Shown: positions 1 through 64,000 of the stretch, in pieces
Position numbering within the stretch: the first letter of the stretch is position 1
How the letters are laid out: the number at the start of each line of letters is the position of its first letter
Assembly: GCA_038060895.1 (NCBI GenBank)
Contig: JBBTCT010000002.1
Location: forward strand, 128,001-192,000
Length of the DNA: 64,000 nt
Source of the DNA: Planctomycetota bacterium
Lineage (GTDB): Bacteria; Planctomycetota; MHYJ01; WSZJ01
Reading direction: 5' to 3'
Made by a program: the position numbers and the translations under genes
The notes under the pieces: model-generated
What the model saw: only the letters and a program-made list of their open reading frames with translations
Databases searched by the model: none
What the model was told of the DNA's origin: nothing

Positions 1-441
1 AACTCGCCGTCGCAGCTCATCGGGAAACGCGTCCCGCCGCGCGTCGTCCAGCGCACGGGAGCCGGCACGCGCTGCGCGGTTCTCGCTGCGCCCCGCGCGG
101 AGTCGCTCTGGCTTGCCTCGCTGGTGGTCGTTTCCGCGACGGCGCGCGCATTGAAAGGCCTCAACCCGGTGACTCTCGTCGTCTCCGGCGCGCCCGATGA
201 GGGCGAGGAAGATCGGGCTTGCGCTGCACTCCTGGAAGCATTGCTGACGGGGACGCCTCCGGACTTTGAGCAGGCCGTTCGCGAAGTCCGCTCGAGCCGA
301 GCCGCAGCGAATCACGCTGCGGGGGATACGGACCGGCCGCTCGAAGACATCGCGGCCGCTGTCGACACGGATCGATTCCCCTTTGCCATGCGTGCGACGC
401 TTGCCGATCGTCGGCTGAGCGCGACCTGTGTCCAGGCCTGA
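1..441 (+). CDS. 2-phosphosulfolactate phosphatase (ComB) family protein, 5' end outside window
   Basis: Frame 1 is open from base 1 (NSPSQL...QRTGAGTRC...ASLVVVSATARAL...EEDRACA). This matches the ComB-type GNSP, TxxGT and EDxxCA motifs. Confidence 0.7.
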   Translation, partial: NSPSQLIGKRVPPRVVQRTGAGTRCAVLAAPRAESLWLASLVVVSATARALKGLNPVTLVVSGAPDEGEEDRACAALLEALLTGTPPDFEQAVREVRSSRAAANHAAGDTDRPLEDIAAAVDTDRFPFAMRATLADRRLSATCVQA

Positions 442-446
442 ACGGA

Positions 447-995
447 CTACGCTGCTGGAGCAGGCCGGTCCAGAACGTACCGCGCCCATCGGATGATGGC
501 CTGAACCATGAGCGCTTCGGGAACCCCCGCGAACCTGGTTCCGCCCTTCCGAAGAAATGACGCCTGATCGCTCGTCGTTCCGCTGCCTTTCTCGCCAGGG
601 AGTTTTCGCCGTGCAGACTCCTCGGCTTCCAGCAAGTCCCACAAGAAGGCGTTGTACGGGCGCGCCTCGAGCCACCGACGGGCCTTCACCAGGTCAGTTC
701 GAACGAGGTGGCCGAAGAAAGTTCGCAGGGACCTCAGCACATTTCGCGAATGCCCTGGGTACCGCTGCCAGAACCATGCCAGGATCCGTCCCCGGGCGCG
801 GTTCGCCGAGGCTTCGACAACCGAATTTGAACGCAGGGGCCGGACCGTGCCGAACATCCTTCGCGCCTTGATTTCGCTGTCAAGCGCGTCAAAGAGGCGT
901 GGGTCAAGGCCGTCCAGCGTAGCGCCGGCGGGGATCCAGAACATTTCTCGATGATATTCCGTCAGCGCCCGTTGCCGGCCCTCTTCGTTTCCCAC
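447..995 (-). CDS. hypothetical protein
   Basis: Protein-like composition in the 3' part of ORF 447..1256. Start uncertain (GTG 995 or ATG 944); the upstream part overlaps the ATPase gene. Confidence 0.4.
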   Translation of the reverse strand: MGNEEGRQRALTEYHREMFWIPAGATLDGLDPRLFDALDSEIKARRMFGTVRPLRSNSVVEASANRARGRILAWFWQRYPGHSRNVLRSLRTFFGHLVRTDLVKARRWLEARPYNAFLWDLLEAEESARRKLPGEKGSGTTSDQASFLRKGGTRFAGVPEALMVQAIIRWARYVLDRPAPAA

Positions 996-2218
996 AGTGC
1001 GCTCACCGGAACCGCGTACAGATTCGGCCCAAAGGGGAGGATCGTTTCGCCAGCGTAAAGCACGATGCCGCGCACGAACTTCTTGCCCGCCGCTTCGGCA
1101 AGCTGGCGGAGTCCGCGGAAGTCGTCGGATCTTGGCGAAGCCGTCTTCTTGACCTCGATGCCGACGACGCGGCCGCGCGCGTCCTCGAGAACGAGGTCGA
1201 CTTCGTGCTGCTTCGGGGTGCGGAAGTGGAAAATCGAGGAGCGCGCGCGGCTCCACGAGATCTGCTTGAGGAGTTCGGTGGCTACGAAGGTTTCGAGCAC
1301 GGCGCCGGACATCAGTTCGTCGTTCCGGAGTCGGTCCGCGTCGAGGTTCAACAGGTTGCAGAGGAGGCCTGAATCGAACAGCAGGACTTTGGGAGCCTTC
1401 GTGAGGCGCGAAGTGAGATTTCCGCTCCAGGCCGGGATCGTCGTCGCGAAGAAAATGGCATTCAACAGGGCCATGTATCGCTGGAGGCTGGTCAAGGGGA
1501 GTCCTGCATCGCGCGCGAGGTCGGAGACGTTCAGGACGCAGGCGCTGCGCGCGGCGATGAGCTTGAAGAGCCGCGGCAGTTCGCGCAGGGCATGGATGTT
1601 GGCGATATCCCGGACGTCGCGCTCGAGGATGGACGTCACGTACGAATTGAACCAGGCCCGCCGCCGCGAGGCGTCAGACCGGGACACAGCGTCTGGAAAT
1701 CCGCCCCGGACGATGCGCTCGACGAGCGATGGCCAGCCTGAACCGGGGATCCGGCCAACCGTGAAATCTCCCGAGAAGCAGGCGTCGACAAACCCCTCTT
1801 CCGTGCCGTGGAGTTCCCCCTGTGACAGCGGGTAGAGGTTCAGGATCTCCATGCGCCCCGCCAGCGACTCAGACACCTTTGGAAGCAGGAGCGCGTTCGC
1901 CGATCCCGTGAGCAGGAACCTTCCCGGCGACCGGCGCCGGTCGATGCTGCGCTTCAGCGACCGGAAGAGGTCCGGCGCCCGCTGCACTTCATCGAGGATG
2001 ACGCGTTCTGGAAGACCGTCGACGAATGCGTCGCCGTCCCTGGTCGCAGAAGCGAGATCGGCGGCGTCGTCGAGCGTGATGTAAGCCGCGTCGAATCCCT
2101 GGCCGCGAAGGCTCTGGACGAGGGTGGACTTGCCGGACTGACGGGGCCCCTGGAGGAACACGGCGGGGGTATCCGCGAGGGCGGCGAGGATCTGCGAAGT
2201 GATGTGACGTCCGTGCAT
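962..2218 (-). CDS. AAA_14 ATPase with DUF4143 and C-terminal PD-(D/E)XK-like domain
   Basis: Walker A GPRQSGKST, Walker B ILDEVQR, LLTGSA, KAPKVLLFDSGL, EVDLVLE...IEVKK. Start MHGRH at 2218. Confidence 0.9.
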   Translation of the reverse strand: MHGRHITSQILAALADTPAVFLQGPRQSGKSTLVQSLRGQGFDAAYITLDDAADLASATRDGDAFVDGLPERVILDEVQRAPDLFRSLKRSIDRRRSPGRFLLTGSANALLLPKVSESLAGRMEILNLYPLSQGELHGTEEGFVDACFSGDFTVGRIPGSGWPSLVERIVRGGFPDAVSRSDASRRRAWFNSYVTSILERDVRDIANIHALRELPRLFKLIAARSACVLNVSDLARDAGLPLTSLQRYMALLNAIFFATTIPAWSGNLTSRLTKAPKVLLFDSGLLCNLLNLDADRLRNDELMSGAVLETFVATELLKQISWSRARSSIFHFRTPKQHEVDLVLEDARGRVVGIEVKKTASPRSDDFRGLRQLAEAAGKKFVRGIVLYAGETILPFGPNLYAVPVSALWETKRAGNGR

Positions 2219-2238
2219 GGGTATATTTAACCCACCGA

Positions 2239-2279
2239 GTGGGTGAAAAACAACCATAAAGTGGTTCAAATTCACCCAC
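2239..2279. promoter_or_regulatory. nested inverted repeat (putative operator) in divergent promoter region
   Basis: GTGGGTGAA-aaac-AACCA-taaag-TGGTT-caaa-TTCACCCAC in an AT-rich gap, about 20 bp upstream of the ATPase start. Confidence 0.5.
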
Positions 2280-2372
2280 AAACCGCTCCCGGCCGGCGTC
2301 ACCCGGACGTCCGCGGCAAACTGCACTGCTTTCTGGATAAGATGGCTGTCGATCTCTCTTCCGGAGTTCCCG

Positions 2373-3656
2373 ATGCCCCGCGCCGCCGCTGTTCTCGCCC
2401 TGGCCCTCGCCCTCCTCCCCCGCCCCGCCTCCGCCCAGGCCGACGAAGCCCTCCAGAAACAGATCAACACCGCGATCGACAAAGGCGTGGAGTACCTCAA
2501 GGGCCTGCCGCTCAAGGACGGCGAAAACAAGGGAAGCTGGCCCGACGGCACGAACCCGATGTACGGAGGTGGGAACGCGATGGCGTCGGGCAAGATGTAC
2601 CTCGCGACGACGGCGCTGTCGCTGCTGACGCTTCTCAAGTGCGGCGTTGACCCGGAAGAAGACTGCATCAAGGGCGGTCTCGCCTGGCTCGACAAGGTGC
2701 TGCCGAAGGAGTACGGCGAAACGAAGAAGGGCCGGCCGGATCCGTCGATCATGGGGCAGACGTACCACGCGGGGATCCTGCTCATGATGTACGAGGCGCT
2801 CTACACCGCGCGCGGCGACAAGCAGATGAAGGCGGACGGGAAGGACCCGGCGAAGGACGTGCGACCGGCGCTGAAACCCGACGCGAAGGATCTTGCGGTG
2901 ATCACGCGGATCGTGAAGTGGCTGAAGGACACGCAGTCGCGCAAGGGCGCGTGGCGCTACGGCTCGCCGGTCTGGGATTCGCCGGGCGGGATCGAGGAAG
3001 ACCCGAGCGCTTCACAGGTCGTACTTCTCGGCCTCTCGAGCGCCGGCCGGCTTGGCGTGGAGGCGGGCGACGACGTCTGGAAGCAGGCGGCGGGGTGGTT
3101 CCTGGAGGCGCAGGAAAAGAACGGCCCGGCGGTGAAGGGCAAGGCGGCCGGTGCCGTCGGCGGGACCTACTCGGTGCGCGACGGCGACCGCGCGCGCGGC
3201 TGGCCGTACCTCCGCCGCAGCGCCGACAAGAAAGAGGAGAAGGCCATCGGCAGCATGACCGCCTGCGGCATCGGCTCGCTCGTCCTCTGCAAGGGCGCCC
3301 TCGCCAAATCAAAGACGTGGGGCAAGAACCAGGTCGCCGCCGTCGACCGCGGCATCTACGACGGCCTCGCCTGGATCGACCTCCACTACACCGTCGCCAG
3401 CAACCCCGAAGGCTGGCGCAGCCACTACTACTACCTCTACGGCGTCGAGCGCCTCGGCACCCTCGGCAACTTCGAAAAAATCGGCGACCACCCCTGGTAC
3501 GTCGACGGCGCAAAGCTCCTCGTCGCCGCGCAGGCCGCCAACGGCTCGTGGAACAACCACGACGAGATCGAGCCGTGCGACGTTATGGACACGTGCTTCG
3601 CGCTGCTGTTCCTGAAGCGGGCTACGGTGCCGGTCGGGGTGACGTTGACGCGATGA
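2373..3656 (+). CDS. exported prenyltransferase/squalene-oxidase-repeat (alpha-alpha barrel) protein
   Basis: Signal peptide (ASA-QA), AIDKGVEYL, QxxxGxW repeats (TQSRKGAW, QAANGSW), YYYLYGVER, DTCFALLFL. Confidence 0.8.
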   Translation: MPRAAAVLALALALLPRPASAQADEALQKQINTAIDKGVEYLKGLPLKDGENKGSWPDGTNPMYGGGNAMASGKMYLATTALSLLTLLKCGVDPEEDCIKGGLAWLDKVLPKEYGETKKGRPDPSIMGQTYHAGILLMMYEALYTARGDKQMKADGKDPAKDVRPALKPDAKDLAVITRIVKWLKDTQSRKGAWRYGSPVWDSPGGIEEDPSASQVVLLGLSSAGRLGVEAGDDVWKQAAGWFLEAQEKNGPAVKGKAAGAVGGTYSVRDGDRARGWPYLRRSADKKEEKAIGSMTACGIGSLVLCKGALAKSKTWGKNQVAAVDRGIYDGLAWIDLHYTVASNPEGWRSHYYYLYGVERLGTLGNFEKIGDHPWYVDGAKLLVAAQAANGSWNNHDEIEPCDVMDTCFALLFLKRATVPVGVTLTR

Positions 3657-4270
3657 GCGATGATTATTGCGACCCGCTCTCCCATCTGCCGATACCGAAT
3701 CTGGACCCGGGCACCCTCCGGCAATTCTCTCGTGAGATGGCCAGGCAACTGATTGCCACGGAACGCAATCGTCGCGCCCGCCTTCGCGAGGAACGACTGC
3801 GCGGGCCCGCACCGAAGCCCGATCACCCGAAGGGTTCGATTGAGTCGGCCATCCAGGACGAGCTGGAACGGCTGACGGATGAAAACGCGCACGAGGTTCG
3901 GGCGAGATTGAAGGACCTGCACCGGAGTCAAAATGAAGAGCCGGGGAGCGAACGCGTGATGAGCGGCGACACGGACGACTGGACTCAGACAGTCGGTCGA
4001 CTCGGAACAGCAGCCTGGTATCAGGCCTTGAAGCAGGATGAACACGTCGCGCGACAATGGGAGTCGGCCTACTGGAACCTGATGCCGCCGGGGGTCCGGG
4101 AGACCATGGAGAAGGTCGAATCGATACCAACGGACTGGCACGTCGGGCCGGTCGGAATGCTGATGCTGACCCGCGCAGCTCTGGCTGATCCGAATGTGCA
4201 GGATCTGTACGTGAGGATTCGCGAAATCGTCGCGAGGTCCAGCGCGCGAGAACGGAAGGATATGGTATAG
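3653..4270 (+). CDS. hypothetical protein
   Basis: ATGA overlap with the upstream stop (MSDDYCDP...); a diverged internal copy of it lies at 6351..6470. Confidence 0.6.
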   Translation: MSDDYCDPLSHLPIPNLDPGTLRQFSREMARQLIATERNRRARLREERLRGPAPKPDHPKGSIESAIQDELERLTDENAHEVRARLKDLHRSQNEEPGSERVMSGDTDDWTQTVGRLGTAAWYQALKQDEHVARQWESAYWNLMPPGVRETMEKVESIPTDWHVGPVGMLMLTRAALADPNVQDLYVRIREIVARSSARERKDMV

Positions 4271-4484
4271 CGACCTTCTCGCCTCCGAACCTGTTCGCGC
4301 TTGACGTGAGCCCGTCAACAGGCCCAGAGTGGCCGTTCTTGAATCGCTTCGACCGCGCATTGCCCGCCGACCTGCCCGGATCGACCCTCGGGGGGAGATC
4401 CCGGCAAGTCCAGGGCGCAAACCGCCCCGCCGGCTGCGCTGAGGGCGGTTCTGAAGTTCGTCAGAGGAGTGGCGAGACAGGGCT

Positions 4485-5765
4485 ATGAGAAAACTCGCTC
4501 TCCTGGCGTTGCTGGCGTGCGCGGTACTTCCTGCTCGCGCCGACCCGCGCGAGGACCTTGCCGGAGACTGGTGGGGCATGATCGCCGAACGGCGGTTGTC
4601 GCTCTCGGCGGACGGAACCCTGACGGAGTTCCGGCCGACGGACACGGAGGAGCGGAAGGGAACCTGGGAAATTGACGGCAACAAGATCTCGATTCAATTC
4701 GAAGGCGAGAAATCGAAGGACACATTCACTTTTGCCATCAAGAAGGACGACTTGACTCTCACTCAGGAGGACGGGCGAACGACGCGGCTCGTGAGGGAGG
4801 CGCGCGCGGACCGGGAGAACCGGTTGGGAGACAGGATCGTCGAGATGTTTCGAAAGGGTGAAGAAGCGGCGGAGGAGCCGGACCAATTCAAGCGAGAGCT
4901 GCTTCAGAAGGACGCCATGCGTTTGTTCGAGGACGCGGAGCCGCTGGCACGGTCCCTTTTCGGCGACAACCGCGAAAAGCAGCAGGAAGGGTGCGAACGC
5001 CTGGCCAGGACGAGGGACGCCGAACTCGTTTCGCGCATCAAGGGGGCTAAACCGGACCGGGCGAAAACGAACTGCAAGAACGCGCTGAAAAAGATCAGCA
5101 TTTACCTCGCGCTTTTCGAAGGCAAATTCAAACGGTATCCAAAGACCATCGACGAATTGAAGCGACCGAACTTTATCGAGGAAGAGTCCCTGTTGAACTG
5201 TCCTGCGGCTAAGGAGGGTGAGAAGCACCCCTTCATCTACGTCCCGCCAAACGGCGACGACGCTCCGGCGAATACGATCGTTGCGTACGATCCCGTCGCG
5301 CACGACGACGGACTGCGAAACGTCCTGACCTTTCAGGGCAGGGTTGTGACTCTGAATGAGGAGAACTTCAAGGCCGCCCTGGCGTCGAAGGGTAGCGTCG
5401 TGAGCGATGTCGGGCCGAGGGCTCGCGACGTCAAGGCGCGGCTCGCGGTCAGGAACGGCAAAGTCGTCGTGACGATCAACGCGAAGATCGACGGGCTGCG
5501 CGCCGGGAGCGTGGATGGCAAAGAGCGGGTCCATGCGCGGGTGACCATCCGCGCCCGCGTGCAGGAAGAGAAGCAGAACATTGAGTCGGGCGTGCGCGTG
5601 ATCTCAGGAGAGCCCGACACCGCCGGACATGCGATTCAGCTCACCGTGACACTTCCAACTTCGGACCCCGACCGCCTTGCTTCGCTTGTCCTGTGGATCG
5701 ACGACCGGGTCACCCACGAAGTCGAGGAAACGCAAATTGAGCTGGAGGCCGTCGAGAGGAAATAG
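4485..5765 (+). CDS. exported multidomain protein (lipocalin-like N-terminus plus DUF1559/H-X9-DG-like module)
   Basis: Signal peptide; LAGDW...GTWEIDG; CKNALKKI...YPKTIDEL...CP...AYDPVAHDDGLRNVLTFQGRV. Confidence 0.65.
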   Translation: MRKLALLALLACAVLPARADPREDLAGDWWGMIAERRLSLSADGTLTEFRPTDTEERKGTWEIDGNKISIQFEGEKSKDTFTFAIKKDDLTLTQEDGRTTRLVREARADRENRLGDRIVEMFRKGEEAAEEPDQFKRELLQKDAMRLFEDAEPLARSLFGDNREKQQEGCERLARTRDAELVSRIKGAKPDRAKTNCKNALKKISIYLALFEGKFKRYPKTIDELKRPNFIEEESLLNCPAAKEGEKHPFIYVPPNGDDAPANTIVAYDPVAHDDGLRNVLTFQGRVVTLNEENFKAALASKGSVVSDVGPRARDVKARLAVRNGKVVVTINAKIDGLRAGSVDGKERVHARVTIRARVQEEKQNIESGVRVISGEPDTAGHAIQLTVTLPTSDPDRLASLVLWIDDRVTHEVEETQIELEAVERK

Positions 5766-5852
5766 ACGGCGACGGCCTTGCGAAATCCGGGTCAGACACC
5801 GCATGACCGCAGATCACTGCGACAGAGCTGGACGGCGAGCGGGAATCGCCGC

Positions 5853-6338
5853 CTAGTCCGCGAACTTGAACGACTTCTCGTTCGCTTTCCACCACGCCTT
5901 CCAGGCGGGGGCGTCTTCGATCGCCTGTCCCGTGAGCGCCTTGAGCGCAAAATGGCATTCGTCGCGGATTTTCTCTCTTTCCTTCGAGTCGGCGCCGGCG
6001 CTCGCGGAGTTCCGGGTCAGCAGGTCGATCAGGTAGGGGATGTTCGACCGCTCCCGGATGCGACCCAGCGCCGCAATGCGGAACTCGGCCCCGCAGGTCT
6101 CGATGCCGTCCTTCAGAAGCGGAATGAGCGAGGCATCCGCTTTCGCCGCGACGAATCTCCACGCATAGGGGGCAAGCGGCGCCTGCGGGTTGCGCTTCAG
6201 CCAGCCCGCCAGCATCTCCTGGCCGAGTTTCTCATCGATTCCATGCGCTTCCTGAACGATGTACTCGCGCACCTTGAGGCTGCGCCCGTCCATGCCGCGC
6301 CCCAGCGCCGGGAACGACCTCGGGTCCTTCAGGGCCAC
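5853..6338 (-). pseudogene. HEAT-repeat protein C-terminal part, probably 5'-truncated
   Basis: ALGRIRERSNIPYLIDLL and ALKALTGQ...AWKAWWKAN are HEAT-type motifs. No signal peptide or RBS; abuts the duplicated fragment at 6351. Confidence 0.5.
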
Positions 6339-6350
6339 GACCTTCTTCGC

Positions 6351-6470
6351 GAGATGGAACGGCTGACGGATGAAAACGCGCGTGAGGTTCGGGCGAGATT
6401 AAAGGACTTGCACCGGAGTCAGGATGAAGCGCTGGAGAGCGAACGGGCGATGCTCGATGACTCGGACGAC
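6351..6470 (+). repeat. 120-bp diverged copy of 3860..3979 (gene fragment)
   Basis: Ungapped alignment, 103/120 identical by manual count; same peptide ExERLTDENAxEVRARLKDLHRSQ. Confidence 0.9.
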
Positions 6471-6498
6471 GGGGTGAATCCACAAACCGGGCCTCGAA

Positions 6499-7905
6499 CT
6501 ATTCTTCCGTTTCCAGCGGGAACTCAAGCGCCAGATCGCCGCCTTGAGGCTTCGGATTCCATGAGCGGTCCGAAGGTGATGCAGACCACAGGCCGTCTTC
6601 CCATGTCGAGAATACGATTCCTCGTCCAGCGGCCTGCTCGTGATCGACCCAGTCGCCGGTAAACGGATCGTGCGGCCAGTGTCGGTCCCACCCACGGTTC
6701 CAACCCCAACGGAGCTTTGCGGCCGACTGCACCAGCGCCAACCTCGCTTCAATTCTCATGAATCCGAGTCGGGTCTCAAGTGGCCCTCTGGAAATAGGCG
6801 CCGCGATCGGGTCGGACTCAGCGCGCAATTCGAGTTCTCTCCAACGACGGTCTGCCGGCATTGCGTCCAGCCGCGCTCGAAGCGCCGCCATGACGCCATC
6901 TTTCCATTCCGGGATCAAAGTGGGAGGCGGATCAGGGAACCGCACATTCCTTACAACATCCACGGAGAGTGCGGCCGCTCTTGCGATTGCGAGCCGCGCG
7001 CATCCGCCGTGCCGCCAATGCAACGGATTGACGGGCAATGCCGAGTACCAATTCGACTCCGCAGCTCGCCGCAGGTCGGAAAAGTACGCCAGCCTGGACC
7101 CTTCGAAGTCGCAGAAGTAGTAGGGGAAGTAGAAGTCGGCCCGGTTCAGGAGACTGTCGAGATCCCTCGCGGCTTCCGCGGAAAGGTCGGAAGCCTGGAC
7201 CAATCGCTTTCCGGTTTCGATGGCGCTACTGATCGCATCCGCCCCGGCGAGCGAATCCTGGTAGTAACCCACTGACGCGAGATCCCTGCCAATCTGCACT
7301 TGTACTCGAATCAAATCGAGGCAGGACTGGGTGTCCCCCTTTTCTTGGCTCAGCAGCGCAGCGGCGAAGAGAAGCCGTAGCCCGGTTCGCATGTTTCTCA
7401 ACCAAGGATGGTTTTCGTCGCTCCGGCCTCGCGAAGGGTTACTTCGATAGGTTGAGCTGTAACACTGGGCACCGCGCTGGAGAAGCTCCGTGATTTTCCA
7501 GCGTGATTCGACGAGGCCTGAAACAGCCTCGAGATCCACCTTCGTTTCTCTTTCCTGGTACACGTGTTCCAGGAGCTTCGTCTCCCGCTCCGGCATTGCT
7601 TCGATTTCCCTGCATGCCGTGCGGTAGAAATCCCAGGCGTGCTCTTCGCCTTCGTCGGCCGAACCTTGGCCCGGCCACGGGCCGTAGGTGTCGAACCAGC
7701 AGATGTCCCGGTCCAGATCGCGACAAAACCTGTTCCAGCGAACCGCGGAGTACACAGTGTTTCCGGTCAGGAAAGCGACGAAGACCGCGACCAGGCCCGA
7801 AACCACTCGCTTCCATCGCTTTGGACGACGCGGTGGGCCGGAGGCGGACTGATTCCGCGGTACGAATTGGGGAGAGTTCGACTCCAGTTTCGGATTTTCT
7901 TCCAT
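6499..7905 (-). CDS. membrane-anchored hypothetical protein
   Basis: Basic stretch plus one TM helix near the N-terminus; C-terminal PxDPFTG...FSTWEDG resembles pseudopilin-like tails of planctomycete proteins. Confidence 0.6.
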   Translation of the reverse strand: MEENPKLESNSPQFVPRNQSASGPPRRPKRWKRVVSGLVAVFVAFLTGNTVYSAVRWNRFCRDLDRDICWFDTYGPWPGQGSADEGEEHAWDFYRTACREIEAMPERETKLLEHVYQERETKVDLEAVSGLVESRWKITELLQRGAQCYSSTYRSNPSRGRSDENHPWLRNMRTGLRLLFAAALLSQEKGDTQSCLDLIRVQVQIGRDLASVGYYQDSLAGADAISSAIETGKRLVQASDLSAEAARDLDSLLNRADFYFPYYFCDFEGSRLAYFSDLRRAAESNWYSALPVNPLHWRHGGCARLAIARAAALSVDVVRNVRFPDPPPTLIPEWKDGVMAALRARLDAMPADRRWRELELRAESDPIAAPISRGPLETRLGFMRIEARLALVQSAAKLRWGWNRGWDRHWPHDPFTGDWVDHEQAAGRGIVFSTWEDGLWSASPSDRSWNPKPQGGDLALEFPLETEE

Positions 7906-8076
7906 CGACTTGCGAGCCTATCACGCGCGCGGCTTGCGTAAACGCGCAATCAGGTTTGTCCCGCGTCTGTTGCGAAATTCCGCCGAATTCGGCGTCGCCG
8001 TTCCGGAATCCACGCCCGAAACTTCGGACCCTCCGGGGTGTTCCAATACCGATCCCAATTTGCCCCGGAGGCCGCC

Positions 8077-9393
8077 GTGTTGCGTTCGACGCTGTTCCTG
8101 CTGCTCGCCGCTGTCGTCCCGGCCTTCGCGCAATCCGACCCGCCGCAGAAGACCAACATCGTCGTCATCGTCGCCGACGATCTCGGCTACGCCGAACTCG
8201 GCTGCCAGGGCTGCCCGGACATCGCGACGCCGAACATCGACTCGATCGCCCGGGACGGCGTGCGATTCACCGCGGGCTACGCGACCTGCGCTGTCTGCGC
8301 GCCGACGCGCGCGGCGCTCATGCTCGGCCGGTACCAGCAGCGATACGGGTTCGAGCACAACCCGGGCCCGCCTGGAAACTCCTCGCCGGTCTTCGGCCTG
8401 CCGGAGGGCGTGCCCACCCTCGCCGAACGCCTGCGCGACGCGGGCTACTCGACGGGGATGGTCGGGAAGTGGCACCTGGGGTACTCGAAGGGCACGCGCC
8501 CGCTCGACCGCGGATTCCAGGAATTCTTCGGCTTCCTCGCAGGCGCGCATGACTACGACCCGGAAAAACCGCAGAACGCCGACCCGCTGCGACGCGGCGA
8601 AGAGCCCGTGACCGAGAAGGAGTACCTGACGCGCGCGTTCTCACGCGAGGCCGCCGCGTTCATCAAGAAGCGCGCCGGGGAGCCCTTCTTCCTTTACATG
8701 ACCTTCAACGCCGTCCACGCCCCGATGCAGCCCGACCCCGCCTGCGCCGAGCGCGTCGCGGGAATCAAGAACGCCGACCGGCGCAAATTCGCCTCGATGC
8801 TCACCTCGCTCGACGACGCCGTCGGCGTCATCCTCGCCGCGCTGCGCGAGCACAAAGTCGAAGAGCGCACGCTCGTCTTTTTCATGAGCGACAACGGCGG
8901 GCCGACGCTTCAGACAACGTCGTCGAACACTCCCCTCTCCGGACAGAAAGGGATGGTCTACGAAGGCGGCATCCGCGTGCCGTACCTGGCGCGCTGGAAA
9001 GGACGGTTGCCCGCGGGCAAGGTCTACGACGAGCCCGTGAGCACGATGGACATCCACGCCACCGCGCTCGCCGCGGCGGGCGTGAAGCTACCCGAGGATC
9101 CCAACCTGGACGGCGCAAGCCTGCTCCCCTTCCTCGAGGGAAAGGCCGAGGGCCGCCCCCACGAGGCGCTCTTCTGGCGGATGGGCGCGCAGGCCGCCGC
9201 GCGCGTCGGAGACTGGAAGCTCGTGATGGAGAAGGGCGAGCCGGACGCGCTGTTCAACCTGAAGGAAGACATCGGCGAACGGGAAAACCTCGCCGTCGAG
9301 AACGCTGAAAAACTCAAAGAGCTTCGCGCGGCGTACGCCGAGTGGGAGAAAGGGACGATCGCCGCAAAGTGGAAGCGGGGGGCGGGGAAGTAA
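8077..9393 (+). CDS. formylglycine-dependent sulfatase (arylsulfatase A family), exported
   Basis: Signal peptide, IVADDLG, CAPTR signature, GKWHLG, SDNGG, YEGGIRVP. Confidence 0.95.
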   Translation: MLRSTLFLLLAAVVPAFAQSDPPQKTNIVVIVADDLGYAELGCQGCPDIATPNIDSIARDGVRFTAGYATCAVCAPTRAALMLGRYQQRYGFEHNPGPPGNSSPVFGLPEGVPTLAERLRDAGYSTGMVGKWHLGYSKGTRPLDRGFQEFFGFLAGAHDYDPEKPQNADPLRRGEEPVTEKEYLTRAFSREAAAFIKKRAGEPFFLYMTFNAVHAPMQPDPACAERVAGIKNADRRKFASMLTSLDDAVGVILAALREHKVEERTLVFFMSDNGGPTLQTTSSNTPLSGQKGMVYEGGIRVPYLARWKGRLPAGKVYDEPVSTMDIHATALAAAGVKLPEDPNLDGASLLPFLEGKAEGRPHEALFWRMGAQAAARVGDWKLVMEKGEPDALFNLKEDIGERENLAVENAEKLKELRAAYAEWEKGTIAAKWKRGAGK

Positions 9394-9564
9394 GCGCGGC
9401 CCTGATGGCCTGCATGAGCAAGATCGCTCGGCTGACCAGATGGGAACCTAGGTGAGCCTTAACTTTCCTGGTGTATCCCGGCTCCGACTGCTGGAGCAGA
9501 TTCGCTCGAGTCATGCAGTTCCCACCGCTTGCGCTGAGGATCCTCACCGACGCGATTGAAAGGC

Positions 9565-10290
9565 CTAGAGAATCGCGGCTGAAGGGCTCGTTTTCAGCAG
9601 TGCGACGATTTTCAATACTGCTTGATTCGCCGAGTCCCTGGCCTTGGCGGCAAACGAGGAAATTGACTCATCATCAAGGACGCCGTCCCAGCGGAATTCG
9701 GCTGGAATGAATGGTTCCGGCAAATTGGCAATCGGACCCTTCCCTTGGACGATTACTGACTCCAAGTCCGCGTGTTGACACCTCCCTCGGAGATCTCGAA
9801 TCCTGTTCAGCCAGCCAAGGGTCCCCGGATCGACCAAGTGGTTCTTGATTGCGCATGGCTTGGAGATCGCACGCTCTATCAGGAAGAGATTCACACCCTT
9901 TGGATTGAGCCCGAGATGGTAGACGTCATTCAGAATGCGAGACAACCCATCTGTCATGTTGGAGCAGCCCGCGACGAGGCCATCAAAGGTCAAGTACACG
10001 AAGGAGAGAAGTGCCGGGAGACTGGCGAGCGAAATCTCGCAGTCCTGATAGACGAAGGTCGACCTCAGTCTTCCGCTCGGCTGAGGAGATCCAAGGTCAT
10101 AAGCTTCGCTCCACTTCACGCTCTTCAGAAACTCAAATTGAAAATCGATGAACTGGGAGCGGCGAATAATCCCCTTTGCCTTCGCGGAAATTTGGCTGAC
10201 TTCATGAGCTGGAAGAGAGTTACGCCTGCGGAGCGCCTCGACCTCGAGGAGGGGAACGAGGGCATCCAGGTCCTGTTTCACGGTGTTCAA
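9565..10290 (-). CDS. HEPN-domain protein (Cthe_2314-like), predicted RNase
   Basis: All-helical; D-x3-R-I-L-N helix, then WLNRIRDLRGRCQH with Rx4H at 9772..9789. GTGA overlap with the STAND gene. Confidence 0.65.
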   Translation of the reverse strand: MNTVKQDLDALVPLLEVEALRRRNSLPAHEVSQISAKAKGIIRRSQFIDFQFEFLKSVKWSEAYDLGSPQPSGRLRSTFVYQDCEISLASLPALLSFVYLTFDGLVAGCSNMTDGLSRILNDVYHLGLNPKGVNLFLIERAISKPCAIKNHLVDPGTLGWLNRIRDLRGRCQHADLESVIVQGKGPIANLPEPFIPAEFRWDGVLDDESISSFAAKARDSANQAVLKIVALLKTSPSAAIL

Positions 10291-13200
10291 AAGTCGAGCT
10301 CCGCGTCATCCGCAAGTGAATCATCGATCATCCGTTGGGCCGAAGCGCGAAGCTCCTCGTAGAAATTCCGGACTCTGTGATCGGCCTCATATTCTTGCGC
10401 GAGTTTGGTTGCCCTCTCCTTGTCCTTGACCCATCGCGGCGGCGGTTCTCCGAAAGAGGAATTCCAGCCACTTGAAGACGCTGCAGAGTAGAGATAGCTC
10501 ATGACTGCTTTTCGCTCTTCATCCGGCAGGAGCTTGTACGCGCGATGAATGATGTCTGCAACCAAGTCATGGGCGTCGTAGATGACATCATGCCCCTGAC
10601 CGGCGACAACTTTCGCCACCATCTTTATGTGTGAGGAGGACTCTCGGAGGAATGCCTCCAACGTCGGCTTCAAGTTCGAGAACTCCGGAGCGACCGAATT
10701 GATCAGTTGTGGTACCCACTGGGAGTACCTCCAAGAGCGCTTCTTCATCAGAAGCAGCGCACCAACCAAGCTCCGCGTTACCTCAGGTCGAAGCGCGTCT
10801 TCGCCAAGGTCGAGCATGGCGACGGCATCACTCGGCAAAGGTTCGAAGGCTTTGTTCCCGGCGGCCTCGCATTTCTGAGCCCCCTTTGAAATCCGACTCA
10901 GGAACAGCCTGACCGTCCTTGCCGGACGGATGGACTTGGCAGCCTTGAGGAAAAGAAAGATATGAAGCGACTGATGACTGATCCCCGGCAGGTTCTCAAG
11001 GCGTGCGAGAAGCTTGTCAACCTGTGATTTCTTGAGCTCGGAATAACGGATTCCGAGCGTGTCGTGAAAGACGCTAAGTTGCCCATCAACCTCTTCCTCA
11101 GTCCTGCCGGACAGGCTCATGACTAGGGGAATTGACTCAGCAGGATGTCCCTTCGCAAGTCGGGATAGTGCGTGGAGCGCTGCGACCCTCACGTTCAGGT
11201 CCCTGTCGCGGCACAAACGTTCAACGGCTTCGTACCGCACCAGATCATGGTCGCCGGGCTTTGACATCCACCGAATCGACTCCGCGGCTTCACGTCGAAT
11301 CTCTCGCGATCTATCAGCGCAGAGAACAGTCAGGGCACTCTTGAACGCTTCTGGTGAGGTACTCCGCAAGTCGACAAGAGACTGCGTGATGCCCGAGTAG
11401 AGCAGCCGGAGGCGCCGTGAGGTGATGGCTTTCAGCATTTGGACCGTGCGCCCAACCTCACTCCTTCCCAGGGCTGTGAGAGTGTCTTGCAGTGCCCCGC
11501 GGGTTATGTCGAGGTATTTGCAGAGCTCCGAGAGGACGACGTTGAGATGCTCCACAACGGCTTCGATTGAGCCCGCAGCTTCCTCGAGCGTGGACAGCGC
11601 TTGCTTGAGTCCCGCCAACTCGACCGCTAGAGCTTCCGGCGTCCTGGGCATCCAAGATTTTCGTGCAACGAACTGGAATAGCGCGTGATCAGGCCCCGCT
11701 GGAACTGCTTCCGCGGCAGCATGGATCGCTTCCAGAGCATCGGGCCAGCCCGCCTCTTCGTGATTCAAAAGTCGGTACTTGATCGCAAAGCGGAGCGCGG
11801 CATTCGGGGTCCTGCTTGCGATTGAAACCAGGCGTTTCAGCACGTCCACCACTTCGGGGAACCATGCATCAAGTTCCTCTTTGTCGACGCGGCGAACGAA
11901 TGAGGTTTCAGGCTGATACAGGAGCCCTGTCAAGGTGGTCAGTGCCAGCTTGGCGTTCGTGGCGTCCCCCTTGCTCACTAGCTCCGCCAACAGGTCTAGC
12001 GCCAACGCTCGATGTGCTCCCAATTTGTCTGCGAGTTTCGCCATGGACCAAGGACGAATCGTCAGATTGGAAGCGGTCGAGGTGACCTGTGAAATCTCCC
12101 GCTTGAGTGCTTCCTTCAGGACATCGAAGAGCCAGTCAAGGTCATCAGGCTCTGTCATCCTTGTCCGGGCGAAGGTCGCGACGGCATCGAGCGTCGCCGC
12201 TGAGATCGTAAGAGCGTCCTCTGTTCGGAACAGGAACCGGTGGTCGTACTGGACTGCCTTGCGAAGCGCGTCAAGCACGGTGTCGGGAGTTCCCGATTTC
12301 ACTCCGAGGAGTTGGATCAGTTCGCAGAGTCGAGTTGCTGCGATGGCTGCATGTTGCGGATGAAGCAACACGAGGGATAAAAGGGCCGGTGCACGATCGA
12401 GCGCGCGAAGCGGATCGTCCTTGACTCCCCACATGTGGGCGCTTGCATCTCTTGGAGCCCGAGGGCCGTGGGTCACGATCTCAAGGATCTGTAGGATCGC
12501 CTCGGGCTGGAAGATGGCCACTTTCTGCAGTTCTGTCAGGAGTTCCCACCGAGCGATGTTCGTCATTCGCGGAATCTGGTTGAAGGTTGACTTCCAGAAT
12601 TCCGCGAGTAGCACGTTGTCAACCTGAGCGTGGGTCCGAAATCGAAGTCGGTACTCGAGATTGCCTAGATTCTCAAGGAGGTTTCCGAAGAACGTCTTTC
12701 GGAAAGCTTCGAGCCACAGATCCACTATGCCCGTGGGCTTGTCCATTCGGTTGAGAGCCGACTTCAGGACTAGGTGATCCGCTAGTACGTCAGGCAGGAT
12801 GCGCACGAGCCTGCCACGACGCAGAAACAATCCTGCACGCTCGAGGTTTCCAAGCGTCTGGACGAGTTCTGGAGCGCCAACCTTTAGAAAGGTCGCGAGC
12901 AGATCCACGTGGACCTTGTCTTCCGGTCTGAACGGTGCGACCGCGGCAAGCGTTCCCAGCAACGCATCCGTGTTAAGGGATTGCGAAATCCCCGCCCGAA
13001 CGTCGTCGCTGATGATCCTGTCAAGCGCTGCAGAGCGGAACGCGCTTGGATCCTCTGCCAAGAGATTTGGAGGCAACAGTCCGCGAGCAAGGCAAGCGCC
13101 GCCGACCGTGACGATAAGCGGAACTCCGTCGGAAGCTGCCACCAACTGGTCGGCGAATCCGGCTGCAGCTTTGCCGAGCGCGGCCTTTGCGAGAAGCAGC

Positions 13201-14147
13201 TGATCCGCCGGATTACTGAGCGGGCCGAGGCGAACGGCATGCGATAGCTTGCCGTCCTCAACGACTCGCAATTGCGCTAGAACCTGCTGCATCCCAAGAG
13301 GTCTTGTGGAAAGAATGAACGCACAGTCTGGCCGAACTCCCAGCACGGCTGCGATAACCTCCTCCAGGTCGTCGCGATGATGCGCGTCGTCGAACACGAT
13401 GACCACCTTGCCTCCGGGCAACTCTCGTAGGTGTTCCCTGGTCCACTGAGCACCTGAGGAGACGAGCCGGACCGTCTGTGCTCCGAGTTTGACCTCGATC
13501 CTCTTTGCGACTTCCAAGAGAAGGCGAGACTTTCCTACGCCGCCGGCTCCCTCGATCAAGATCGCCCTGCGGCCGCCTAGGATCGCCATTTCCACTTCTT
13601 GGGTTTGTTCTTCCCGGCCGAAGAGGGCAAGCGAGTGATTGAACACGTTCGTCGAATCGAGGTAAGGCGCGAAGTGGTCGGTCAGGATCTGAAAAAACCG
13701 CGGCGTCTGACTCCTAGTCAGATAGCCCGCAACCGACGCCAGGCAGCTTTTCACGACGTCGGCAAGCGGCACCGAGTCCCAGACACAGGACGCTCCGACT
13801 TCCCGCCTGAATTCTGCGACCGGCACCTCGTCGCCCTTCGACGGCGGCGGTGCATCGGCGATGACACAGACGAACACTGGTCTCTTGATAGCCCTTGCTG
13901 CCTGGAACTCGCTGTGAGTGTACGAGAGCGTTGAGTTGGGAACCCGCGAGCCATATCTGGTGCCGAAGAGGAGGACGACCGCGTCAGACTCACGAACGGC
14001 CGCCAGACATTCTTCGAGGGGCGGGTTCGGCCTGGAGCCAAAGTGCTCTTGCATGATGGGCTGATGTCCCGACTTGGCTAGCCCATTTGCGAGGTCCTTT
14101 CGGACATCTTCCAGGCCTTCGATCACCGAACTGATGAAAACCTTCAT
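10287..14147 (-). CDS. DUF4062 (TIR-like) - STAND NTPase - helical repeat protein (Avs-like)
   Basis: MKVFISS...CLAAVRESD...GTRYGS...SYTHSEF (DUF4062); FGRE; Walker A GAGGVGKS; Walker B VIVFDDAH; GVPL; ILPDVLADH; HEAT-like C-terminus. Confidence 0.85.
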   Translation of the reverse strand: MKVFISSVIEGLEDVRKDLANGLAKSGHQPIMQEHFGSRPNPPLEECLAAVRESDAVVLLFGTRYGSRVPNSTLSYTHSEFQAARAIKRPVFVCVIADAPPPSKGDEVPVAEFRREVGASCVWDSVPLADVVKSCLASVAGYLTRSQTPRFFQILTDHFAPYLDSTNVFNHSLALFGREEQTQEVEMAILGGRRAILIEGAGGVGKSRLLLEVAKRIEVKLGAQTVRLVSSGAQWTREHLRELPGGKVVIVFDDAHHRDDLEEVIAAVLGVRPDCAFILSTRPLGMQQVLAQLRVVEDGKLSHAVRLGPLSNPADQLLLAKAALGKAAAGFADQLVAASDGVPLIVTVGGACLARGLLPPNLLAEDPSAFRSAALDRIISDDVRAGISQSLNTDALLGTLAAVAPFRPEDKVHVDLLATFLKVGAPELVQTLGNLERAGLFLRRGRLVRILPDVLADHLVLKSALNRMDKPTGIVDLWLEAFRKTFFGNLLENLGNLEYRLRFRTHAQVDNVLLAEFWKSTFNQIPRMTNIARWELLTELQKVAIFQPEAILQILEIVTHGPRAPRDASAHMWGVKDDPLRALDRAPALLSLVLLHPQHAAIAATRLCELIQLLGVKSGTPDTVLDALRKAVQYDHRFLFRTEDALTISAATLDAVATFARTRMTEPDDLDWLFDVLKEALKREISQVTSTASNLTIRPWSMAKLADKLGAHRALALDLLAELVSKGDATNAKLALTTLTGLLYQPETSFVRRVDKEELDAWFPEVVDVLKRLVSIASRTPNAALRFAIKYRLLNHEEAGWPDALEAIHAAAEAVPAGPDHALFQFVARKSWMPRTPEALAVELAGLKQALSTLEEAAGSIEAVVEHLNVVLSELCKYLDITRGALQDTLTALGRSEVGRTVQMLKAITSRRLRLLYSGITQSLVDLRSTSPEAFKSALTVLCADRSREIRREAAESIRWMSKPGDHDLVRYEAVERLCRDRDLNVRVAALHALSRLAKGHPAESIPLVMSLSGRTEEEVDGQLSVFHDTLGIRYSELKKSQVDKLLARLENLPGISHQSLHIFLFLKAAKSIRPARTVRLFLSRISKGAQKCEAAGNKAFEPLPSDAVAMLDLGEDALRPEVTRSLVGALLLMKKRSWRYSQWVPQLINSVAPEFSNLKPTLEAFLRESSSHIKMVAKVVAGQGHDVIYDAHDLVADIIHRAYKLLPDEERKAVMSYLYSAASSSGWNSSFGEPPPRWVKDKERATKLAQEYEADHRVRNFYEELRASAQRMIDDSLADDAELDF

Positions 14148-14260
14148 TTCGCGTGTACTTCCTCGTTTCAGCGAGTCTCAACCAGAAGCTCAGGGTCTGG
14201 CACAGTCACTGAATTCACCTCGTCTACTCAGGACAGGGACCTCGCGCTCGAGTGAATCTG

Positions 14261-15310
14261 CTACTTGAATTTTGTCACACGTGAGGCGGCGAGCAACTCT
14301 TCAAGGGTAAGGGACCTTGAACCCATCGTTCCAGCAGTGAAGCGGTTCTTGATCTCAGCTCGGCTCAGTTGGTCTTTCGTGACCGGAGCTGGAAACACGA
14401 GGTACGGCGGTCCGAGCAGCATCACCAGGGTTTCCTTTCCTCCCATGTATCTTCGTACGAGTTCGGAGACTCGGAGGTAAGCATCGACGCCGTTAGCGCG
14501 AAGAAACGGGCGAAGGTCTGACATTGGCACGACCTGAATCTGCTCGATTCTTGCGAGGTATGAGATCCCCTCGCCGAAAGGGACGACCGTGATCTCCTTA
14601 AGGGCCCATTGCGCCCGAGCCGTGAAATACGGCGCGAAGTACAGGTTCCCCTGGGCAGAGTTCAAGAATCGGGGCTGGCAGGTCCAGATCTGATGTCGGA
14701 AGAACATCGTCGCCGACTCAGGGTCGCTTACATCTCTCGTGTAGATCTCCTTTGATTCGTTCTTGGTCATGCCTTCCGCCTCCAAGTGGGTCAGCAAGTC
14801 GCAGGCGATGCCGTACCCGACAGGATCCGCTTTAGCAGGAGATCGCAGGCCTCGAATCCGTGAGCAAGCGGCCGCAATGTCATCCCAGGTCCTGCGCTTC
14901 AGCCATTTCACCTGCCTCGCAAGCGTTCGGCTGAGATCACTCAAGCCTTGAGCATGCCACGAACCGTCGTCCACGATGACCAGCCCCGGCCGCCGGCCAT
15001 ACTTTTTACGGACGCTCCTGACGTAGTCCTCGAGCTGGTCGAATCGCTGCCGAAGCCCGAGCTTCCCCTCGAGAACCACCGGGTCACGCTCGGAATCGAA
15101 GAGCAGGTCGAATCGGTCTCCCTCGTCAGTTTCCTCGACCCGCACCTGGTACTGGCGATGGTTCCGGAGTCCGAGGGCGGGAAGCAGCGCTTCGGGAAAT
15201 CTGCCGCAGAGAAAACCCAGAGCAGCGGTGAGCCGTGTCTCGCGAACGCTGCCGAGTGCCGAGAGGAAAGAAGTCACTTGCTTGTCAGCGCGGAAAACTG
15301 AGAGGGGCAT
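14261..15310 (-). CDS. PD-(D/E)XK nuclease with uncharacterised C-terminal domain
   Basis: ETRLTAAL helix, then RFDLLF...VVLEGK...QLEDY and TWDDI, typical of PD-(D/E)XK superfamily 4-like nucleases. Confidence 0.7.
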   Translation of the reverse strand: MPLSVFRADKQVTSFLSALGSVRETRLTAALGFLCGRFPEALLPALGLRNHRQYQVRVEETDEGDRFDLLFDSERDPVVLEGKLGLRQRFDQLEDYVRSVRKKYGRRPGLVIVDDGSWHAQGLSDLSRTLARQVKWLKRRTWDDIAAACSRIRGLRSPAKADPVGYGIACDLLTHLEAEGMTKNESKEIYTRDVSDPESATMFFRHQIWTCQPRFLNSAQGNLYFAPYFTARAQWALKEITVVPFGEGISYLARIEQIQVVPMSDLRPFLRANGVDAYLRVSELVRRYMGGKETLVMLLGPPYLVFPAPVTKDQLSRAEIKNRFTAGTMGSRSLTLEELLAASRVTKFK

Positions 15311-15518
15311 TCGCGTCTCTTCGATGAACTACGAATCGGGTCCGATGCTGAGGTTGGATCGGATGGTACCGAAATCGAGGAGGCGACCATCACGGGAGGT
15401 GATCTCCCGGCCGGAGTTGGAATCGCGCCGGGAATCCAGAATCTCGCCGCGCCCTCCGGTAGGAAGGGTGTCAGAAAACCGAGCCGAGCCCGGCCAGTTC
15501 TTCGTTGCCAGAAAAGTA

Positions 15519-15583
15519 GCTCCCCAGGGAGGACTCGAACTCGCATTCAGCTTCCAAGCCGTACCAATCCGGCCTACCAGGGA
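15519..15583 (-). pseudogene. degenerate tRNA-like relic / att-like 3' end of tRNA-Asn
   Basis: Minus strand ends GTTCGAGTCCTCCCTGGGGAGC (T-loop plus 3' acceptor strand). TCCCTGG and GCCG-GATTGGTA-CGGC lie upstream, but there is no anticodon arm and the T-stem is broken. Confidence 0.5.
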
Positions 15584-15620
15584 TGACCCCTCCCGCGCCG
15601 TGGGTTAGAGTGTCCGCGCC

Positions 15621-16370
15621 ATGGCCATCCTCCCTTTCCAGGACCGTGTCGCCCTCGTCACCGGCGCTTCCCGCGGCATCGGCCGGGGCATCGCGCTTGC
15701 GCTCGGGCGCGCGGGAGCGACGGTGGTGGTGAACTACCGGACGCGCGAAGCGGACGCCGAAAAGGTCGTTTCTGAAATAAAAACATCGGGCGGGAGGGCG
15801 CGGGTCTGGCGCGCGAACGTGGCGGACCGGGAGGACGCGCCGAAGATGGTGGACGGGGTGGCGGCGGAGTTCGGGCGGCTGGACATCCTGGTGAACAACG
15901 CGGGGGTGCTGAAGGACGGGCCGCTGATGATGATGAGCGACGCGCAGTGGGACGACGTCGTGCGGCCGGCGCTGGACGGGGCGTTTTTGTGCTCGCGGGC
16001 GGCGATGCGGCCGATGATCGAGCGGCGGAGCGGGGCGATCCTGAATGTTTCGAGCGTCAGCTGGCGGGTCGGGGTGCCGGGGCAGACGAACTATGCGACG
16101 GCGAAGGCGGGGCTGGTGGGGTTCACGCGGGCGCTGGCGGCGGAGGTTGCGCGCTTCAACATCCGCGTGAACGCGATCGCTCCGGGGCTGGTGGACACGG
16201 AGATGTCGGAGCAGGTGCCGGAGAAGATGCGGAAGAAGATCCTGGAAATCGTGCCGCTGGGGCGAGCGGCTACGGTGGACGAAGTGGTAGGGCCGGCGAT
16301 GTTCCTGCTCGGGGATGGGGCGTCGTATATCACGGGGAAGGTGCTGGATGTGGATGGCGGGATGAGTTAG
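15621..16370 (+). CDS. fabG: 3-oxoacyl-ACP reductase (SDR)
   Basis: TGASRGIG, NNAG, YATAK, IAPGLVDTEM, VDGG. Confidence 0.9.
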   Translation: MAILPFQDRVALVTGASRGIGRGIALALGRAGATVVVNYRTREADAEKVVSEIKTSGGRARVWRANVADREDAPKMVDGVAAEFGRLDILVNNAGVLKDGPLMMMSDAQWDDVVRPALDGAFLCSRAAMRPMIERRSGAILNVSSVSWRVGVPGQTNYATAKAGLVGFTRALAAEVARFNIRVNAIAPGLVDTEMSEQVPEKMRKKILEIVPLGRAATVDEVVGPAMFLLGDGASYITGKVLDVDGGMS

Positions 16371-16417
16371 CGGAAACAGCCGCGGATAGGACCTCGAAGT
16401 AGACTGGTGAGAGATTC

Positions 16418-17626
16418 ATGACACGCCCCCGCATCCTGGTCACCGGAGTAGGACTGATCACGGCCCTCGGCCCCGACGCCGAGGCCTGCTGGTCCGCCAT
16501 CGTGCGGGGCAAGTGCGGGATCGGCCCGGTCGATCTCTTTGACGTCTCGCCGTACGTGGGGAAAGTCGGCGCGCAGATCCGGTTCCCGCTTCCCTTGCCC
16601 AGGCTCTCCCGGGCGGACCAGCGGCGCCTGTCGCGCTGCGACCTGATCGGGCTGGCGGCGGCGGAGGAAGCGCTGAATGACGCCGGCAACCCGGTGCGCG
16701 ACGACCGCTTCGGCCTTGCCGTCGGCGCTGGTGCGGGCGGGATGTTCGACGCGGAGCGGTACCACGAGCGGTTCGTGAAGGACGGGCCCGGGACGCGCGC
16801 GCCGCTTCGCGACCTCTCGTCGTTCCTGCCGGACGCGACTGCGGAGTGGATCGGTCGGGCGTTCGGACTGGCGGGGCCGAGGGTCACGGTGGCGACGGCG
16901 TGCTCTTCGAGCGCGACGGCGATCGGAATCGGGGCGGACTGGATCCGGAGCGGAAGAGCGGACCGGGTGCTGTGCGGCGGCGCGGACGCGCTGTCGCGCG
17001 TGACGTGGGGCGGGTTCAATGCGCTGCGCGCGGTGGACCCGGGGCGGTGCCGGCCGTTCGACAGGGCGCGCGGCGGGATTTCGCTGGGCGAGGGCGCCGG
17101 GTTCCTCGTGCTCGAGCGCGAGGATCTCGTGAGAACGAAGCCGCGCGCGGTGTTCGGCGGATACGGCGTCACTTCGGACGCCTTCCACATGACCAACCCG
17201 CACCCCGAGGGCGCGAGCGCTTCCGCCGCGATCCGCGCGGCGCTTGCCGATGCGGGGATCGCCCCGGGCGACGTCGATTACGTGAACGCCCACGGGACCG
17301 GCACGCCCGCCAACGACACCGCGGAGTCGAAGGCGATCCGCGCGGCGCTGGGCGAAGCGACGCGCGCGTGCGTCTCCTCGACGAAGTCGCAGGTCGGCCA
17401 CACGCTCGGCGCCGCGGGCGGCGTCGAGGCCGCCGTCACCGTGCTCGCCGTCGAGCGCGGCGTCGCGCCCCCCAACGTCACCACGTCCGAAATCGATCCC
17501 GCCTGCCTCCCCGTCGACGTCGTCCTCGGCGAAGGACGCCCGCTGGCCATCCGCCACGCCGTCTCGAACTCGTTCGCGTTCGGCGGGAACAATTGCGCGC
17601 TCGTCTTCTCGAAGGTGGCGCCATGA
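16418..17626 (+). CDS. fabF: beta-ketoacyl-ACP synthase (active KS)
   Basis: Catalytic triad present: TACSSS, NAHGTGT, KSQVGHTLG; ends NSFAFGGNN. Confidence 0.9.
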   Translation: MTRPRILVTGVGLITALGPDAEACWSAIVRGKCGIGPVDLFDVSPYVGKVGAQIRFPLPLPRLSRADQRRLSRCDLIGLAAAEEALNDAGNPVRDDRFGLAVGAGAGGMFDAERYHERFVKDGPGTRAPLRDLSSFLPDATAEWIGRAFGLAGPRVTVATACSSSATAIGIGADWIRSGRADRVLCGGADALSRVTWGGFNALRAVDPGRCRPFDRARGGISLGEGAGFLVLEREDLVRTKPRAVFGGYGVTSDAFHMTNPHPEGASASAAIRAALADAGIAPGDVDYVNAHGTGTPANDTAESKAIRAALGEATRACVSSTKSQVGHTLGAAGGVEAAVTVLAVERGVAPPNVTTSEIDPACLPVDVVLGEGRPLAIRHAVSNSFAFGGNNCALVFSKVAP

Positions 17627-18792
17627 CGCGCATCGTCGCGACCGGCGCCGGCGTCCTCGCTTCCCCAGGAGTCGGGCGCGAGGAATTCTGGAGAGGAATC
17701 CTCGCAGGCGGGCGCGGGCCTTCGAAGGTCGCAGGATGGACGCTTCGACCCGGTGCGCCGGAGCTCGTGTTCCAGGTGCCGGAATTCGACACGAAGACGT
17801 GGATCGCGCCGGCGGCGATCCGGCGGCTGGACCGCACGGGGATTTTCGCGATCGTCGCGGCAAAGCTCGCGCTCGCCGATGCGCGGCTCGACCTGCCGCT
17901 TCACAGGGTCGCGATCGTCGTCGGGGCGGGAGGCTGCGGCGTCACGACGACGACCGGCTTTCACCGGCGCCTTGTCGAGACCGCGGGCACCGACCCGAAT
18001 CCGATGGCGTTCCCGAACACGGTTCCCAACGCCGCCGCCGGCCAGCTGGCCATCGCGACCGGGATCACCGGCTTCAACACGACGCTCGTCCAGACGGGAG
18101 CTTCGGGCGAAGAGGCCCTCGTGCTGGCCGCCGATCTCCTCGCGCAGGGGCGCTGCGACGCGGCGGTCGCGGGCGGCATCGACGAACTTTCCTCGATGAT
18201 GCACCACGCGCTTCACCGCCTCGGCGGACTTTCGCGCACCGCCTGCCGTCCGTTCGACCGCGCGGCCGACGGGACGATGCTTGCCGAGGACGCGGGGCTC
18301 ATCGTGCTGGAGCGGCTCGGGGACGCGAAGAAGCGCGGCGCGCGCGCGCTGGCCGAGCTTGCCGGCTACGGGCGCGCCAGCTCGCCCGCCCGCCCGCTCG
18401 CGTACGGTCCCGCGGCCGCCGCTGCCTCAGCCATCGAATCCGCGCTCGCACGCGCCGGTGTCGCGGCTTCCGACGTCGCCTGGGTCAATTCCGCCGCGAA
18501 CGGCGTCTCCGACGCGCGATGCGCGGCGGCGATCCGCGCCGCGTTGCCGCGTGCCGCGGTCTCCTCGGTCGCCGGAAGCTGCGGCGAGGGACTCGCCATC
18601 GGCGGCGTCCGGGCGGCCGCTTCGGTGTGCGCCGTCGCGGAAGCGACGATCCCGCCGGTTGCAAATCTGCGCGAGCCGGCGTTTGAACTCGACTTAGTTC
18701 GCGAAGCCCGCCCGCTGAAAGGCGCCGTCGTGCAGCACGGCGCCGGGACCGGCGGCGTGGATCTTGCGATTGTCTGGAGGAGCCATGCCTGA
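17623..18792 (+). CDS. catalytically inactive KS homologue (chain-length-factor-like)
   Basis: ATGA-coupled to the KS. KS fold (FPNTVPNAAAG, CRPFD), but the triad is replaced: QTGASG, NSAANG, GSCGEG. Confidence 0.8.
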   Translation: MTRIVATGAGVLASPGVGREEFWRGILAGGRGPSKVAGWTLRPGAPELVFQVPEFDTKTWIAPAAIRRLDRTGIFAIVAAKLALADARLDLPLHRVAIVVGAGGCGVTTTTGFHRRLVETAGTDPNPMAFPNTVPNAAAGQLAIATGITGFNTTLVQTGASGEEALVLAADLLAQGRCDAAVAGGIDELSSMMHHALHRLGGLSRTACRPFDRAADGTMLAEDAGLIVLERLGDAKKRGARALAELAGYGRASSPARPLAYGPAAAAASAIESALARAGVAASDVAWVNSAANGVSDARCAAAIRAALPRAAVSSVAGSCGEGLAIGGVRAAASVCAVAEATIPPVANLREPAFELDLVREARPLKGAVVQHGAGTGGVDLAIVWRSHA

Positions 18793-19222
18793 AGCGAATC
18801 CGCACGTCACGGAAGTCCTGGTCAGGCTCTCGGAAACCGACGAGTTCGGCGTGGTCTGGCACGGGAATTACGCGCTGTACTTCGAGGTCGCGCGGACCGA
18901 GATGGCCCGCGCGTTCGGGCTCACTTCCAGGGAATTGAAAGCGCTCGGTTTTTTCCCCCCCGTCATCGAGCTCGCCGTCCAGTGCCGCCTCCCCGCGCGC
19001 AACGACGACGTTCTCCTCGTCGCCTGCACGGTCGATGTGCTCGAAACCGCTTCCATCACCGTCCGCTACCGCGTGACGCGCAAGGCCGACGGCGCGCTCA
19101 TCGCGACCGGTCACACGCGGCAGGCGGTCGTGAACGACAAGGGATTCCTGATGTACGAGCTCCCGGAAGCGCTCGCGTCGAGGGTCCGGGCGCTCGCCGA
19201 GGCGCACTCGACCGGGAAGTAA
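18785..19222 (+). CDS. hot-dog fold acyl-CoA/ACP thioesterase (YbgC/4HBT family)
   Basis: VRLSETDEFGVVWHGNYALYFEVAR. Confidence 0.9.
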   Translation: MPEANPHVTEVLVRLSETDEFGVVWHGNYALYFEVARTEMARAFGLTSRELKALGFFPPVIELAVQCRLPARNDDVLLVACTVDVLETASITVRYRVTRKADGALIATGHTRQAVVNDKGFLMYELPEALASRVRALAEAHSTGK

Positions 19223-19969
19223 CTACCTCAGCAGAGCCGCGATGACGTCGCGCGCCAGCCTCGGGTCGCCGGCGCAGCGGCGGTGGATGAAGAATCCCTT
19301 CGGCCGCGAGTAGGCGAAGTGCTCGGACCCGACGGCTTGCGCGGATTCGCGCGGGACGACGACGTCGCCCTCGGCCCAGTAGTTCGTGATGGGCATCGAC
19401 GTGGTCGAAGGGTCGCCGGCGAGCGACGCGAGGAAGTCGCTCGCGGGGCGGCAATCGGCGGCCTGGAGCGGGTAGGGAACGATCGGCCAGAATTTGCCCC
19501 AGGGCGAGCCGATGTGCGGCGTGGCGATCGCGAAAAGGCGCGCGATGCGGAGACGCCGTTCGCCGTGCGACGCCCGCGCGGCCTCGCGCGCGACGAGCCC
19601 GCCGGCGGAGTGCGCGACGACGTCAACCTCGCCAAGAAGCTCGCCGGCCGCGAGAACTTTTTCCACGGCCGCCGCCAGCCCTCCCGGGCCGCGCAGGTCG
19701 AGGCAGACGATTTCGCGCTCGCAGCCGCACGTCGAAGATTCGAGGAAGTCGCGGAAGCGCTTCCAGTTCGAGGGCGGCTCCATCCAGCCGGTCAGGAGGA
19801 GGACGGGGCGGCGAAGCGGTTTGGGCGCCTCCGCCATCGATTTCAGGTCCAGCTCCGCTTCGCGCTGCTCTGCGGCGACCTCTCGCGACCGCTTCTTTTC
19901 TGCGGCCGTGCATCCCGAGAGGAAGATCCCCCAGGCGAGGACCAGGACCGCCAGCGTGGCGCGCTTCAT
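19223..19969 (-). CDS. lipoprotein lipase/esterase (alpha/beta hydrolase)
   Basis: Lipobox LSGC, VVAHSAGG nucleophile elbow, IATPHIGS, GDVVVP. Confidence 0.85.
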   Translation of the reverse strand: MKRATLAVLVLAWGIFLSGCTAAEKKRSREVAAEQREAELDLKSMAEAPKPLRRPVLLLTGWMEPPSNWKRFRDFLESSTCGCEREIVCLDLRGPGGLAAAVEKVLAAGELLGEVDVVAHSAGGLVAREAARASHGERRLRIARLFAIATPHIGSPWGKFWPIVPYPLQAADCRPASDFLASLAGDPSTTSMPITNYWAEGDVVVPRESAQAVGSEHFAYSRPKGFFIHRRCAGDPRLARDVIAALLR

Positions 19970-20670
19970 TTCCCCTCGAGTTTGACTTCCTCAAGCTTCA
20001 CGTCGGCGGGGACCTTGTAGAGCGTCTCGTCCACGCCCTTGTTCATTTCGAATCCCGACATGCGGATGTCGATCGTGTCGCCGGTGACCTCGAGGACGAA
20101 GATGCGCGACACGACCCACTCCTTTGGATCGACCTCGATCCGCAGTTCCTTGATGAATTTCTTCAGCCGTTCGGAAGTCGGCGTCAGCTTCAGTTCCCAG
20201 CCCTTGCCCTCGGCCGGCTTGCCGGCCAGTTCCACGCCGAAGGACTTCTTCATCCCCGACAGCGAGCTCCCGATGGCCAGGAACTCCTGGACCTCGAACT
20301 TCCCCTTACCAAGGTCTGTCCACTCGCCCGCCTTTTCGTCGAGGCTGTACGAAATCAACTTGCTCTCGTCGCCCAGGATCAGCATCCGTTGCGGCGCGCT
20401 CTTTTCGCCGGTGTCCGGGTCCGATTCCCAGGACTCCCAGCAGATCCGCGTCCCCTTCTCCGCCTTCTTCACCGAGATGTTGCCCTTCACCACGATCGGC
20501 CGCTTGAGGACCTTCATCGTCTTTTCCTGCTTGAACGCCGCCTTGAGGTCCTTGAGCGTTTCGGCTTTCGCATCGACGTTTTTGAAGACGCTGTCGAGGT
20601 CGGCGGCGTCGTCGGCGCGCGCGGGGAGCAAGAGGGCGAGAAGGGCGGCGGCGGCGAGGAGGTTTCTCAT
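19966..20670 (-). CDS. LolA-like outer-membrane lipoprotein carrier
   Basis: Signal peptide, LKAAFKQEK, WELKLTP, C-terminal VDETLYKVPADV. Confidence 0.75.
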   Translation of the reverse strand: MRNLLAAAALLALLLPARADDAADLDSVFKNVDAKAETLKDLKAAFKQEKTMKVLKRPIVVKGNISVKKAEKGTRICWESWESDPDTGEKSAPQRMLILGDESKLISYSLDEKAGEWTDLGKGKFEVQEFLAIGSSLSGMKKSFGVELAGKPAEGKGWELKLTPTSERLKKFIKELRIEVDPKEWVVSRIFVLEVTGDTIDIRMSGFEMNKGVDETLYKVPADVKLEEVKLEGK

Positions 20671-20738
20671 GGTGAGATCCTAACAAAGGGGGAGAGGAGG
20701 CTCTTCCCGGGAAGTTTGGGATCTGCGGGCTTGCAGGG

Positions 20739-20850
20739 ACAAACGAAAGGAAAAACAAAAAACGAAAAAGGAAAAACGAAAAGGGAAAGGACCACGCGAA
20801 GCGGGGGTTTTCATTTTTTGTTTTTCCTTTTTCGGTTTTCGTTTCGTTGT
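20739..20850. repeat. inverted pair of heptamer tandem arrays (A-rich arm / T-rich arm)
   Basis: Left arm aggaaaa acaaaaa acgaaaa aggaaaa acgaaaa; right arm reverse complement aacgaaa accgaaa aaggaaa aacaaaa aatgaaa. Confidence 0.8.
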
Positions 20851-20911
20851 AGCCCTTTTTCCCGGCGCCGCCCCATAGAATGCCGTCAACGCTGCTTTGA
20901 AGAACAAACCA

Positions 20912-21640
20912 ATGCTGAAACTGATGTGGGGAGCCTGCCTCCTCCTCGTCGCGGTCGTCGTGGTCGCGATCGTGTGGCCGGCAACCACGGGCGCTCCTCC
21001 CGGCGCGTGGGGCTCCCTGACGTCGGGCTCCCCCGCCGCCGGTTCCCCCAACCTCATCCCGAACGGCGGCTTCGAGGGCGAACGCCTCGCCGGCTGGGCC
21101 CACCGCCCGCACGTCCATGTCCTTCCCTCCCGCCTCCCCGACCGCACGATGGACACCGAACTCCCCGAAGGCCGCATCGACCCGAGGGGCGGCCGCACCG
21201 GCGGCGCGTTCCGCTTCGCCGACCAGCGCGCCAAACGCGCCGACGTCGCCGCTTCATGGTCGCGGCCGATCACTCACTGCGACTGGTTCTTCGACGGCTA
21301 CGCCCGCGCCGCCGCAAAATCCGGCAAAGGCTGGGTCGGCATCGAGTTCGTGTTCGAGGGCGAAAAGGGCGAGCCGATCGCCTCGTACTTGTCCTGGCGC
21401 GGCCTGAACGGCGGGCGGCCGGAAGAGCGGCCCGGGCGGCTTCTGCTCGAGATGGCGCCGGCCGACGGAGGCTGGGGACGCGTCCCTGTCCGCACTTCTC
21501 ACGACGTCCAGGCCAACGGCCTGGCGATGCCCGCGAAACCGTCCTTCCTCACCGTGAACCTCTGGCTCTCCCTCGAGGACGCCCAGGCCGACGCCTGGTT
21601 CGACGACGTCGACCTGCGAGACATGGGGACGGGGCGATGA
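20912..21640 (+). CDS. membrane-anchored protein with CBM/galactose-binding-like beta sandwich
   Basis: N-terminal TM helix, NLIPNGGFE, terminal AWFDDVDL. Confidence 0.65.
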   Translation: MLKLMWGACLLLVAVVVVAIVWPATTGAPPGAWGSLTSGSPAAGSPNLIPNGGFEGERLAGWAHRPHVHVLPSRLPDRTMDTELPEGRIDPRGGRTGGAFRFADQRAKRADVAASWSRPITHCDWFFDGYARAAAKSGKGWVGIEFVFEGEKGEPIASYLSWRGLNGGRPEERPGRLLLEMAPADGGWGRVPVRTSHDVQANGLAMPAKPSFLTVNLWLSLEDAQADAWFDDVDLRDMGTGR

Positions 21641-22326
21641 AGCGACTCCTCGCGGCCACGCTGGCGCTTCTGGCGGGCTGCACCGCGGGCCCGGAGGCGC
21701 CGAAGCCCGCCGCCGACCGTTACCGCGAGGCCTGGACCGGTTTCGACATCGAGGCCGAGGCGATGCTTCGGGCCGCCGGGCGCAACCGCCTCAAGGTCGA
21801 AGCCTGCGCCGGCCGCGCACGCGCCGCCATCGACGACATGAAGTCGCTTCTCGACGCCGAACCCGCCGCGCGCCTCGCCGCGATCGGCGACCGCTTCACG
21901 GCGCTCTCCCGCACCATCGCCGCCGACAACGCCCTCTCCTCCGGTCAGGAACGCGCCGTCGGCTCCGTCCGCGACGAGATCGCGCGCGACTACTCCCCCG
22001 AAAAGGTCGCCGTCGTCGCGCGCGAACCCGAGCCGCCGCTTCCCGCCCCGCCCGGCGCGATGAAGCTCTGGGAAGCAGCGCATGCGCGCTTCGAGGACCA
22101 CGCGCGAGGGAACGAAAGCGCACGGGTTGTGCAGGATTATTCGGAAGTGCGCGTCGCGATGGAGGGGATGGTGAAGACCGACGACGACCGTCTGCGCGTG
22201 GAGAGATTCCTGAGGGAGTACGAGCGAGTGGCGGATGTCGTGCAGGCCGGAAAGGGAACGGAACAGGATTTGAAGGGGTTGTCCGTACTCGCCGCCGATA
22301 TCCGTGCGGCCTTCGGAGAAAAGTGA
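21637..22326 (+). CDS. helical lipoprotein, hypothetical
   Basis: ATGA overlap; MKRLLAATLALLAGC lipobox. Confidence 0.7.
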   Translation: MKRLLAATLALLAGCTAGPEAPKPAADRYREAWTGFDIEAEAMLRAAGRNRLKVEACAGRARAAIDDMKSLLDAEPAARLAAIGDRFTALSRTIAADNALSSGQERAVGSVRDEIARDYSPEKVAVVAREPEPPLPAPPGAMKLWEAAHARFEDHARGNESARVVQDYSEVRVAMEGMVKTDDDRLRVERFLREYERVADVVQAGKGTEQDLKGLSVLAADIRAAFGEK

Positions 22327-22847
22327 TGAGCGTTTACGACAAGAGCCAGTCGCAGAAGAACGGGTTTGAGCGTCTTCTCGCGAAAATCCCCGGCTTCAAG
22401 GGCTACCTCAGCAAGGAGTGCCGGCGCGAGAGCGACAAGATCGAGCGCGACCTGGTCGCGAAGGCGTTCGACGACGCGCGCGAGCCGCTCCGGCGCACGG
22501 TGCAGAAGGTCGCCGACACCGGCAGCTTCGACTCACTCCGCTGCATTTCCGGGATGGACCCGCTCGAAAAGCTCATCGAAAAAGTCGGCAACCGCATCCG
22601 CTTCGCCGACTACGGCTACTCCGGTTTCTTCGACACGATCAAGGTCGACGACGCCGCGCTCGAGAGGATGTACCAGTTTGACCTGGGGCTGTACGAGAAG
22701 GCGGAGCAGCTGTCGAAGCGGACGCGCGAGCTGCCGGGCCTTGCCGGCGACGCGGACTCGCTGAAGTCGGAGATCGAAATGCTGACGCAATTGATCCGCG
22801 AGATCGACAAGGAGTTCGACCAGCGGGAGAAGGTGCTTCTGACGTAA
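22326..22847 (+). CDS. conserved helical protein upstream of SPFH gene
   Basis: ERLLAKIPGFKGY...RESDK...ADYGYSGFFD...LERMYQFD; RBS GGAG. Confidence 0.75.
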   Translation: MSVYDKSQSQKNGFERLLAKIPGFKGYLSKECRRESDKIERDLVAKAFDDAREPLRRTVQKVADTGSFDSLRCISGMDPLEKLIEKVGNRIRFADYGYSGFFDTIKVDDAALERMYQFDLGLYEKAEQLSKRTRELPGLAGDADSLKSEIEMLTQLIREIDKEFDQREKVLLT

Positions 22848-22917
22848 TATTCCCCCGGCCCGTCGCCGCGCGGACATTCAAACTTCAACCCGTCCCGTTC
22901 AGAAAAGGCACACCGAA

Positions 22918-24006
22918 ATGGCCATCCTCGACGTCATCCAGTACCTCGACGAGTCCGGCCAGAACCTGGCGACCCGCATCGGCCCCTCGACCGTGAACAT
23001 GGGCTCGCAGCTCATCGTGCGCGAAACGCAGGCCGCGATCTTCTACCGCGACGGCAAGGCCTACGACACGTTCGGCGCCGGCCGCTACACGCTCACCACG
23101 CAGAACATCCCCCTTCTCGGCGCCGTCATGCGCATTCCCTTCGGCGGCGAGACCCCGTTTCCCGTCGAAGTCATCTTCCTCAACATGCGGGACATGCTCG
23201 ACCTCAAGTGGGGCACGAAGGAGCCGGTGACGTTCCGCGACGCGGAGTTCGGCGAGATCGACCTCAGGGCGTTCGGAAAATTCAGCCTGAAGATCCGCGA
23301 CCCGAAGCTCCTCGTGGGGACGATCGTCGGGCAGAAGTCGGTCTACCGCGTGGGCGAGCTCGAGGAATGGATGCGCGACATCATCGTGCAGCAGTTCCTG
23401 GACGCGCTCGGCGAGAAGATGACCTCCATGCTCGACCTCGCGAAAAACTACAACGAGATCGCACAGCTCATCAAGTCGAAGGTCTCGACCGACTTCGAGC
23501 GCTACGGAGTCGAGATCACTGCGTTCGTGCTCGGGGCGATCACGCCGCCGCCGGACGTGCAGGAAGCGATCCGGACGCGGCAGAAGCTGGGAATCCTGGG
23601 CCCGAAGATGGGGTTGCTCCAGCAGAAAGCGGCGGCGGACGCGATGGTCGAGGCCGCCAAGAATCCCGGAGGCGTCGCCGGTGCGGGCATCGGGCTCGGC
23701 GTCGGCATGATGATGCCGCAGATGATGGCCGCGGGGATGCAGCCGATGCACCAGCAGCAACAGGCCGCCGCGGCCACGGAGCCATGCCCGAAATGCAAGG
23801 CGCCGTACGCGAAGGGCGCAAAGTTCTGCGCGAGCTGCGGCGCGCCGACAGCAACGCTCTGCATCGCCTGCAAGGAGCCTCTCCCCTCCCCCGCCGCGAA
23901 ATTCTGCGCGGCCTGCGGGAAGCCGCAGACGGCCAGCTGTCCCAAGTGCAACGCGGTCCTGGCCGCGGGAGCCAAGTTCTGCGCGGGGTGCGGAAGTCCC
24001 GCTTAG
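22918..24006 (+). CDS. SPFH/Band-7 (YdjI-like) protein with C-terminal zinc ribbons
   Basis: GSQLIVRETQAAIF, TTQNIP, LKWGT, LRAFG; three CxxC...KFCxxCG ribbons. Confidence 0.9.
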   Translation: MAILDVIQYLDESGQNLATRIGPSTVNMGSQLIVRETQAAIFYRDGKAYDTFGAGRYTLTTQNIPLLGAVMRIPFGGETPFPVEVIFLNMRDMLDLKWGTKEPVTFRDAEFGEIDLRAFGKFSLKIRDPKLLVGTIVGQKSVYRVGELEEWMRDIIVQQFLDALGEKMTSMLDLAKNYNEIAQLIKSKVSTDFERYGVEITAFVLGAITPPPDVQEAIRTRQKLGILGPKMGLLQQKAAADAMVEAAKNPGGVAGAGIGLGVGMMMPQMMAAGMQPMHQQQQAAAATEPCPKCKAPYAKGAKFCASCGAPTATLCIACKEPLPSPAAKFCAACGKPQTASCPKCNAVLAAGAKFCAGCGSPA

Positions 24007-24035
24007 GCGAGAGGCTGTACCTGCTTCAAAAAGGA

Positions 24036-24069
24036 AAAGGCCCCGGCATTCACCGGGGCCTTTGCTTTT
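24036..24069. terminator. bidirectional intrinsic terminator
   Basis: AAAGGCCCCGG-cattca-CCGGGGCCTTT with A/T tracts on both sides, between convergent genes. Confidence 0.85.
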
Positions 24070-24085
24070 CTCCCGCTGCTCGCAC

Positions 24086-24568
24086 CTATCGCTTCTTCTT
24101 GCCCTTCTTCTTAGCCGGCTTCGCCTTCGAGGACTTCTTCTTCTTCGAACCGCGCGATCCGCGGCCTGAGGGCACGATCCCCAGCCCCTCACGCGCCACC
24201 ACCGACAGCACGTCGCGCACGCTCACCATCCCCATCAGCTTCTCGCCGTCAATCACAGGAAGGTGACGGAAGTTCCCGACGTGCATCTTTTCGCAGAGCG
24301 AAGCGAAGCTCTCGTCCGGCGGCACGCTGATCAGCTTCCCCGTCATTGCCTGGTCCACCGTCGCGCCGCGCGGGTCAAGCCCTGTCGCAACCACCCGCTT
24401 CAGCAGATCGCGTTCGCTGAAAATTCCCACCGGGCGCCCCTGCTCCGTGATCACCAGCGCTCCGATGTTGTGGAGGTGCATCTCCTTCACGGCGTCGAGA
24501 AGCGGAGTTCCTCGCTGAACGCTCTTCACGTTTCTCGACATGATGTCCGCCACCGATCTCGGCACCAT
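24086..24568 (-). CDS. CBS-pair protein with Lys-rich tail
   Basis: VADIMS, VGIFSERDL, FRHLPVID, GMVSVRD. Confidence 0.9.
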   Translation of the reverse strand: MVPRSVADIMSRNVKSVQRGTPLLDAVKEMHLHNIGALVITEQGRPVGIFSERDLLKRVVATGLDPRGATVDQAMTGKLISVPPDESFASLCEKMHVGNFRHLPVIDGEKLMGMVSVRDVLSVVAREGLGIVPSGRGSRGSKKKKSSKAKPAKKKGKKKR

Positions 24569-24603
24569 CAGACCACCCCCGCGTGTGTTGTCGTCATTGG
24601 GAT

Positions 24604-24632
24604 CCGCCTTCGCTCCTTCGGAGCTGCGGCGG
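24604..24632. repeat. REP-like short palindrome
   Basis: Intergenic CCGCCTTCGCTCCTTCGGAGCTGCGGCGG resembles the widespread CCGCCTTCGC..GCTACGGCGG repeat type. Confidence 0.45.
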
Positions 24633-24639
24633 GCTGTCG

Positions 24640-25362
24640 CTAACGGCCGTAACGCAACCGCTCGGCCAGGATTTCCGGAAGTCCTGCCTTCACAATTTTC
24701 CCGGCCGCCTTCTCGATATCGTACGGGATCCGGAAAATTTCCATCGCCCGCGTCGCTTCGTCATAAACCGCGTAGGCCGCGTCCGGGTTCTCGTCGCGCG
24801 GCTGCCCGACGCTTCCTACGTTCACAATCGTCTTCGCATTCGGATCGACGTTGATCTTCGGTTCCATCGTGAACGACACCGACCGCTTCTGGATGAACGT
24901 CACCGGCACGTGCGAGTGGCCCAGGAAACAGATGTGCGTCGTCATCTGCTCGAAGGACAGGTGCGCGTCGTAGGACGTCTGGATGTACTCGAAAAGCTCC
25001 GGCGAATGCAGCGTCGCGTGGACCAGCGTGCAGTCGTCGATCAGTTCCACCAGCGGCAGACTCGCCAGCCACGCCTTCTCCTCTTTCGTCAGCATCCGCC
25101 GCGTCCAGAGAGCCGCTTCCCGCGCGTAGCTGTTGAAGAAGTCCACGTTGATCTTGTCGATCGTCGCGAAATCGTGGTTCCCGGCGACCGTGGTGGCGCC
25201 GATCTCGCGGATCTTCGCGATGCAGGAGGACGGATCGGCGCCATACCCGACGACATCGCCAACGCACATCAGCTTGTCGGGTTTGTGCTTCTCCATCGCG
25301 GCGAGGACCGCTTCAAGCGCCTCGAGATTGCCGTGGATGTCGCCAAGGATGCCGTATTTCAT
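24640..25362 (-). CDS. calcineurin-like metallophosphoesterase
   Basis: GDIHGN, GDVVGYG, GNHD, GHSHVP, NVGSVGQPRD. Confidence 0.92.
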   Translation of the reverse strand: MKYGILGDIHGNLEALEAVLAAMEKHKPDKLMCVGDVVGYGADPSSCIAKIREIGATTVAGNHDFATIDKINVDFFNSYAREAALWTRRMLTKEEKAWLASLPLVELIDDCTLVHATLHSPELFEYIQTSYDAHLSFEQMTTHICFLGHSHVPVTFIQKRSVSFTMEPKINVDPNAKTIVNVGSVGQPRDENPDAAYAVYDEATRAMEIFRIPYDIEKAAGKIVKAGLPEILAERLRYGR

Positions 25363-25389
25363 CGGTGCTGTGTTTCCCCACCCCGCCGG

Positions 25390-26625
25390 TCAGCGGATCT
25401 CCTTGCGCGAGAAAAGAGCTGCGCCCGCGACGAGAACGAGCGCCGCGTAAGCGAAGCCATAACCCGCGCTCCAGCAGACGTAGGAGAGCGAGATTTCCCG
25501 GCCGGCCGCGACGAGGGATTCTACACGGGAATTTTCGAGATTGGGAAAAACCGCGTAAAAAATCCGCGCCAGCACCCGGACGGCCGCGGAATGGGCGGGC
25601 GAGTCGAGGGCGCGAAAGACGTAGTTGGAGACATGCCCGAGGAGAAAAATGAGGAAGGACACGGCGCCGTTGACGACGAGTGGGAAGTGAGGGGCGAGCG
25701 AGGCTGCAAAAGCGAGGAGGATGGCGACGCGAAAAACCGCGAGGAGCGAGCCCTTGGCGATCTGCGCGGCTTCGAAAGTCCAGAAGCGCGCCCAGGCCAG
25801 TTGTGCGGTCCCGTGGCGGGACGGTGCGAGGCGGACATCGCCTGAAGACGGCGGAAGTTCTGCGCGGGCCCGGGACCGGTCAGGGGGCGTGTCAAGCGGC
25901 GTCCCGCCAGGCGCGAGCCACGGCTGTCCGATGGCGACGAGGATCATGCCGCGGCCGCCCTCGTTCCAGCTCTTCAGGATAAGCCACTTGCGACCCTCGA
26001 CCTCGAGCTGCCCCTGGGCGAAGCGGCCCCCGTCGGGGCAGCCTGCGAAGCGTGCGGCGCGCGAATCGGCGGCCGGGAGCGAGCGCGAGAGCGTCACTTC
26101 GGCTGTGAAGGGACAGTCTTCCGGGACTCCCTTGACGCCCTCAATCGCCGCGACGAAATCCCTCTTGTCCTTGAGATCGGATGAATCGTGAAACGTGACC
26201 TTTTCTACTGTCGAGAGTTCTTCGAGCCGAGGGCCCGCTTCCTTCTGCCAGAGAGTCGCCAGCAGCACTCCCGCAAGGACGAGGCTGGAGAATCCGACGG
26301 TCAGCAGGATTCCGGCGTACTTCCCCGCCAGGAACTGCGCGCGGGAAATTGGTTTCGACAGCACGGTGAGGGCGACTAGAAGTTCCATGTCGCGCGTGAT
26401 GACGAGCCACGAGAGCAGGACGGACAGGAGGGCGCCGCAGAGGGCGATGGAGGAAATCCCCATTTCGCGGAGGAGGGTTCCCTCGAGAGATTCGTCGAGG
26501 GTGAACATCGTGAAAAACTGCGAAGTCCAGATCATGGCCGCGAAGCCGGAAGTGAGGATCCAGAAGAGTGGCTGGCGAAGAGACTGGTGCGCCGTGTGAA
26601 TCGCGACAACAAGGATTTTATACAT
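25390..26625 (-). CDS. ABC-2-type transporter permease with large extracytoplasmic insert
   Basis: TM helices, LTVLSKPISRAQFLAGKYAG, VFPNLE, terminal LFSRKEI. Confidence 0.8.
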   Translation of the reverse strand: MYKILVVAIHTAHQSLRQPLFWILTSGFAAMIWTSQFFTMFTLDESLEGTLLREMGISSIALCGALLSVLLSWLVITRDMELLVALTVLSKPISRAQFLAGKYAGILLTVGFSSLVLAGVLLATLWQKEAGPRLEELSTVEKVTFHDSSDLKDKRDFVAAIEGVKGVPEDCPFTAEVTLSRSLPAADSRAARFAGCPDGGRFAQGQLEVEGRKWLILKSWNEGGRGMILVAIGQPWLAPGGTPLDTPPDRSRARAELPPSSGDVRLAPSRHGTAQLAWARFWTFEAAQIAKGSLLAVFRVAILLAFAASLAPHFPLVVNGAVSFLIFLLGHVSNYVFRALDSPAHSAAVRVLARIFYAVFPNLENSRVESLVAAGREISLSYVCWSAGYGFAYAALVLVAGAALFSRKEIR

Positions 26626-26632
26626 AGTTTTG

Positions 26633-26920
26633 CTAGGATCTCACTGTAAATGCAGAGAATTCACCCGATGGATGTCCAGAAATAGCCTCGTGACTATCTA
26701 CATATCGAGACATTGTCGTCAATAGATTGTTAAGAAACTCCTTCGTGACAGCCTCCTCCGCTTCAGCAACACACCGGACCGAGCCGTCAGGCTCATTTCG
26801 CACCCAGCCGAGCACGCCGAAGCGGGCGGCCGCCGCGCCGGCGCGGGCGCGGAACCCGACTCCCTGGACGCGGCCGCGGAAAACAAGTTCGAGTCGGGAA
26901 GCGGGCATGGAGGTCAGCAT
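26633..26920 (-). CDS. acyP: acylphosphatase
   Basis: GRVQGVGFR and GWVRNEPDGSV signatures; start uncertain. Confidence 0.9.
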   Translation of the reverse strand: MLTSMPASRLELVFRGRVQGVGFRARAGAAAARFGVLGWVRNEPDGSVRCVAEAEEAVTKEFLNNLLTTMSRYVDSHEAISGHPSGEFSAFTVRS

Positions 26921-27089
26921 GGTATCAGGGTAGTGACTGCACGCCAAGGCGGGCTGGAAGGTCCCCTGGAAGCTGTAGCTGCGCTCCGCCGGGATGAGGC
27001 ACGAGAGGATTGCGCTGTTCGTGGAGAGTTTCTATAATGACGCCGCATTGACGTATTTAAGCATCTTTTTCATCAGCAAGGCTGCACAC

Positions 27090-27860
27090 ATGGGGTATGT
27101 GCTCGCGATCGCGAATCACAAAGGCGGAGTCGGCAAAACGACTTCCGCGATCAACCTTGGAACACTCCTCGCCTTGACCGGACGCAAGACCCTGATCCTG
27201 GATCTCGACCTCCAGGGAAATGCCACCAGTGGCCTCGGAGTCCGCAAGGAGGACAAGCCAGGACTTGCCAGCATCCTCCTTGACAACGCACCTCTCGCGG
27301 ACGTTGTATGCCCGTGCTACTGCGACGACCTGTTCGTCCTCCCTCTCGGCCGGCGCTCAGGAGCCATCGAAGAAGAAATTCGCACGCAACCACTTCTCAT
27401 GGAGCGCCTAGAGAACATCCTGGATCAGATCGCCGCCGCCTGGGAGTACGTCATTCTCGACTGTCCCCCGGCCTTCGGAATACTCCCGAACTCAGCGATC
27501 CGCCTGGCTCAATACACGCTCATTCCTGTCCAGTGCGAGTTCTTTTCCATCGAAGGATTGACTGCCATGCTGAAGCGCCTACAGGAGCTTCAGACCAGCG
27601 GTTCTCGGAGTCCGCGCACGGGAGTCGTTCTGACCATGTACTCACCGGATGATGAGCACTCAGCCCAGATTCGAACCGAAGTCGAGCGCCATTTCTCATC
27701 GCTACTTCTGAAACCAATCATTCCTCGCGATCCCATCCTGTCCCAGTCGACCTCGCTCGGCATTCCCGCCGTTATCCAGGCACCGGAATCTCGCGGCGTC
27801 CGGGCTTACCTCGAACTCGCTTGGGAGATCCTGAACAATGAAAGGCAAGAAACTCGGTAA
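27090..27860 (+). CDS. parA: ParA/Soj partitioning ATPase
   Basis: KGGVGKTT, DLDLQGNATSGLG, LDCPP, PVQCEFFSIEGL. Confidence 0.93.
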   Translation: MGYVLAIANHKGGVGKTTSAINLGTLLALTGRKTLILDLDLQGNATSGLGVRKEDKPGLASILLDNAPLADVVCPCYCDDLFVLPLGRRSGAIEEEIRTQPLLMERLENILDQIAAAWEYVILDCPPAFGILPNSAIRLAQYTLIPVQCEFFSIEGLTAMLKRLQELQTSGSRSPRTGVVLTMYSPDDEHSAQIRTEVERHFSSLLLKPIIPRDPILSQSTSLGIPAVIQAPESRGVRAYLELAWEILNNERQETR

Positions 27861-28713
27861 GGGGCTTGATTACCTGCTCGGCGAAGCGCTGGGTTCCCCC
27901 TCAGAGCCTGCAGTTGTGTCCGCCGCCTTCCCCGGCAGTCAGGAGATCGCGCTCAAACAGATTCGGCCAAATCCCTTCCAGCCACGAAAGACCTGGGACA
28001 ACGCCGAAATCGAAGAACTGGCTTCCAGCATCCGGGAGCAAGGGCTCATCCAACCCATCGTTGTTCGAAAGGTTGGTGAGAACTTCCAGATTGTTGCCGG
28101 CGAGCGGCGCTTTCGTGCGCTTCAGCACCTGGGCAGGGAGTCCGCCCCCGTCGTTGTGCGCGAGATGGACGACCGGGGGATGCTGGAAGTAGCTCTGGTT
28201 GAGAATCTGCAGCGAAAGGACCTCACGCCCATTGAGAAGGCGCAAGCGTTCAGGGCCCTGATCGATCGCTTCCGCCTGACTCACGAAGCCGTTTCCGCGC
28301 GCCTGGGGATGGATCGATCTACTGTCACTAATTTCCTCCGACTTCTCGATCTTCCAGAGCTGATTCGCGAGGCTGTTTCACGTGGAACAATCTCGATGGG
28401 ACATGCGCGGAGCCTGGTTGCCCTGACCTCACCGGCGGAACAGCTCGTCCTTGCGAAGAGGATCGAGCGCGAAGGGATGTCGGTGAGAAAGCTCGAGAAA
28501 CTGGTCCAGCATCTAAAGTCTCCGCCGCTTCCCAAGGCTGCGGATAGCGGCCCAGTAAGCGCCGCAGTGGTCAAAGACTGGGAAGAGCGACTTCGCGGTC
28601 ACTTTGAAACGAAGGTGCGAGTCCGAATGGGGAAGAATCGTGGCGCCATCATCGTTGAGTTCTACAACCTGGACGACTTCGAGAGAGTGGTGGGCAAGAT
28701 GGGAATGGCTTGA
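27838..28713 (+). CDS. parB: ParB/Spo0J partitioning protein
   Basis: LGKGLDYLL, NPFQPRK, GERRFRA, ENLQRKDL, HTH RSTVTNFLRLL. Confidence 0.95.
   Translation: MKGKKLGKGLDYLLGEALGSPSEPAVVSAAFPGSQEIALKQIRPNPFQPRKTWDNAEIEELASSIREQGLIQPIVVRKVGENFQIVAGERRFRALQHLGRESAPVVVREMDDRGMLEVALVENLQRKDLTPIEKAQAFRALIDRFRLTHEAVSARLGMDRSTVTNFLRLLDLPELIREAVSRGTISMGHARSLVALTSPAEQLVLAKRIEREGMSVRKLEKLVQHLKSPPLPKAADSGPVSAAVVKDWEERLRGHFETKVRVRMGKNRGAIIVEFYNLDDFERVVGKMGMA
28374..28389. promoter_or_regulatory. parS centromere-like site inside parB
   Basis: TGTTTCACGTGGAACA matches the bacterial parS consensus TGTTnCACGTGAAACA. Confidence 0.85.
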
Positions 28714-28920
28714 ACTTCCGCCGACGAACGACAGTTCGGACAGATGAGGTGGTGAGAAGCCCCGTCGAGGCCGATGCGGAACGGCTTCGCAGAATTTCAG
28801 GACAGCACATTCATCAATAAGCTATATATACATATTAAATGACGCTGCATACTGCATATAAATGTTATATCTTCACCAACCCCTCCCCGCGCGGCTTCGC
28901 GCCACTCGGCCTGTTCCGCG

Positions 28921-29211
28921 CTACTCCGAGGGCCCTCCGCAACAAAACAAGAACGCCCGGGCTCCGTCGGATTCCTGCTCGGAAGAAATGAGCCGGTGCC
29001 CCAGCACGCTGAAACTCGCCGGGACCCGTTCCCAGGCCGGCGGAAAATCCAGAATGACCTTCAGGCAATCCCCCGGCCCGAGATCCTCCATCGCCAGCCG
29101 GGCCTTGATGAAGGTGTAGGGGCACTTCTCACCCCGCAAGTCGGCGACCCGGCTCGCGGGGGAACGCGGCGCCTTGGCAGCGTGGACGGCAGGGTCGTGG
29201 GATTCGGGCAT
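28921..29211 (-). CDS. TusA/SirA family sulfur carrier
   Basis: DLRGEKCPYTFIKARLAMEDLGPGDCLKV. Confidence 0.8.
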   Translation of the reverse strand: MPESHDPAVHAAKAPRSPASRVADLRGEKCPYTFIKARLAMEDLGPGDCLKVILDFPPAWERVPASFSVLGHRLISSEQESDGARAFLFCCGGPSE

Positions 29212-29284
29212 GGACGCGCGAAAAATGCTACCGGGGCGGTCCCCGGGATACAATGCCCGGTCATCGCGGGCCAGGCCCGCAGGA

Positions 29285-29304
29285 ATTGACGCGGTGCGTC
29301 AATC
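29285..29304. repeat. 20-bp palindromic repeat, copy 1
   Basis: ATTGACGCGGTGCGTCAATC, identical to 30137..30156. Confidence 0.9.
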
Positions 29305-29329
29305 AGCTACAGGGGAGAGGGAAACGACC

Positions 29330-30133
29330 ATGAAACCACTGTTGACCGCAATCTTCACCGCCATCCTGGCGGCCCCGGCCGCGTTTGCCGAGGACTGCAC
29401 TTCCTGCAAGCCGGGAAAAATCTGCCCGCCGCACGACGGGGCCGACGAGGCCGCCATCAAGGACGCCACACCGCTTCTCAGGGACAAGGACATGGAGAAG
29501 CGCCGCGAGGGGCTGGACCGGCTTGCGATCGCGGCCGCAAAACATTTGAACGCTCGTTCAAAGAAAATCACGAACGAGTTCATGCGGATGCTGGCGGACC
29601 CGGAGGCGACGGTGAAAGGGTACGCGGCGGAGCGGCTTGGCGCGTGCGGCGAGGAAGCGACCGCGGCCGGAACCCTGGCCGCGGAGGTGGCGAAGATGGA
29701 GAAAGCGCTGGCGATGGACAAGCCGAATGCGGAAAAGAAGGAAGCGGAGCTGAAGAAGTGGGAAGAGCAGCTGCGGACGCTGTCGAACTTTTTCGTGGGA
29801 CTCGCGAAGCTTACGACGCAGCCTGCGGCGGCAGCGGCATTCGAGAAGGGAATCAAGAGCGCGAACCCGTGGGTGTGCAAAACCGCGGCGGAGAACTGCA
29901 AGGGCTTCAAGAAGAACAAGGCCGTTGCAGGCGCCCTGATCACCGCGCTGGCGTCGTATTTCTCGAAGAACGTGACGGAAGGGAACAGCGCGGCGTGGAC
30001 CGCGGTCTCGATGGCGCTTCCCGAGGTGTCGCAGTGCAACGACATCCCCACGCAGAAGGACGGGACGGACGCCGCGCGGTGGAATTCGCAGTGGCAGAAG
30101 TGGTGGCGGGACAACGAGAAGTCGCTGAAGTAG
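29330..30133 (+). CDS. exported HEAT-like helical protein with N-terminal CxxC...CxxH
   Basis: RBS GGAGAGG, signal peptide (AFA-ED), CTSC...CPPH, terminal WQKWWRDN. Confidence 0.75.
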   Translation: MKPLLTAIFTAILAAPAAFAEDCTSCKPGKICPPHDGADEAAIKDATPLLRDKDMEKRREGLDRLAIAAAKHLNARSKKITNEFMRMLADPEATVKGYAAERLGACGEEATAAGTLAAEVAKMEKALAMDKPNAEKKEAELKKWEEQLRTLSNFFVGLAKLTTQPAAAAAFEKGIKSANPWVCKTAAENCKGFKKNKAVAGALITALASYFSKNVTEGNSAAWTAVSMALPEVSQCNDIPTQKDGTDAARWNSQWQKWWRDNEKSLK

Positions 30134-30136
30134 CGG

Positions 30137-30156
30137 ATTGACGCGGTGCGTCAATC
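30137..30156. repeat. 20-bp palindromic repeat, copy 2
   Basis: Identical to 29285..29304; 3 bp after the stop codon. Confidence 0.9.
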
Positions 30157-30168
30157 CCTGCCGCTCCG

Positions 30169-31002
30169 CTACTTCTTTCCGAGGCGTTCCGCCAGGTACT
30201 CCCCGTACGGGTCGTAGCCCGTCTGGATCTCGTGCGGGTCCTGCCCGAGACGCGTGTACTTCTTCATCTGGTCGTCCGTCAGGACCTTCTTGAACTCGCC
30301 GTTCAGCGTCGCCTTCTCCGCCATGAGCCGCGCGAGGTAGGTTTCCTCCGTGCCGGGGATCTTGTCGGTGAAGAGCTTCATGAAGGCCGCGGTCGCCTTC
30401 TCCTGGGCGTGCTCGGGGTCCTGCATCGCCAGGACGATGTCGTCGAGGATGTTGGTGCCGTCGTTGCGCGGCGTCGTGACGATTGCGAAGCAGACTTTCT
30501 GGGAGGCATTGATCGCCTCCGCCATCTGGTCTTCCTGCAGCTCGTTCAATTCCAGATCTTTGGAGATTTCCGCAAGAGGGACCTTCTTGTCGTCCCCGAA
30601 GAGCCCGCCTTTTTTCTGCTTCTGGCCGGCAAGTTTTTCGTCAACCTTTTTGGAAACGATGTCGTCGATCGCCGAAGGGTCTCCGCCGGCGCCCCCGGCG
30701 GCCAGTGCGTTCTTCTCCAGCGCGTCGAGGCGGCGCGCGAGCTCTTCAGACTTCTCGCCAACCGCTTCGTCGACGGCCTTCCGGGCAGCTTTGACGGCGG
30801 CCGAGCTGACGCTTGCGGGATCGGAGGCGCCCGGGTCGACGCCCGCCTTCTTCAGGATCTCCGCCGCTCCTTCGGGCGTGGACTGCCGCGCGACGGTCGC
30901 CTCGAGGTCGCGAAGTCGCGCTTCCTGGCGCCGGATCAGAAATCCCTCCGCGACCGTGATGGCGGTAAGGGCGACGAGGACGAAGGCCAGGGCGGGCTTC
31001 AT
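30169..31002 (-). CDS. membrane-anchored coiled-coil hypothetical protein
   Basis: RBS AAAGGA, N-terminal hydrophobic helix, LELNELQ and VLTDDQMKKY (LTxxQ-like) motifs. Confidence 0.7.
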   Translation of the reverse strand: MKPALAFVLVALTAITVAEGFLIRRQEARLRDLEATVARQSTPEGAAEILKKAGVDPGASDPASVSSAAVKAARKAVDEAVGEKSEELARRLDALEKNALAAGGAGGDPSAIDDIVSKKVDEKLAGQKQKKGGLFGDDKKVPLAEISKDLELNELQEDQMAEAINASQKVCFAIVTTPRNDGTNILDDIVLAMQDPEHAQEKATAAFMKLFTDKIPGTEETYLARLMAEKATLNGEFKKVLTDDQMKKYTRLGQDPHEIQTGYDPYGEYLAERLGKK

Positions 31003-31113
31003 GGAGATTCCTTTCGACAACGGGTCCGTGGTGAATCCTACAGCACGCGGCGCCCGGAGGTTTCGCGAATCCGCCGGAAACTCTGAGCGTGAGAGAAAAC
31101 CCGGGTTGCTTAC

Positions 31114-31199
31114 GCCGTTTTCCCAGGGCGCGTGAAAAGAGCGAGCGACGGCGCGAGGCTCGATCGCGCGATGGCGCTCGCTTTTTTCTCGCGCTCTCA
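31114..31199 (-). repeat. hairpin repeat element (MITE/REP-like), short copy
   Basis: Both arms are shared with 59843..59977; begins with the TGA stop of gene 31197..32165. Confidence 0.8.
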
Positions 31200-32165
31200 G
31201 TGGCCGGCGGAAGCGCGCGGCGCGGGGGCCACTGCAGCACGGAGCGAAACAGGGACGTCGAGCCGCGGGAGCTGGGAGCTGATCTCGAGGACGGTCGTGC
31301 CGGTCGAGTGAAGCGTCGTGTCACCGCAGCGGAGTGTGCTGGAAGCGACGAGGGTGTTGTAGCAGTAGAGCTTGTTTCCCGAGGGGTCGCTGTACTCGAC
31401 GCCGATCGCGTGAGCCGGGCTGCCTTCGATTTCCCAGGCCACCGGTCCCTCCGCGGTCTCCGCCCGGAAGGTCCGCTTCCAGTCCGCCCCTTCAAGACGC
31501 CCGCCCGCGAGGGCGCCCAGCGTATTTCCGGGCCAGACGCGTCCGCCCCATGCGACGCCGACCGAAGCGACGATCCCCGGGCCCGGGGAAACGGCCTCGG
31601 CGAAACCGGGGCCCTCGGCGAACTCGGTCGCGTGGGCCCAGGTCCAGCCCTTGCCCAGCGCCGGAGTTGCGAAGTGTCCCTGGCAACCGGGGGCGTTTTC
31701 CAGGTCATAGGTGCGCCCGGCGATGGAAACGGTCCCGGTGAACTGCGTCCGCGGGGTGGGAATGGAAAAGTGGGACGCCGAGAACGCGCGGACGAGAGGC
31801 GGCGCCGCGAAATACGTGACGGGGTAGGGCTTGAAGCGCAGGTTCCACGCCGCCAGCGCGGTGCCGCGGATTCGGGCGGTCGCGTGGTCTTCGGTGAAAC
31901 GGCCGGGCCCGATATGCAGATCAAACGCGAACGGGTCCGCGCGGAATTCGCCCTCTCCGAAGATCTCTCGTGCCGCGGCGGGCGGAGCATCCTGCCGGAA
32001 CTCGAACGCCCACAGCCCCGCGAACGCGGGGCCCTCCAGCGGGGAAACGAGCGTGTAGCGCAGCCAGAACGCCGCGCGCGTCTTTGGATCGTGGATGATG
32101 AAGTACCACGACTCGAGCCAGCCGCGGCGCTGTCCGTCCCAGAGCATTCGGTTGTCGGGATTCAC
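31197..32165 (-). CDS. tocopherol cyclase/CrtC-like beta-barrel protein
   Basis: WLESWYF...AFWLRYTL, FTGTVSIAGRTY, PGCQGH, WTWAHA. Confidence 0.6.
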   Translation of the reverse strand: MNPDNRMLWDGQRRGWLESWYFIIHDPKTRAAFWLRYTLVSPLEGPAFAGLWAFEFRQDAPPAAAREIFGEGEFRADPFAFDLHIGPGRFTEDHATARIRGTALAAWNLRFKPYPVTYFAAPPLVRAFSASHFSIPTPRTQFTGTVSIAGRTYDLENAPGCQGHFATPALGKGWTWAHATEFAEGPGFAEAVSPGPGIVASVGVAWGGRVWPGNTLGALAGGRLEGADWKRTFRAETAEGPVAWEIEGSPAHAIGVEYSDPSGNKLYCYNTLVASSTLRCGDTTLHSTGTTVLEISSQLPRLDVPVSLRAAVAPAPRASAGH

Positions 32166-32278
32166 GGGTGCGGGAGTTTATGAGCCTGGCGTGATCTTGG
32201 GAAGCGAGGGAGCGCGCTCCTCCGCTTCCCAAGACATCCCGCCGTCGCTACCCTTGTGAGCCCTTTACCGGAGTGACC

Positions 32279-33382
32279 ATGCCCGATCTTCGCGGCGCCG
32301 TGATGGCCGCACTTCAGACCGTGAACGACCCCGAACTCAACCGTGATCTCGTTTCGCTGAACATGGTGAAGGGGGTTGCCGTGGACGGCGGGGCGGTGGC
32401 GATCGACATCGAGCTCACGACGCCTGCGTGCCCGCTCAAGGCGCAGATCGAGAGGGAAGTGACCACGGCGGTAGGCGCGGTTTCCGGCGTGAGCTCCGTG
32501 AAGGTGAAATTCGGGGCGCAGGTGCGCGTGGCCGCGACGGCGCAGGGCGGAATCCCCGGCGTGAAGCACATCATCGCCGTCGCTTCGGGGAAGGGCGGCG
32601 TGGGAAAGTCCACGGTCGCCGCGAACATCGCGATTGCGCTCGCCATGGAAGGCGCGAAGGTCGGCCTGCTCGACCTTGACCTCATGGGTCCCTCGATCCC
32701 GCTCATCATGGGGCTGCACGGGCAGTGGCCCGAGGCCGATCCGCAGGGGCGCGCGATACCGATCGAGCGGCTCGGCGTGGGCGTGATCTCATTCGGGTTT
32801 TTCCAGCCGGCGCAGGATGCGCTGGTCGTGCGCGGCCCGATCCTCTCGGGATACGTGAAGAAATTCCTGCAGGACGTCGTCTGGGGGGAGCGCGACTACC
32901 TGATCGTGGACCTCCCGCCCGGCACCGGTGACATCCAGCTTTCGCTCTGCCAGTCGATCCCGATGAGCGGCGCGGTCGTCGTCACTACGCCGCAGGACGT
33001 CGCTCTTCTCGTCGCGACCAAGGCCATTTCCATGTTCAACCAGCTCAAGGTTTCCATCCTTGGCATGGTCGAGAACATGTCGTCGTTCGAGTGCCCGCAC
33101 TGCCACAAGACCACCGACATTTTCGGCCACGGCGGCGCGCGCGAGGCGGCGACGCGCATGAAAATTCCCTTCCTCGGCGAGATTCCCCTCGACGCCGCGA
33201 TCCGCCACGCGGAAAACGACGGCGTCCCCGTCGTGAAGGCGATTCCCGACGGCGCGCAGGCGAAAGCCTTCCGCGAGACGGCCCGGAACCTCGCGGGCCG
33301 CGTCTCCATGCGCGTCCTCGGCGGAGACGACCTCGACCGCGTCATGACGAAAGCCCGCACGCTCTTCCGCGCCCCCGCTTAG
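32279..33382 (+). CDS. mrp: Mrp/ApbC/NBP35 Fe-S cluster carrier ATPase
   Basis: VNDPEL, LTTPACP, SGKGGVGKSTV, DLPPGTGD, VTTPQ, ENMS, CPHC. Confidence 0.95.
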   Translation: MPDLRGAVMAALQTVNDPELNRDLVSLNMVKGVAVDGGAVAIDIELTTPACPLKAQIEREVTTAVGAVSGVSSVKVKFGAQVRVAATAQGGIPGVKHIIAVASGKGGVGKSTVAANIAIALAMEGAKVGLLDLDLMGPSIPLIMGLHGQWPEADPQGRAIPIERLGVGVISFGFFQPAQDALVVRGPILSGYVKKFLQDVVWGERDYLIVDLPPGTGDIQLSLCQSIPMSGAVVVTTPQDVALLVATKAISMFNQLKVSILGMVENMSSFECPHCHKTTDIFGHGGAREAATRMKIPFLGEIPLDAAIRHAENDGVPVVKAIPDGAQAKAFRETARNLAGRVSMRVLGGDDLDRVMTKARTLFRAPA

Positions 33383-33402
33383 TTCATTCACGGAGACTCA
33401 CC

Positions 33403-34851
33403 TTGGCCACTGACCGCGACGTCCTCCTCGTCGTCGACAAAGCCCAGCGCGGGCCGATTGACGAAGTGCGCCTCGAGTTCGATCCGCTCGCCTACAAGAT
33501 TCCCCCGCACATCACGCTCGTGTACGGCGACGAAGGCTCAAAACTCGGCGCCGCCAGCGTCTCCCGCGCCGCGTCCTCGCTCTTCCGCATGGTCCTCCGC
33601 TTCGATCGCATCCAGGTCGTCGGCGAGCGCAATGTCTGGCTCATGGCGGATGAAGAATCGGCAGCGTACGTCGAGGGAATCCGCAAGCAGCTGCTGGAAG
33701 GGAAGTGCAACCCGCGGATCGTGCTGGGCCGCGGCAAGGACCGCAACGAGGCGGAGAAGATCCGCGAGCACGCGATGAAGAAGCTGCGGCTTCCGTGCGT
33801 GATCGAGTTCAGCGAGGTGCTGCACGAGGAGGTCCTGGTCGACGGGTCGAGCCGTGCGATCGGGAAATTTCCGCTGCGGCAGGATCTCCTCGTTTTCCAG
33901 GCGACGCGCGCGGCAAGGTGGCTGTGGAACGTCTGGCCCTTCGAAGCGGGGAGCCCGCTGGACGTGAGCAAGACGGCGTATCGCCTCCTGACGCACCTCG
34001 TGCCGCTCGAGGAAGAGACGATCAAGGATACGACGTGGGCGGGGGTGCGGACGCCCGATGAGCCGCTGGAACGGTTTGACATGAAGGAAGTGGTTTCGGC
34101 GGGGAGCCGTGCGCTGGCGGTCCTGAGATGGGATTCAAAGGAGAAGAAGCGGTACGTGGAAATCCACGCACACTCGCTTCCCGCCTCGGCGAAAGTGCGG
34201 GATGCCGAGGGAATGGTCGAAGCGACGCGCAGGGAATTCGAGGGGACGCAGTACTCGGCGATCAAACTGTTCCTCTGGGGAGACCGCCGCGCGGACAAGA
34301 CGCCGGGCGACCTGTGGCACTTCGATTCCGTCGAGACGCTCGGGAAGATTCCCGAAGAGGTCGGGTACGACGTGCCGCCTGGGCTGGAGATGAAGCGGGA
34401 ATCGAACGTGGAATTCATGGAGGATTACCGGCAGCTCTACGAGGATCACCGGAAGGCGCACCCGAACGTCGCGGAGTTTGCGGACGCGGAGATGATGCGC
34501 ATGAACCTCTCTTCGGGCGGCGTGCTGACGCTTCGCGACGCGGGCACGGTCCTGGGCGTGGTGGGCTGGCAGCTGGCGCCGCAGCCGCAGTGGGACGTGA
34601 CGTGCCACATGGTGGACGACGTGATCGTGGCGGGGAACCGCCGCTGGCGGGGTTTCGGGAAAGTGCTGCGCGCGGTGGCGGCGAAGGCGATGGACAGGCG
34701 GATCAGCGAGTACCAGGCGGGGAGGATCCGGGCCTACAACATCGCGGCGCTGTCGGGCGCGCTGGAGAATGGAAGGAGCATTGTCGCGACGGAGATCTGG
34801 GTGGATGCGAGCGCGAAGCAGGGGTGGAGGCGGTACTCGCTCGACGCGTAA
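33403..34851 (+). CDS. 2H-phosphoesterase-like domain fused to C-terminal GNAT-like domain
   Basis: TTG start after GGAG; FDPLAYKIPPHITL (first HxT; second degenerate, NPRIVLGR); VDDVIV...RRWRGFGKVL...NIAAL. Confidence 0.6.
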   Translation: MATDRDVLLVVDKAQRGPIDEVRLEFDPLAYKIPPHITLVYGDEGSKLGAASVSRAASSLFRMVLRFDRIQVVGERNVWLMADEESAAYVEGIRKQLLEGKCNPRIVLGRGKDRNEAEKIREHAMKKLRLPCVIEFSEVLHEEVLVDGSSRAIGKFPLRQDLLVFQATRAARWLWNVWPFEAGSPLDVSKTAYRLLTHLVPLEEETIKDTTWAGVRTPDEPLERFDMKEVVSAGSRALAVLRWDSKEKKRYVEIHAHSLPASAKVRDAEGMVEATRREFEGTQYSAIKLFLWGDRRADKTPGDLWHFDSVETLGKIPEEVGYDVPPGLEMKRESNVEFMEDYRQLYEDHRKAHPNVAEFADAEMMRMNLSSGGVLTLRDAGTVLGVVGWQLAPQPQWDVTCHMVDDVIVAGNRRWRGFGKVLRAVAAKAMDRRISEYQAGRIRAYNIAALSGALENGRSIVATEIWVDASAKQGWRRYSLDA

Positions 34852-34868
34852 AGACGCACATCAAGTAC

Positions 34869-34896
34869 TTAATTTATAATTATAAATTATAAATTT
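34869..34896. other. A/T-only tract containing a perfect 18-bp palindrome
   Basis: AATTTATAATTATAAATT at 34871..34888, between convergent genes. Confidence 0.8.
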
Positions 34897-34939
34897 CCTG
34901 TCTGTGGGCTCGTCGCGGTTCGCGCCGGCGACGAAACGG

Positions 34940-37264
34940 TCATTCCGCGTCGAGCGCCTCCAGCAACGCGCGCCGCAGTCCTTCGAAATTCTCGGCGTCC
35001 AGTTTCCCGAAGTCGATGCGGCCCGCGTCGTCTTCCGACGATTTCCGGAATTCGCCCGCGAGGCCGAGGTAAGCAGCGATGCCGGACCGGAGTTCGGCGC
35101 GCGACGCATTTGACTTCGCGATCCACAGCCGCAGCAGTTCCGCGTCCTGCGCGCCGCGACGCAGCATTTTCAGGCGCAGCGTTGCGTAAGGGCCGCGCGG
35201 GAGCCCCGGCTTTGCGGGGAGAAGAAGCGCCGTGTCCACGGGCTTCGACCAGGCGTCCTGCGTGCCGATCGCGAGCCACGGCACGACGCCGTCGCACCCG
35301 TCGAGGAACGCCTGGACGCACCACGCGCGCGCGGACTGGCCGTTCGCGCCGGGAGCAGGAACGCCGCCGTAGGTCCACACGGCCTCGCCGCGGTCGAAGA
35401 CGAGCTGCGGGTGCTCGCGGTAGACGGCCGAGATCACGTCGAGGCCGACGAGCCCGTCGAGGTGCCCGCGCCGCCACTGCGGGCGCGACAGGTCAACGCG
35501 GAATTTCAGCGGCGAGCCGGGGACTTGCGCGAGGGCTTCCCGGGTCAGCCGCCCGAAATACGCGATCGCCAGGAAGTCGTCCCGGTACGCCGGTTCGTCC
35601 AGCAGCCACCACGAGGAATTGCGGTCCGCCTTCCAGTAGCTGCTCTTGTCGTTCAGGTAGAGCTGGAACATCGTCTTCGGCCACGGCAGGCAATGACGCG
35701 CTGCGTCAACGACCGCCGCCCGGAATGCATCCCCGTACTCCTTCGGAAACCCCTCCTCCACCGGCGGCGCTTCACGCCAGTGGTCCTCCAGCTTTCCCTT
35801 CCACTTGTAGCTCCCCAGGATCGGGAGAGGCCAGTTCTCCGAGAACGGCATGTAGAAATGGTCGATCGGCGCGCCTTCGCGGGGAAGCCCCTGGAAGGCG
35901 GTGCCCTCGAAGTACGGCGCCCAGCGGGCGTCCCAGGCCTCCCACGAAGCGACTTTCCCGTCCTTCAATTCCGGCGCAAATCCTTCTTCCATGTTGCCGT
36001 GGTGCGAATACGGCACGACGGCAATCGTCGCGCGGTGCTCGTGCGCCATCCGGTGGAACGCGCGCTCGAGGTCGAGGAAGGGCCGCGAAGCGGGCTTGTC
36101 CCCGAGCGTGGACCCCGGCGAGGAATAGCAGTTGAGCGACACGTGGAATGCGAGCTGGCCGGGGATCACGGCCTTGTGCACGGTGAGCAGAACGGGCACG
36201 TCCTCGCCCGCGATCGAAAGCGTGAGCCCCGTCTCTCCCGGCTTCGCCGACCATGGAACATACCGTTCGACATGGAAAAGGCCCGGCCCGGAGTTGCCGG
36301 GGACCAGGGGGTCCGCTGCATCGCCGACTTCGAAGACTTTCGAAACGGCGAAACCCTCGCCGGCGATCTGGCCCTCGACATCGAGAGCGACCTCGAAGCC
36401 GACGTGCTCGCCGCGTGCCGCGTGCAGCACGATCCGGCGGCCATCCCAGAGCCGCCGGGCGACCGGCGCTGCCGCGGACCATTCGCCCTCATGGAGGATC
36501 CGGAAGCGACCCTCCGGTTGCGCGGGCGCCCTCACGGCGAGGATGCGATTCAGCAGTTCCGGCGACCGATCGGTCACCGGCTGGCCGGGCGCGAACTTGA
36601 ACGGGCGCGCTCCGGAAGCCGGCGGCTCCGCGTCGCTCCACTTCTCGACGAGCACGTACGGCGCGCTCGCGTTCTGCTCCCGGCTGAACACGTCGTTGTT
36701 CGCGCGCGTCTGGCCCTTCTCATCCGATACCGCGAACCCGAACGAGTTTCCTTCCGCCATCGCGTGGAGCACGCGCGTCGGAAGCGGCACCGAGAGCCAG
36801 CCGTCCTTTTCCTCGCGGATCTCCACGGCGTCCCACACCGACCCGCCTGCGCCGAAGGCCGCCCCGAGGAAATCGCTCCCCGGCCCCGCCCAGTCGCGGT
36901 CGTGGCGCGCGGCCTGGAGAAAGCACGACTCACCTTTCGCGGCCGGCGCGTCGGCGCCCGCACCTTCGCTCCAGGCAGTCGCGACCGTCGAAACTCCCAG
37001 GGTCTTCAGCCGCACTTCACTCGAAGCGCGGACCCAGAGCCGCGCCGATTCGACCGTCTTCCCACGGATCGCAGACACATCGACGTCGAAGAGCAGGATG
37101 TGCTCGATCCCTTTCACACGCAGCCTCGACTTCGCGCCGGCGTTGTTCGCGCGCTCGCTTTCCGCGATGCAGATCGACGTGTCGGCAGTGACGGGGAGGC
37201 GAAGCGGGTCTGCGGTTGCCGAGAGAACGCCCAGCGCGGCCAGCGCCACGGCGCGTACGATCAC
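34940..37264 (-). CDS. exported DNRLRE-like + DUF4091-like (glycoside hydrolase-like) protein
   Basis: GTGA-coupled; signal peptide; ADTSI...LLFDV...SARLW...SRE; LDEP; TLRLKMLRRGAQDAELL. Confidence 0.65.
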   Translation of the reverse strand: MIVRAVALAALGVLSATADPLRLPVTADTSICIAESERANNAGAKSRLRVKGIEHILLFDVDVSAIRGKTVESARLWVRASSEVRLKTLGVSTVATAWSEGAGADAPAAKGESCFLQAARHDRDWAGPGSDFLGAAFGAGGSVWDAVEIREEKDGWLSVPLPTRVLHAMAEGNSFGFAVSDEKGQTRANNDVFSREQNASAPYVLVEKWSDAEPPASGARPFKFAPGQPVTDRSPELLNRILAVRAPAQPEGRFRILHEGEWSAAAPVARRLWDGRRIVLHAARGEHVGFEVALDVEGQIAGEGFAVSKVFEVGDAADPLVPGNSGPGLFHVERYVPWSAKPGETGLTLSIAGEDVPVLLTVHKAVIPGQLAFHVSLNCYSSPGSTLGDKPASRPFLDLERAFHRMAHEHRATIAVVPYSHHGNMEEGFAPELKDGKVASWEAWDARWAPYFEGTAFQGLPREGAPIDHFYMPFSENWPLPILGSYKWKGKLEDHWREAPPVEEGFPKEYGDAFRAAVVDAARHCLPWPKTMFQLYLNDKSSYWKADRNSSWWLLDEPAYRDDFLAIAYFGRLTREALAQVPGSPLKFRVDLSRPQWRRGHLDGLVGLDVISAVYREHPQLVFDRGEAVWTYGGVPAPGANGQSARAWCVQAFLDGCDGVVPWLAIGTQDAWSKPVDTALLLPAKPGLPRGPYATLRLKMLRRGAQDAELLRLWIAKSNASRAELRSGIAAYLGLAGEFRKSSEDDAGRIDFGKLDAENFEGLRRALLEALDAE

Positions 37265-39504
37265 TTTTCGAACACCAGCAGTTTCGTCCCCGCGGCCACG
37301 GCAATCCGCTTCCCGTCCGCGCTGACGGAGACGCCGGCGGCGCTTTCCGTGGTGACGGTGCCGCGCCATTTTCCGTCCCAGATTCTCACGCCCGCGCGGT
37401 CGGCGACGGCGAGCGCGCCGGCCGGGGTGAAGTCTGCGGCGTCGGGGGACATGGACTCGACGTGGTCGGCGCCTTCGTAGACCTCGAAGGCGGCGCCGTT
37501 GCGCAGGGACCAGCGCTCGCCGCGCGGAGCAAATTCGGGAGCGCCGGCGGCGCCGCGGAGAATGGAGGCCTTGAGACCCTGCTCGAGGTCGTAGAAGCGC
37601 ACGCCGTCGGACCAGGCAAGAGCCATGCGGGTGCCGTCAGGGGAGAAGGCGAAGGGCGCGCCGCTTTCGCCGGGGAGGGCAGCCTCGGTGGTTTTGAGGG
37701 CGGAAATGCCGTCCTCATTGAAGAGCCGGAATTCTCCGTTCCCGGTGAGTGCGGCGACCATCGCGCCGCCCGGGTGAAACTGCAGGGCGGCGAGAGGCCC
37801 GCGGAGATCCGTGGACAGCGTCTTCCTCTGGCTGGTCACGTCCCAGAGCGCGAGGGCGCCGTTGTCGAACGCGACGGTGCGGCCGTCCGGCGAGAGCGCG
37901 ATGTCGGTGGCACGCGCGGCGCTCATCCGGAAGGGTTCGCGGTCGCGGGCGAGGTTGAAGACGACCGCCTCGCCATCATCAAGCACAGCGATCGAGTCGT
38001 TGGCGAGGTCGAAGGCGTCGCAGGCGGGGAAGTCGATCACCTGGCGGCCGGCGTTTGCGTCGATGACGTTGAGTCCGTGCCCCGCGCGCACGACCAGCCA
38101 GCGGCCGCGGGCTTTCACGGGGCGGCCGGCGCCCTTCATCAGTTCCTTTCCGCCGGCGTCGCGCAGCGTCCAGCTGGCCGCGCCCCATGCGGCCACGGAT
38201 TCGCCTGCGCACAGCACGCCGAGCACCGGCGCGGCCTTCGGTTCGCCGCAGGAGACGTCGGATGCGCTCGCAATCGTATGCGCGACCGGGCGCCCTTCGC
38301 TGACGAACAGCACGGTGTCGTCCTCGAACGACGCGCAGATGCCGGGGAGGCCGGTGGAAGGATCGGGAGCGTCGCCGTCGGCGCCGGACATCGCGCCGTC
38401 CTCGGCGCGGATCGCGGTCCCGCGGCCGGAGGCGTCGCGAACGACGATGATGCCTTTACCGGTGATCGCGTCGGCCGCGCCGCCGATGTCCTCGGGCTGG
38501 CCGTCGCCGCTCGCTAGCTTCCACAACGATCCGCCGCGCGGGCCGCCGCCGACTGCCACGCGGTTGTCGTCGCTCGCGACGAGCCAGGTGGTCCCTTCCA
38601 CGCCCGGCCAGCGCTTCTCGACCCGCCCCGACTGCGCGCTCGCCAGCGCGAGCTCGCGCCCGCGCGCGACGAGCAGCTTGCCGTCGCGCCGCCAGGCGAC
38701 CGCATCGGCGCCGCCGGAGACGCGGCAGACCTCGCGCTCGTCGTCGAGTGCCCAGACGAGCACTTCGTCGCCGTCCATGAGCGCCACCCGCCGCGCGCGC
38801 GCGTCGGCCCGCGCCCCCGCATACGGGTCCGCCGCCGGGTCGGCGTCGCGCCGCTCCCAGCGCTTCTTCCTCGTCCGCACCTCCCCCGCGATCTCGTACT
38901 CGTTGAGCTGGAGCCCGCTGGCGATCTCGCCGTCGCGCTCTTCCCGGTCGCGCCGCACGAGTACGAGGCGGTCGCCCTCAGGCGAAAACAAAACATCGGA
39001 AGCGCCGGTCGCGGGGAGGGGGTCGTCAAGGATGCGGGAGCCGTTTTCGACCCGCCAGACGGTCAGGACACGGTCCTCCGTCACGACGGCGAGGAACGCG
39101 CCGGTGGGCGACCACCCGATCGACCGGACGGGGCTGGGGCGCGCTTCGATCTTGATCCGCTCCTTGCGCGTCGAAGGATCCCAGATGCGCACCGCGCCGG
39201 AAGAGTCCCCCGTCGCGACGAGCCGCGCGCCCGGGCATCCGGCGCCCGCGGTCACTTCCGATCCGTGCTCCGCGAATTCGCCCTTCGCGTCCCCGCTCTT
39301 GAGATCGAAAAGGGACACCGCGCGCCCCGTTCCCCACGAAAACCCGATCCCGCCCCTGGCGATCCCGACGCCGAGCGGAGCACCCATAAAGGGTTCCTGG
39401 CTGGAAACCTCCCGGAATCCGGGATCCTGGGCGGAGGTGTCGAGTGCGGCGAAGAGCAGGCAGGCGGCGAAGACAATGTGTCTCACGGTGACCTTCCGGC
39501 GCAT
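37261..39504 (-). CDS. exported WD40-repeat beta-propeller protein
   Basis: Repeats such as ATGDSSGAVRIWD, WSPTG, FSPEG, LSPDG, FSPDG; start 39504 or 39486. Confidence 0.85.
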   Translation of the reverse strand: MRRKVTVRHIVFAACLLFAALDTSAQDPGFREVSSQEPFMGAPLGVGIARGGIGFSWGTGRAVSLFDLKSGDAKGEFAEHGSEVTAGAGCPGARLVATGDSSGAVRIWDPSTRKERIKIEARPSPVRSIGWSPTGAFLAVVTEDRVLTVWRVENGSRILDDPLPATGASDVLFSPEGDRLVLVRRDREERDGEIASGLQLNEYEIAGEVRTRKKRWERRDADPAADPYAGARADARARRVALMDGDEVLVWALDDEREVCRVSGGADAVAWRRDGKLLVARGRELALASAQSGRVEKRWPGVEGTTWLVASDDNRVAVGGGPRGGSLWKLASGDGQPEDIGGAADAITGKGIIVVRDASGRGTAIRAEDGAMSGADGDAPDPSTGLPGICASFEDDTVLFVSEGRPVAHTIASASDVSCGEPKAAPVLGVLCAGESVAAWGAASWTLRDAGGKELMKGAGRPVKARGRWLVVRAGHGLNVIDANAGRQVIDFPACDAFDLANDSIAVLDDGEAVVFNLARDREPFRMSAARATDIALSPDGRTVAFDNGALALWDVTSQRKTLSTDLRGPLAALQFHPGGAMVAALTGNGEFRLFNEDGISALKTTEAALPGESGAPFAFSPDGTRMALAWSDGVRFYDLEQGLKASILRGAAGAPEFAPRGERWSLRNGAAFEVYEGADHVESMSPDAADFTPAGALAVADRAGVRIWDGKWRGTVTTESAAGVSVSADGKRIAVAAGTKLLVFEK

Positions 39505-39536
39505 GAAGCGCCGCACGCCCCCTGTGGCAACCCGAA

Positions 39537-39902
39537 CTACTTCGTCTCGACCCACAACTCGTCGAATTCTACACCAATCCCGAAGTCGTCCGCCTTGCCG
39601 AAACGCACGGGGCGGCAGACCGCGTTGATGCCCGAGTAAGTCTTGCCGGACATCTTGACTTCGATCAGGAAGGGCTTCGCCGGGAACGAGTTTTTCCCGA
39701 GCTTGAACTCGCCGAGGAAGGCGCCCTTGAGGGAGACGTTTTTCACCTGCGCGGTGCCCTCGTCGATCATCTTCTTCTTGTCGACGCCGAGGATGCGGAC
39801 CTTGGCCTCGATGGAGACCTCGTTCCGCTTGTAGCGGCGGACGTCCTGCAGCTCTTTTTCGAAGAGCGTCTTGAATGTTTCGACGTTCACTTCCTTCGTC
39901 AT
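39537..39902 (-). CDS. PilZ-domain c-di-GMP receptor
   Basis: RRYKR and NVSLKG motifs, GIGVEF; RBS GGGAG. Confidence 0.8.
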   Translation of the reverse strand: MTKEVNVETFKTLFEKELQDVRRYKRNEVSIEAKVRILGVDKKKMIDEGTAQVKNVSLKGAFLGEFKLGKNSFPAKPFLIEVKMSGKTYSGINAVCRPVRFGKADDFGIGVEFDELWVETK

Positions 39903-40086
39903 TTTCTCGGCTCCCTCGTAGGACGGCGGAGTGCGTTGTACGGAAAGTCCGCAGTTCGATCCAGCATATCTTGGAAGAGGCTGGCGGGTTGCGGAGGCTG
40001 GTGGGATGGTACGCACTCGAAGTTCCCGAAGTAGTCGCACTTCAATCCCCGGACGCCCCCCAGAAAATGGTCGTTAGCCTTCGCCA

Positions 40087-40119
40087 GCCTGCCCTGAGCG
40101 AGCGAAGCGAATCGAAGGG
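40087..40119. repeat. REP-like element
   Basis: GCCTGCCCTGAGCGAGCGAAGCGAATCGAAGGG resembles the CCTGAGC...TCGAAGG repeat type; lies just after a stop codon. Confidence 0.5.
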
Positions 40120-40124
40120 CCTCC

Positions 40125-41432
40125 TCACGCATGCGCCAACGCCCGCTCAAGATCCGACAGGATGTCGTTCACGCTCTCCAGCCCCAAAGACAGTCGCAGC
40201 CCTTCTCCTTCCAGCCCACACGTCCCCTGGTCCGCTTCCGACAAAGTCGCATGCGTCATCTGCGTCGGGCTCTCGATGAGCGTGCGCGTCTGGCCGAGTG
40301 AGACGGCGAGCGTGACGGCGTAGGCGTTGCGCGCGATGTAGTTGAGGATGTGGTTCGCGTCGCCCTTGACGGTGAAGTAGAGCATCGAGCCCGGCGCGAA
40401 CGCGCCTGAGTAGTCGGTCATCTGCTGGCGCGCGAGCTCGTACTGAGGGAAAGATGGCAGGCCGGGGTAGGCGACGCGACTCACGCGCGGGTGGCGCTCG
40501 AGGAAGTCGGCGACGCGGCGCGCGGATTCCTGCTGCTGGCGCATGCGCATGTGCAACGTCGGCAGGCCGTAGACGAAGATCGGCCACGCGGATTTGGGCG
40601 AGAGGACGCCGCCGAAATCTTTGCGGTAGAGGAGGATGTGGGAAGAGAACTCCTGGCGGGTGATGACAGCGCCGCCCATGTCGGTCCCGAAGCCGCCGAG
40701 GTTTTTCGTGAGTGAGTGCACCACCATGTCCGCGCCCAGCGTCAGCGGCCGCTGGCAGTACGGTGTCGCGAACGTGTTGTCGATCACGATCTGCGGGCGC
40801 GGATGGCCCTTTCGCGCCGACTTTTCGCACGCCGAGCGCACGGCGCCGATGTCGATGAGCTCCATCGTCGGGTTCGCGGGCGATTCGAAGTAGACCACGC
40901 GCGTCTTCGGCGAGAGCGCCTTCGCCAGCGCACCGGGCTTCGTCAGGTCAGCCGCCGTGACCTTGATGCCGAGGCGGGGGTACCAATTCTTGAAGAGCGA
41001 GTACGAGCAGCCGTAGAGCGTGCGATGACAGACGATCTCGTCGCCCACCTGCAGAAGCACTCCCAGCCCGCCCGATACCGCCGCCATCCCCGTCGCGAAC
41101 GTCGCGCAGAAGTCGCCGCGTTCTGCTTCCGCAAGCGACTCCTCCAGCATGCCGCGCACGGGTTCGTCGAGCCGGTCGTAGATGTAGATCGGTGACTGCT
41201 TCGACGGTTCCAGCCCCTCATGCGCGAAGCTGTGGAATCCCAGCGCCCCGCGCTCCGCGCTTCCCAGCCGGTACGCCGCGCTGCTCGAGATCGGCGGTAC
41301 CAGGTGGTGCGTGTAGTCCCACTTCTTCGTGTGCGCCCGCCCGTGGACGAGGAACGTCTCCATCCCGTACGCCGGGCGGTGCGGCGGCGCGGGGTTCGCC
41401 GGCTTCTTCGACTTCTTCCCCTTTCCCGTCAC
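40125..41432 (-). CDS. Cys/Met metabolism PLP enzyme (methionine gamma-lyase-like)
   Basis: FATGMAA, LYGCS, FESPANPT, DNTFATP, HSLTK, AVSLG, LRLSLGLE; GTGA-coupled start. Confidence 0.9.
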   Translation of the reverse strand: MTGKGKKSKKPANPAPPHRPAYGMETFLVHGRAHTKKWDYTHHLVPPISSSAAYRLGSAERGALGFHSFAHEGLEPSKQSPIYIYDRLDEPVRGMLEESLAEAERGDFCATFATGMAAVSGGLGVLLQVGDEIVCHRTLYGCSYSLFKNWYPRLGIKVTAADLTKPGALAKALSPKTRVVYFESPANPTMELIDIGAVRSACEKSARKGHPRPQIVIDNTFATPYCQRPLTLGADMVVHSLTKNLGGFGTDMGGAVITRQEFSSHILLYRKDFGGVLSPKSAWPIFVYGLPTLHMRMRQQQESARRVADFLERHPRVSRVAYPGLPSFPQYELARQQMTDYSGAFAPGSMLYFTVKGDANHILNYIARNAYAVTLAVSLGQTRTLIESPTQMTHATLSEADQGTCGLEGEGLRLSLGLESVNDILSDLERALAHA

Positions 41433-41761
41433 TTGGCCGCCGGCTCGATCTTCACCAGCGTCCCGCACTCCGGCATCCCGCCCTCGCAATACTCGATGCA
41501 GAGCTTTTCTTCCTCAGCGGGCTGCGTCCATTCCTTCTTCGTGCACTCGCACTTGTACGTCGCGATCTGGCCCGCCTTCGAAGGGTCCACGACCTTCCGC
41601 GTCACCTTGGGCTTCTCCTTCTCCGGCTTCCGCTCGCCGTCCTTCTGCGGTTTCGGCATCGAACCGCTTCCCTCGCCCGCCTTTGACGGCGTGCCTTCCG
41701 GCTTCTTCTCCTCACACCCCGCGAACAACGCCACCGCCAGCACCAGCGCGAGCTTTTTCAT
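41429..41761 (-). CDS. small lipoprotein with Cys-rich (metal-binding-like) tail
   Basis: Lipobox FAGC; CxC...CxxxC...PECG; RBS AGGAG. Confidence 0.75.
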   Translation of the reverse strand: MKKLALVLAVALFAGCEEKKPEGTPSKAGEGSGSMPKPQKDGERKPEKEKPKVTRKVVDPSKAGQIATYKCECTKKEWTQPAEEEKLCIEYCEGGMPECGTLVKIEPAAK

Positions 41762-41869
41762 GGGTTCTCCTCGAATGGAGAAGCGAGTTTATCACCCGCA
41801 GCTATCGCGCGACAGGGCCGGAAGCGCATCTATGATCCACAGTCCGAACCAGAAACGGAGGTCGTCTCC

Positions 41870-42217
41870 ATGCCGGAACGCAAGAGCTTCAGCTCCCGCC
41901 TTCACGGGCGCCTTACCCGGTGGGAATCGGTGCTGGCGATGGTATTTCTCGTGGACCTGTTCGAGGACCGCATTCTCTTCCGGTACCAGCACATCCCCGA
42001 CTGGGGCAAGGTGCTCGTCAAGATGGCCATCATCGTCGGCCTGCTCGGCATCCTGTTGCACCTCCTCAACAAGCAGATCGACACCGGCCTGTCCTTCACC
42101 CGCGGCGCCGGCGAGCGCATCATCATTCCCCGCATCGCCATGCACGCCCTTCTGCTCGCCGCCGTCTTCACCGGCTTCTACTGGCTCAAGATCGGACACT
42201 GGCCCTGGGCGTCATAG
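41870..42217 (+). CDS. small membrane protein
   Basis: RBS GGAGG; 2-3 hydrophobic helices. Confidence 0.7.
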   Translation: MPERKSFSSRLHGRLTRWESVLAMVFLVDLFEDRILFRYQHIPDWGKVLVKMAIIVGLLGILLHLLNKQIDTGLSFTRGAGERIIIPRIAMHALLLAAVFTGFYWLKIGHWPWAS

Positions 42218-42231
42218 CTGCGCATCGGGCG

Positions 42232-43269
42232 CTACTTTTTCGCCGGCCGGTCCTTCACGATCACCTTCGTCTCGGGCACCGGTCCCAGCTTCGCCTTGCG
42301 CGTCAGGGGCAGAAGCGCCATGTCCTTCTTGTGAAATTCGCGGATCGCGCCCCAGCAGGATCTCCCGGGGGGGCCCTTGTGGTCGCCGTCGTCGCAGAGT
42401 CTTGAAGCGGTCGGGTCGCTGCTCATGATGCAGTGCTTGCAGTTGTCGCAGTGTTCGGGCCTGTGGTACTTGAAGTGAATCAGCTCGTGGAAGAACGTGT
42501 ACGCGAGGATTTTGCCGGGGGCCTCGATGGTGTCCGCCAGCGTGATCGCGTAGTACTCGCCCGGCTTTGCCTTCGTCAGGTCCTTGTTCACGATCGTGAA
42601 ATCCGCCGGTCCGCCATTGTCGGTGATCGTGATCTGCGACACGTACATCTGGCCCTCGGTCAGTTCCCACATGAACTGCGAGGCTTCCTTCGTCCGCTCG
42701 CCCCAGGACGCCAGGAACGCCGCGTCCGCGTCGCCGCGGTAAGTCGCCGTCAGGACCCAGGCCTGCGCCGGGTGGCGCGCCCGGCGGACCGCCGCGATCG
42801 CATCCGGCGAGGACCATTTCCCCTCGAAGAACTCCAGCCCCTTCGCCTTCTGCTGGTCCTCAAACGTCGTCCAGCCGTCTTTTCCCTTCTTGTCCCCGAG
42901 CGCCTTCCGCGCGGCCTCGTTCTCCGCGTCCAGGTCCACCGTTTTCCGCCACTCGATCCGCGCCTGCCAGGTCAGCCCCTTGTCGCGGCACCAGTTCCCC
43001 AGTTTCAGATGCCCGTCCGCCGTGTCTTCGAACTCGCCCTTCTTCGCCTCGTAATCCTCGTACAGCGTCTTGCCCGCCTTGCGCGCCTTCACGTCCGACA
43101 GACGCACTTCAACCGGACCGTCCTTGTACGTCAGGACCGTCAGCCTCTCCTCGTCCTCGCCCGCGATCGTTCCCACGAGCTTGCGCCCGTCGGCCGTGAG
43201 GACCTCGTCCGCCCGGGCGACGGAGGAAACCAGCGACAGGGCGATCACGGCTGCGACAACACGGCGCAT
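42232..43269 (-). CDS. exported Zn-metalloprotease-like protein (CLCA-like HExxH domain)
   Basis: Signal peptide; ASQFMWELTEGQMYVSQITI; HELIHFKYHRPEH; CIMS. Confidence 0.7.
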   Translation of the reverse strand: MRRVVAAVIALSLVSSVARADEVLTADGRKLVGTIAGEDEERLTVLTYKDGPVEVRLSDVKARKAGKTLYEDYEAKKGEFEDTADGHLKLGNWCRDKGLTWQARIEWRKTVDLDAENEAARKALGDKKGKDGWTTFEDQQKAKGLEFFEGKWSSPDAIAAVRRARHPAQAWVLTATYRGDADAAFLASWGERTKEASQFMWELTEGQMYVSQITITDNGGPADFTIVNKDLTKAKPGEYYAITLADTIEAPGKILAYTFFHELIHFKYHRPEHCDNCKHCIMSSDPTASRLCDDGDHKGPPGRSCWGAIREFHKKDMALLPLTRKAKLGPVPETKVIVKDRPAKK

Positions 43270-43350
43270 CGGGAACTCTCCTTTTTGCCTGCCCGGAGTC
43301 TACGGGCAAACCCGGGGCTTTCTTCCGGAAGTCACTGGTAGAATCCCCGC

Positions 43351-44601
43351 ATGCCGCGACGCTTCCTGATCGTCCTGCTCACGTTCCTCGCCATCCCGGG
43401 CGCCGGACTGTTCGCGCAGGCCCCCGGCGCTTCGAGGGAATCCGAGTATCGCAAGGCGATTGGAACGGCCTGGGAAGGGCTGGCGACGTGGTGCGTGAAG
43501 TGGAAACTCAGGGACGAAGCGCGCGCGGCGGCGGAGCAGGCGCTGGACGCGGACCCGAACAACGCGAAGGCGAAGACGGTGAAAGAGACGGTGGGCGCGA
43601 GCGAGGCGAAGGACGAGGTCCGGAAGGAGTACCAGAAGAAACTCGAAGCGACAAAGAAGACGGCGGCGGGTCACTGGAAGTCGATCGCCGCTGAGTGGCA
43701 CGCCATCCCGGACATCGAGGCCTACGACGTTTTCTGGGGCCGCGCGCTCGAACTGGACCCGAAGTCGATCCTGCCGGCGCACGAGGCGGAGTTCAAGGCG
43801 GCGCAGGCGAAGCAGGACTGGAAGCGCGCCGCGCGGTTGCTGGCGCAGCAGGAGAAGGCGCTGCCCGCGGACCCGGCGCGGACGAAACTGTGCCGCGAGC
43901 TCGAGGCGAGGGCTTCGGCGATCGAGCCGCTTTTGCGCAAGGCCTCGACGCACGAGATGCGGTACTTCCTGTCTCTCCCCCCGGGCTGGACTCCCGACAA
44001 AACGTGGCCCGTCCTCGTCGCGTGCGAGGGTACCGGGTGCAACTTCAAGGACCAGTGCGCGCGCTTCGCCAGTTTCCGCAAGGACGTGCCCGTCATCATC
44101 GTGACGCCGTGCACGTTTGCGAACACCAGCGGCCCGAAGAAGGAAAAGCATCCCTGGTACACGGAAGAGCTGATGAACCAGTGGACGAAGAACTTCATGG
44201 ACTTCGACGATCCCGGGATCATGGCGGCGCTCGCGGACGTGAAGCGCGAATGGGGCGGCGAGGAGAAGTTTTTTATTTCGGGCTACTCCGGCGGCGGGGT
44301 CATCTGCTTCTGGGAGATCTTCCTGCGCCCGACGCAGCTACGCGGTGCCTTTCCCGGCGGCGCCAACTACGTCGGACACCCCACTCCCCCCGGCGCGGGC
44401 GGCCGTGACCTGCCGATCCGCGCGTTCCAGAGCCAGAAAGACGAGTACTTCGCGAGCCTGACCGCCGCCTGGGCGGACGTGGAGAAAGCCCTGAAGAAAT
44501 TCAAGTTCACGAACTTCACGAGGACCGTGCTGCCCGATGCGGAGCACGCGGGGTGCCACGAAGCGATCTTCGGGGAGATTGACGCGATCCTGAAGAAGTA
44601 G
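43351..44601 (+). CDS. exported helical + alpha/beta hydrolase (esterase-like) protein
   Basis: Signal peptide; YFLSLP...WPVLV; GYSGGG; QSQKDE; AEH. Confidence 0.8.
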   Translation: MPRRFLIVLLTFLAIPGAGLFAQAPGASRESEYRKAIGTAWEGLATWCVKWKLRDEARAAAEQALDADPNNAKAKTVKETVGASEAKDEVRKEYQKKLEATKKTAAGHWKSIAAEWHAIPDIEAYDVFWGRALELDPKSILPAHEAEFKAAQAKQDWKRAARLLAQQEKALPADPARTKLCRELEARASAIEPLLRKASTHEMRYFLSLPPGWTPDKTWPVLVACEGTGCNFKDQCARFASFRKDVPVIIVTPCTFANTSGPKKEKHPWYTEELMNQWTKNFMDFDDPGIMAALADVKREWGGEEKFFISGYSGGGVICFWEIFLRPTQLRGAFPGGANYVGHPTPPGAGGRDLPIRAFQSQKDEYFASLTAAWADVEKALKKFKFTNFTRTVLPDAEHAGCHEAIFGEIDAILKK

Positions 44602-44622
44602 AGGACCGCTGACCCTGTCGCT

Positions 44623-46020
44623 TCACTGACTGGCGGACTCACCGAACGGCGGGACTCCTGCCTTCGCGCATTCCTCCCGCATCGCCTGCCGCTTCCGCCG
44701 CGCTTCCTCGTCGTAGTGATGAAGCTCCAGGAAGGAAATTCCCTCCAGCCAGAGGCGCCGCGCCTCGTCTGCGCGTCCTTCGCGCAGGCGCATGATGGCG
44801 AGCTCGCACCGGAACGTTCCTGTCGGGTTTCCGCCCTCGACGCGGCTGCTGGCGGCGAAGCACTCCTCGAAACAGCGAAGGGCGTCGGCCGTGCGGTTCG
44901 TGTCGCGATAGAGGCAGGCGAGGTTGCCGAGGGTGAGTGATTCCCAGTGCAGGTCGCCGACTTCGCGGTGGATGGCGAGCGCCTCGAGGTAGCAGGTTTC
45001 AGCCTCTTTCGGGCGGTCGGCGGTCTGGAGGTGGTGGGACAGCGTCGCGCGCGCGACCCCCTCGTACCGCCGGTTGCCGATCTTCCGCAGGAGAACCAGC
45101 GCTTCCTCGAGGGCGTTCAACCCGAGCGCGGGGCGGCCCGTGCCGCGGTAAAGGTTCGCGAGGTTTACGAGGACGACCGGCTCAACGCCCCGGTTTTCCT
45201 CGGACCGGAAGATCTCCAGCGCTTCCTTATAGTGCCTCTCTGCCTCGTCCAGCCGCCCGCTCTCGTAATGCACCATCGCGAGAGACAAAAGAGGCGGTGC
45301 TTCTCCCGCCCGGTCGCCGGAAGCGCGTGCGGCGGCCAGCACTTCGCGGTGGACCCGCTCCGCCTCCTCGAAGCGTCCCTCGTTGATGTCCGCCTGCGCG
45401 AGCCGGGCGCGCGTGTGCAGCTCGGCGCGTCGATCCCCGATTTCGCGGGCGATGGAGAGGGACTGCTGAAGCGCCTCCCGGGACTGCCGCGCGCGGCCGC
45501 TGTTCCCGTAGAGGAGACCGAGGGCATCGAGGGCCGACTGCTCGAGATCCCTGCGTCCCGCGTCCCGGAAAAGCTCACGGGCCTGGAGGAAGAGCTCCTC
45601 AGCCTCGCTGGTGCGGCCGCGAAGGCGGGCTGAGTGGCCTGCGCGACGGAGGGCGGCGCCGCGGGCAGCGCCCGGAACCAGGGCGGCGAGTCGCATCGCA
45701 GCCTCCTGCGCGGTTTCGTGCTGGAACTGGCGCGAAGCGACGTCAATCGCGCGCTGCAGGTAGCGGGATTCGCCGGGGACGTGCGCCGCGCGCACGTGCC
45801 CGGCGAGCTCGAGGGCGAAGGGATCGGTCGGGTGCGGCTGGAAAGGAGGCGGATCGGCGAGGTCGAGCCGCGGAGGATCGGGCGGCGGCCCTCCGCAGAG
45901 TGATTCGAGGACGGCGAACGCGAGGGCGTGGAGTCGCGCGCGGTCGCCGGGGAGCTGCAACTGGTAGGCGGCGTCTCGCAGCAACGCATGCCTGAAAATG
46001 TAGGCGAGGTCGGAATGCAC
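44623..46020 (-). CDS. TPR protein beginning at STAND-tail motif FRHALLRDAAY (paralog 1)
   Basis: About 40-aa TPR repeats (ALxIxRExGNRR.EG); TAGGAT-N6-GTG start. Confidence 0.85.
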   Translation of the reverse strand: MHSDLAYIFRHALLRDAAYQLQLPGDRARLHALAFAVLESLCGGPPPDPPRLDLADPPPFQPHPTDPFALELAGHVRAAHVPGESRYLQRAIDVASRQFQHETAQEAAMRLAALVPGAARGAALRRAGHSARLRGRTSEAEELFLQARELFRDAGRRDLEQSALDALGLLYGNSGRARQSREALQQSLSIAREIGDRRAELHTRARLAQADINEGRFEEAERVHREVLAAARASGDRAGEAPPLLSLAMVHYESGRLDEAERHYKEALEIFRSEENRGVEPVVLVNLANLYRGTGRPALGLNALEEALVLLRKIGNRRYEGVARATLSHHLQTADRPKEAETCYLEALAIHREVGDLHWESLTLGNLACLYRDTNRTADALRCFEECFAASSRVEGGNPTGTFRCELAIMRLREGRADEARRLWLEGISFLELHHYDEEARRKRQAMREECAKAGVPPFGESASQ

Positions 46021-46130
46021 TCCGGAATCCTATGGCGCAGGGCAGGAAAAGCGCTTCCAGTTTCGGGCTACGTTTCCGGGATCGGCCCTGTGCCCGGCTC
46101 TTCGCACACTCTCGTTACTCACCTCCCGCC

Positions 46131-47351
46131 TCAGCGGGGGTTGACTTCCGTCACCGTGAAAGGCAGCGGGTGATCGTGGACGTTCAGGAAAGTTTTCCAG
46201 TTTTCATCCGTGGAGCCCGTGCGGAGATACGTCCGCTTTGCCCCGCCCTTTTCAAATGCGAAGCAGGTTTCGTTTCCGCTCCACGGGACTCCATCGGAAA
46301 CGAACCAGACGGTGCTCACGGTTGCGGTGGCCCCGACAAGGGAATTGTCTTCGTTCATCGTCTTCGCGACCGGCGTGACGATCTGGTACCAGACCTCGTT
46401 CTCCTCCCTGACCTCCTTCTTCCCGAGGTCCTTCCGCGTCAGGACATATTTGTCGGCGAGCACGACGACCTTGTCTTCGCCCGTTCGAAACCACTTCATT
46501 CCCGCCGGCGCCCTGGCTTTGCCGTTTTCCAGATCTGCCAGGCTCGGAGCCGGAAACTGCTCCGTCTGCCCGGGCGTCATCACGGACTCGAAGCGGATAT
46601 CGAAATGGCGGCCGAGTTTTCCTCCGTACCAGGTGAGGCGCCAGCGCATGTCTTTCGACATTTCGTTCTTTGAGGTGACCTGGATGACGCTGAAGTCGCC
46701 ACGGCGCACCACCTTGGCCGTCACGCCTTCGAAGCCGTGCGTTGTCGCGCGTGCGGCCATGGCTTTCGCGGCCTTCTCGAGGTCCGCGGGCTTTGCGTCC
46801 GCCGGCCCTGCGAGGTAGAGCTCATTCGGGTTCGCGGGCGCCTCAGGCTGCACTTTCCCGCCGTCCGCAGGCGGCTCCGGTTTCGGGTCCGGCCTGTCCG
46901 GCCCCGGCGGCGGCTTACCGGACACCTGCGCGTCCCGGCACAGCTTCCGAAGCTCGTGAATCGAGGTCTGCACATCGGCGAACTGCGTCCTGAAATCGGG
47001 ATAGATCTGGATCGCATCCTCCACCTCTACTTCCGGATCGAAGAGAAGCTCCAGCGCCGCCTTCATTTCCGCGTTCGGGTTCGCCGAATTCTTGCCCGCC
47101 TCGTACCTCGCCTTGGCCTTCTCGATATCCCGCCGAAGCTTCTCGATCATGGCTTCCGGCTTCGGGTACACGGTCTTCACGTCGGATTTCTTCACGACGA
47201 GGCCTTCCGGATGCGCCTCGTTCTTGATGCGGAGCGAGTTCCCGAGATCCGTCACTTCCCCGATGTACCGCTCGCCGTTGTTCATCAGGACCGCGTCCGC
47301 GGACACGGAGGCTCCCAGCAAGCCGAGAAAGAGCACGGTGATGATTCTCAT
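46131..47351 (-). CDS. exported protein with possible SecD P1-like C-terminal domain
   Basis: Signal peptide; DAVLMNNGERYIG; Pro linker; AMAAR...GFEGV...IQV...FDIRF...VLTRKDL. Confidence 0.6.
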   Translation of the reverse strand: MRIITVLFLGLLGASVSADAVLMNNGERYIGEVTDLGNSLRIKNEAHPEGLVVKKSDVKTVYPKPEAMIEKLRRDIEKAKARYEAGKNSANPNAEMKAALELLFDPEVEVEDAIQIYPDFRTQFADVQTSIHELRKLCRDAQVSGKPPPGPDRPDPKPEPPADGGKVQPEAPANPNELYLAGPADAKPADLEKAAKAMAARATTHGFEGVTAKVVRRGDFSVIQVTSKNEMSKDMRWRLTWYGGKLGRHFDIRFESVMTPGQTEQFPAPSLADLENGKARAPAGMKWFRTGEDKVVVLADKYVLTRKDLGKKEVREENEVWYQIVTPVAKTMNEDNSLVGATATVSTVWFVSDGVPWSGNETCFAFEKGGAKRTYLRTGSTDENWKTFLNVHDHPLPFTVTEVNPR

Positions 47352-47523
47352 CGTGAAGGCCTCGAGAGAAAAGTTCGCGTAGGAAAGATGATAAGCGAAC
47401 GGGGGAGCGAAGCGGACGCGTTCCGGGTGAGATGGAGATTCGTTCCAACCTGCGAATCGAGGTTACCCCTCCTCACCCTTGATCGTTTAGTCTCCAGGCA
47501 GCTGCCGAGGGAGGAAGCGGTTC

Positions 47524-48654
47524 ATGATGGCTCTTCGACTGGTCACCGCAATCGTCGCGTTCGCGGGCGCGTTCTGCGCCACATTTGCCACGCGAGCGAC
47601 GCCGCAGGGCCGCGAAGTCGCCGCGCCCGGAACCAGGAGCCATCCGGCGGCGAGGGCACAAGTCCCGCCGGACGCCTCTCTCGATCCCGCCGCGAGCGAT
47701 CCGCTCGAGCCTCTCCGCCTGCAGGCCAGGTCTCTGCGCAAGCTCACCGGAGCGCTGACGGTGGAGGAGCGCCGCGCGAGGATCGAGGAGTTGCGCCTCC
47801 GCATGCCGGCGCTCATCGAGGCGCGTGACGGAGCCGGGCTCGTTCAGCTGATGAGGGAACTCGCCGCGCTCGGGCCCGACGCGTACGCCGCGGCGCTTCA
47901 GATCGCCCACCTGTTCATCGAACCGGGCGCGGGCGTGACGCGCGTCTTCGGCGTGAGGCTGGAGTGGTTCCGCGAGCACGCGTTTTCGGGCCTCGCGGCC
48001 CCGATGGTGACCTGGGCGATCGAGATGCCGGACCTGGCGCCGCCATGGTTCCGCGGCTTCGCGACCGACCGGCTGGTGCGGCACCGCGGGTGGTGGCCGG
48101 AGCGGAAGAACTGGATGCTCGGCAGGATGCGCGTCGAGGACGACGACGCGGTGGCGCGGATGTTCGGCGAGCGCATCGGGGACTTCGCCGCGATCCGCGA
48201 CATCGAGACACTCGGCGATGTCGCGCGGCGCGCCGACGGACCGGGCGGACGCGCCGGGGCGACGGAAGCGCTCGGTCGCGTGGAGCCGCCGTGGGGCCGG
48301 GGAGAGCTGGAAACGCTGGCTGCAAGCGGGGATCTGGAAGTGAGCGCCGAGGCGAAGCGCTGGCTGGGAGCGGGAGCGCCGGCAGGGACGCGGATCCTCG
48401 ATGTCGCGTTGAATTCGCGCGCGGAGAAGCTCGGCCTGCGGCCGGGCGACGTCGTCCTGAAGATCCAGGGAGAGTCGTCGAGGGGAAAGTGGTCCTCGGA
48501 CTTCCACAAATTTGATTCGAGCAAACACCCCGACGAAGTGGAAGTGATTCGCGGCGGGTCGCGGCTCAAGATCCGGATTCCGAAGGAACTCTGGCGCGAC
48601 GAAGCTCCATGGGGCATCTCGGGGCGGCCGTTCTTCGAGGAGGCCCCGAAATGA
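47524..48654 (+). CDS. membrane-anchored HEAT-like + PDZ protein
   Basis: C-terminal VALNSRAEKLGLRPGDVVLKIQG; RBS GGAGG. Confidence 0.75.
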   Translation: MMALRLVTAIVAFAGAFCATFATRATPQGREVAAPGTRSHPAARAQVPPDASLDPAASDPLEPLRLQARSLRKLTGALTVEERRARIEELRLRMPALIEARDGAGLVQLMRELAALGPDAYAAALQIAHLFIEPGAGVTRVFGVRLEWFREHAFSGLAAPMVTWAIEMPDLAPPWFRGFATDRLVRHRGWWPERKNWMLGRMRVEDDDAVARMFGERIGDFAAIRDIETLGDVARRADGPGGRAGATEALGRVEPPWGRGELETLAASGDLEVSAEAKRWLGAGAPAGTRILDVALNSRAEKLGLRPGDVVLKIQGESSRGKWSSDFHKFDSSKHPDEVEVIRGGSRLKIRIPKELWRDEAPWGISGRPFFEEAPK

Positions 48655-49793
48655 AGACGACACTTCTCATCGCGGCGCTTTCCGCCTCGCTCGGCGTTGT
48701 GGCCGGCCGGCTGGTTCCGGTGCGAGAGCCCGTGGCGGCTCCGTCGGAGGCGGCCGGCCCGCCGATCCCGGCAGAGCCGGCGGCGACGGAGCCGGTGGAC
48801 AGCGCGAAGACGGAACAACCGGCTGCGGCCGACCCGGCCCTGGAAAAGAAGGCACTGGAGGCGGAAATCGCGACGCTTCAAGCAGACCCCCGCACCTGGA
48901 ACGCGGAGCAGATCCAGCGCCGCAAGGAGGAGTTGCTGGAGCGGCTCGATAAGGCGCGCCGCGGGCACGACCCAATGGCGGTCGTGGACATCGCCCAGGA
49001 GTTGGCGCGGCTCGGGCCGGCGGCCCGGCCCGATGCTCTCAAAGTCCTGACCGATGCAATGGATTCGTTCAAGTACGGAACCGGTGAGAAGTTCGACGAG
49101 TTTCTCGACGCCTGCGACGGCGCCGTGCTGGACGTGATGCAATGGGCGCTGACGGAACCGAAGCTGATGGATTCGGACGACGCGCGCATGCTGGCCGCGC
49201 TTGCCCTGACGCGACACTTCGACCAGGACGACCGAATCGCGCCGCTTCTGCTCAGGACGCTCTCGACCGAAGCCTCGTCCGACATAGCCGCGATCCTCGC
49301 CGGCGCGATCCCCCGGATGTTTCCGGCCGCGGTCATCCCGGACTTTGCCGCGTCCCTTCCCGTGAACAAACGCGGATCTCCCGACGCGCTGCTGGCCTAC
49401 TTCCGCGGCCTGCGCCTCTCGGGCTGGACGGACGGCGAGAAGTCGCACGTTCTCGACCACCTCGCCGGCAGCTCCTCCGCCGTCATCCGGGAAGTCGCAA
49501 AATCGGCGCAGGAACTTCGCGCCGCGTCGGGGACCGGATTCGCGCTGGAGTGGATGGCCCCGAACGCTTCCTCCACGCTCGGCGACCTCAGGGCCGGCGA
49601 CGTCGTGCGCTCCGTGGAGGGCGAGGTTCCGGGAAGCGGCGACCACCTGCTGGAAATCCTGTCGCGCGTGAAAGTCGGCGAATCCGTTATCCTGACGGTC
49701 TGGCGCGAAGGACAGGAATTTGCTCTCGGGTGGTCGGGACGCGCGCGGATGGACGCCGACATCCGCGGCTTCGCGCTCCAGCCGGGGGAGTAA
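48651..49793 (+). CDS. membrane-anchored HEAT-like + PDZ protein (tandem paralog)
   Basis: ATGA overlap; ELARLGP shared with upstream ELAALGP; LRAGDVVRSVEG...LTVWREG. Confidence 0.75.
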   Translation: MKTTLLIAALSASLGVVAGRLVPVREPVAAPSEAAGPPIPAEPAATEPVDSAKTEQPAAADPALEKKALEAEIATLQADPRTWNAEQIQRRKEELLERLDKARRGHDPMAVVDIAQELARLGPAARPDALKVLTDAMDSFKYGTGEKFDEFLDACDGAVLDVMQWALTEPKLMDSDDARMLAALALTRHFDQDDRIAPLLLRTLSTEASSDIAAILAGAIPRMFPAAVIPDFAASLPVNKRGSPDALLAYFRGLRLSGWTDGEKSHVLDHLAGSSSAVIREVAKSAQELRAASGTGFALEWMAPNASSTLGDLRAGDVVRSVEGEVPGSGDHLLEILSRVKVGESVILTVWREGQEFALGWSGRARMDADIRGFALQPGE

Positions 49794-49856
49794 CGGCACG
49801 GCATCTCCCGCCGGGGCGGAGGCTCCCGCGGGTTCTCATTTTTCAGGAGCGATCCG

Positions 49857-52496
49857 ATGCGCCCCGCTCTGTCTCTCGCCGTCGTTCTCCTTCTCGCAGC
49901 CTCCTGCAAGGCCGATCCTGCGGAAGCGGCGCGGCTGTGTCAGGAGGGAGCCGAAAAGTACATGAGTGGCGACCTGGCGGGTGCGGACGCCAAGTTCACC
50001 GAAGCGCTGGCGGCGGGGCCAGGGGAGGAGGATCGTGCGACCGTTCTGGGGAATCGCGGAGGCTGCCGCGGAAGGATGGGAAAGCACATCCTGGGGCTCG
50101 AGGACCTGGGACTGGCGCTCGAGATCGTCGACCGGCTGAAGCTCGACAAGCGGGGCTATTGGGACTGGATGCAGTTCCGCTGTTTCCTGCTGTCGCAGCT
50201 TGCGCGCTGGCAGGAAGTGGTCAACGGGTGCGATGAGCTGCTGAAGGTCGTCCCCGGAGATGCCGTCACGATGGGACTGAGATCCTGGAGCCTCGGGTAC
50301 CTCGGCCATGTCGACGAGTCGATCAAGCAGCTGAAAGTCGCGCAGGCGAACGACCCCAGCATCGCCGCGTGGGTCGCCGACATCCAGTACCTGCAGGGAG
50401 ACTTCGACGGCGTCATGGCCACCTCGAAAACGCAGGGCTGCCGTCCCGATGTGGTGAACACGCTGCTGCGCGCCCGTGCCCAGGTCGAGTGCGATCTCGG
50501 CCACCTCGACGATGCGCTCAAGACGGTGCGAGAGGTCCAGGTCCGCACCTGGACGGCCGACGTCTCCTTCGCCCAGGCCTACATCCGCGCGACACCCGGC
50601 TACTTCAAGTACGACTTCAACGACGCGATGGTCGCTTACGCGGATTTCGGCGCCAAGATGGACCATGTCTTTGCGATCAGCCACAAGGCCCGGGCGCTCT
50701 TCCTCGCCGAACGCTACGTCGAGTGCCGGGACTTCCTCTCGACGCGCGCCCCGCGGACCGACTTCTTCTGCATGTTCTGGCTCGGCGCTTCCCAGTGGAA
50801 ACTCGAGCAGTTCGCCGAGGCCCGCGCCACGCTGGCGGACGCCCGCCGCCTGAACCCGTATCTCACGGCGTGGGCGAAGCGCATCGAAGGGCTGGAAGCG
50901 TTTGTTGCGCCGATCGACGAAGAGATCACGGCGGAGAAGGGCGGGGACACGGGCCGGCGGCTGCGGTACGAGCTCGCGACGCACCTGCTGTCGGTCGCGG
51001 AGATCGAGACGCTGGTGCGGCGGTACGAGTTTGCGCGGGCGGCGGGAGAGTACGGAAAGCTACTGCCGAGCCTCGTGTCGCCGGTGCGCAAGAAGGAAGT
51101 CGAGACGCGCCTTGCCGAGATCAAGGGCATGGCGGCCGCGCTCGACAAGCTCATCCTCGCCATCAACAACAAGAAGGTGAAGCTCAACGTCAAGGTGTCC
51201 ACGCAGGACCTGGCGATCGCGAAGGCCGACAATAGGGCGTTCGAGTTCACGTTTCCCAAAGGGTCAGGCAAGTTTCCCTGGGCGTATCTCGACCCCCTGG
51301 ACTTTTTCAGGTTCGCGAACCAGCAGGCCACGACCCCCGAGGAACATTACGCCCTGGGAGTTCTCCTCTGGGACGTGGGGGAGTCCAAGGCGGCCCAGCA
51401 GAACATCGAAAGCGCCGCCAAGGGCGCGGCCAAATTGAAAGGCACGATCGACAACCTGGTCGCGCGTAAACGCGGCGTCGCGACGCCGAAGGGAGGATTC
51501 GTCCTCTACAAGGGAACGTACGTGACGCCCGAGGAGAAGACGAGTCTTGAGAAGGGGCTCGTGCGGTACCAGGGGAAGTGGGTCACGCCCGCGGACAAGG
51601 TGCAGCTGGCGAAGGGGCTCATCCAGGTCGGCGGGAAGTGGGTCAGCGGTGAAGAATCGAAGCTGCTGGCGGCCGGTTACCGGAAGTACAAGGACCAGTG
51701 GATGGGCGCCGAGGAATATGAGGCGTTGCGTTCGAACTGGGAAACGGCGTACGAGGCGGAGACGGAGCACTTCAAGATCCGCACCAACGCCGGCGAAGGC
51801 TTCTCGAAGGACCTCGCCGCCCTCGCGGAGGTCGCGTACGGGGAACTCAAGACCTTCTACGACGGACGCGAGCCGAAACTGGGCAAGGAGAAGATGACGC
51901 TCTTCGCATTTCGCTCCTACGAGGACTACCGGAAATACTGCGTCGAGAAGAAGGCCGAGGAGAACCTCAACGCGGCCGGGTTCGCGTCATCCGATTCCAA
52001 CGTGGTCGTAGGCTGGAACAAAACCGGGAGCCACTGGCAACTCCTTCAGACCATGACGCACGAGGCCGCTCACCTCTACTATTTCCGGATCTGCTCGCCC
52101 GCGTCGCTTCCCTCCTGGCACGCCGAAGGCATGGCGACCTACTTCGAAGGGTTCAAGGGCGCGGGCGCCTCCTGGAAATTCAATTACATCAGCGAGTCGC
52201 GGCTCGCGTTCGCGCGGGAGGCGATGCTGGAGAAGAAGCACATTCCCCTCGCGGAGCTGCTGGCGGGAGATGCGCTCAAGCTCATCAACAGCGACGCCAC
52301 CCGTGCGAACCTTTTCTACAGCGAGTGCTGGGCTTTGAACTACTTCCTGTCGCAGACCGATAACGCGAAGTACCGGGACGGGTACAAGGCCTTCAGGAAA
52401 GCGGTCGAGACAGGCAAGCCCGAGCCGTTGTCGAAGTTCATTCCGGAGCAGGACAAGCTGGAGAAGGACTGGACGACGTTCATCACCAGCCAGTAA
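49857..52496 (+). CDS. exported TPR + DUF1570 (HExxH peptidase MA-like) protein
   Basis: TPRs; GLVRYQGKWV repeats; ETEHFKIRT; THEAAH...PSWHAEGMATYFE; FYSECWAL. Confidence 0.85.
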   Translation: MRPALSLAVVLLLAASCKADPAEAARLCQEGAEKYMSGDLAGADAKFTEALAAGPGEEDRATVLGNRGGCRGRMGKHILGLEDLGLALEIVDRLKLDKRGYWDWMQFRCFLLSQLARWQEVVNGCDELLKVVPGDAVTMGLRSWSLGYLGHVDESIKQLKVAQANDPSIAAWVADIQYLQGDFDGVMATSKTQGCRPDVVNTLLRARAQVECDLGHLDDALKTVREVQVRTWTADVSFAQAYIRATPGYFKYDFNDAMVAYADFGAKMDHVFAISHKARALFLAERYVECRDFLSTRAPRTDFFCMFWLGASQWKLEQFAEARATLADARRLNPYLTAWAKRIEGLEAFVAPIDEEITAEKGGDTGRRLRYELATHLLSVAEIETLVRRYEFARAAGEYGKLLPSLVSPVRKKEVETRLAEIKGMAAALDKLILAINNKKVKLNVKVSTQDLAIAKADNRAFEFTFPKGSGKFPWAYLDPLDFFRFANQQATTPEEHYALGVLLWDVGESKAAQQNIESAAKGAAKLKGTIDNLVARKRGVATPKGGFVLYKGTYVTPEEKTSLEKGLVRYQGKWVTPADKVQLAKGLIQVGGKWVSGEESKLLAAGYRKYKDQWMGAEEYEALRSNWETAYEAETEHFKIRTNAGEGFSKDLAALAEVAYGELKTFYDGREPKLGKEKMTLFAFRSYEDYRKYCVEKKAEENLNAAGFASSDSNVVVGWNKTGSHWQLLQTMTHEAAHLYYFRICSPASLPSWHAEGMATYFEGFKGAGASWKFNYISESRLAFAREAMLEKKHIPLAELLAGDALKLINSDATRANLFYSECWALNYFLSQTDNAKYRDGYKAFRKAVETGKPEPLSKFIPEQDKLEKDWTTFITSQ

Positions 52497-52601
52497 CGGC
52501 TTCGGCCCGGCAGTATTCAAACTTCCGCTCGGCGCGCTCGCCCCGACGCCCGCAAGAGGGGTCGGTGTCTTTCGGGAAGAGACGCGGTAACATTTCGTTT
52601 C

Positions 52602-53207
52602 ATGGGAAACTACTCGTACCTGCGCGCCACCGATCACTCCGGCCCCTCTGCGGACATGGATGGCGTGGACGTCGCGAGTTCAAAATACAGCCTTCCGATC
52701 GGCTGGATGATCGCCTTCGATGCGTCGGAGCTCATTGAGGTTCCGGAGGCAGAGGAAGACTATCCCGGCGCGATTTACCGCGCTTCACGGCTCCACGCGA
52801 TCGAGAGACTTTCGAATGCGATCTCCGTTCTCCGGGCAGACGAGTACCTCTGGTGGATCTTCCGTCACCTGGAGGGACTGCACGCCGAAGTGTCGGCTGC
52901 GAAGGCAGAATTTCTGGAAGCAGACCCTCGCGAGGTCTTTCTGATGGGGGAGGAGGGCGGCGACTTTGACGTTCAGTCCCGAAAGGCGCCCGGGACGCTT
53001 TCGGAGTTCCTAAATCGGATGCGCTCAGGGCAGCGGCCGCTCGCTCTGGACGCCGTGAACTCGTTGTGCGAGCTGAGCGGAATGAAACTGACCGGTTCCC
53101 GGGCTTCGGACGAAGTGGCGTGGACGGGCGACATGCAGGTGATGGGGATTCCGGATTCGGAGGCCCTCTGCCGGTTCTGGGTTCGCGGAGTGCTGGCTTC
53201 CGAATAG
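52602..53207 (+). CDS. hypothetical protein
   Basis: Acidic protein-like ORF filling the gap; MGNYSYL...SKYSLPIGW. Confidence 0.6.
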   Translation: MGNYSYLRATDHSGPSADMDGVDVASSKYSLPIGWMIAFDASELIEVPEAEEDYPGAIYRASRLHAIERLSNAISVLRADEYLWWIFRHLEGLHAEVSAAKAEFLEADPREVFLMGEEGGDFDVQSRKAPGTLSEFLNRMRSGQRPLALDAVNSLCELSGMKLTGSRASDEVAWTGDMQVMGIPDSEALCRFWVRGVLASE

Positions 53208-53255
53208 GGGTGCGTCGGCATTGCCGGCAGGCGCGCCGTGCATTTGGCGCCACGC

Positions 53256-53284
53256 AAAAAAACCGGGCCCCCAGGGGGCCCGGT
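53256..53284 (-). terminator. intrinsic terminator
   Basis: ACCGGGCCCC/GGGGCCCGGT stem followed by a T tract on the minus strand, about 20 bp after the stop at 53306. Confidence 0.85.
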
Positions 53285-53305
53285 GACAAGTGTTCTCGAT
53301 CGCGA

Positions 53306-54250
53306 CTAGCGTGCCGGCGTCCAGCTCGACCTGGACGCGGGGACGACCACGAGGTTGACCTCCTTGAATTCCTTCCAGAGACCCTTCATGGCCACTTCGT
53401 GCTGCTTGAGTTCCGGATTCTCGGCGCCGAACAGGCCTTTCTCACGCCCGTGGTCGAGCGCCAGCGCCTGGTGCGCCATGTTGTCGACGATGCGGTTGGC
53501 GAGGTCGAAGAAGCGGCCCGCGTCGGCGTTCAGCTTCGTCATCGACGAATGCAGGTAGCGGACGTAGCCGGCGTTCAGGCGCTCGGGATGACGGGCGAGT
53601 TCCCGGGCCTGGTTGCGCACCATGTCGCGCGCGCCGTTGAGGCGGTTCATCGTGTCGAGCAGGTCCATCCAGAGGAAGCCGCCCCAGCTGCCGGCGGTTC
53701 CGGCCTTGGCGCCCAGCTTGTCGAAGGCGGCCTGAAGCGTCGCACCGGCATGGTAGTAACCGTAGGTCTGCTCCGCGCGACTGGCGTATTCCTCGAGCAC
53801 CTGCGCGTCGGCGTTCAGGAGCCGGATGGCTTCTTTAGCCGTCATGCCCGCGCCGTCCACGGGCGGAAGCGGCATGTCGCTCATCCAGCGGTTCGCTTCC
53901 CGCATCGAGGCTTCTTCGCGCATGAGGTACTGCGTGAGGAGGATGGCGTTCTGGATGCCGTACTGTCCGCGCCGGAACTCCTCGGCGATGGCCCAGCGGG
54001 TCTTGATGAGCGCATCCTGCGCCTCGTCGGCGATCCGGCGCGCTTCGGCGATCCGCTCAGGATTTTTCGCGGCGTCCGCGGGCGTCAGCGCACGCAGGTC
54101 GCGGGCGGCGTCGCGATACTCGGCGACGCGAAGGCGCGCGATGTTCAGATCGTCGGAAGCGTCGGCGGAGGCGAACAGAGGGGAGAGGAGGGAAAAGGCC
54201 GAGAGCGCGAGAGCGAGGGCAGCGGACGTGATGATCCTGGAAAGGGTCAT
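53306..54250 (-). CDS. exported all-helical hypothetical protein
   Basis: RBS AAGGAG, signal peptide, own terminator, AT-rich upstream region. Confidence 0.75.
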   Translation of the reverse strand: MTLSRIITSAALALALSAFSLLSPLFASADASDDLNIARLRVAEYRDAARDLRALTPADAAKNPERIAEARRIADEAQDALIKTRWAIAEEFRRGQYGIQNAILLTQYLMREEASMREANRWMSDMPLPPVDGAGMTAKEAIRLLNADAQVLEEYASRAEQTYGYYHAGATLQAAFDKLGAKAGTAGSWGGFLWMDLLDTMNRLNGARDMVRNQARELARHPERLNAGYVRYLHSSMTKLNADAGRFFDLANRIVDNMAHQALALDHGREKGLFGAENPELKQHEVAMKGLWKEFKEVNLVVVPASRSSWTPAR

Positions 54251-54580
54251 GGGAGAATCTCCTTGAGTTGGATGTCTTGAATAGAGACATAGCAACTTGG
54301 TGGCCAGGAACGATGAAATCGCATAACTTACTTCTAAATAACACTTTATGATCTCATTGGCGCTCGGACTGGCAAGTTGTTTGCGAGCGAAAAGAAGTCG
54401 TGATCGTATTTTCTTCGTACTTGCGACCGGAGTCCCGCTGCAGCGAGTCGGGATCGAGGCGGCCGTCCTGCTTGCGCCAGCCGCGAGTGCCGTTGGAGCA
54501 CATGTTTCGTTTGTGCGGCCCTACGCGCTAACTGCCTCCTGCCCCCGTTTTTCATGGAAGCCCGTGGTCTGGCCGCACGG

Positions 54581-54873
54581 TCACTCAAGACCTCTCATCG
54601 TCCAGATGAAATGGACCAGGAAAAATGCGAGGACTACGAGCGGCAAATAGCCGAAGCGAATCAGCGCGATGTCAGTCCGGGTTGGAGTCCATGGCCATCG
54701 CCAAATCAAGACGAGCGCGCCGCCCCAAATCCGACCAATGCGATTCCACAAATGCGCGTCGTATCGCCGCCATCCAGGATGAGCCCACTCAGGAGACCGA
54801 CAAGAACCTGCAACGCGACCGCCTCGAAGATCGGCTTTCGGTAGCTCGGAGAGATAGGCAGTGAGGGTGTCAT
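54581..54873 (-). pseudogene. small 3-TM membrane protein with a 1-bp frameshift near 54727..54729
   Basis: MTPSLPISPSYRKPIFEAVALQVLVGLLSGLILDGG...ALVGF continues in another frame as WGGALVLIWRWP...GYLPLVV...; ATGA-coupled to the upstream gene. Confidence 0.65.
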
Positions 54874-55292
54874 GGGTGTGGCGCCTCTGGCTTCCGGTTC
54901 CCGCGGCGATCAAATCGGTCGAGCGCTTCGGCTTCGCTCGACACGTACTCCACGCCGAGCAATCCGCAAATACACTGAAGTTTCGAATTCGTCCCCACGA
55001 CCATGACGCAGTCTCCTCCGCGGGCCTCGAGTTGCTTTCGCGCCCATTCATCGAATCCGAACGCAAGATCGTTCAGGTAACCCATTGCGCTGACGTCGGC
55101 CACTATGAAGTCCGCGCGCTTGGATAGCGACCGCAAGTACTCGAACGCGTTGCCGTCAGCCCCCGTCTCGGTTCCGCTCGCCGAACCTCGCATGTGGATT
55201 CGAAGGAACCGCATGCCGCTCGGCGAGAGGCCCCAGGACTCGAGAATCTTGAGGGGCCCAAAATCCCGGGAGCAGGGAGCAAGGTCTGCCAC
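54870..55292 (-). CDS. STAS-like (anti-sigma factor antagonist-like) protein
   Basis: IVADVSAMGYLND...LEARGG...GLLGV...SSEAEAL pattern; TAGAAT 7 nt before the GTG. Confidence 0.5.
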   Translation of the reverse strand: MADLAPCSRDFGPLKILESWGLSPSGMRFLRIHMRGSASGTETGADGNAFEYLRSLSKRADFIVADVSAMGYLNDLAFGFDEWARKQLEARGGDCVMVVGTNSKLQCICGLLGVEYVSSEAEALDRFDRRGNRKPEAPHP

Positions 55293-55326
55293 ATGTCTGA
55301 TTCTAGCGGATTGCGACTCGCCCTCT

Positions 55327-57567
55327 TCATCGCGGTTTTCGGTGCCTTTCGTCCGAGACGATCGGCGCCATCCACGCGGGCGCCGGGGGCGCTTCTTTGG
55401 AATCGAGCAGTTCCTTCCACTCCGCGTCCGTCAGGCGCTTGCTGTCGGAAAACTCCCTGTAGGGCATCACGGCGCCGCGACAGAGGACTTCCCCGTCCTT
55501 CCAGGGGAGAAGGACGTAGAGCGCGCGCGGCCGGGCGATGCCGACCTGGAAGTACGCGGTCGCGGCGGGGTCGCGGTGATCCGCCAGGATCGACGTCGCG
55601 CGCGGCGCGTCGTCGCGGGGCGACAGGTACGAGTTGCCCTCGTAGAACATCGCGGCGGCGAGGACGTGGCCGAACTCGAGCAGGACTTCGCGCTCTTCTT
55701 CGTCCCAGGCCGCGCCCCGCAGCTGCTTGTGCGCCATCGCTTCGAGCCGGCGGCAGAGGCGCTCCAGGTTGCGCCAGGTCCGGGTGAAAGGCGGCGTGTT
55801 GGCTTCCATGCACAGAGCCAGCTTCTCCGGGAGCGGATCCGAACTTCGCAGGACGCGCACCGTCTCGTCCAAGGTCTCGAGCGAGTTCATGACCGCGCCC
55901 GGCGTCAGGGTCTCCTCGAAACCCGACCGCAACCGCCGCCCACGTAGCACACCCACGAACCACTCCGCGCGATCGACCATCCCGAGTTTCGTCATGTCGG
56001 ATTCCAGCGCGCGCCGCGTCTTGTCCCCGCCGCCTTCGCGCAGGAAAGACGCGTAGTCCTGGAAGAGCCACAGGAGTTCGTGGCGGGAAAGCGCTTCATC
56101 GAACGCGCCCTGCGCCTCCATGAGATCGCAGCTCGACTCGACGAGATCGGCGAGCCGGGAGAAGAACGTCGGGTCCGGCTCCACGAATCCCGCCACGACG
56201 CTGTCGAAGCCGCCATACGCCTTGTTCTCCCGCGCCTGAAGCACCCAGGTGTGCCTCAGCTGCGCCCAGCCCGCGAGGGCGGCGTTCGTGCTCTTGCTCT
56301 GCCAGGCTTCGGAGGCGAAGAGCGGCGGCGCGGCGGGCTCGGGAGCATCGAGAAGCGCGCTGATGCACCGGAGGTAGCGCGAGTACAGTCCGCCGCCCTG
56401 CGTCATCGCGGCCGAGTTGTCGATCAGGCCCGCGAGAGCCTTGTCATCTCCCGGGGCGCAGCCGCGGAGAGCCTGCTGCCGCGCGAAGGCTCCGCCCAGC
56501 GCTGCGGCGACGAGAAGGCCCGACGGCCGGCGCGTGCCCGGCGACTTCGGCTCGCACCAGCGGTCGAAGATCAGCGCGTCCGGCAGGATCGTCGCGGGCA
56601 GGACGCGCAGGCCCGGCTCGATGCCGTGAAGCGCGTCGGCCGTGACCGAGGGACCTTCCTTCGGCGAGTTGCACGCTTCCCAGCTCGCCGCGCAGTACCG
56701 CTTCCAGGTCCCGATGTTGGCCCTCGTCCACCGTCCGCTTTCCGTCACACGCATCTCGAGCGGGATGTCCCCGAGGAAGCCGAGCAGTCCCCGCCATGCG
56801 GCGGTGAAGCTCCTGTAGTGCTGCCTTGCGTCGCCGTGGTCGAGGGCTTCGGACAGCAGGGCGGCCGTGAAGAGTTCCCGTTCCTGCGAGAGGCGCATCG
56901 GGATTTCCTGCAGCCAGCTCACGGCCCGGAAGTAAGCCATCAGGCGCTCGTCGCGGACGTAGAAGCCGCGTGGCGCGAATCGCGTGTAGTCCACGAACGG
57001 AAATCCTTCGTCCGCCGGGCCCGACCACTCCGGCCGCAGCCGCTCCTTCGCCGCCACGACTCGCGACATCTCCGCGTCGATCAGCTTAGAGACCTTGTCC
57101 GAAACCCCCGGCGTCTCCCCGCCCAGCAGCCTCAGCGCCACTCCCAGAGTGATCTGCGCCCGGCGCACGACGTCATCGAAGAGGTCCTCCGGAAGGTCGA
57201 ACTTCTTTTTCGCGTCGGGAAGTCCGTTCCACATCGGAGTGAGCACGCCGGAAAGTTTGCCGGCGCGCGCGCGCTCGAGCCGCACGACGCTCTCTTCCAG
57301 GAGCACGTGATACGCCGTGAGAACGGAGTCCGCGGTGACGAACGTCGGGACCTTTGAGCTGTCGTAAGGCTCGAAGATCTGCCGGTAGTCCGGTCCCGCA
57401 ACCAGGAGCTTCTGCTTTTCGAGGAGATCGACTTCTGCGTCCGACAGCCCTTCACTCCGTGCGTGCGTCCGCCAGTCTGCCGCCTTCGCTTCACCGTCCT
57501 CCGCCCAAGCCGAACACGCCATCAAGGCACTGGCGACCAGAAGCGGGAGGTTCGATCTCATAGTCAT
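55327..57567 (-). CDS. DUF3160 family exported protein
   Basis: FVTADSVLTAYH, DYTRFAPRGFY, YFRAVSWL, AALAGWAQLRH, GFVEPDP, GAVMPYREF. Confidence 0.85.
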   Translation of the reverse strand: MTMRSNLPLLVASALMACSAWAEDGEAKAADWRTHARSEGLSDAEVDLLEKQKLLVAGPDYRQIFEPYDSSKVPTFVTADSVLTAYHVLLEESVVRLERARAGKLSGVLTPMWNGLPDAKKKFDLPEDLFDDVVRRAQITLGVALRLLGGETPGVSDKVSKLIDAEMSRVVAAKERLRPEWSGPADEGFPFVDYTRFAPRGFYVRDERLMAYFRAVSWLQEIPMRLSQERELFTAALLSEALDHGDARQHYRSFTAAWRGLLGFLGDIPLEMRVTESGRWTRANIGTWKRYCAASWEACNSPKEGPSVTADALHGIEPGLRVLPATILPDALIFDRWCEPKSPGTRRPSGLLVAAALGGAFARQQALRGCAPGDDKALAGLIDNSAAMTQGGGLYSRYLRCISALLDAPEPAAPPLFASEAWQSKSTNAALAGWAQLRHTWVLQARENKAYGGFDSVVAGFVEPDPTFFSRLADLVESSCDLMEAQGAFDEALSRHELLWLFQDYASFLREGGGDKTRRALESDMTKLGMVDRAEWFVGVLRGRRLRSGFEETLTPGAVMNSLETLDETVRVLRSSDPLPEKLALCMEANTPPFTRTWRNLERLCRRLEAMAHKQLRGAAWDEEEREVLLEFGHVLAAAMFYEGNSYLSPRDDAPRATSILADHRDPAATAYFQVGIARPRALYVLLPWKDGEVLCRGAVMPYREFSDSKRLTDAEWKELLDSKEAPPAPAWMAPIVSDERHRKPR

Positions 57568-57762
57568 CTCCAAGAGTGCGGGGTGTCCGCGAGACCCGGT
57601 CAGGGATGCAAATCGCCTGCCGCGTCCGATGCCCGTGGACGCCCACCCTTGCGCGACAGCACGGGGCATCCTGCCCGGAATCATGCCCCTCGCGGTCGCA
57701 CCGGGATTTTCGCTCGGCCTGTCTGCTAGACTTTCCTCGAAGCCGCATCGAGGGAACCCCTC

Positions 57763-58820
57763 TGCTCAAGTCCGCGATCGGGTTGCTTGCAGGCGCAGCG
57801 TTCGCCATTGCGACCTGGGTCCTTCTCGGAGAGCGGCTCGCGGGACGTCCGCCGTCCGAAACTGCCGCACCGCCCGCGCCTGCGGAGGCCGCAACGTCCG
57901 GAAAAGACGGCGCTGCAGCGACGGACCCAGCCATGCCGGCGCTTCAGGCTGAAATCGCGAAGCTCGAGTCCGAACTGGCCGCTCTCAAGGCACGGCCGGC
58001 CGGCACCGTGGACCGGAAGCGGCTCTCGTTTGCCGACCTCGCGAAGAGACTGGTGCCCGCATTCGCGGAGGACACCTGGATCTGGGAAACCGACGACGAA
58101 CGGACCCAGGCGCTGATCGGGCCATTCCTGGAAGTGCTTCGGGAGCAGGCGCTCGAAAAGGGAATCACGCTGTACGAAGCCGCGCAGGGTCCCGACGGCG
58201 TCGCTGCCCTGGCGATCGCGATGATGGCTGCGATGGACCCGCCGCCGGACGCGGAAAGGATGAAGAAGCTCGAAGAGGCGCGGGCAGAGCTGGGCAAGGA
58301 GTTCGACAGCTATCTTGCGAAGCGAGGCTCGCTGAGCCGGCTCGAGCAGTACCGGGAACTGCTGGGGCTGGGCAGCGCACTTTCGAATGCCGTGGACCAG
58401 GACCTGCCGGAAGCGGCAAGCGACATGTACTGGAACGCGGACAATTTCTGGGATAGCGCAAAGCCTGCGGAATATCTGTCTTTTCCCGGCACCTCCGCTG
58501 CCCCCGGCCAGACCTTCGACAAAGTCTGCAGCACTTGGACGGATTCCTGGAGCGCGACCATCGGCCTCGACCCGGCCCAGAAGCTGGCCCTCAGGCCGAT
58601 CGTCGACGAATACGCGCGCGCCATCGCCGAACTGAACGTCGAGGCCGACAAGAAATCGACGCCCAGTTACCGTTATCCCCTGAACCGAAAGGACCAGATC
58701 GCGCTCATGATCAAAGCGACCCATCGCATCGCCGCCGAAACATCCCTGACCGAGGCGCAGCTCAAGGCGCTTCGCGACATGTCAGTGGTTCCGGGCCACG
58801 ATCTGAAATCCGCGAGATGA
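57763..58820 (+). CDS. membrane-anchored coiled-coil hypothetical protein (paralog A); start uncertain
   Basis: TM helix begins at LLKSAIG; WTDSWSATIGLDPAQKLALRPIVDEY is shared with the next gene. Confidence 0.65.
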
Positions 58821-59845
58821 AACACATCCTGGGCGGCTTCATAGCGGGCGCCCTGCTCGCCGGCATCCTGCTGCGATTGCTGGCCGGGGGCCGCCCGGGA
58901 GGCGTCGAGGAAACGCCAGCCGCCGCACTGCCTGCCGGCCGGAGTGATTCCGCCGATCCGGCGGCGGACGCGGAGGCCGCTTCCTTCCGCGACGCAACCG
59001 CGCGGCTCGAGCGCCTGCGCGCGGAAGTTGCTTCGGTGAAGGCCTCTCAATCCGGAAGCGCGGCCGCCGGAAACCGGATCCCCGCTAGCCGCTCCGAATT
59101 TGCCCGGTTGCTCTCCGGAAACCTCGACGACTTCCTCAGGAACGGAGACCGCAGGCTCCCGGCCAACGAGGACATGATCCTGCGCCTGCAGGCGCTCATG
59201 CGCCTTCTGGCACAGGAACTGGGCCTCGGGCTCGACGAGGTCGGCGCGTCGCCCGAGGGATTTGCCGCGCTTGCGCGTGAAGTGCTGGACGCGCTGGAGC
59301 CGAAGCTGGACGCGGGGGCGCGCGCGAAGGCGGAGGAGGCGATCGAGACGGCCCGGCGGGAGTGGGAGGACTTTGCGGCGAGGCGCAAAGAAATGACGCG
59401 GCTGGAGCGCGCAGGAAATGTGGAGCCGATGTTTGAACGGCTCGTGGAGGGGTTGAAGGAGTCACTCGAGGGCCGCGCGTACGACGCGATCGACTCGCTG
59501 GAGAGCCTGTGGTACGACGCCCAGCCGACCTGGGCCGGCGGCTACTGCACGTACATGGTGGCGTCGGCGGAGGACGCCGCTTCGCAGTGGACCGAATCCT
59601 GGAGTCACACGCTGCAGCTGACTCCGGTTCAGAAGATCGCGCTGAAACCGATTCTCGACGACTACGTGCGAGCGCTGACCGATCTGCACCTGGACACGAC
59701 CGTCTATCGCAGCAAGGGGGCGTTCGAACTGATGGTCCGCACCCAGCACCGGATGATGGACACCCTCGACCTTTCTCCCGCGCAGCTCCAGAATCTCGAC
59801 GCCCAGGTCACCATCTACGACTTCGCGATTCCGCCGAAGAAGTGA
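58817..59845 (+). CDS. membrane-anchored coiled-coil hypothetical protein (paralog B)
   Basis: ATGA overlap; WTESWSHTLQLTPVQKIALKPILDDY. Confidence 0.75.
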   Translation: MKHILGGFIAGALLAGILLRLLAGGRPGGVEETPAAALPAGRSDSADPAADAEAASFRDATARLERLRAEVASVKASQSGSAAAGNRIPASRSEFARLLSGNLDDFLRNGDRRLPANEDMILRLQALMRLLAQELGLGLDEVGASPEGFAALAREVLDALEPKLDAGARAKAEEAIETARREWEDFAARRKEMTRLERAGNVEPMFERLVEGLKESLEGRAYDAIDSLESLWYDAQPTWAGGYCTYMVASAEDAASQWTESWSHTLQLTPVQKIALKPILDDYVRALTDLHLDTTVYRSKGAFELMVRTQHRMMDTLDLSPAQLQNLDAQVTIYDFAIPPKK

Positions 59846-59977
59846 GAGCGCGCGAAAAAATCGAGCGCCGTCGCACGCCCAGGCCTCGCATCCCGCCGTC
59901 GGAAAGGCTCGACGGCGGGGCGCGAGGCCCGAGCGCGCGCCGTCGCTCGCTTTTTTCACGCGCTCTGGGAAAACGGC
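59843..59977 (+). repeat. hairpin repeat element (MITE/REP-like), long copy
   Basis: Long imperfect stem-loop with arms homologous to 31114..31199; begins with the TGA stop of 58817..59845. Confidence 0.8.
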
Positions 59978-60000
59978 CTGCTGAAACAGGGCCACTGAAG

Positions 60001-60075
60001 CCAGATGTCCTGCGCCGATTCATGCCGGAACTGCTTCGTCGCGACTTTCGCAGCGCGGCGCAGGTAAAGAGTGAG
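60001..60075 (-). pseudogene. relic of the FRHALL-TPR family
   Basis: Translates to LTLYLRRAAKVATKQFRHESAQDIW, matching LYLRRAAEAGDRNYRHEAARAAW and YLQRAIDVASRQFQHETAQE in the full paralogs. Confidence 0.6.
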
Positions 60076-60300
60076 GACGTCAGAAGTCGCGCCCGGATTC
60101 CCGGCCTCGGGTTCCGAAAGACTCCCGGCGGACTCAGACCCGATCAGCAGCCTGCCGGCGCGCCGCAGACGAGGCAGAAGGGCGGCTCGACCCGAGGTCC
60201 AGCTGGTCTCCGTTGAGCAGGATCGCGCCGCGCGGCGGCGCTCCGAGGCGGATCGCGCTCGGGTGGCTCATCGTGCGATCGGGTGTCTGCGCAGGGTTGT

Positions 60301-61062
60301 CTACTTCTTCAGCGTCTGCTTCGCATCCGTGCCGCAGCCTTGAAGCTCCGTCGTCGACTTCGAGCGTGTCTTGTCCATTTTGGATTCCAGTACGGATTTG
60401 ACCAGCCAGCCCTTCCATGTCGGTTTGCCGTCCCAGGCCAGCCGTTCCATGCCCGCTTTCGCGACAGCGGAGAGGTCCTTTCCCTTGAAGGGCACCTTCT
60501 CGCCGTTCCACGAAGTCATCTTCGACTTCGATTCCATGCCGTTGAACGTGGACGTCAGCTCGATTTCGATCTTCTCGCACTCGTACTCCAGGCCACCCGC
60601 TTTGACCGTCTCCCTGGTTGCTCTTCCGGTACCCGTGGTGTCCGTCGAGGGTTTTCCCTCCGGCATTTTCGCGACTTTGATCTCCTTGCCCGTCTCGCCC
60701 GGTTTTCCCCACCACGCCTGTGTCACGAGCCCGGACTTTTTTGCGACCGCAGCGAGAACGACCGTGCCCTTCCAGGCCGGATTCCCGAGCGTGTACTGGG
60801 ACGACTCGAACCAGATCGTCTCTGGCTCCGCGAGGACACAGGCGACCCGGTAGGACATGTCCGACATGGGCTTCCACTCACCGCTTCCCATCGCCATTTC
60901 TGAAGTCGTCCGGTACTCCACCCACTCGCCGCCCTTGAGCGATCCGAGGTCGTACTGGTCAAACGCGCGTTCCCCGATCGAAGGTTCCGTAGCTTGCCCG
61001 AGGGCCGTCGGGGGCAATGTCGCAAGCGCGACCAGTACGGCCAGTCCGGCACGCGTTCTCAT
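60301..61062 (-). CDS. exported beta-rich hypothetical protein
   Basis: RBS GGAGGG, signal peptide, GEWVEY, ETVKAGGLEYECEKI, KVPF, GWLVK. Confidence 0.75.
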   Translation of the reverse strand: MRTRAGLAVLVALATLPPTALGQATEPSIGERAFDQYDLGSLKGGEWVEYRTTSEMAMGSGEWKPMSDMSYRVACVLAEPETIWFESSQYTLGNPAWKGTVVLAAVAKKSGLVTQAWWGKPGETGKEIKVAKMPEGKPSTDTTGTGRATRETVKAGGLEYECEKIEIELTSTFNGMESKSKMTSWNGEKVPFKGKDLSAVAKAGMERLAWDGKPTWKGWLVKSVLESKMDKTRSKSTTELQGCGTDAKQTLKK

Positions 61063-61168
61063 GGAAGGCCCTCCAGAAGCGGATCTACCGCTTTCCGTTA
61101 ACTCTAGGCGTCCGGAGGGCCGCAACTCAAGCGCGAACCCGCAGGGGGTTCGGCCTGCCTTTCGACTC

Positions 61169-62557
61169 TTAATCCGGCTCACGGAAGGGTTCCACCCCCG
61201 CCTTGGCGCACTCTCTTTGCATCGTCGTCATCGCCCTCTTGATCGTCTCGGCATCTCCCAGCGCGCGCAGGATCGCCACCCCCGTCGTCCACGCGCGCCG
61301 GGCGTCGTCGAGGTTTCCGCGCACGAAGTGCAGCCGCGACGAGTCGCAGAGGTGCGCGCCCTCGAACCGCCGGTTGCCGACCTCGTGGTGGATCGCCAGC
61401 GCGCGCTCGAATGCCCCGGCCGCTTCGCCGACCCGGCCGGTGTCGAGGTAGACGCTGGCGAGCGTGCCCTCGACGATGCCTTCGACGCGGCGGTTGCCGA
61501 CCTCGCGGTGGATGGCGAGGGCCTCGAGCGCGATGCGTTCGGCGTCGGCGAAGCGACGCCGGTCGTGCAGGAGGCTGGCGAGGTTGCCGAGGCACATGCC
61601 CTCGGACCGGCGGTTTCCGAGATCGCGAAGGAGGGCCAGCGAGCGGGCATAGGTGGTCTCGGACTCGTCGAAGCGTCCCGCGTGCTGGAGCCGGATGGCC
61701 GCGCTGCTGAGCGCGACGCCCTCGGCGAAGCGGTCGCCGGTTTCGCGATAGATGGCGAGCGCTTCTTCGCCGAGGCGCTCCGCCTCTTCCGCGCGGCCGG
61801 TATCGCCGGCGACGAGCGACAGGTTTCCGATGGCCCTGCCCTCGAGCGGGCGGTCGCCGAGTTCGCGGTAAAGGGCGATGGCGTCGCGGATGAGGCGTTC
61901 GGCTTCGGCCACGCGGCCGAGGTCGTGGCAGAGGCTGGCGAAATTGCCGAGGACGATGCTCTCGAGCGGCCGGTCGGCGGCCTCCCGGGCGAGCGCGAGG
62001 GCCTGCTGGTAGAGGCTCTCCGCCCGGTCGTTGCGTCCGGTCTCGCGGCAAAGGGTCGCGAGGGAAGCGGCGGCCTGGCCTTCGAGGCGGCGGTCGGAGG
62101 CCGCGCGCGCGAGGCGCAGCGCTTCCTCAAACAGGTCCTCCGCGACCCGCGGGCCTCCGCCTGCTTTCACGGACTGGCCCGCCCGTCTCAGCGCTTCGCC
62201 CCGGTCCACCCCTCCAAGTTCCATTGCGAGAGACTGCCAGGCGGCGCGCGCCGCTTCGTGCCGGTAGTTCCTGTCGCCCGCCTCCGCGGCGCGGCGGAGG
62301 TAGAGGCGCCGGGCGCCCTCGAGGCGGGCCGCGCGGGCGTGTTCCGCGAGCTCCGTCGCGAACGGGTCCGTCGCGTGGGTGGCGAACCGGAACGGTTTCC
62401 CGAGTGGAGGCGGCTCGGCCGGACGCCCGCCGCACAGCGCTTCGATCAGCTCGAACGCGAACCCGTGCAGCCGCTCGCGGTCGGTGGGGAGCTGCAACTG
62501 GTACGCGGCGTCCCGCAGGAGCGCGTGTCGGAACAGGTATGCGGACTCAGCTTTCAC
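61169..62557 (-). CDS. TPR protein beginning at FRHALLRDAAY (paralog 2)
   Basis: Colinear with 44623..46020; TAGGAT-N6-GTG start at 62557. Confidence 0.85.
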   Translation of the reverse strand: MKAESAYLFRHALLRDAAYQLQLPTDRERLHGFAFELIEALCGGRPAEPPPLGKPFRFATHATDPFATELAEHARAARLEGARRLYLRRAAEAGDRNYRHEAARAAWQSLAMELGGVDRGEALRRAGQSVKAGGGPRVAEDLFEEALRLARAASDRRLEGQAAASLATLCRETGRNDRAESLYQQALALAREAADRPLESIVLGNFASLCHDLGRVAEAERLIRDAIALYRELGDRPLEGRAIGNLSLVAGDTGRAEEAERLGEEALAIYRETGDRFAEGVALSSAAIRLQHAGRFDESETTYARSLALLRDLGNRRSEGMCLGNLASLLHDRRRFADAERIALEALAIHREVGNRRVEGIVEGTLASVYLDTGRVGEAAGAFERALAIHHEVGNRRFEGAHLCDSSRLHFVRGNLDDARRAWTTGVAILRALGDAETIKRAMTTMQRECAKAGVEPFREPD

Positions 62558-62754
62558 GCGCACATCCTACGGGTGATTCCCCCGATCCGAATTCAGTAGA
62601 ATCCTCCCGCATGAGAGCCGCCATTTCCAGAAGCGCCTTCCGGGTGCGAACCGGCCTGCCGCTGCTGGCCTTTCTTGTGCGATTCGGCGTTACGTAAGCG
62701 CGCCCCCACGAATTCCCGGAACTGAAGTCCCTTGCGTGGTCACTTCCCCGGCGT

Positions 62755-63159
62755 TCAGGCTGGCCCCGCTTCGAGTGACGGCTCTCCCGCCTTCTGGCAG
62801 GCGGCCTGCATGTCGCCGCGCAGGGACTCGGCCGCCTGATCGTCATGCAGTTCCGTGAGGACTTTCATGCCCTGGCGCCAGTTCTCGGCGGCTTCGCGCC
62901 TTCGACCCATCGCCAGCAGGCAGAGGGCGTAGCTGCAGTTGTGGATTCCTTCGAAGCGTCTGTTCCCCAGCTGACGGTGGATCGACAGAGCGTGTTGAAA
63001 GGTGCGTTCCGCCTGCTCGAGGCGGCCTGTCTCGGCAAATAGACTGGCCAGGTTTCCCAGCGCGACCCCCTCGCTCTGGCGGTCGCCGGGCAGCTGCAGC
63101 TGGTAGGCAGCCTCGCGCAGGAGCGCGTGTCGGAAGACGTAGGTGTTTTCGGCGTTCAC
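62755..63159 (-). CDS. internally deleted FRHALL-TPR paralog 3
   Basis: N-terminal FRHALLREAAYQLQLPGDR is joined in frame to the last two TPRs and the conserved C-terminus (CQKAG). Confidence 0.7.
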   Translation of the reverse strand: MNAENTYVFRHALLREAAYQLQLPGDRQSEGVALGNLASLFAETGRLEQAERTFQHALSIHRQLGNRRFEGIHNCSYALCLLAMGRRREAAENWRQGMKVLTELHDDQAAESLRGDMQAACQKAGEPSLEAGPA

Positions 63160-63354
63160 GCGGAGTGGTATTGCCGAATCAACGCTTCTGCCTCCGAACG
63201 GCGTCCCCCGCAGCGCGACGGAGGGCGAGGGAGAGGTTCGGCTGCACCAGCCGCGCGGCCGCCTCCCGGGCTTCGGGAGTGTCGATGGCCTCCAGGAGGG
63301 CCAGCAACCGGACCGCGCGCCGATGCGGCCGCGAACTTGCGCCTGAACGCAGAC

Positions 63355-63600
63355 TCACTCGTCTTTCCCCAGGGCTTTCAACTCCGCAGCCGCGCTTGTG
63401 TGCTGCAGGTAGTCCTTCTGGTTCGTCGCGACGACTTTCTGGAAGTAATCCCTGGCCACGGTCTTGTCGCCGGCAAGCAGGTGTTTTGAACCGGCGTAAA
63501 AATAGGCCAGGCACACTTGTCCGGATTCTGTCTTGGGGTTCGCATGCCGGGCGGCCGCCAGCAATTCGGGTTCGGCCAGGTCGCCGGCTTCGAGGGCGTC
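63355..63600 (-). pseudogene. NlpI-like TPR C-terminal fragment
   Basis: CLAYFYAG...GDKTVARDYFQKVVATN...QHTSAAAEL; no credible N-terminus. Confidence 0.55.
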
Positions 63601-63714
63601 GTTGCGCCCTCGCAGGTCGGCATACTCGACAGCTACCGCGCGGACTTCGACCCGCAGGCGCTTCCCGCGGCGCATGTCGAGGTCAAGCTCCCTTAAGCGG
63701 CCGGGGCCGGGGAG

Positions 63715-64000
63715 TTACTTCAGCACCCGCCGCCCGGCCCGCCGCGCGCCCTCCTGGCTCCGCTCGACGAAGAGCTCGAATAACTCGTGAAGCGGCCGCG
63801 CCGCTTCCGCGCCCTCGAGGCGCTCGACCGCGTGCGCGATCGACTCGAGCGTCGCCATGCCGAAGGAGGGCCCCGTGCGGAGGCGCGCCGTCGGTGGATG
63901 CGGCGGCAGCGAGAGCCGTGGAAGGTGCTGCAGCGCGGGCACGCGCAGGAACATCCGCTTCGACTCGCGCCACGTTCCGTCGATCACCACGACCGTCGCG
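63715..64000 (-). CDS. DTW-domain tRNA-uridine aminocarboxypropyltransferase (TapT/YfiP-like), 5' end outside window
   Basis: VIDGTWRESKRMF, LPRLSL, LR...ATLESIAHA. Confidence 0.85.
   Translation of the reverse strand, partial: ATVVVIDGTWRESKRMFLRVPALQHLPRLSLPPHPPTARLRTGPSFGMATLESIAHAVERLEGAEAARPLHELFELFVERSQEGARRAGRRVLK

Follow-up and report, generated by a model that had tools for sequence, protein, structure and literature searches.

Introduction

Characterized Avs receptors work through their own fused head, and operonic partners such as Avs8B are without an assigned role. Avs8B is dispensable for Avs8A despite the shared operon and resembles no described protein (Nagy et al., bioRxiv 10.1101/2025.07.02.662641). 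In Avs2 and in other systems, the NIR (DUF4062) domain serves as a NADase effector that depends on a catalytic Glu; the DUF4062 enzymes characterized so far kill through NAD+ depletion, with linear ADP-ribose and nicotinamide as products, and PsAvs2, which carries a NIR head, is known to be blunted by NARP1. Lee et al. (Nature 2026; PMC13581612) distinguished 90 sensor clusters, and the one form in which HEPN occurs in their text is fused to the Avs7 sensor. For the stand-alone HEPN families, no operon was detected for Cthe_2314 and a linkage to TPR genes was found for LA2681 (Anantharaman et al., 2013; PMC3710099).

Here, we describe a STAND gene (gene A) and an overlapping HEPN-fold gene (gene B) in a window of 64 000 nucleotides from a Planctomycetota bacterium (contig JBBTCT010000002.1), which together probably form a still unnamed variant of the antiviral Avs sensors, equipped with two weapons. 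An earlier note on this DNA had proposed a three-gene anti-phage system that also included a nuclease gene.

Locus organization

The island was correctly described in the earlier note as three co-oriented genes of lower GC content. The open reading frames lie on the minus strand at 15310–14261 (349 residues), 14147–10287 (1286 residues; gene A) and 10290–9565 (241 residues; gene B). The GC content of the 1 kb bins from 10001 to 15000 is 0.55–0.61 compared with ∼0.66 for the contig, and GC3 is 0.65–0.69 compared with 0.88 in the flanking sulfatase and reductase genes. The island was not found in the seven congeners examined, and neither Rfam nor ARAGORN gave a match within the region.

The 349-residue protein (14261–15310, minus strand) has a probable PD-(D/E)XK nuclease domain (Asp68, Glu81 and Lys83), although the domain call is itself weak, with a PDDEXK_4 match in Pfam (E = 3.7e-4, 20.9 bits) under the cut-off of 22.3 and a weak PADLOC match to PDC-S26 (E = 0.005). 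The gene is separated from the STAND gene by 113 nt. A homologue was found in none of 27 related loci (phmmer of ORFs, E ≤ 1) or in the plasmid set, and the three-gene system, with the nuclease as a component, was therefore rejected. The conserved unit is two genes, A and B, and the PD-(D/E)XK gene is a neighbour only, outside the conserved module.

Gene A

Gene A (10287–14147, minus strand) has the general Avs layout of an N-terminal effector, a central STAND NTPase and C-terminal helical repeats, in agreement with the proposed STAND sensor with a TIR-like head. Residues 2–84 match DUF4062 in Pfam (E = 2.7e-22; 79.2 bits, above the curated cut-off of 24.7) and the domain extends to about residue 145; a TIR_2 match is weak (E = 2.9e-4). 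The STAND NTPase and winged helix occupy about residues 150–465, with a match to nSTAND_NTPase5 below the Pfam cut-off (E = 9.5e-8), and the remainder to the C-terminus is an all-helical HEAT/TPR-like sensor, for which the HEAT match is weak. The model of residues 150–1286 has a mean pLDDT of 86.9; its top Foldseek match is Avs4 (E = 1.1e-8, TM 0.18), the best VIA rows are NLR/STAND proteins (Z = 14–15) and no Avs is among the PDB sequence matches. The STAND gave no match in the viral contigs or phage records searched.

The DUF4062 glutamate and the Walker motifs singled out in the earlier note are intact, and Glu80, Lys206, Asp253 and Asp254 are each invariant in the 33 aligned sequences. Glu80 in the motif YTHSEF (13908–13910, minus strand), the predicted catalytic glutamate of the NIR NADase, aligns with the alanine that replaces Glu97 in the KpSwz E97A structure (10wc), and the gene A profile matches KpSwz at E = 6e-15. 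The Walker motifs (13386–13550, minus strand) comprise Walker A, GAGGVGKS, with Lys206 at 13530–13532, and Walker B, VVIVFDD, with Asp253 and Asp254 at 13386–13391. The head is a predicted NAD+-destroying NADase, hydrolysis itself being known from other members of the family.

Gene B

Gene B (9565–10290, minus strand) starts with TTG and encodes a stand-alone HEPN-fold protein near the Cthe_2314 group. Its model (pLDDT 95) consists of one HEPN domain with a small β insert (residues 66–88) and no separate nucleotide-binding domain. The assignment of the small ORF as HEPN, made in the earlier note, is supported at moderate strength by Atlas clusters (HEPN_Cthe2314 clusters, features 0.95; one HEPN_LA2681 cluster, structure TM 0.63), by VIA and by the Rx4H motif. 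The top VIA row is the HEPN protein AF_0298 (Z = 8.6, r.m.s.d. 3.0 for 124 aligned residues), a middling match given the VIA bar of ∼13 for helical bundles; HEPN chains fill ranks 1, 3, 4, 5, 10 and 11, and the structure rows include MNT-HEPN and LsoA-Dmd. Foldseek returned nothing at E ≤ 0.001, and a PDB sequence search with the HEPN profile gave no match. The window protein does not match Pfam HEPN_Cthe2314 (PF18730), to which five of 51 family members match weakly (best E = 6.9e-4).

A word-index search found no relative of gene B, and a later full HMMER scan gave 56 matches among 50%-cluster representatives. The Rx4H motif is present as noted earlier (R168-GRCQ-H173; 9772–9789, minus strand); this predicted RNase site is intact in 49 of 51 relatives, Asn111 and Asp114 are invariant (51/51), and Lys44, Trp60 and Arg118 are conserved noncatalytic residues. 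Gene B is a probable HEPN RNase, with cleavage predicted from the fold model and the motif.

Coupling and co-conservation of the pair

The stop and start codons of genes A and B overlap in the window by the four nucleotides TTGA (the TTG start at 10290 overlaps the TGA stop at 10289–10287) and not by GTGA, as the earlier note had it; a GTG codon of gene B lies three codons further in (10281), clear of the gene A stop. GTGA is the commonest overlap in relatives (nine of 15 junctions), and the junctions of related loci are 1 or 4 nt overlaps.

The pair itself is conserved: HEPN sequence lies directly 3′ of the STAND gene in 16 of the 17 loci, out of 27 fetched, that reach the STAND end, and is intact in 13. 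STAND and HEPN distances are strongly correlated (Mantel ρ = 0.91, p = 1e-4, 14 pairs at 21–90% identity), which indicates co-inheritance and is not proof of contact. Gene order and codon overlap persist in pairs as divergent as about 21% identity, the trees are congruent, and the other neighbours vary from locus to locus. A HEPN-first search of 401 genomes gave three matches, and the sole new locus has a NIR-STAND gene directly upstream. All four complete copies from genome-wide HEPN-profile scans with no STAND starting point (the window copy and three from the HEPN-first search) sit behind a STAND gene. The profile matched none of 400 further genomes from the window's own phylum, and nothing at 1e-4 in 401 genomes of the phylum of G421, a scan that had no positive control because the known remnant scores only 7.8e-4. 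The pair has moved jointly across several bacterial groups; this mobility, like the architecture, intact sites, linkage and co-divergence, is shown by the present analysis.

Rows with a NIR head group in a single clade (24 of 25 rows at SH 100; SH-aLRT 98) that holds all HEPN-linked loci; monophyly of the full NIR-headed set with P0078 included is not rejected (p-AU 0.21), nor is it demonstrated. In relatives of this STAND, the same NTPase and sensor are joined instead to a head that is Mrr-like, Cap4/DUF4297-like or an HTH-nuclease. Six nuclease-headed relatives have no HEPN partner, and the genes behind two nuclease-headed relatives (L039 and L045) do not match the HEPN profile. The restriction of HEPN to the NIR clade counts as a single observation because the link looks like one evolutionary event. 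The proposed defence context is supported by the neighbours in related loci, which include Fic, type I/III restriction, DUF499, HNH, MNT-HEPN, AbiTii, ArdC and transposase genes (a survey of 22 hand-picked ORFs with no background count).

The STAND gene is intact beside a truncated HEPN in L014, a transposase-split HEPN in L028 and no HEPN in L035, so that A stands without a functional B in three of 17 loci. Locus L015 has many frameshifts. Such breaks may be artefacts, since many loci come from metagenome assemblies. In L010 an intact HEPN gene adjoins a STAND without its first ∼280 residues, so that the NIR head is missing along with most of the nucleotide-binding domain; short of a recent break or an assembly error, a strictly STAND-activated arm leaves this arrangement unexplained.

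Proposed mechanism and alternatives

We put at roughly 50% the probability that genes A and B make up a mobile anti-phage module of the Avs type, in which a NADase is joined by an accessory HEPN RNase arm. Avs activation and NIR chemistry are here taken from the family literature; defence by the pair, the RNase activity and the control of gene B are what we infer. Gene B would be made in step with gene A through translational coupling, would act as a HEPN RNase forming a second, NAD-independent arm and would be switched on, most simply, by contact with activated A. Gene A could probably work without B; the three loci in which A is intact and B is broken or absent fit a dispensable second arm, as Avs8B is for Avs8A. 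More tentatively, the HEPN protein may be a dedicated in-trans second effector of an NLR-like NADase, switched on by the activated STAND oligomer or by its ADP-ribose product. Its recruitment to the clade with NADase heads would then reflect the ability of phages to rebuild NAD+ out of ADP-ribose and nicotinamide, RNA cleavage backing up NAD+ depletion. If true, a bacterial STAND receptor would drive a fused effector and, besides it, a separate one of another kind.

Gene B might instead be a toxin held inactive by the resting STAND and freed when a phage protein inhibits, degrades or remodels it. The tight translational coupling, in which A precedes B, would suit such a guard, HEPN toxins are neutralized by partners (as in the MNT-HEPN and LsoA-Dmd structure rows) and loss of B alone is tolerated in L014 and L028. 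L010 bears on it in two ways, as the sensor part of A is kept there beside intact B, yet B persists although A has lost its NIR head and the greater part of its nucleotide-binding domain; we consider this guard unlikely.

Rather unlikely, in our assessment, is that B is a mechanistically separate defence gene, sensing or acting independently of A and kept with it only by joint selection of the cassette. Intact A in the three loci with no functional B, the nuclease-headed relatives that do without a HEPN partner and the dispensable yet operonic Avs8B are all compatible with this. It is opposed by the fixed order and overlap and congruent trees down to about 21% identity while other neighbours all change, and by the position of the four independently found HEPN copies.

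The earlier note left the choice between a sensor-signal-RNase relay and a two-effector system; the latter is favoured, and the former is weakened because the DUF4062 executioner makes linear ADP-ribose and nicotinamide and kills through NAD+ depletion. In such a relay, the NIR head would make an NAD-derived signal that activates HEPN in the manner of Thoeris, whose effectors have a separate signal-binding domain (SLOG or Macro). The weak TIR_2 match, the occurrence of the HEPN partner only with the NIR-headed clade and a known ligand-regulated HEPN defence protein, DS-11, point towards it, and the β insert of B with Lys44, Trp60 and Arg118 could form a pocket. Unlike Thoeris effectors, gene B models as one HEPN domain with no signal-binding domain, and Pfam finds no separate family of that type in the 51 gene B members; A also stays intact where B is dead, and we regard the relay as still less likely. 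In favour of a stress or anti-plasmid cell-arrest role, PADLOC gives no match and, according to Lee et al., STAND clades outside defence lie scattered among the defence ones. Such a role is nevertheless very improbable in view of the NIR head, the relatives with a nuclease in its place, the patchy distribution of the island and the neighbouring defence genes.

The recognizable intact RNase site of gene B and its co-divergence with the sensor make the role of Avs partner genes testable by point mutants. As NARP1 blunts a NIR-headed Avs, an RNase arm on the NIR-headed clade is a concrete counter-counter-defence hypothesis.

Comparison with known systems

PADLOC and NCBIfam gave no system-level match for A or B, consistent with the expectation of no named system in the libraries searched, and PADLOC gave no Avs-type match for the window or 22 relatives. 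The sensor of gene A may be among the clusters or numbered families of Lee et al.; with Avs7 and Avs10–24, gene A shares a tripartite STAND with an exchangeable head. HEPN, DUF4062 and three accessions tried are absent from that part of their supplements outside the STAND tables.

Like gene A, PsAvs2 (Le Mouellic et al., bioRxiv 10.64898/2026.09.04.749371) has an N-terminal DUF4062 with a catalytic glutamate, a central STAND and C-terminal helical repeats, with predicted NAD+ depletion. Unlike for the A/B pair, its published description is of one protein, whose Avs2 sensor senses terminase, and neither HEPN nor RNase occurs in the main text. Avs8 (PD-lambda-4; Nagy et al.) is likewise a two-gene operon of a large STAND and a smaller downstream gene; compared by description only, Avs8A has a Mrr nuclease head in place of DUF4062 and senses a capsid protein. 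Swarozyc, Evangelion, Vulcan and Vesta (bioRxiv 2026.05.01.722283, 2026.06.25.731849 and 2026.09.04.749371) share the DUF4062 NADase core, and the second gene of Vesta is linked but dispensable; unlike gene A they are described with no STAND domain, and their partners are AUX, HEAT or alkaline phosphatase rather than HEPN. Gene B resembles the Cthe_2314 and LA2681 families in being a stand-alone HEPN with Rx4–6H (Anantharaman et al., 2013) and differs in falling below Pfam cut-offs and in its tie to NIR-STAND.

No DUF4062-STAND and HEPN operon is described in the literature searched; subscription papers and bioRxiv supplements (for example NIR-tree architecture tables) may list one. Of the suggestion that this is not a recognized Avs layout, the part concerning the head falls, since PsAvs2 was described in a 2026 preprint, and the part concerning the coupled HEPN stands in that literature. 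Every domain type involved is already known, which limits surprise, as is the DUF4062 head on an Avs.

Locus organization and genomic setting

Three genes lie on the minus strand between a sulfatase gene and a short-chain reductase gene (Pfam): gene 1 (15310–14261, 349 aa), gene A (14147–10287, 1286 aa) and gene B (10290–9565, 241 aa). The GC content of the stretch is 0.55–0.61, compared with ∼0.66, and GC3 is 0.65–0.69, compared with 0.88, in line with the lower-GC island of three co-oriented genes described in an earlier note. The genome carries one copy of each gene. A search of 40 related genomes gave no full-length A relative, and in seven congeners the matches covered the flanks alone and none of the island genes. 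The earlier note also described a GTGA overlap between A and B; the overlap stands but reads TTGA here, as the cited GTG lies three codons inside B, whose TTG start aligns with the starts of its relatives.

A degenerate tRNA-like stretch is located at the right island edge (15440–15590, minus strand), with a T-loop-like GTTCGAGTCC recognized by eye. It matches G000:C22:194782-194883, an interval that adjoins an array of 34 tRNA genes, at 77% over 103 nt; neither ARAGORN nor Rfam called it and its folding z is −1.95. From its sequence, it is possibly an integration-site remnant. From 15621 on, a reductase/ketoacyl-synthase/thioesterase-like gene cluster is kept in five congeners, among which the DNA upstream of it varies.

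Gene A

Residues 2–84 of A match DUF4062 (Pfam, E = 2.7e-22); an nSTAND_NTPase5 match falls under the Pfam cut-off and HEAT matches are weak. The model of residues 150–1286 (mean pLDDT 86.9) contains a P-loop domain, a winged helix and an extended helical solenoid whose C-terminal end is one long helix. Foldseek ranked Avs4, Avs3 and SAMD9 highest (TM ≤ 0.2), and VIA ranked NRC2, EfAvs5, MalT-system and NLRP chains highest, with Z of 14–15 across the NTPase part, which makes A, as modelled, a STAND protein whose sensor is without a match to a solved one. Glu80 (the predicted NADase residue), Lys206 (Walker A) and Asp253 and Asp254 (Walker B) are each kept in 33 of 33 sequences, near-duplicate rows included, as the proposed intact Walker motifs and conserved DUF4062 glutamate would have it. 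The A profile matches KpSwz (E = 6e-15), with Glu80 aligned opposite the mutated E97A site.

The characterization of DUF4062 rests on three 2026 preprints, cited here from the portions available. Osinski et al. (10.64898/2026.05.01.722283) describe a portal-activated NADase whose products are ADP-ribose and nicotinamide. The name NIR was given to the domain by Le Mouellic et al. (10.64898/2026.09.04.749371), who identified it as the effector of PsAvs2, whose defence is impaired by phage NARP1, and also found it on other NLR-like proteins.

Gene B

B has no match in Pfam, PADLOC or NCBIfam. In the Atlas it groups with Cthe_2314-like HEPN clusters (0.95) and, structurally, with LA2681-like HEPN (TM 0.63). 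HMMER gave 56 B-related representatives; the predicted RNase motif Rx4H is intact in 49 of 51 aligned relatives, and N111 and D114 are invariant across this alignment. The model (pLDDT 95) is a single helical domain with a small β insert. HEPN chains occupy VIA ranks 1, 3, 4, 5, 10 and 11 with a best Z of 8.6, moderate for a helical bundle, and Foldseek returned no significant match. Motif, language-model and fold evidence thus agree on a predicted HEPN protein, as anticipated for the small ORF. For Cthe_2314 HEPN, Anantharaman et al. (2013; PMC3710099) detected no operon.

Conservation of the A/B pair

STAND-alignment scans recovered 27 loci, the titled records coming from Phycisphaerae and other Planctomycetota, Acidobacteriota and one alphaproteobacterium; some are close to each other (L013/L029 and L016/L017/L026). 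Ten were excluded owing to contig ends or a STAND broken before its C-terminus (L011, L018, L020–L025, L033 and L034). With the window's B alone as query, an intact B homologue lies directly downstream of A in 13 of the 17 evaluable loci. L015 has frameshifts in both genes, a transposase splits B in L028, B is a remnant of ∼69 residues with a stop in L014, and L035 has no B within the 356 nt present behind A. Junctions are 4-nt (GTGA, ATGA) or 1-nt overlaps. Distances of A and B are correlated (Mantel rho 0.91, 14 pairs, identities of 21–90%) and their trees are congruent. The suggested neighbourhood conservation holds. A small reverse scan with the HEPN profile against 401 genomes of the class of genome G419 matched three, two already known, and the sole new locus (L067) has a NIR-STAND directly upstream; contexts cover a minority of the 56 HEPN representatives. 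We call the module rare, as B had no match in a further 400 genomes from its own phylum. A and B form a real, conserved and mobile two-gene module.

The STAND C-termini of L009–L032 carry a conserved acidic tail (e.g. WEEEGDDE) whose purine-rich GAG/GAA codons form a Shine–Dalgarno-like tract just ahead of the HEPN start; judging from sequence, translational coupling may be what preserves the tail. Separately, the STAND is truncated, frameshifted or internally deleted in six of the 27 loci (L010, L015, L021, L022, L033 and L034), reflecting frequent decay or assembly error.

Upstream neighbours (22 hand-picked ORFs) change and include Fic, restriction, DUF499, HNH, MNT-HEPN and AbiTii genes. 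Gene 1, proposed as a third component, has a homologue in none of the 27 loci; the three-gene system is rejected and gene 1 is a bystander. It (14261–15310) is PD-(D/E)XK-like, with a C-terminal region of ∼165 aa without a family match, and may on its own constitute a single-gene nuclease defence.

The wider STAND family

In more distant relatives, the NTPase and sensor of A recur along the length of the protein, but the head is a nuclease. Mrr-like, HTH-Mrr or Cap4/DUF4297-like heads occur in related proteins P0015–P0021 and P0079–P0084 and loci L037–L039 and L043–L045, a wider unnamed STAND family; L043 lies within a prophage- or ICE-like region. The HEPN profile has no match in the six nuclease-headed loci with context (L037–L039 and L043–L045). 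Closely coupled genes downstream in two of them, L039:9316-10536 (406 aa) and L045:9472-10428 (318 aa), match no family in the libraries tried, nor B-type HEPN.

The window's A and other NIR-headed rows, 24 of 25 in total, form one clade (SH 100; FastTree, 44 NTPase-plus-sensor rows, long branches flagged), recovered on 20 rows with SH-aLRT 98. Every HEPN-linked locus falls within it, so the NIR–HEPN link was probably one ancient event, and the restriction of HEPN to the NADase clade counts as a single observation. P0078 is DUF4062-headed outside the main clade, possibly a second gain.

Proposed mechanism

Following the Avs model in the available part of Lee et al. (PMC13581612), the sensor of A would bind a phage protein, releasing autoinhibition and allowing oligomerization, which would cluster the NIR heads and deplete NAD+. 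By analogy with Avs biology, we regard this course as quite probable. B is best read as a predicted accessory RNase arm controlled through A (probability about 0.5). That it is a STAND-driven second effector backing up NAD+ depletion is put forward tentatively.

A is intact without a working B in three of 17 loci, which argues that B is dispensable and not the antidote of A. L010 counts against a simple picture, with an intact B adjoining an A that lacks its first ∼280 residues. A guard arrangement, in which B is a toxin restrained by resting A, appears unlikely. A passenger B, mechanistically separate from its co-diverging partner, is slightly less likely again. Activation of B by an ADP-ribose relay is the least probable of these three; ADP-ribose is a reported product, and in every tested case in the available literature DUF4062 is an executioner, not a signal maker.

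Comparison with known systems

A DUF4062-STAND plus HEPN operon was not found in the literature searched, although supplements and subscription papers may hold one; it is absent from the accessible parts of Kaur et al. (2021; PMC8195603) and DefensePredictor (PMC13092281). A term search of the main text of Le Mouellic et al., as available, gave zero occurrences of HEPN or RNase, and the available part of the Evangelion preprint (10.64898/2026.06.25.731849) has none of HEPN or STAND. The earlier note had not recognized the layout as Avs; Avs proteins headed by DUF4062 are already known, since NIR is the PsAvs2 effector, and the coupled HEPN remains the unfamiliar part. The suggested database check, here against PADLOC 2023, gave no match to a numbered Avs family, and the module is therefore not filed under one. 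The A/B module nonetheless passes the architectural tests for Avs and would work as an Avs with a NIR effector, and as a dispensable partner B is likened, from the portions of the sources available, to Avs8B (Nagy et al., 10.1101/2025.07.02.662641) and VstB (10.64898/2026.09.04.749371).
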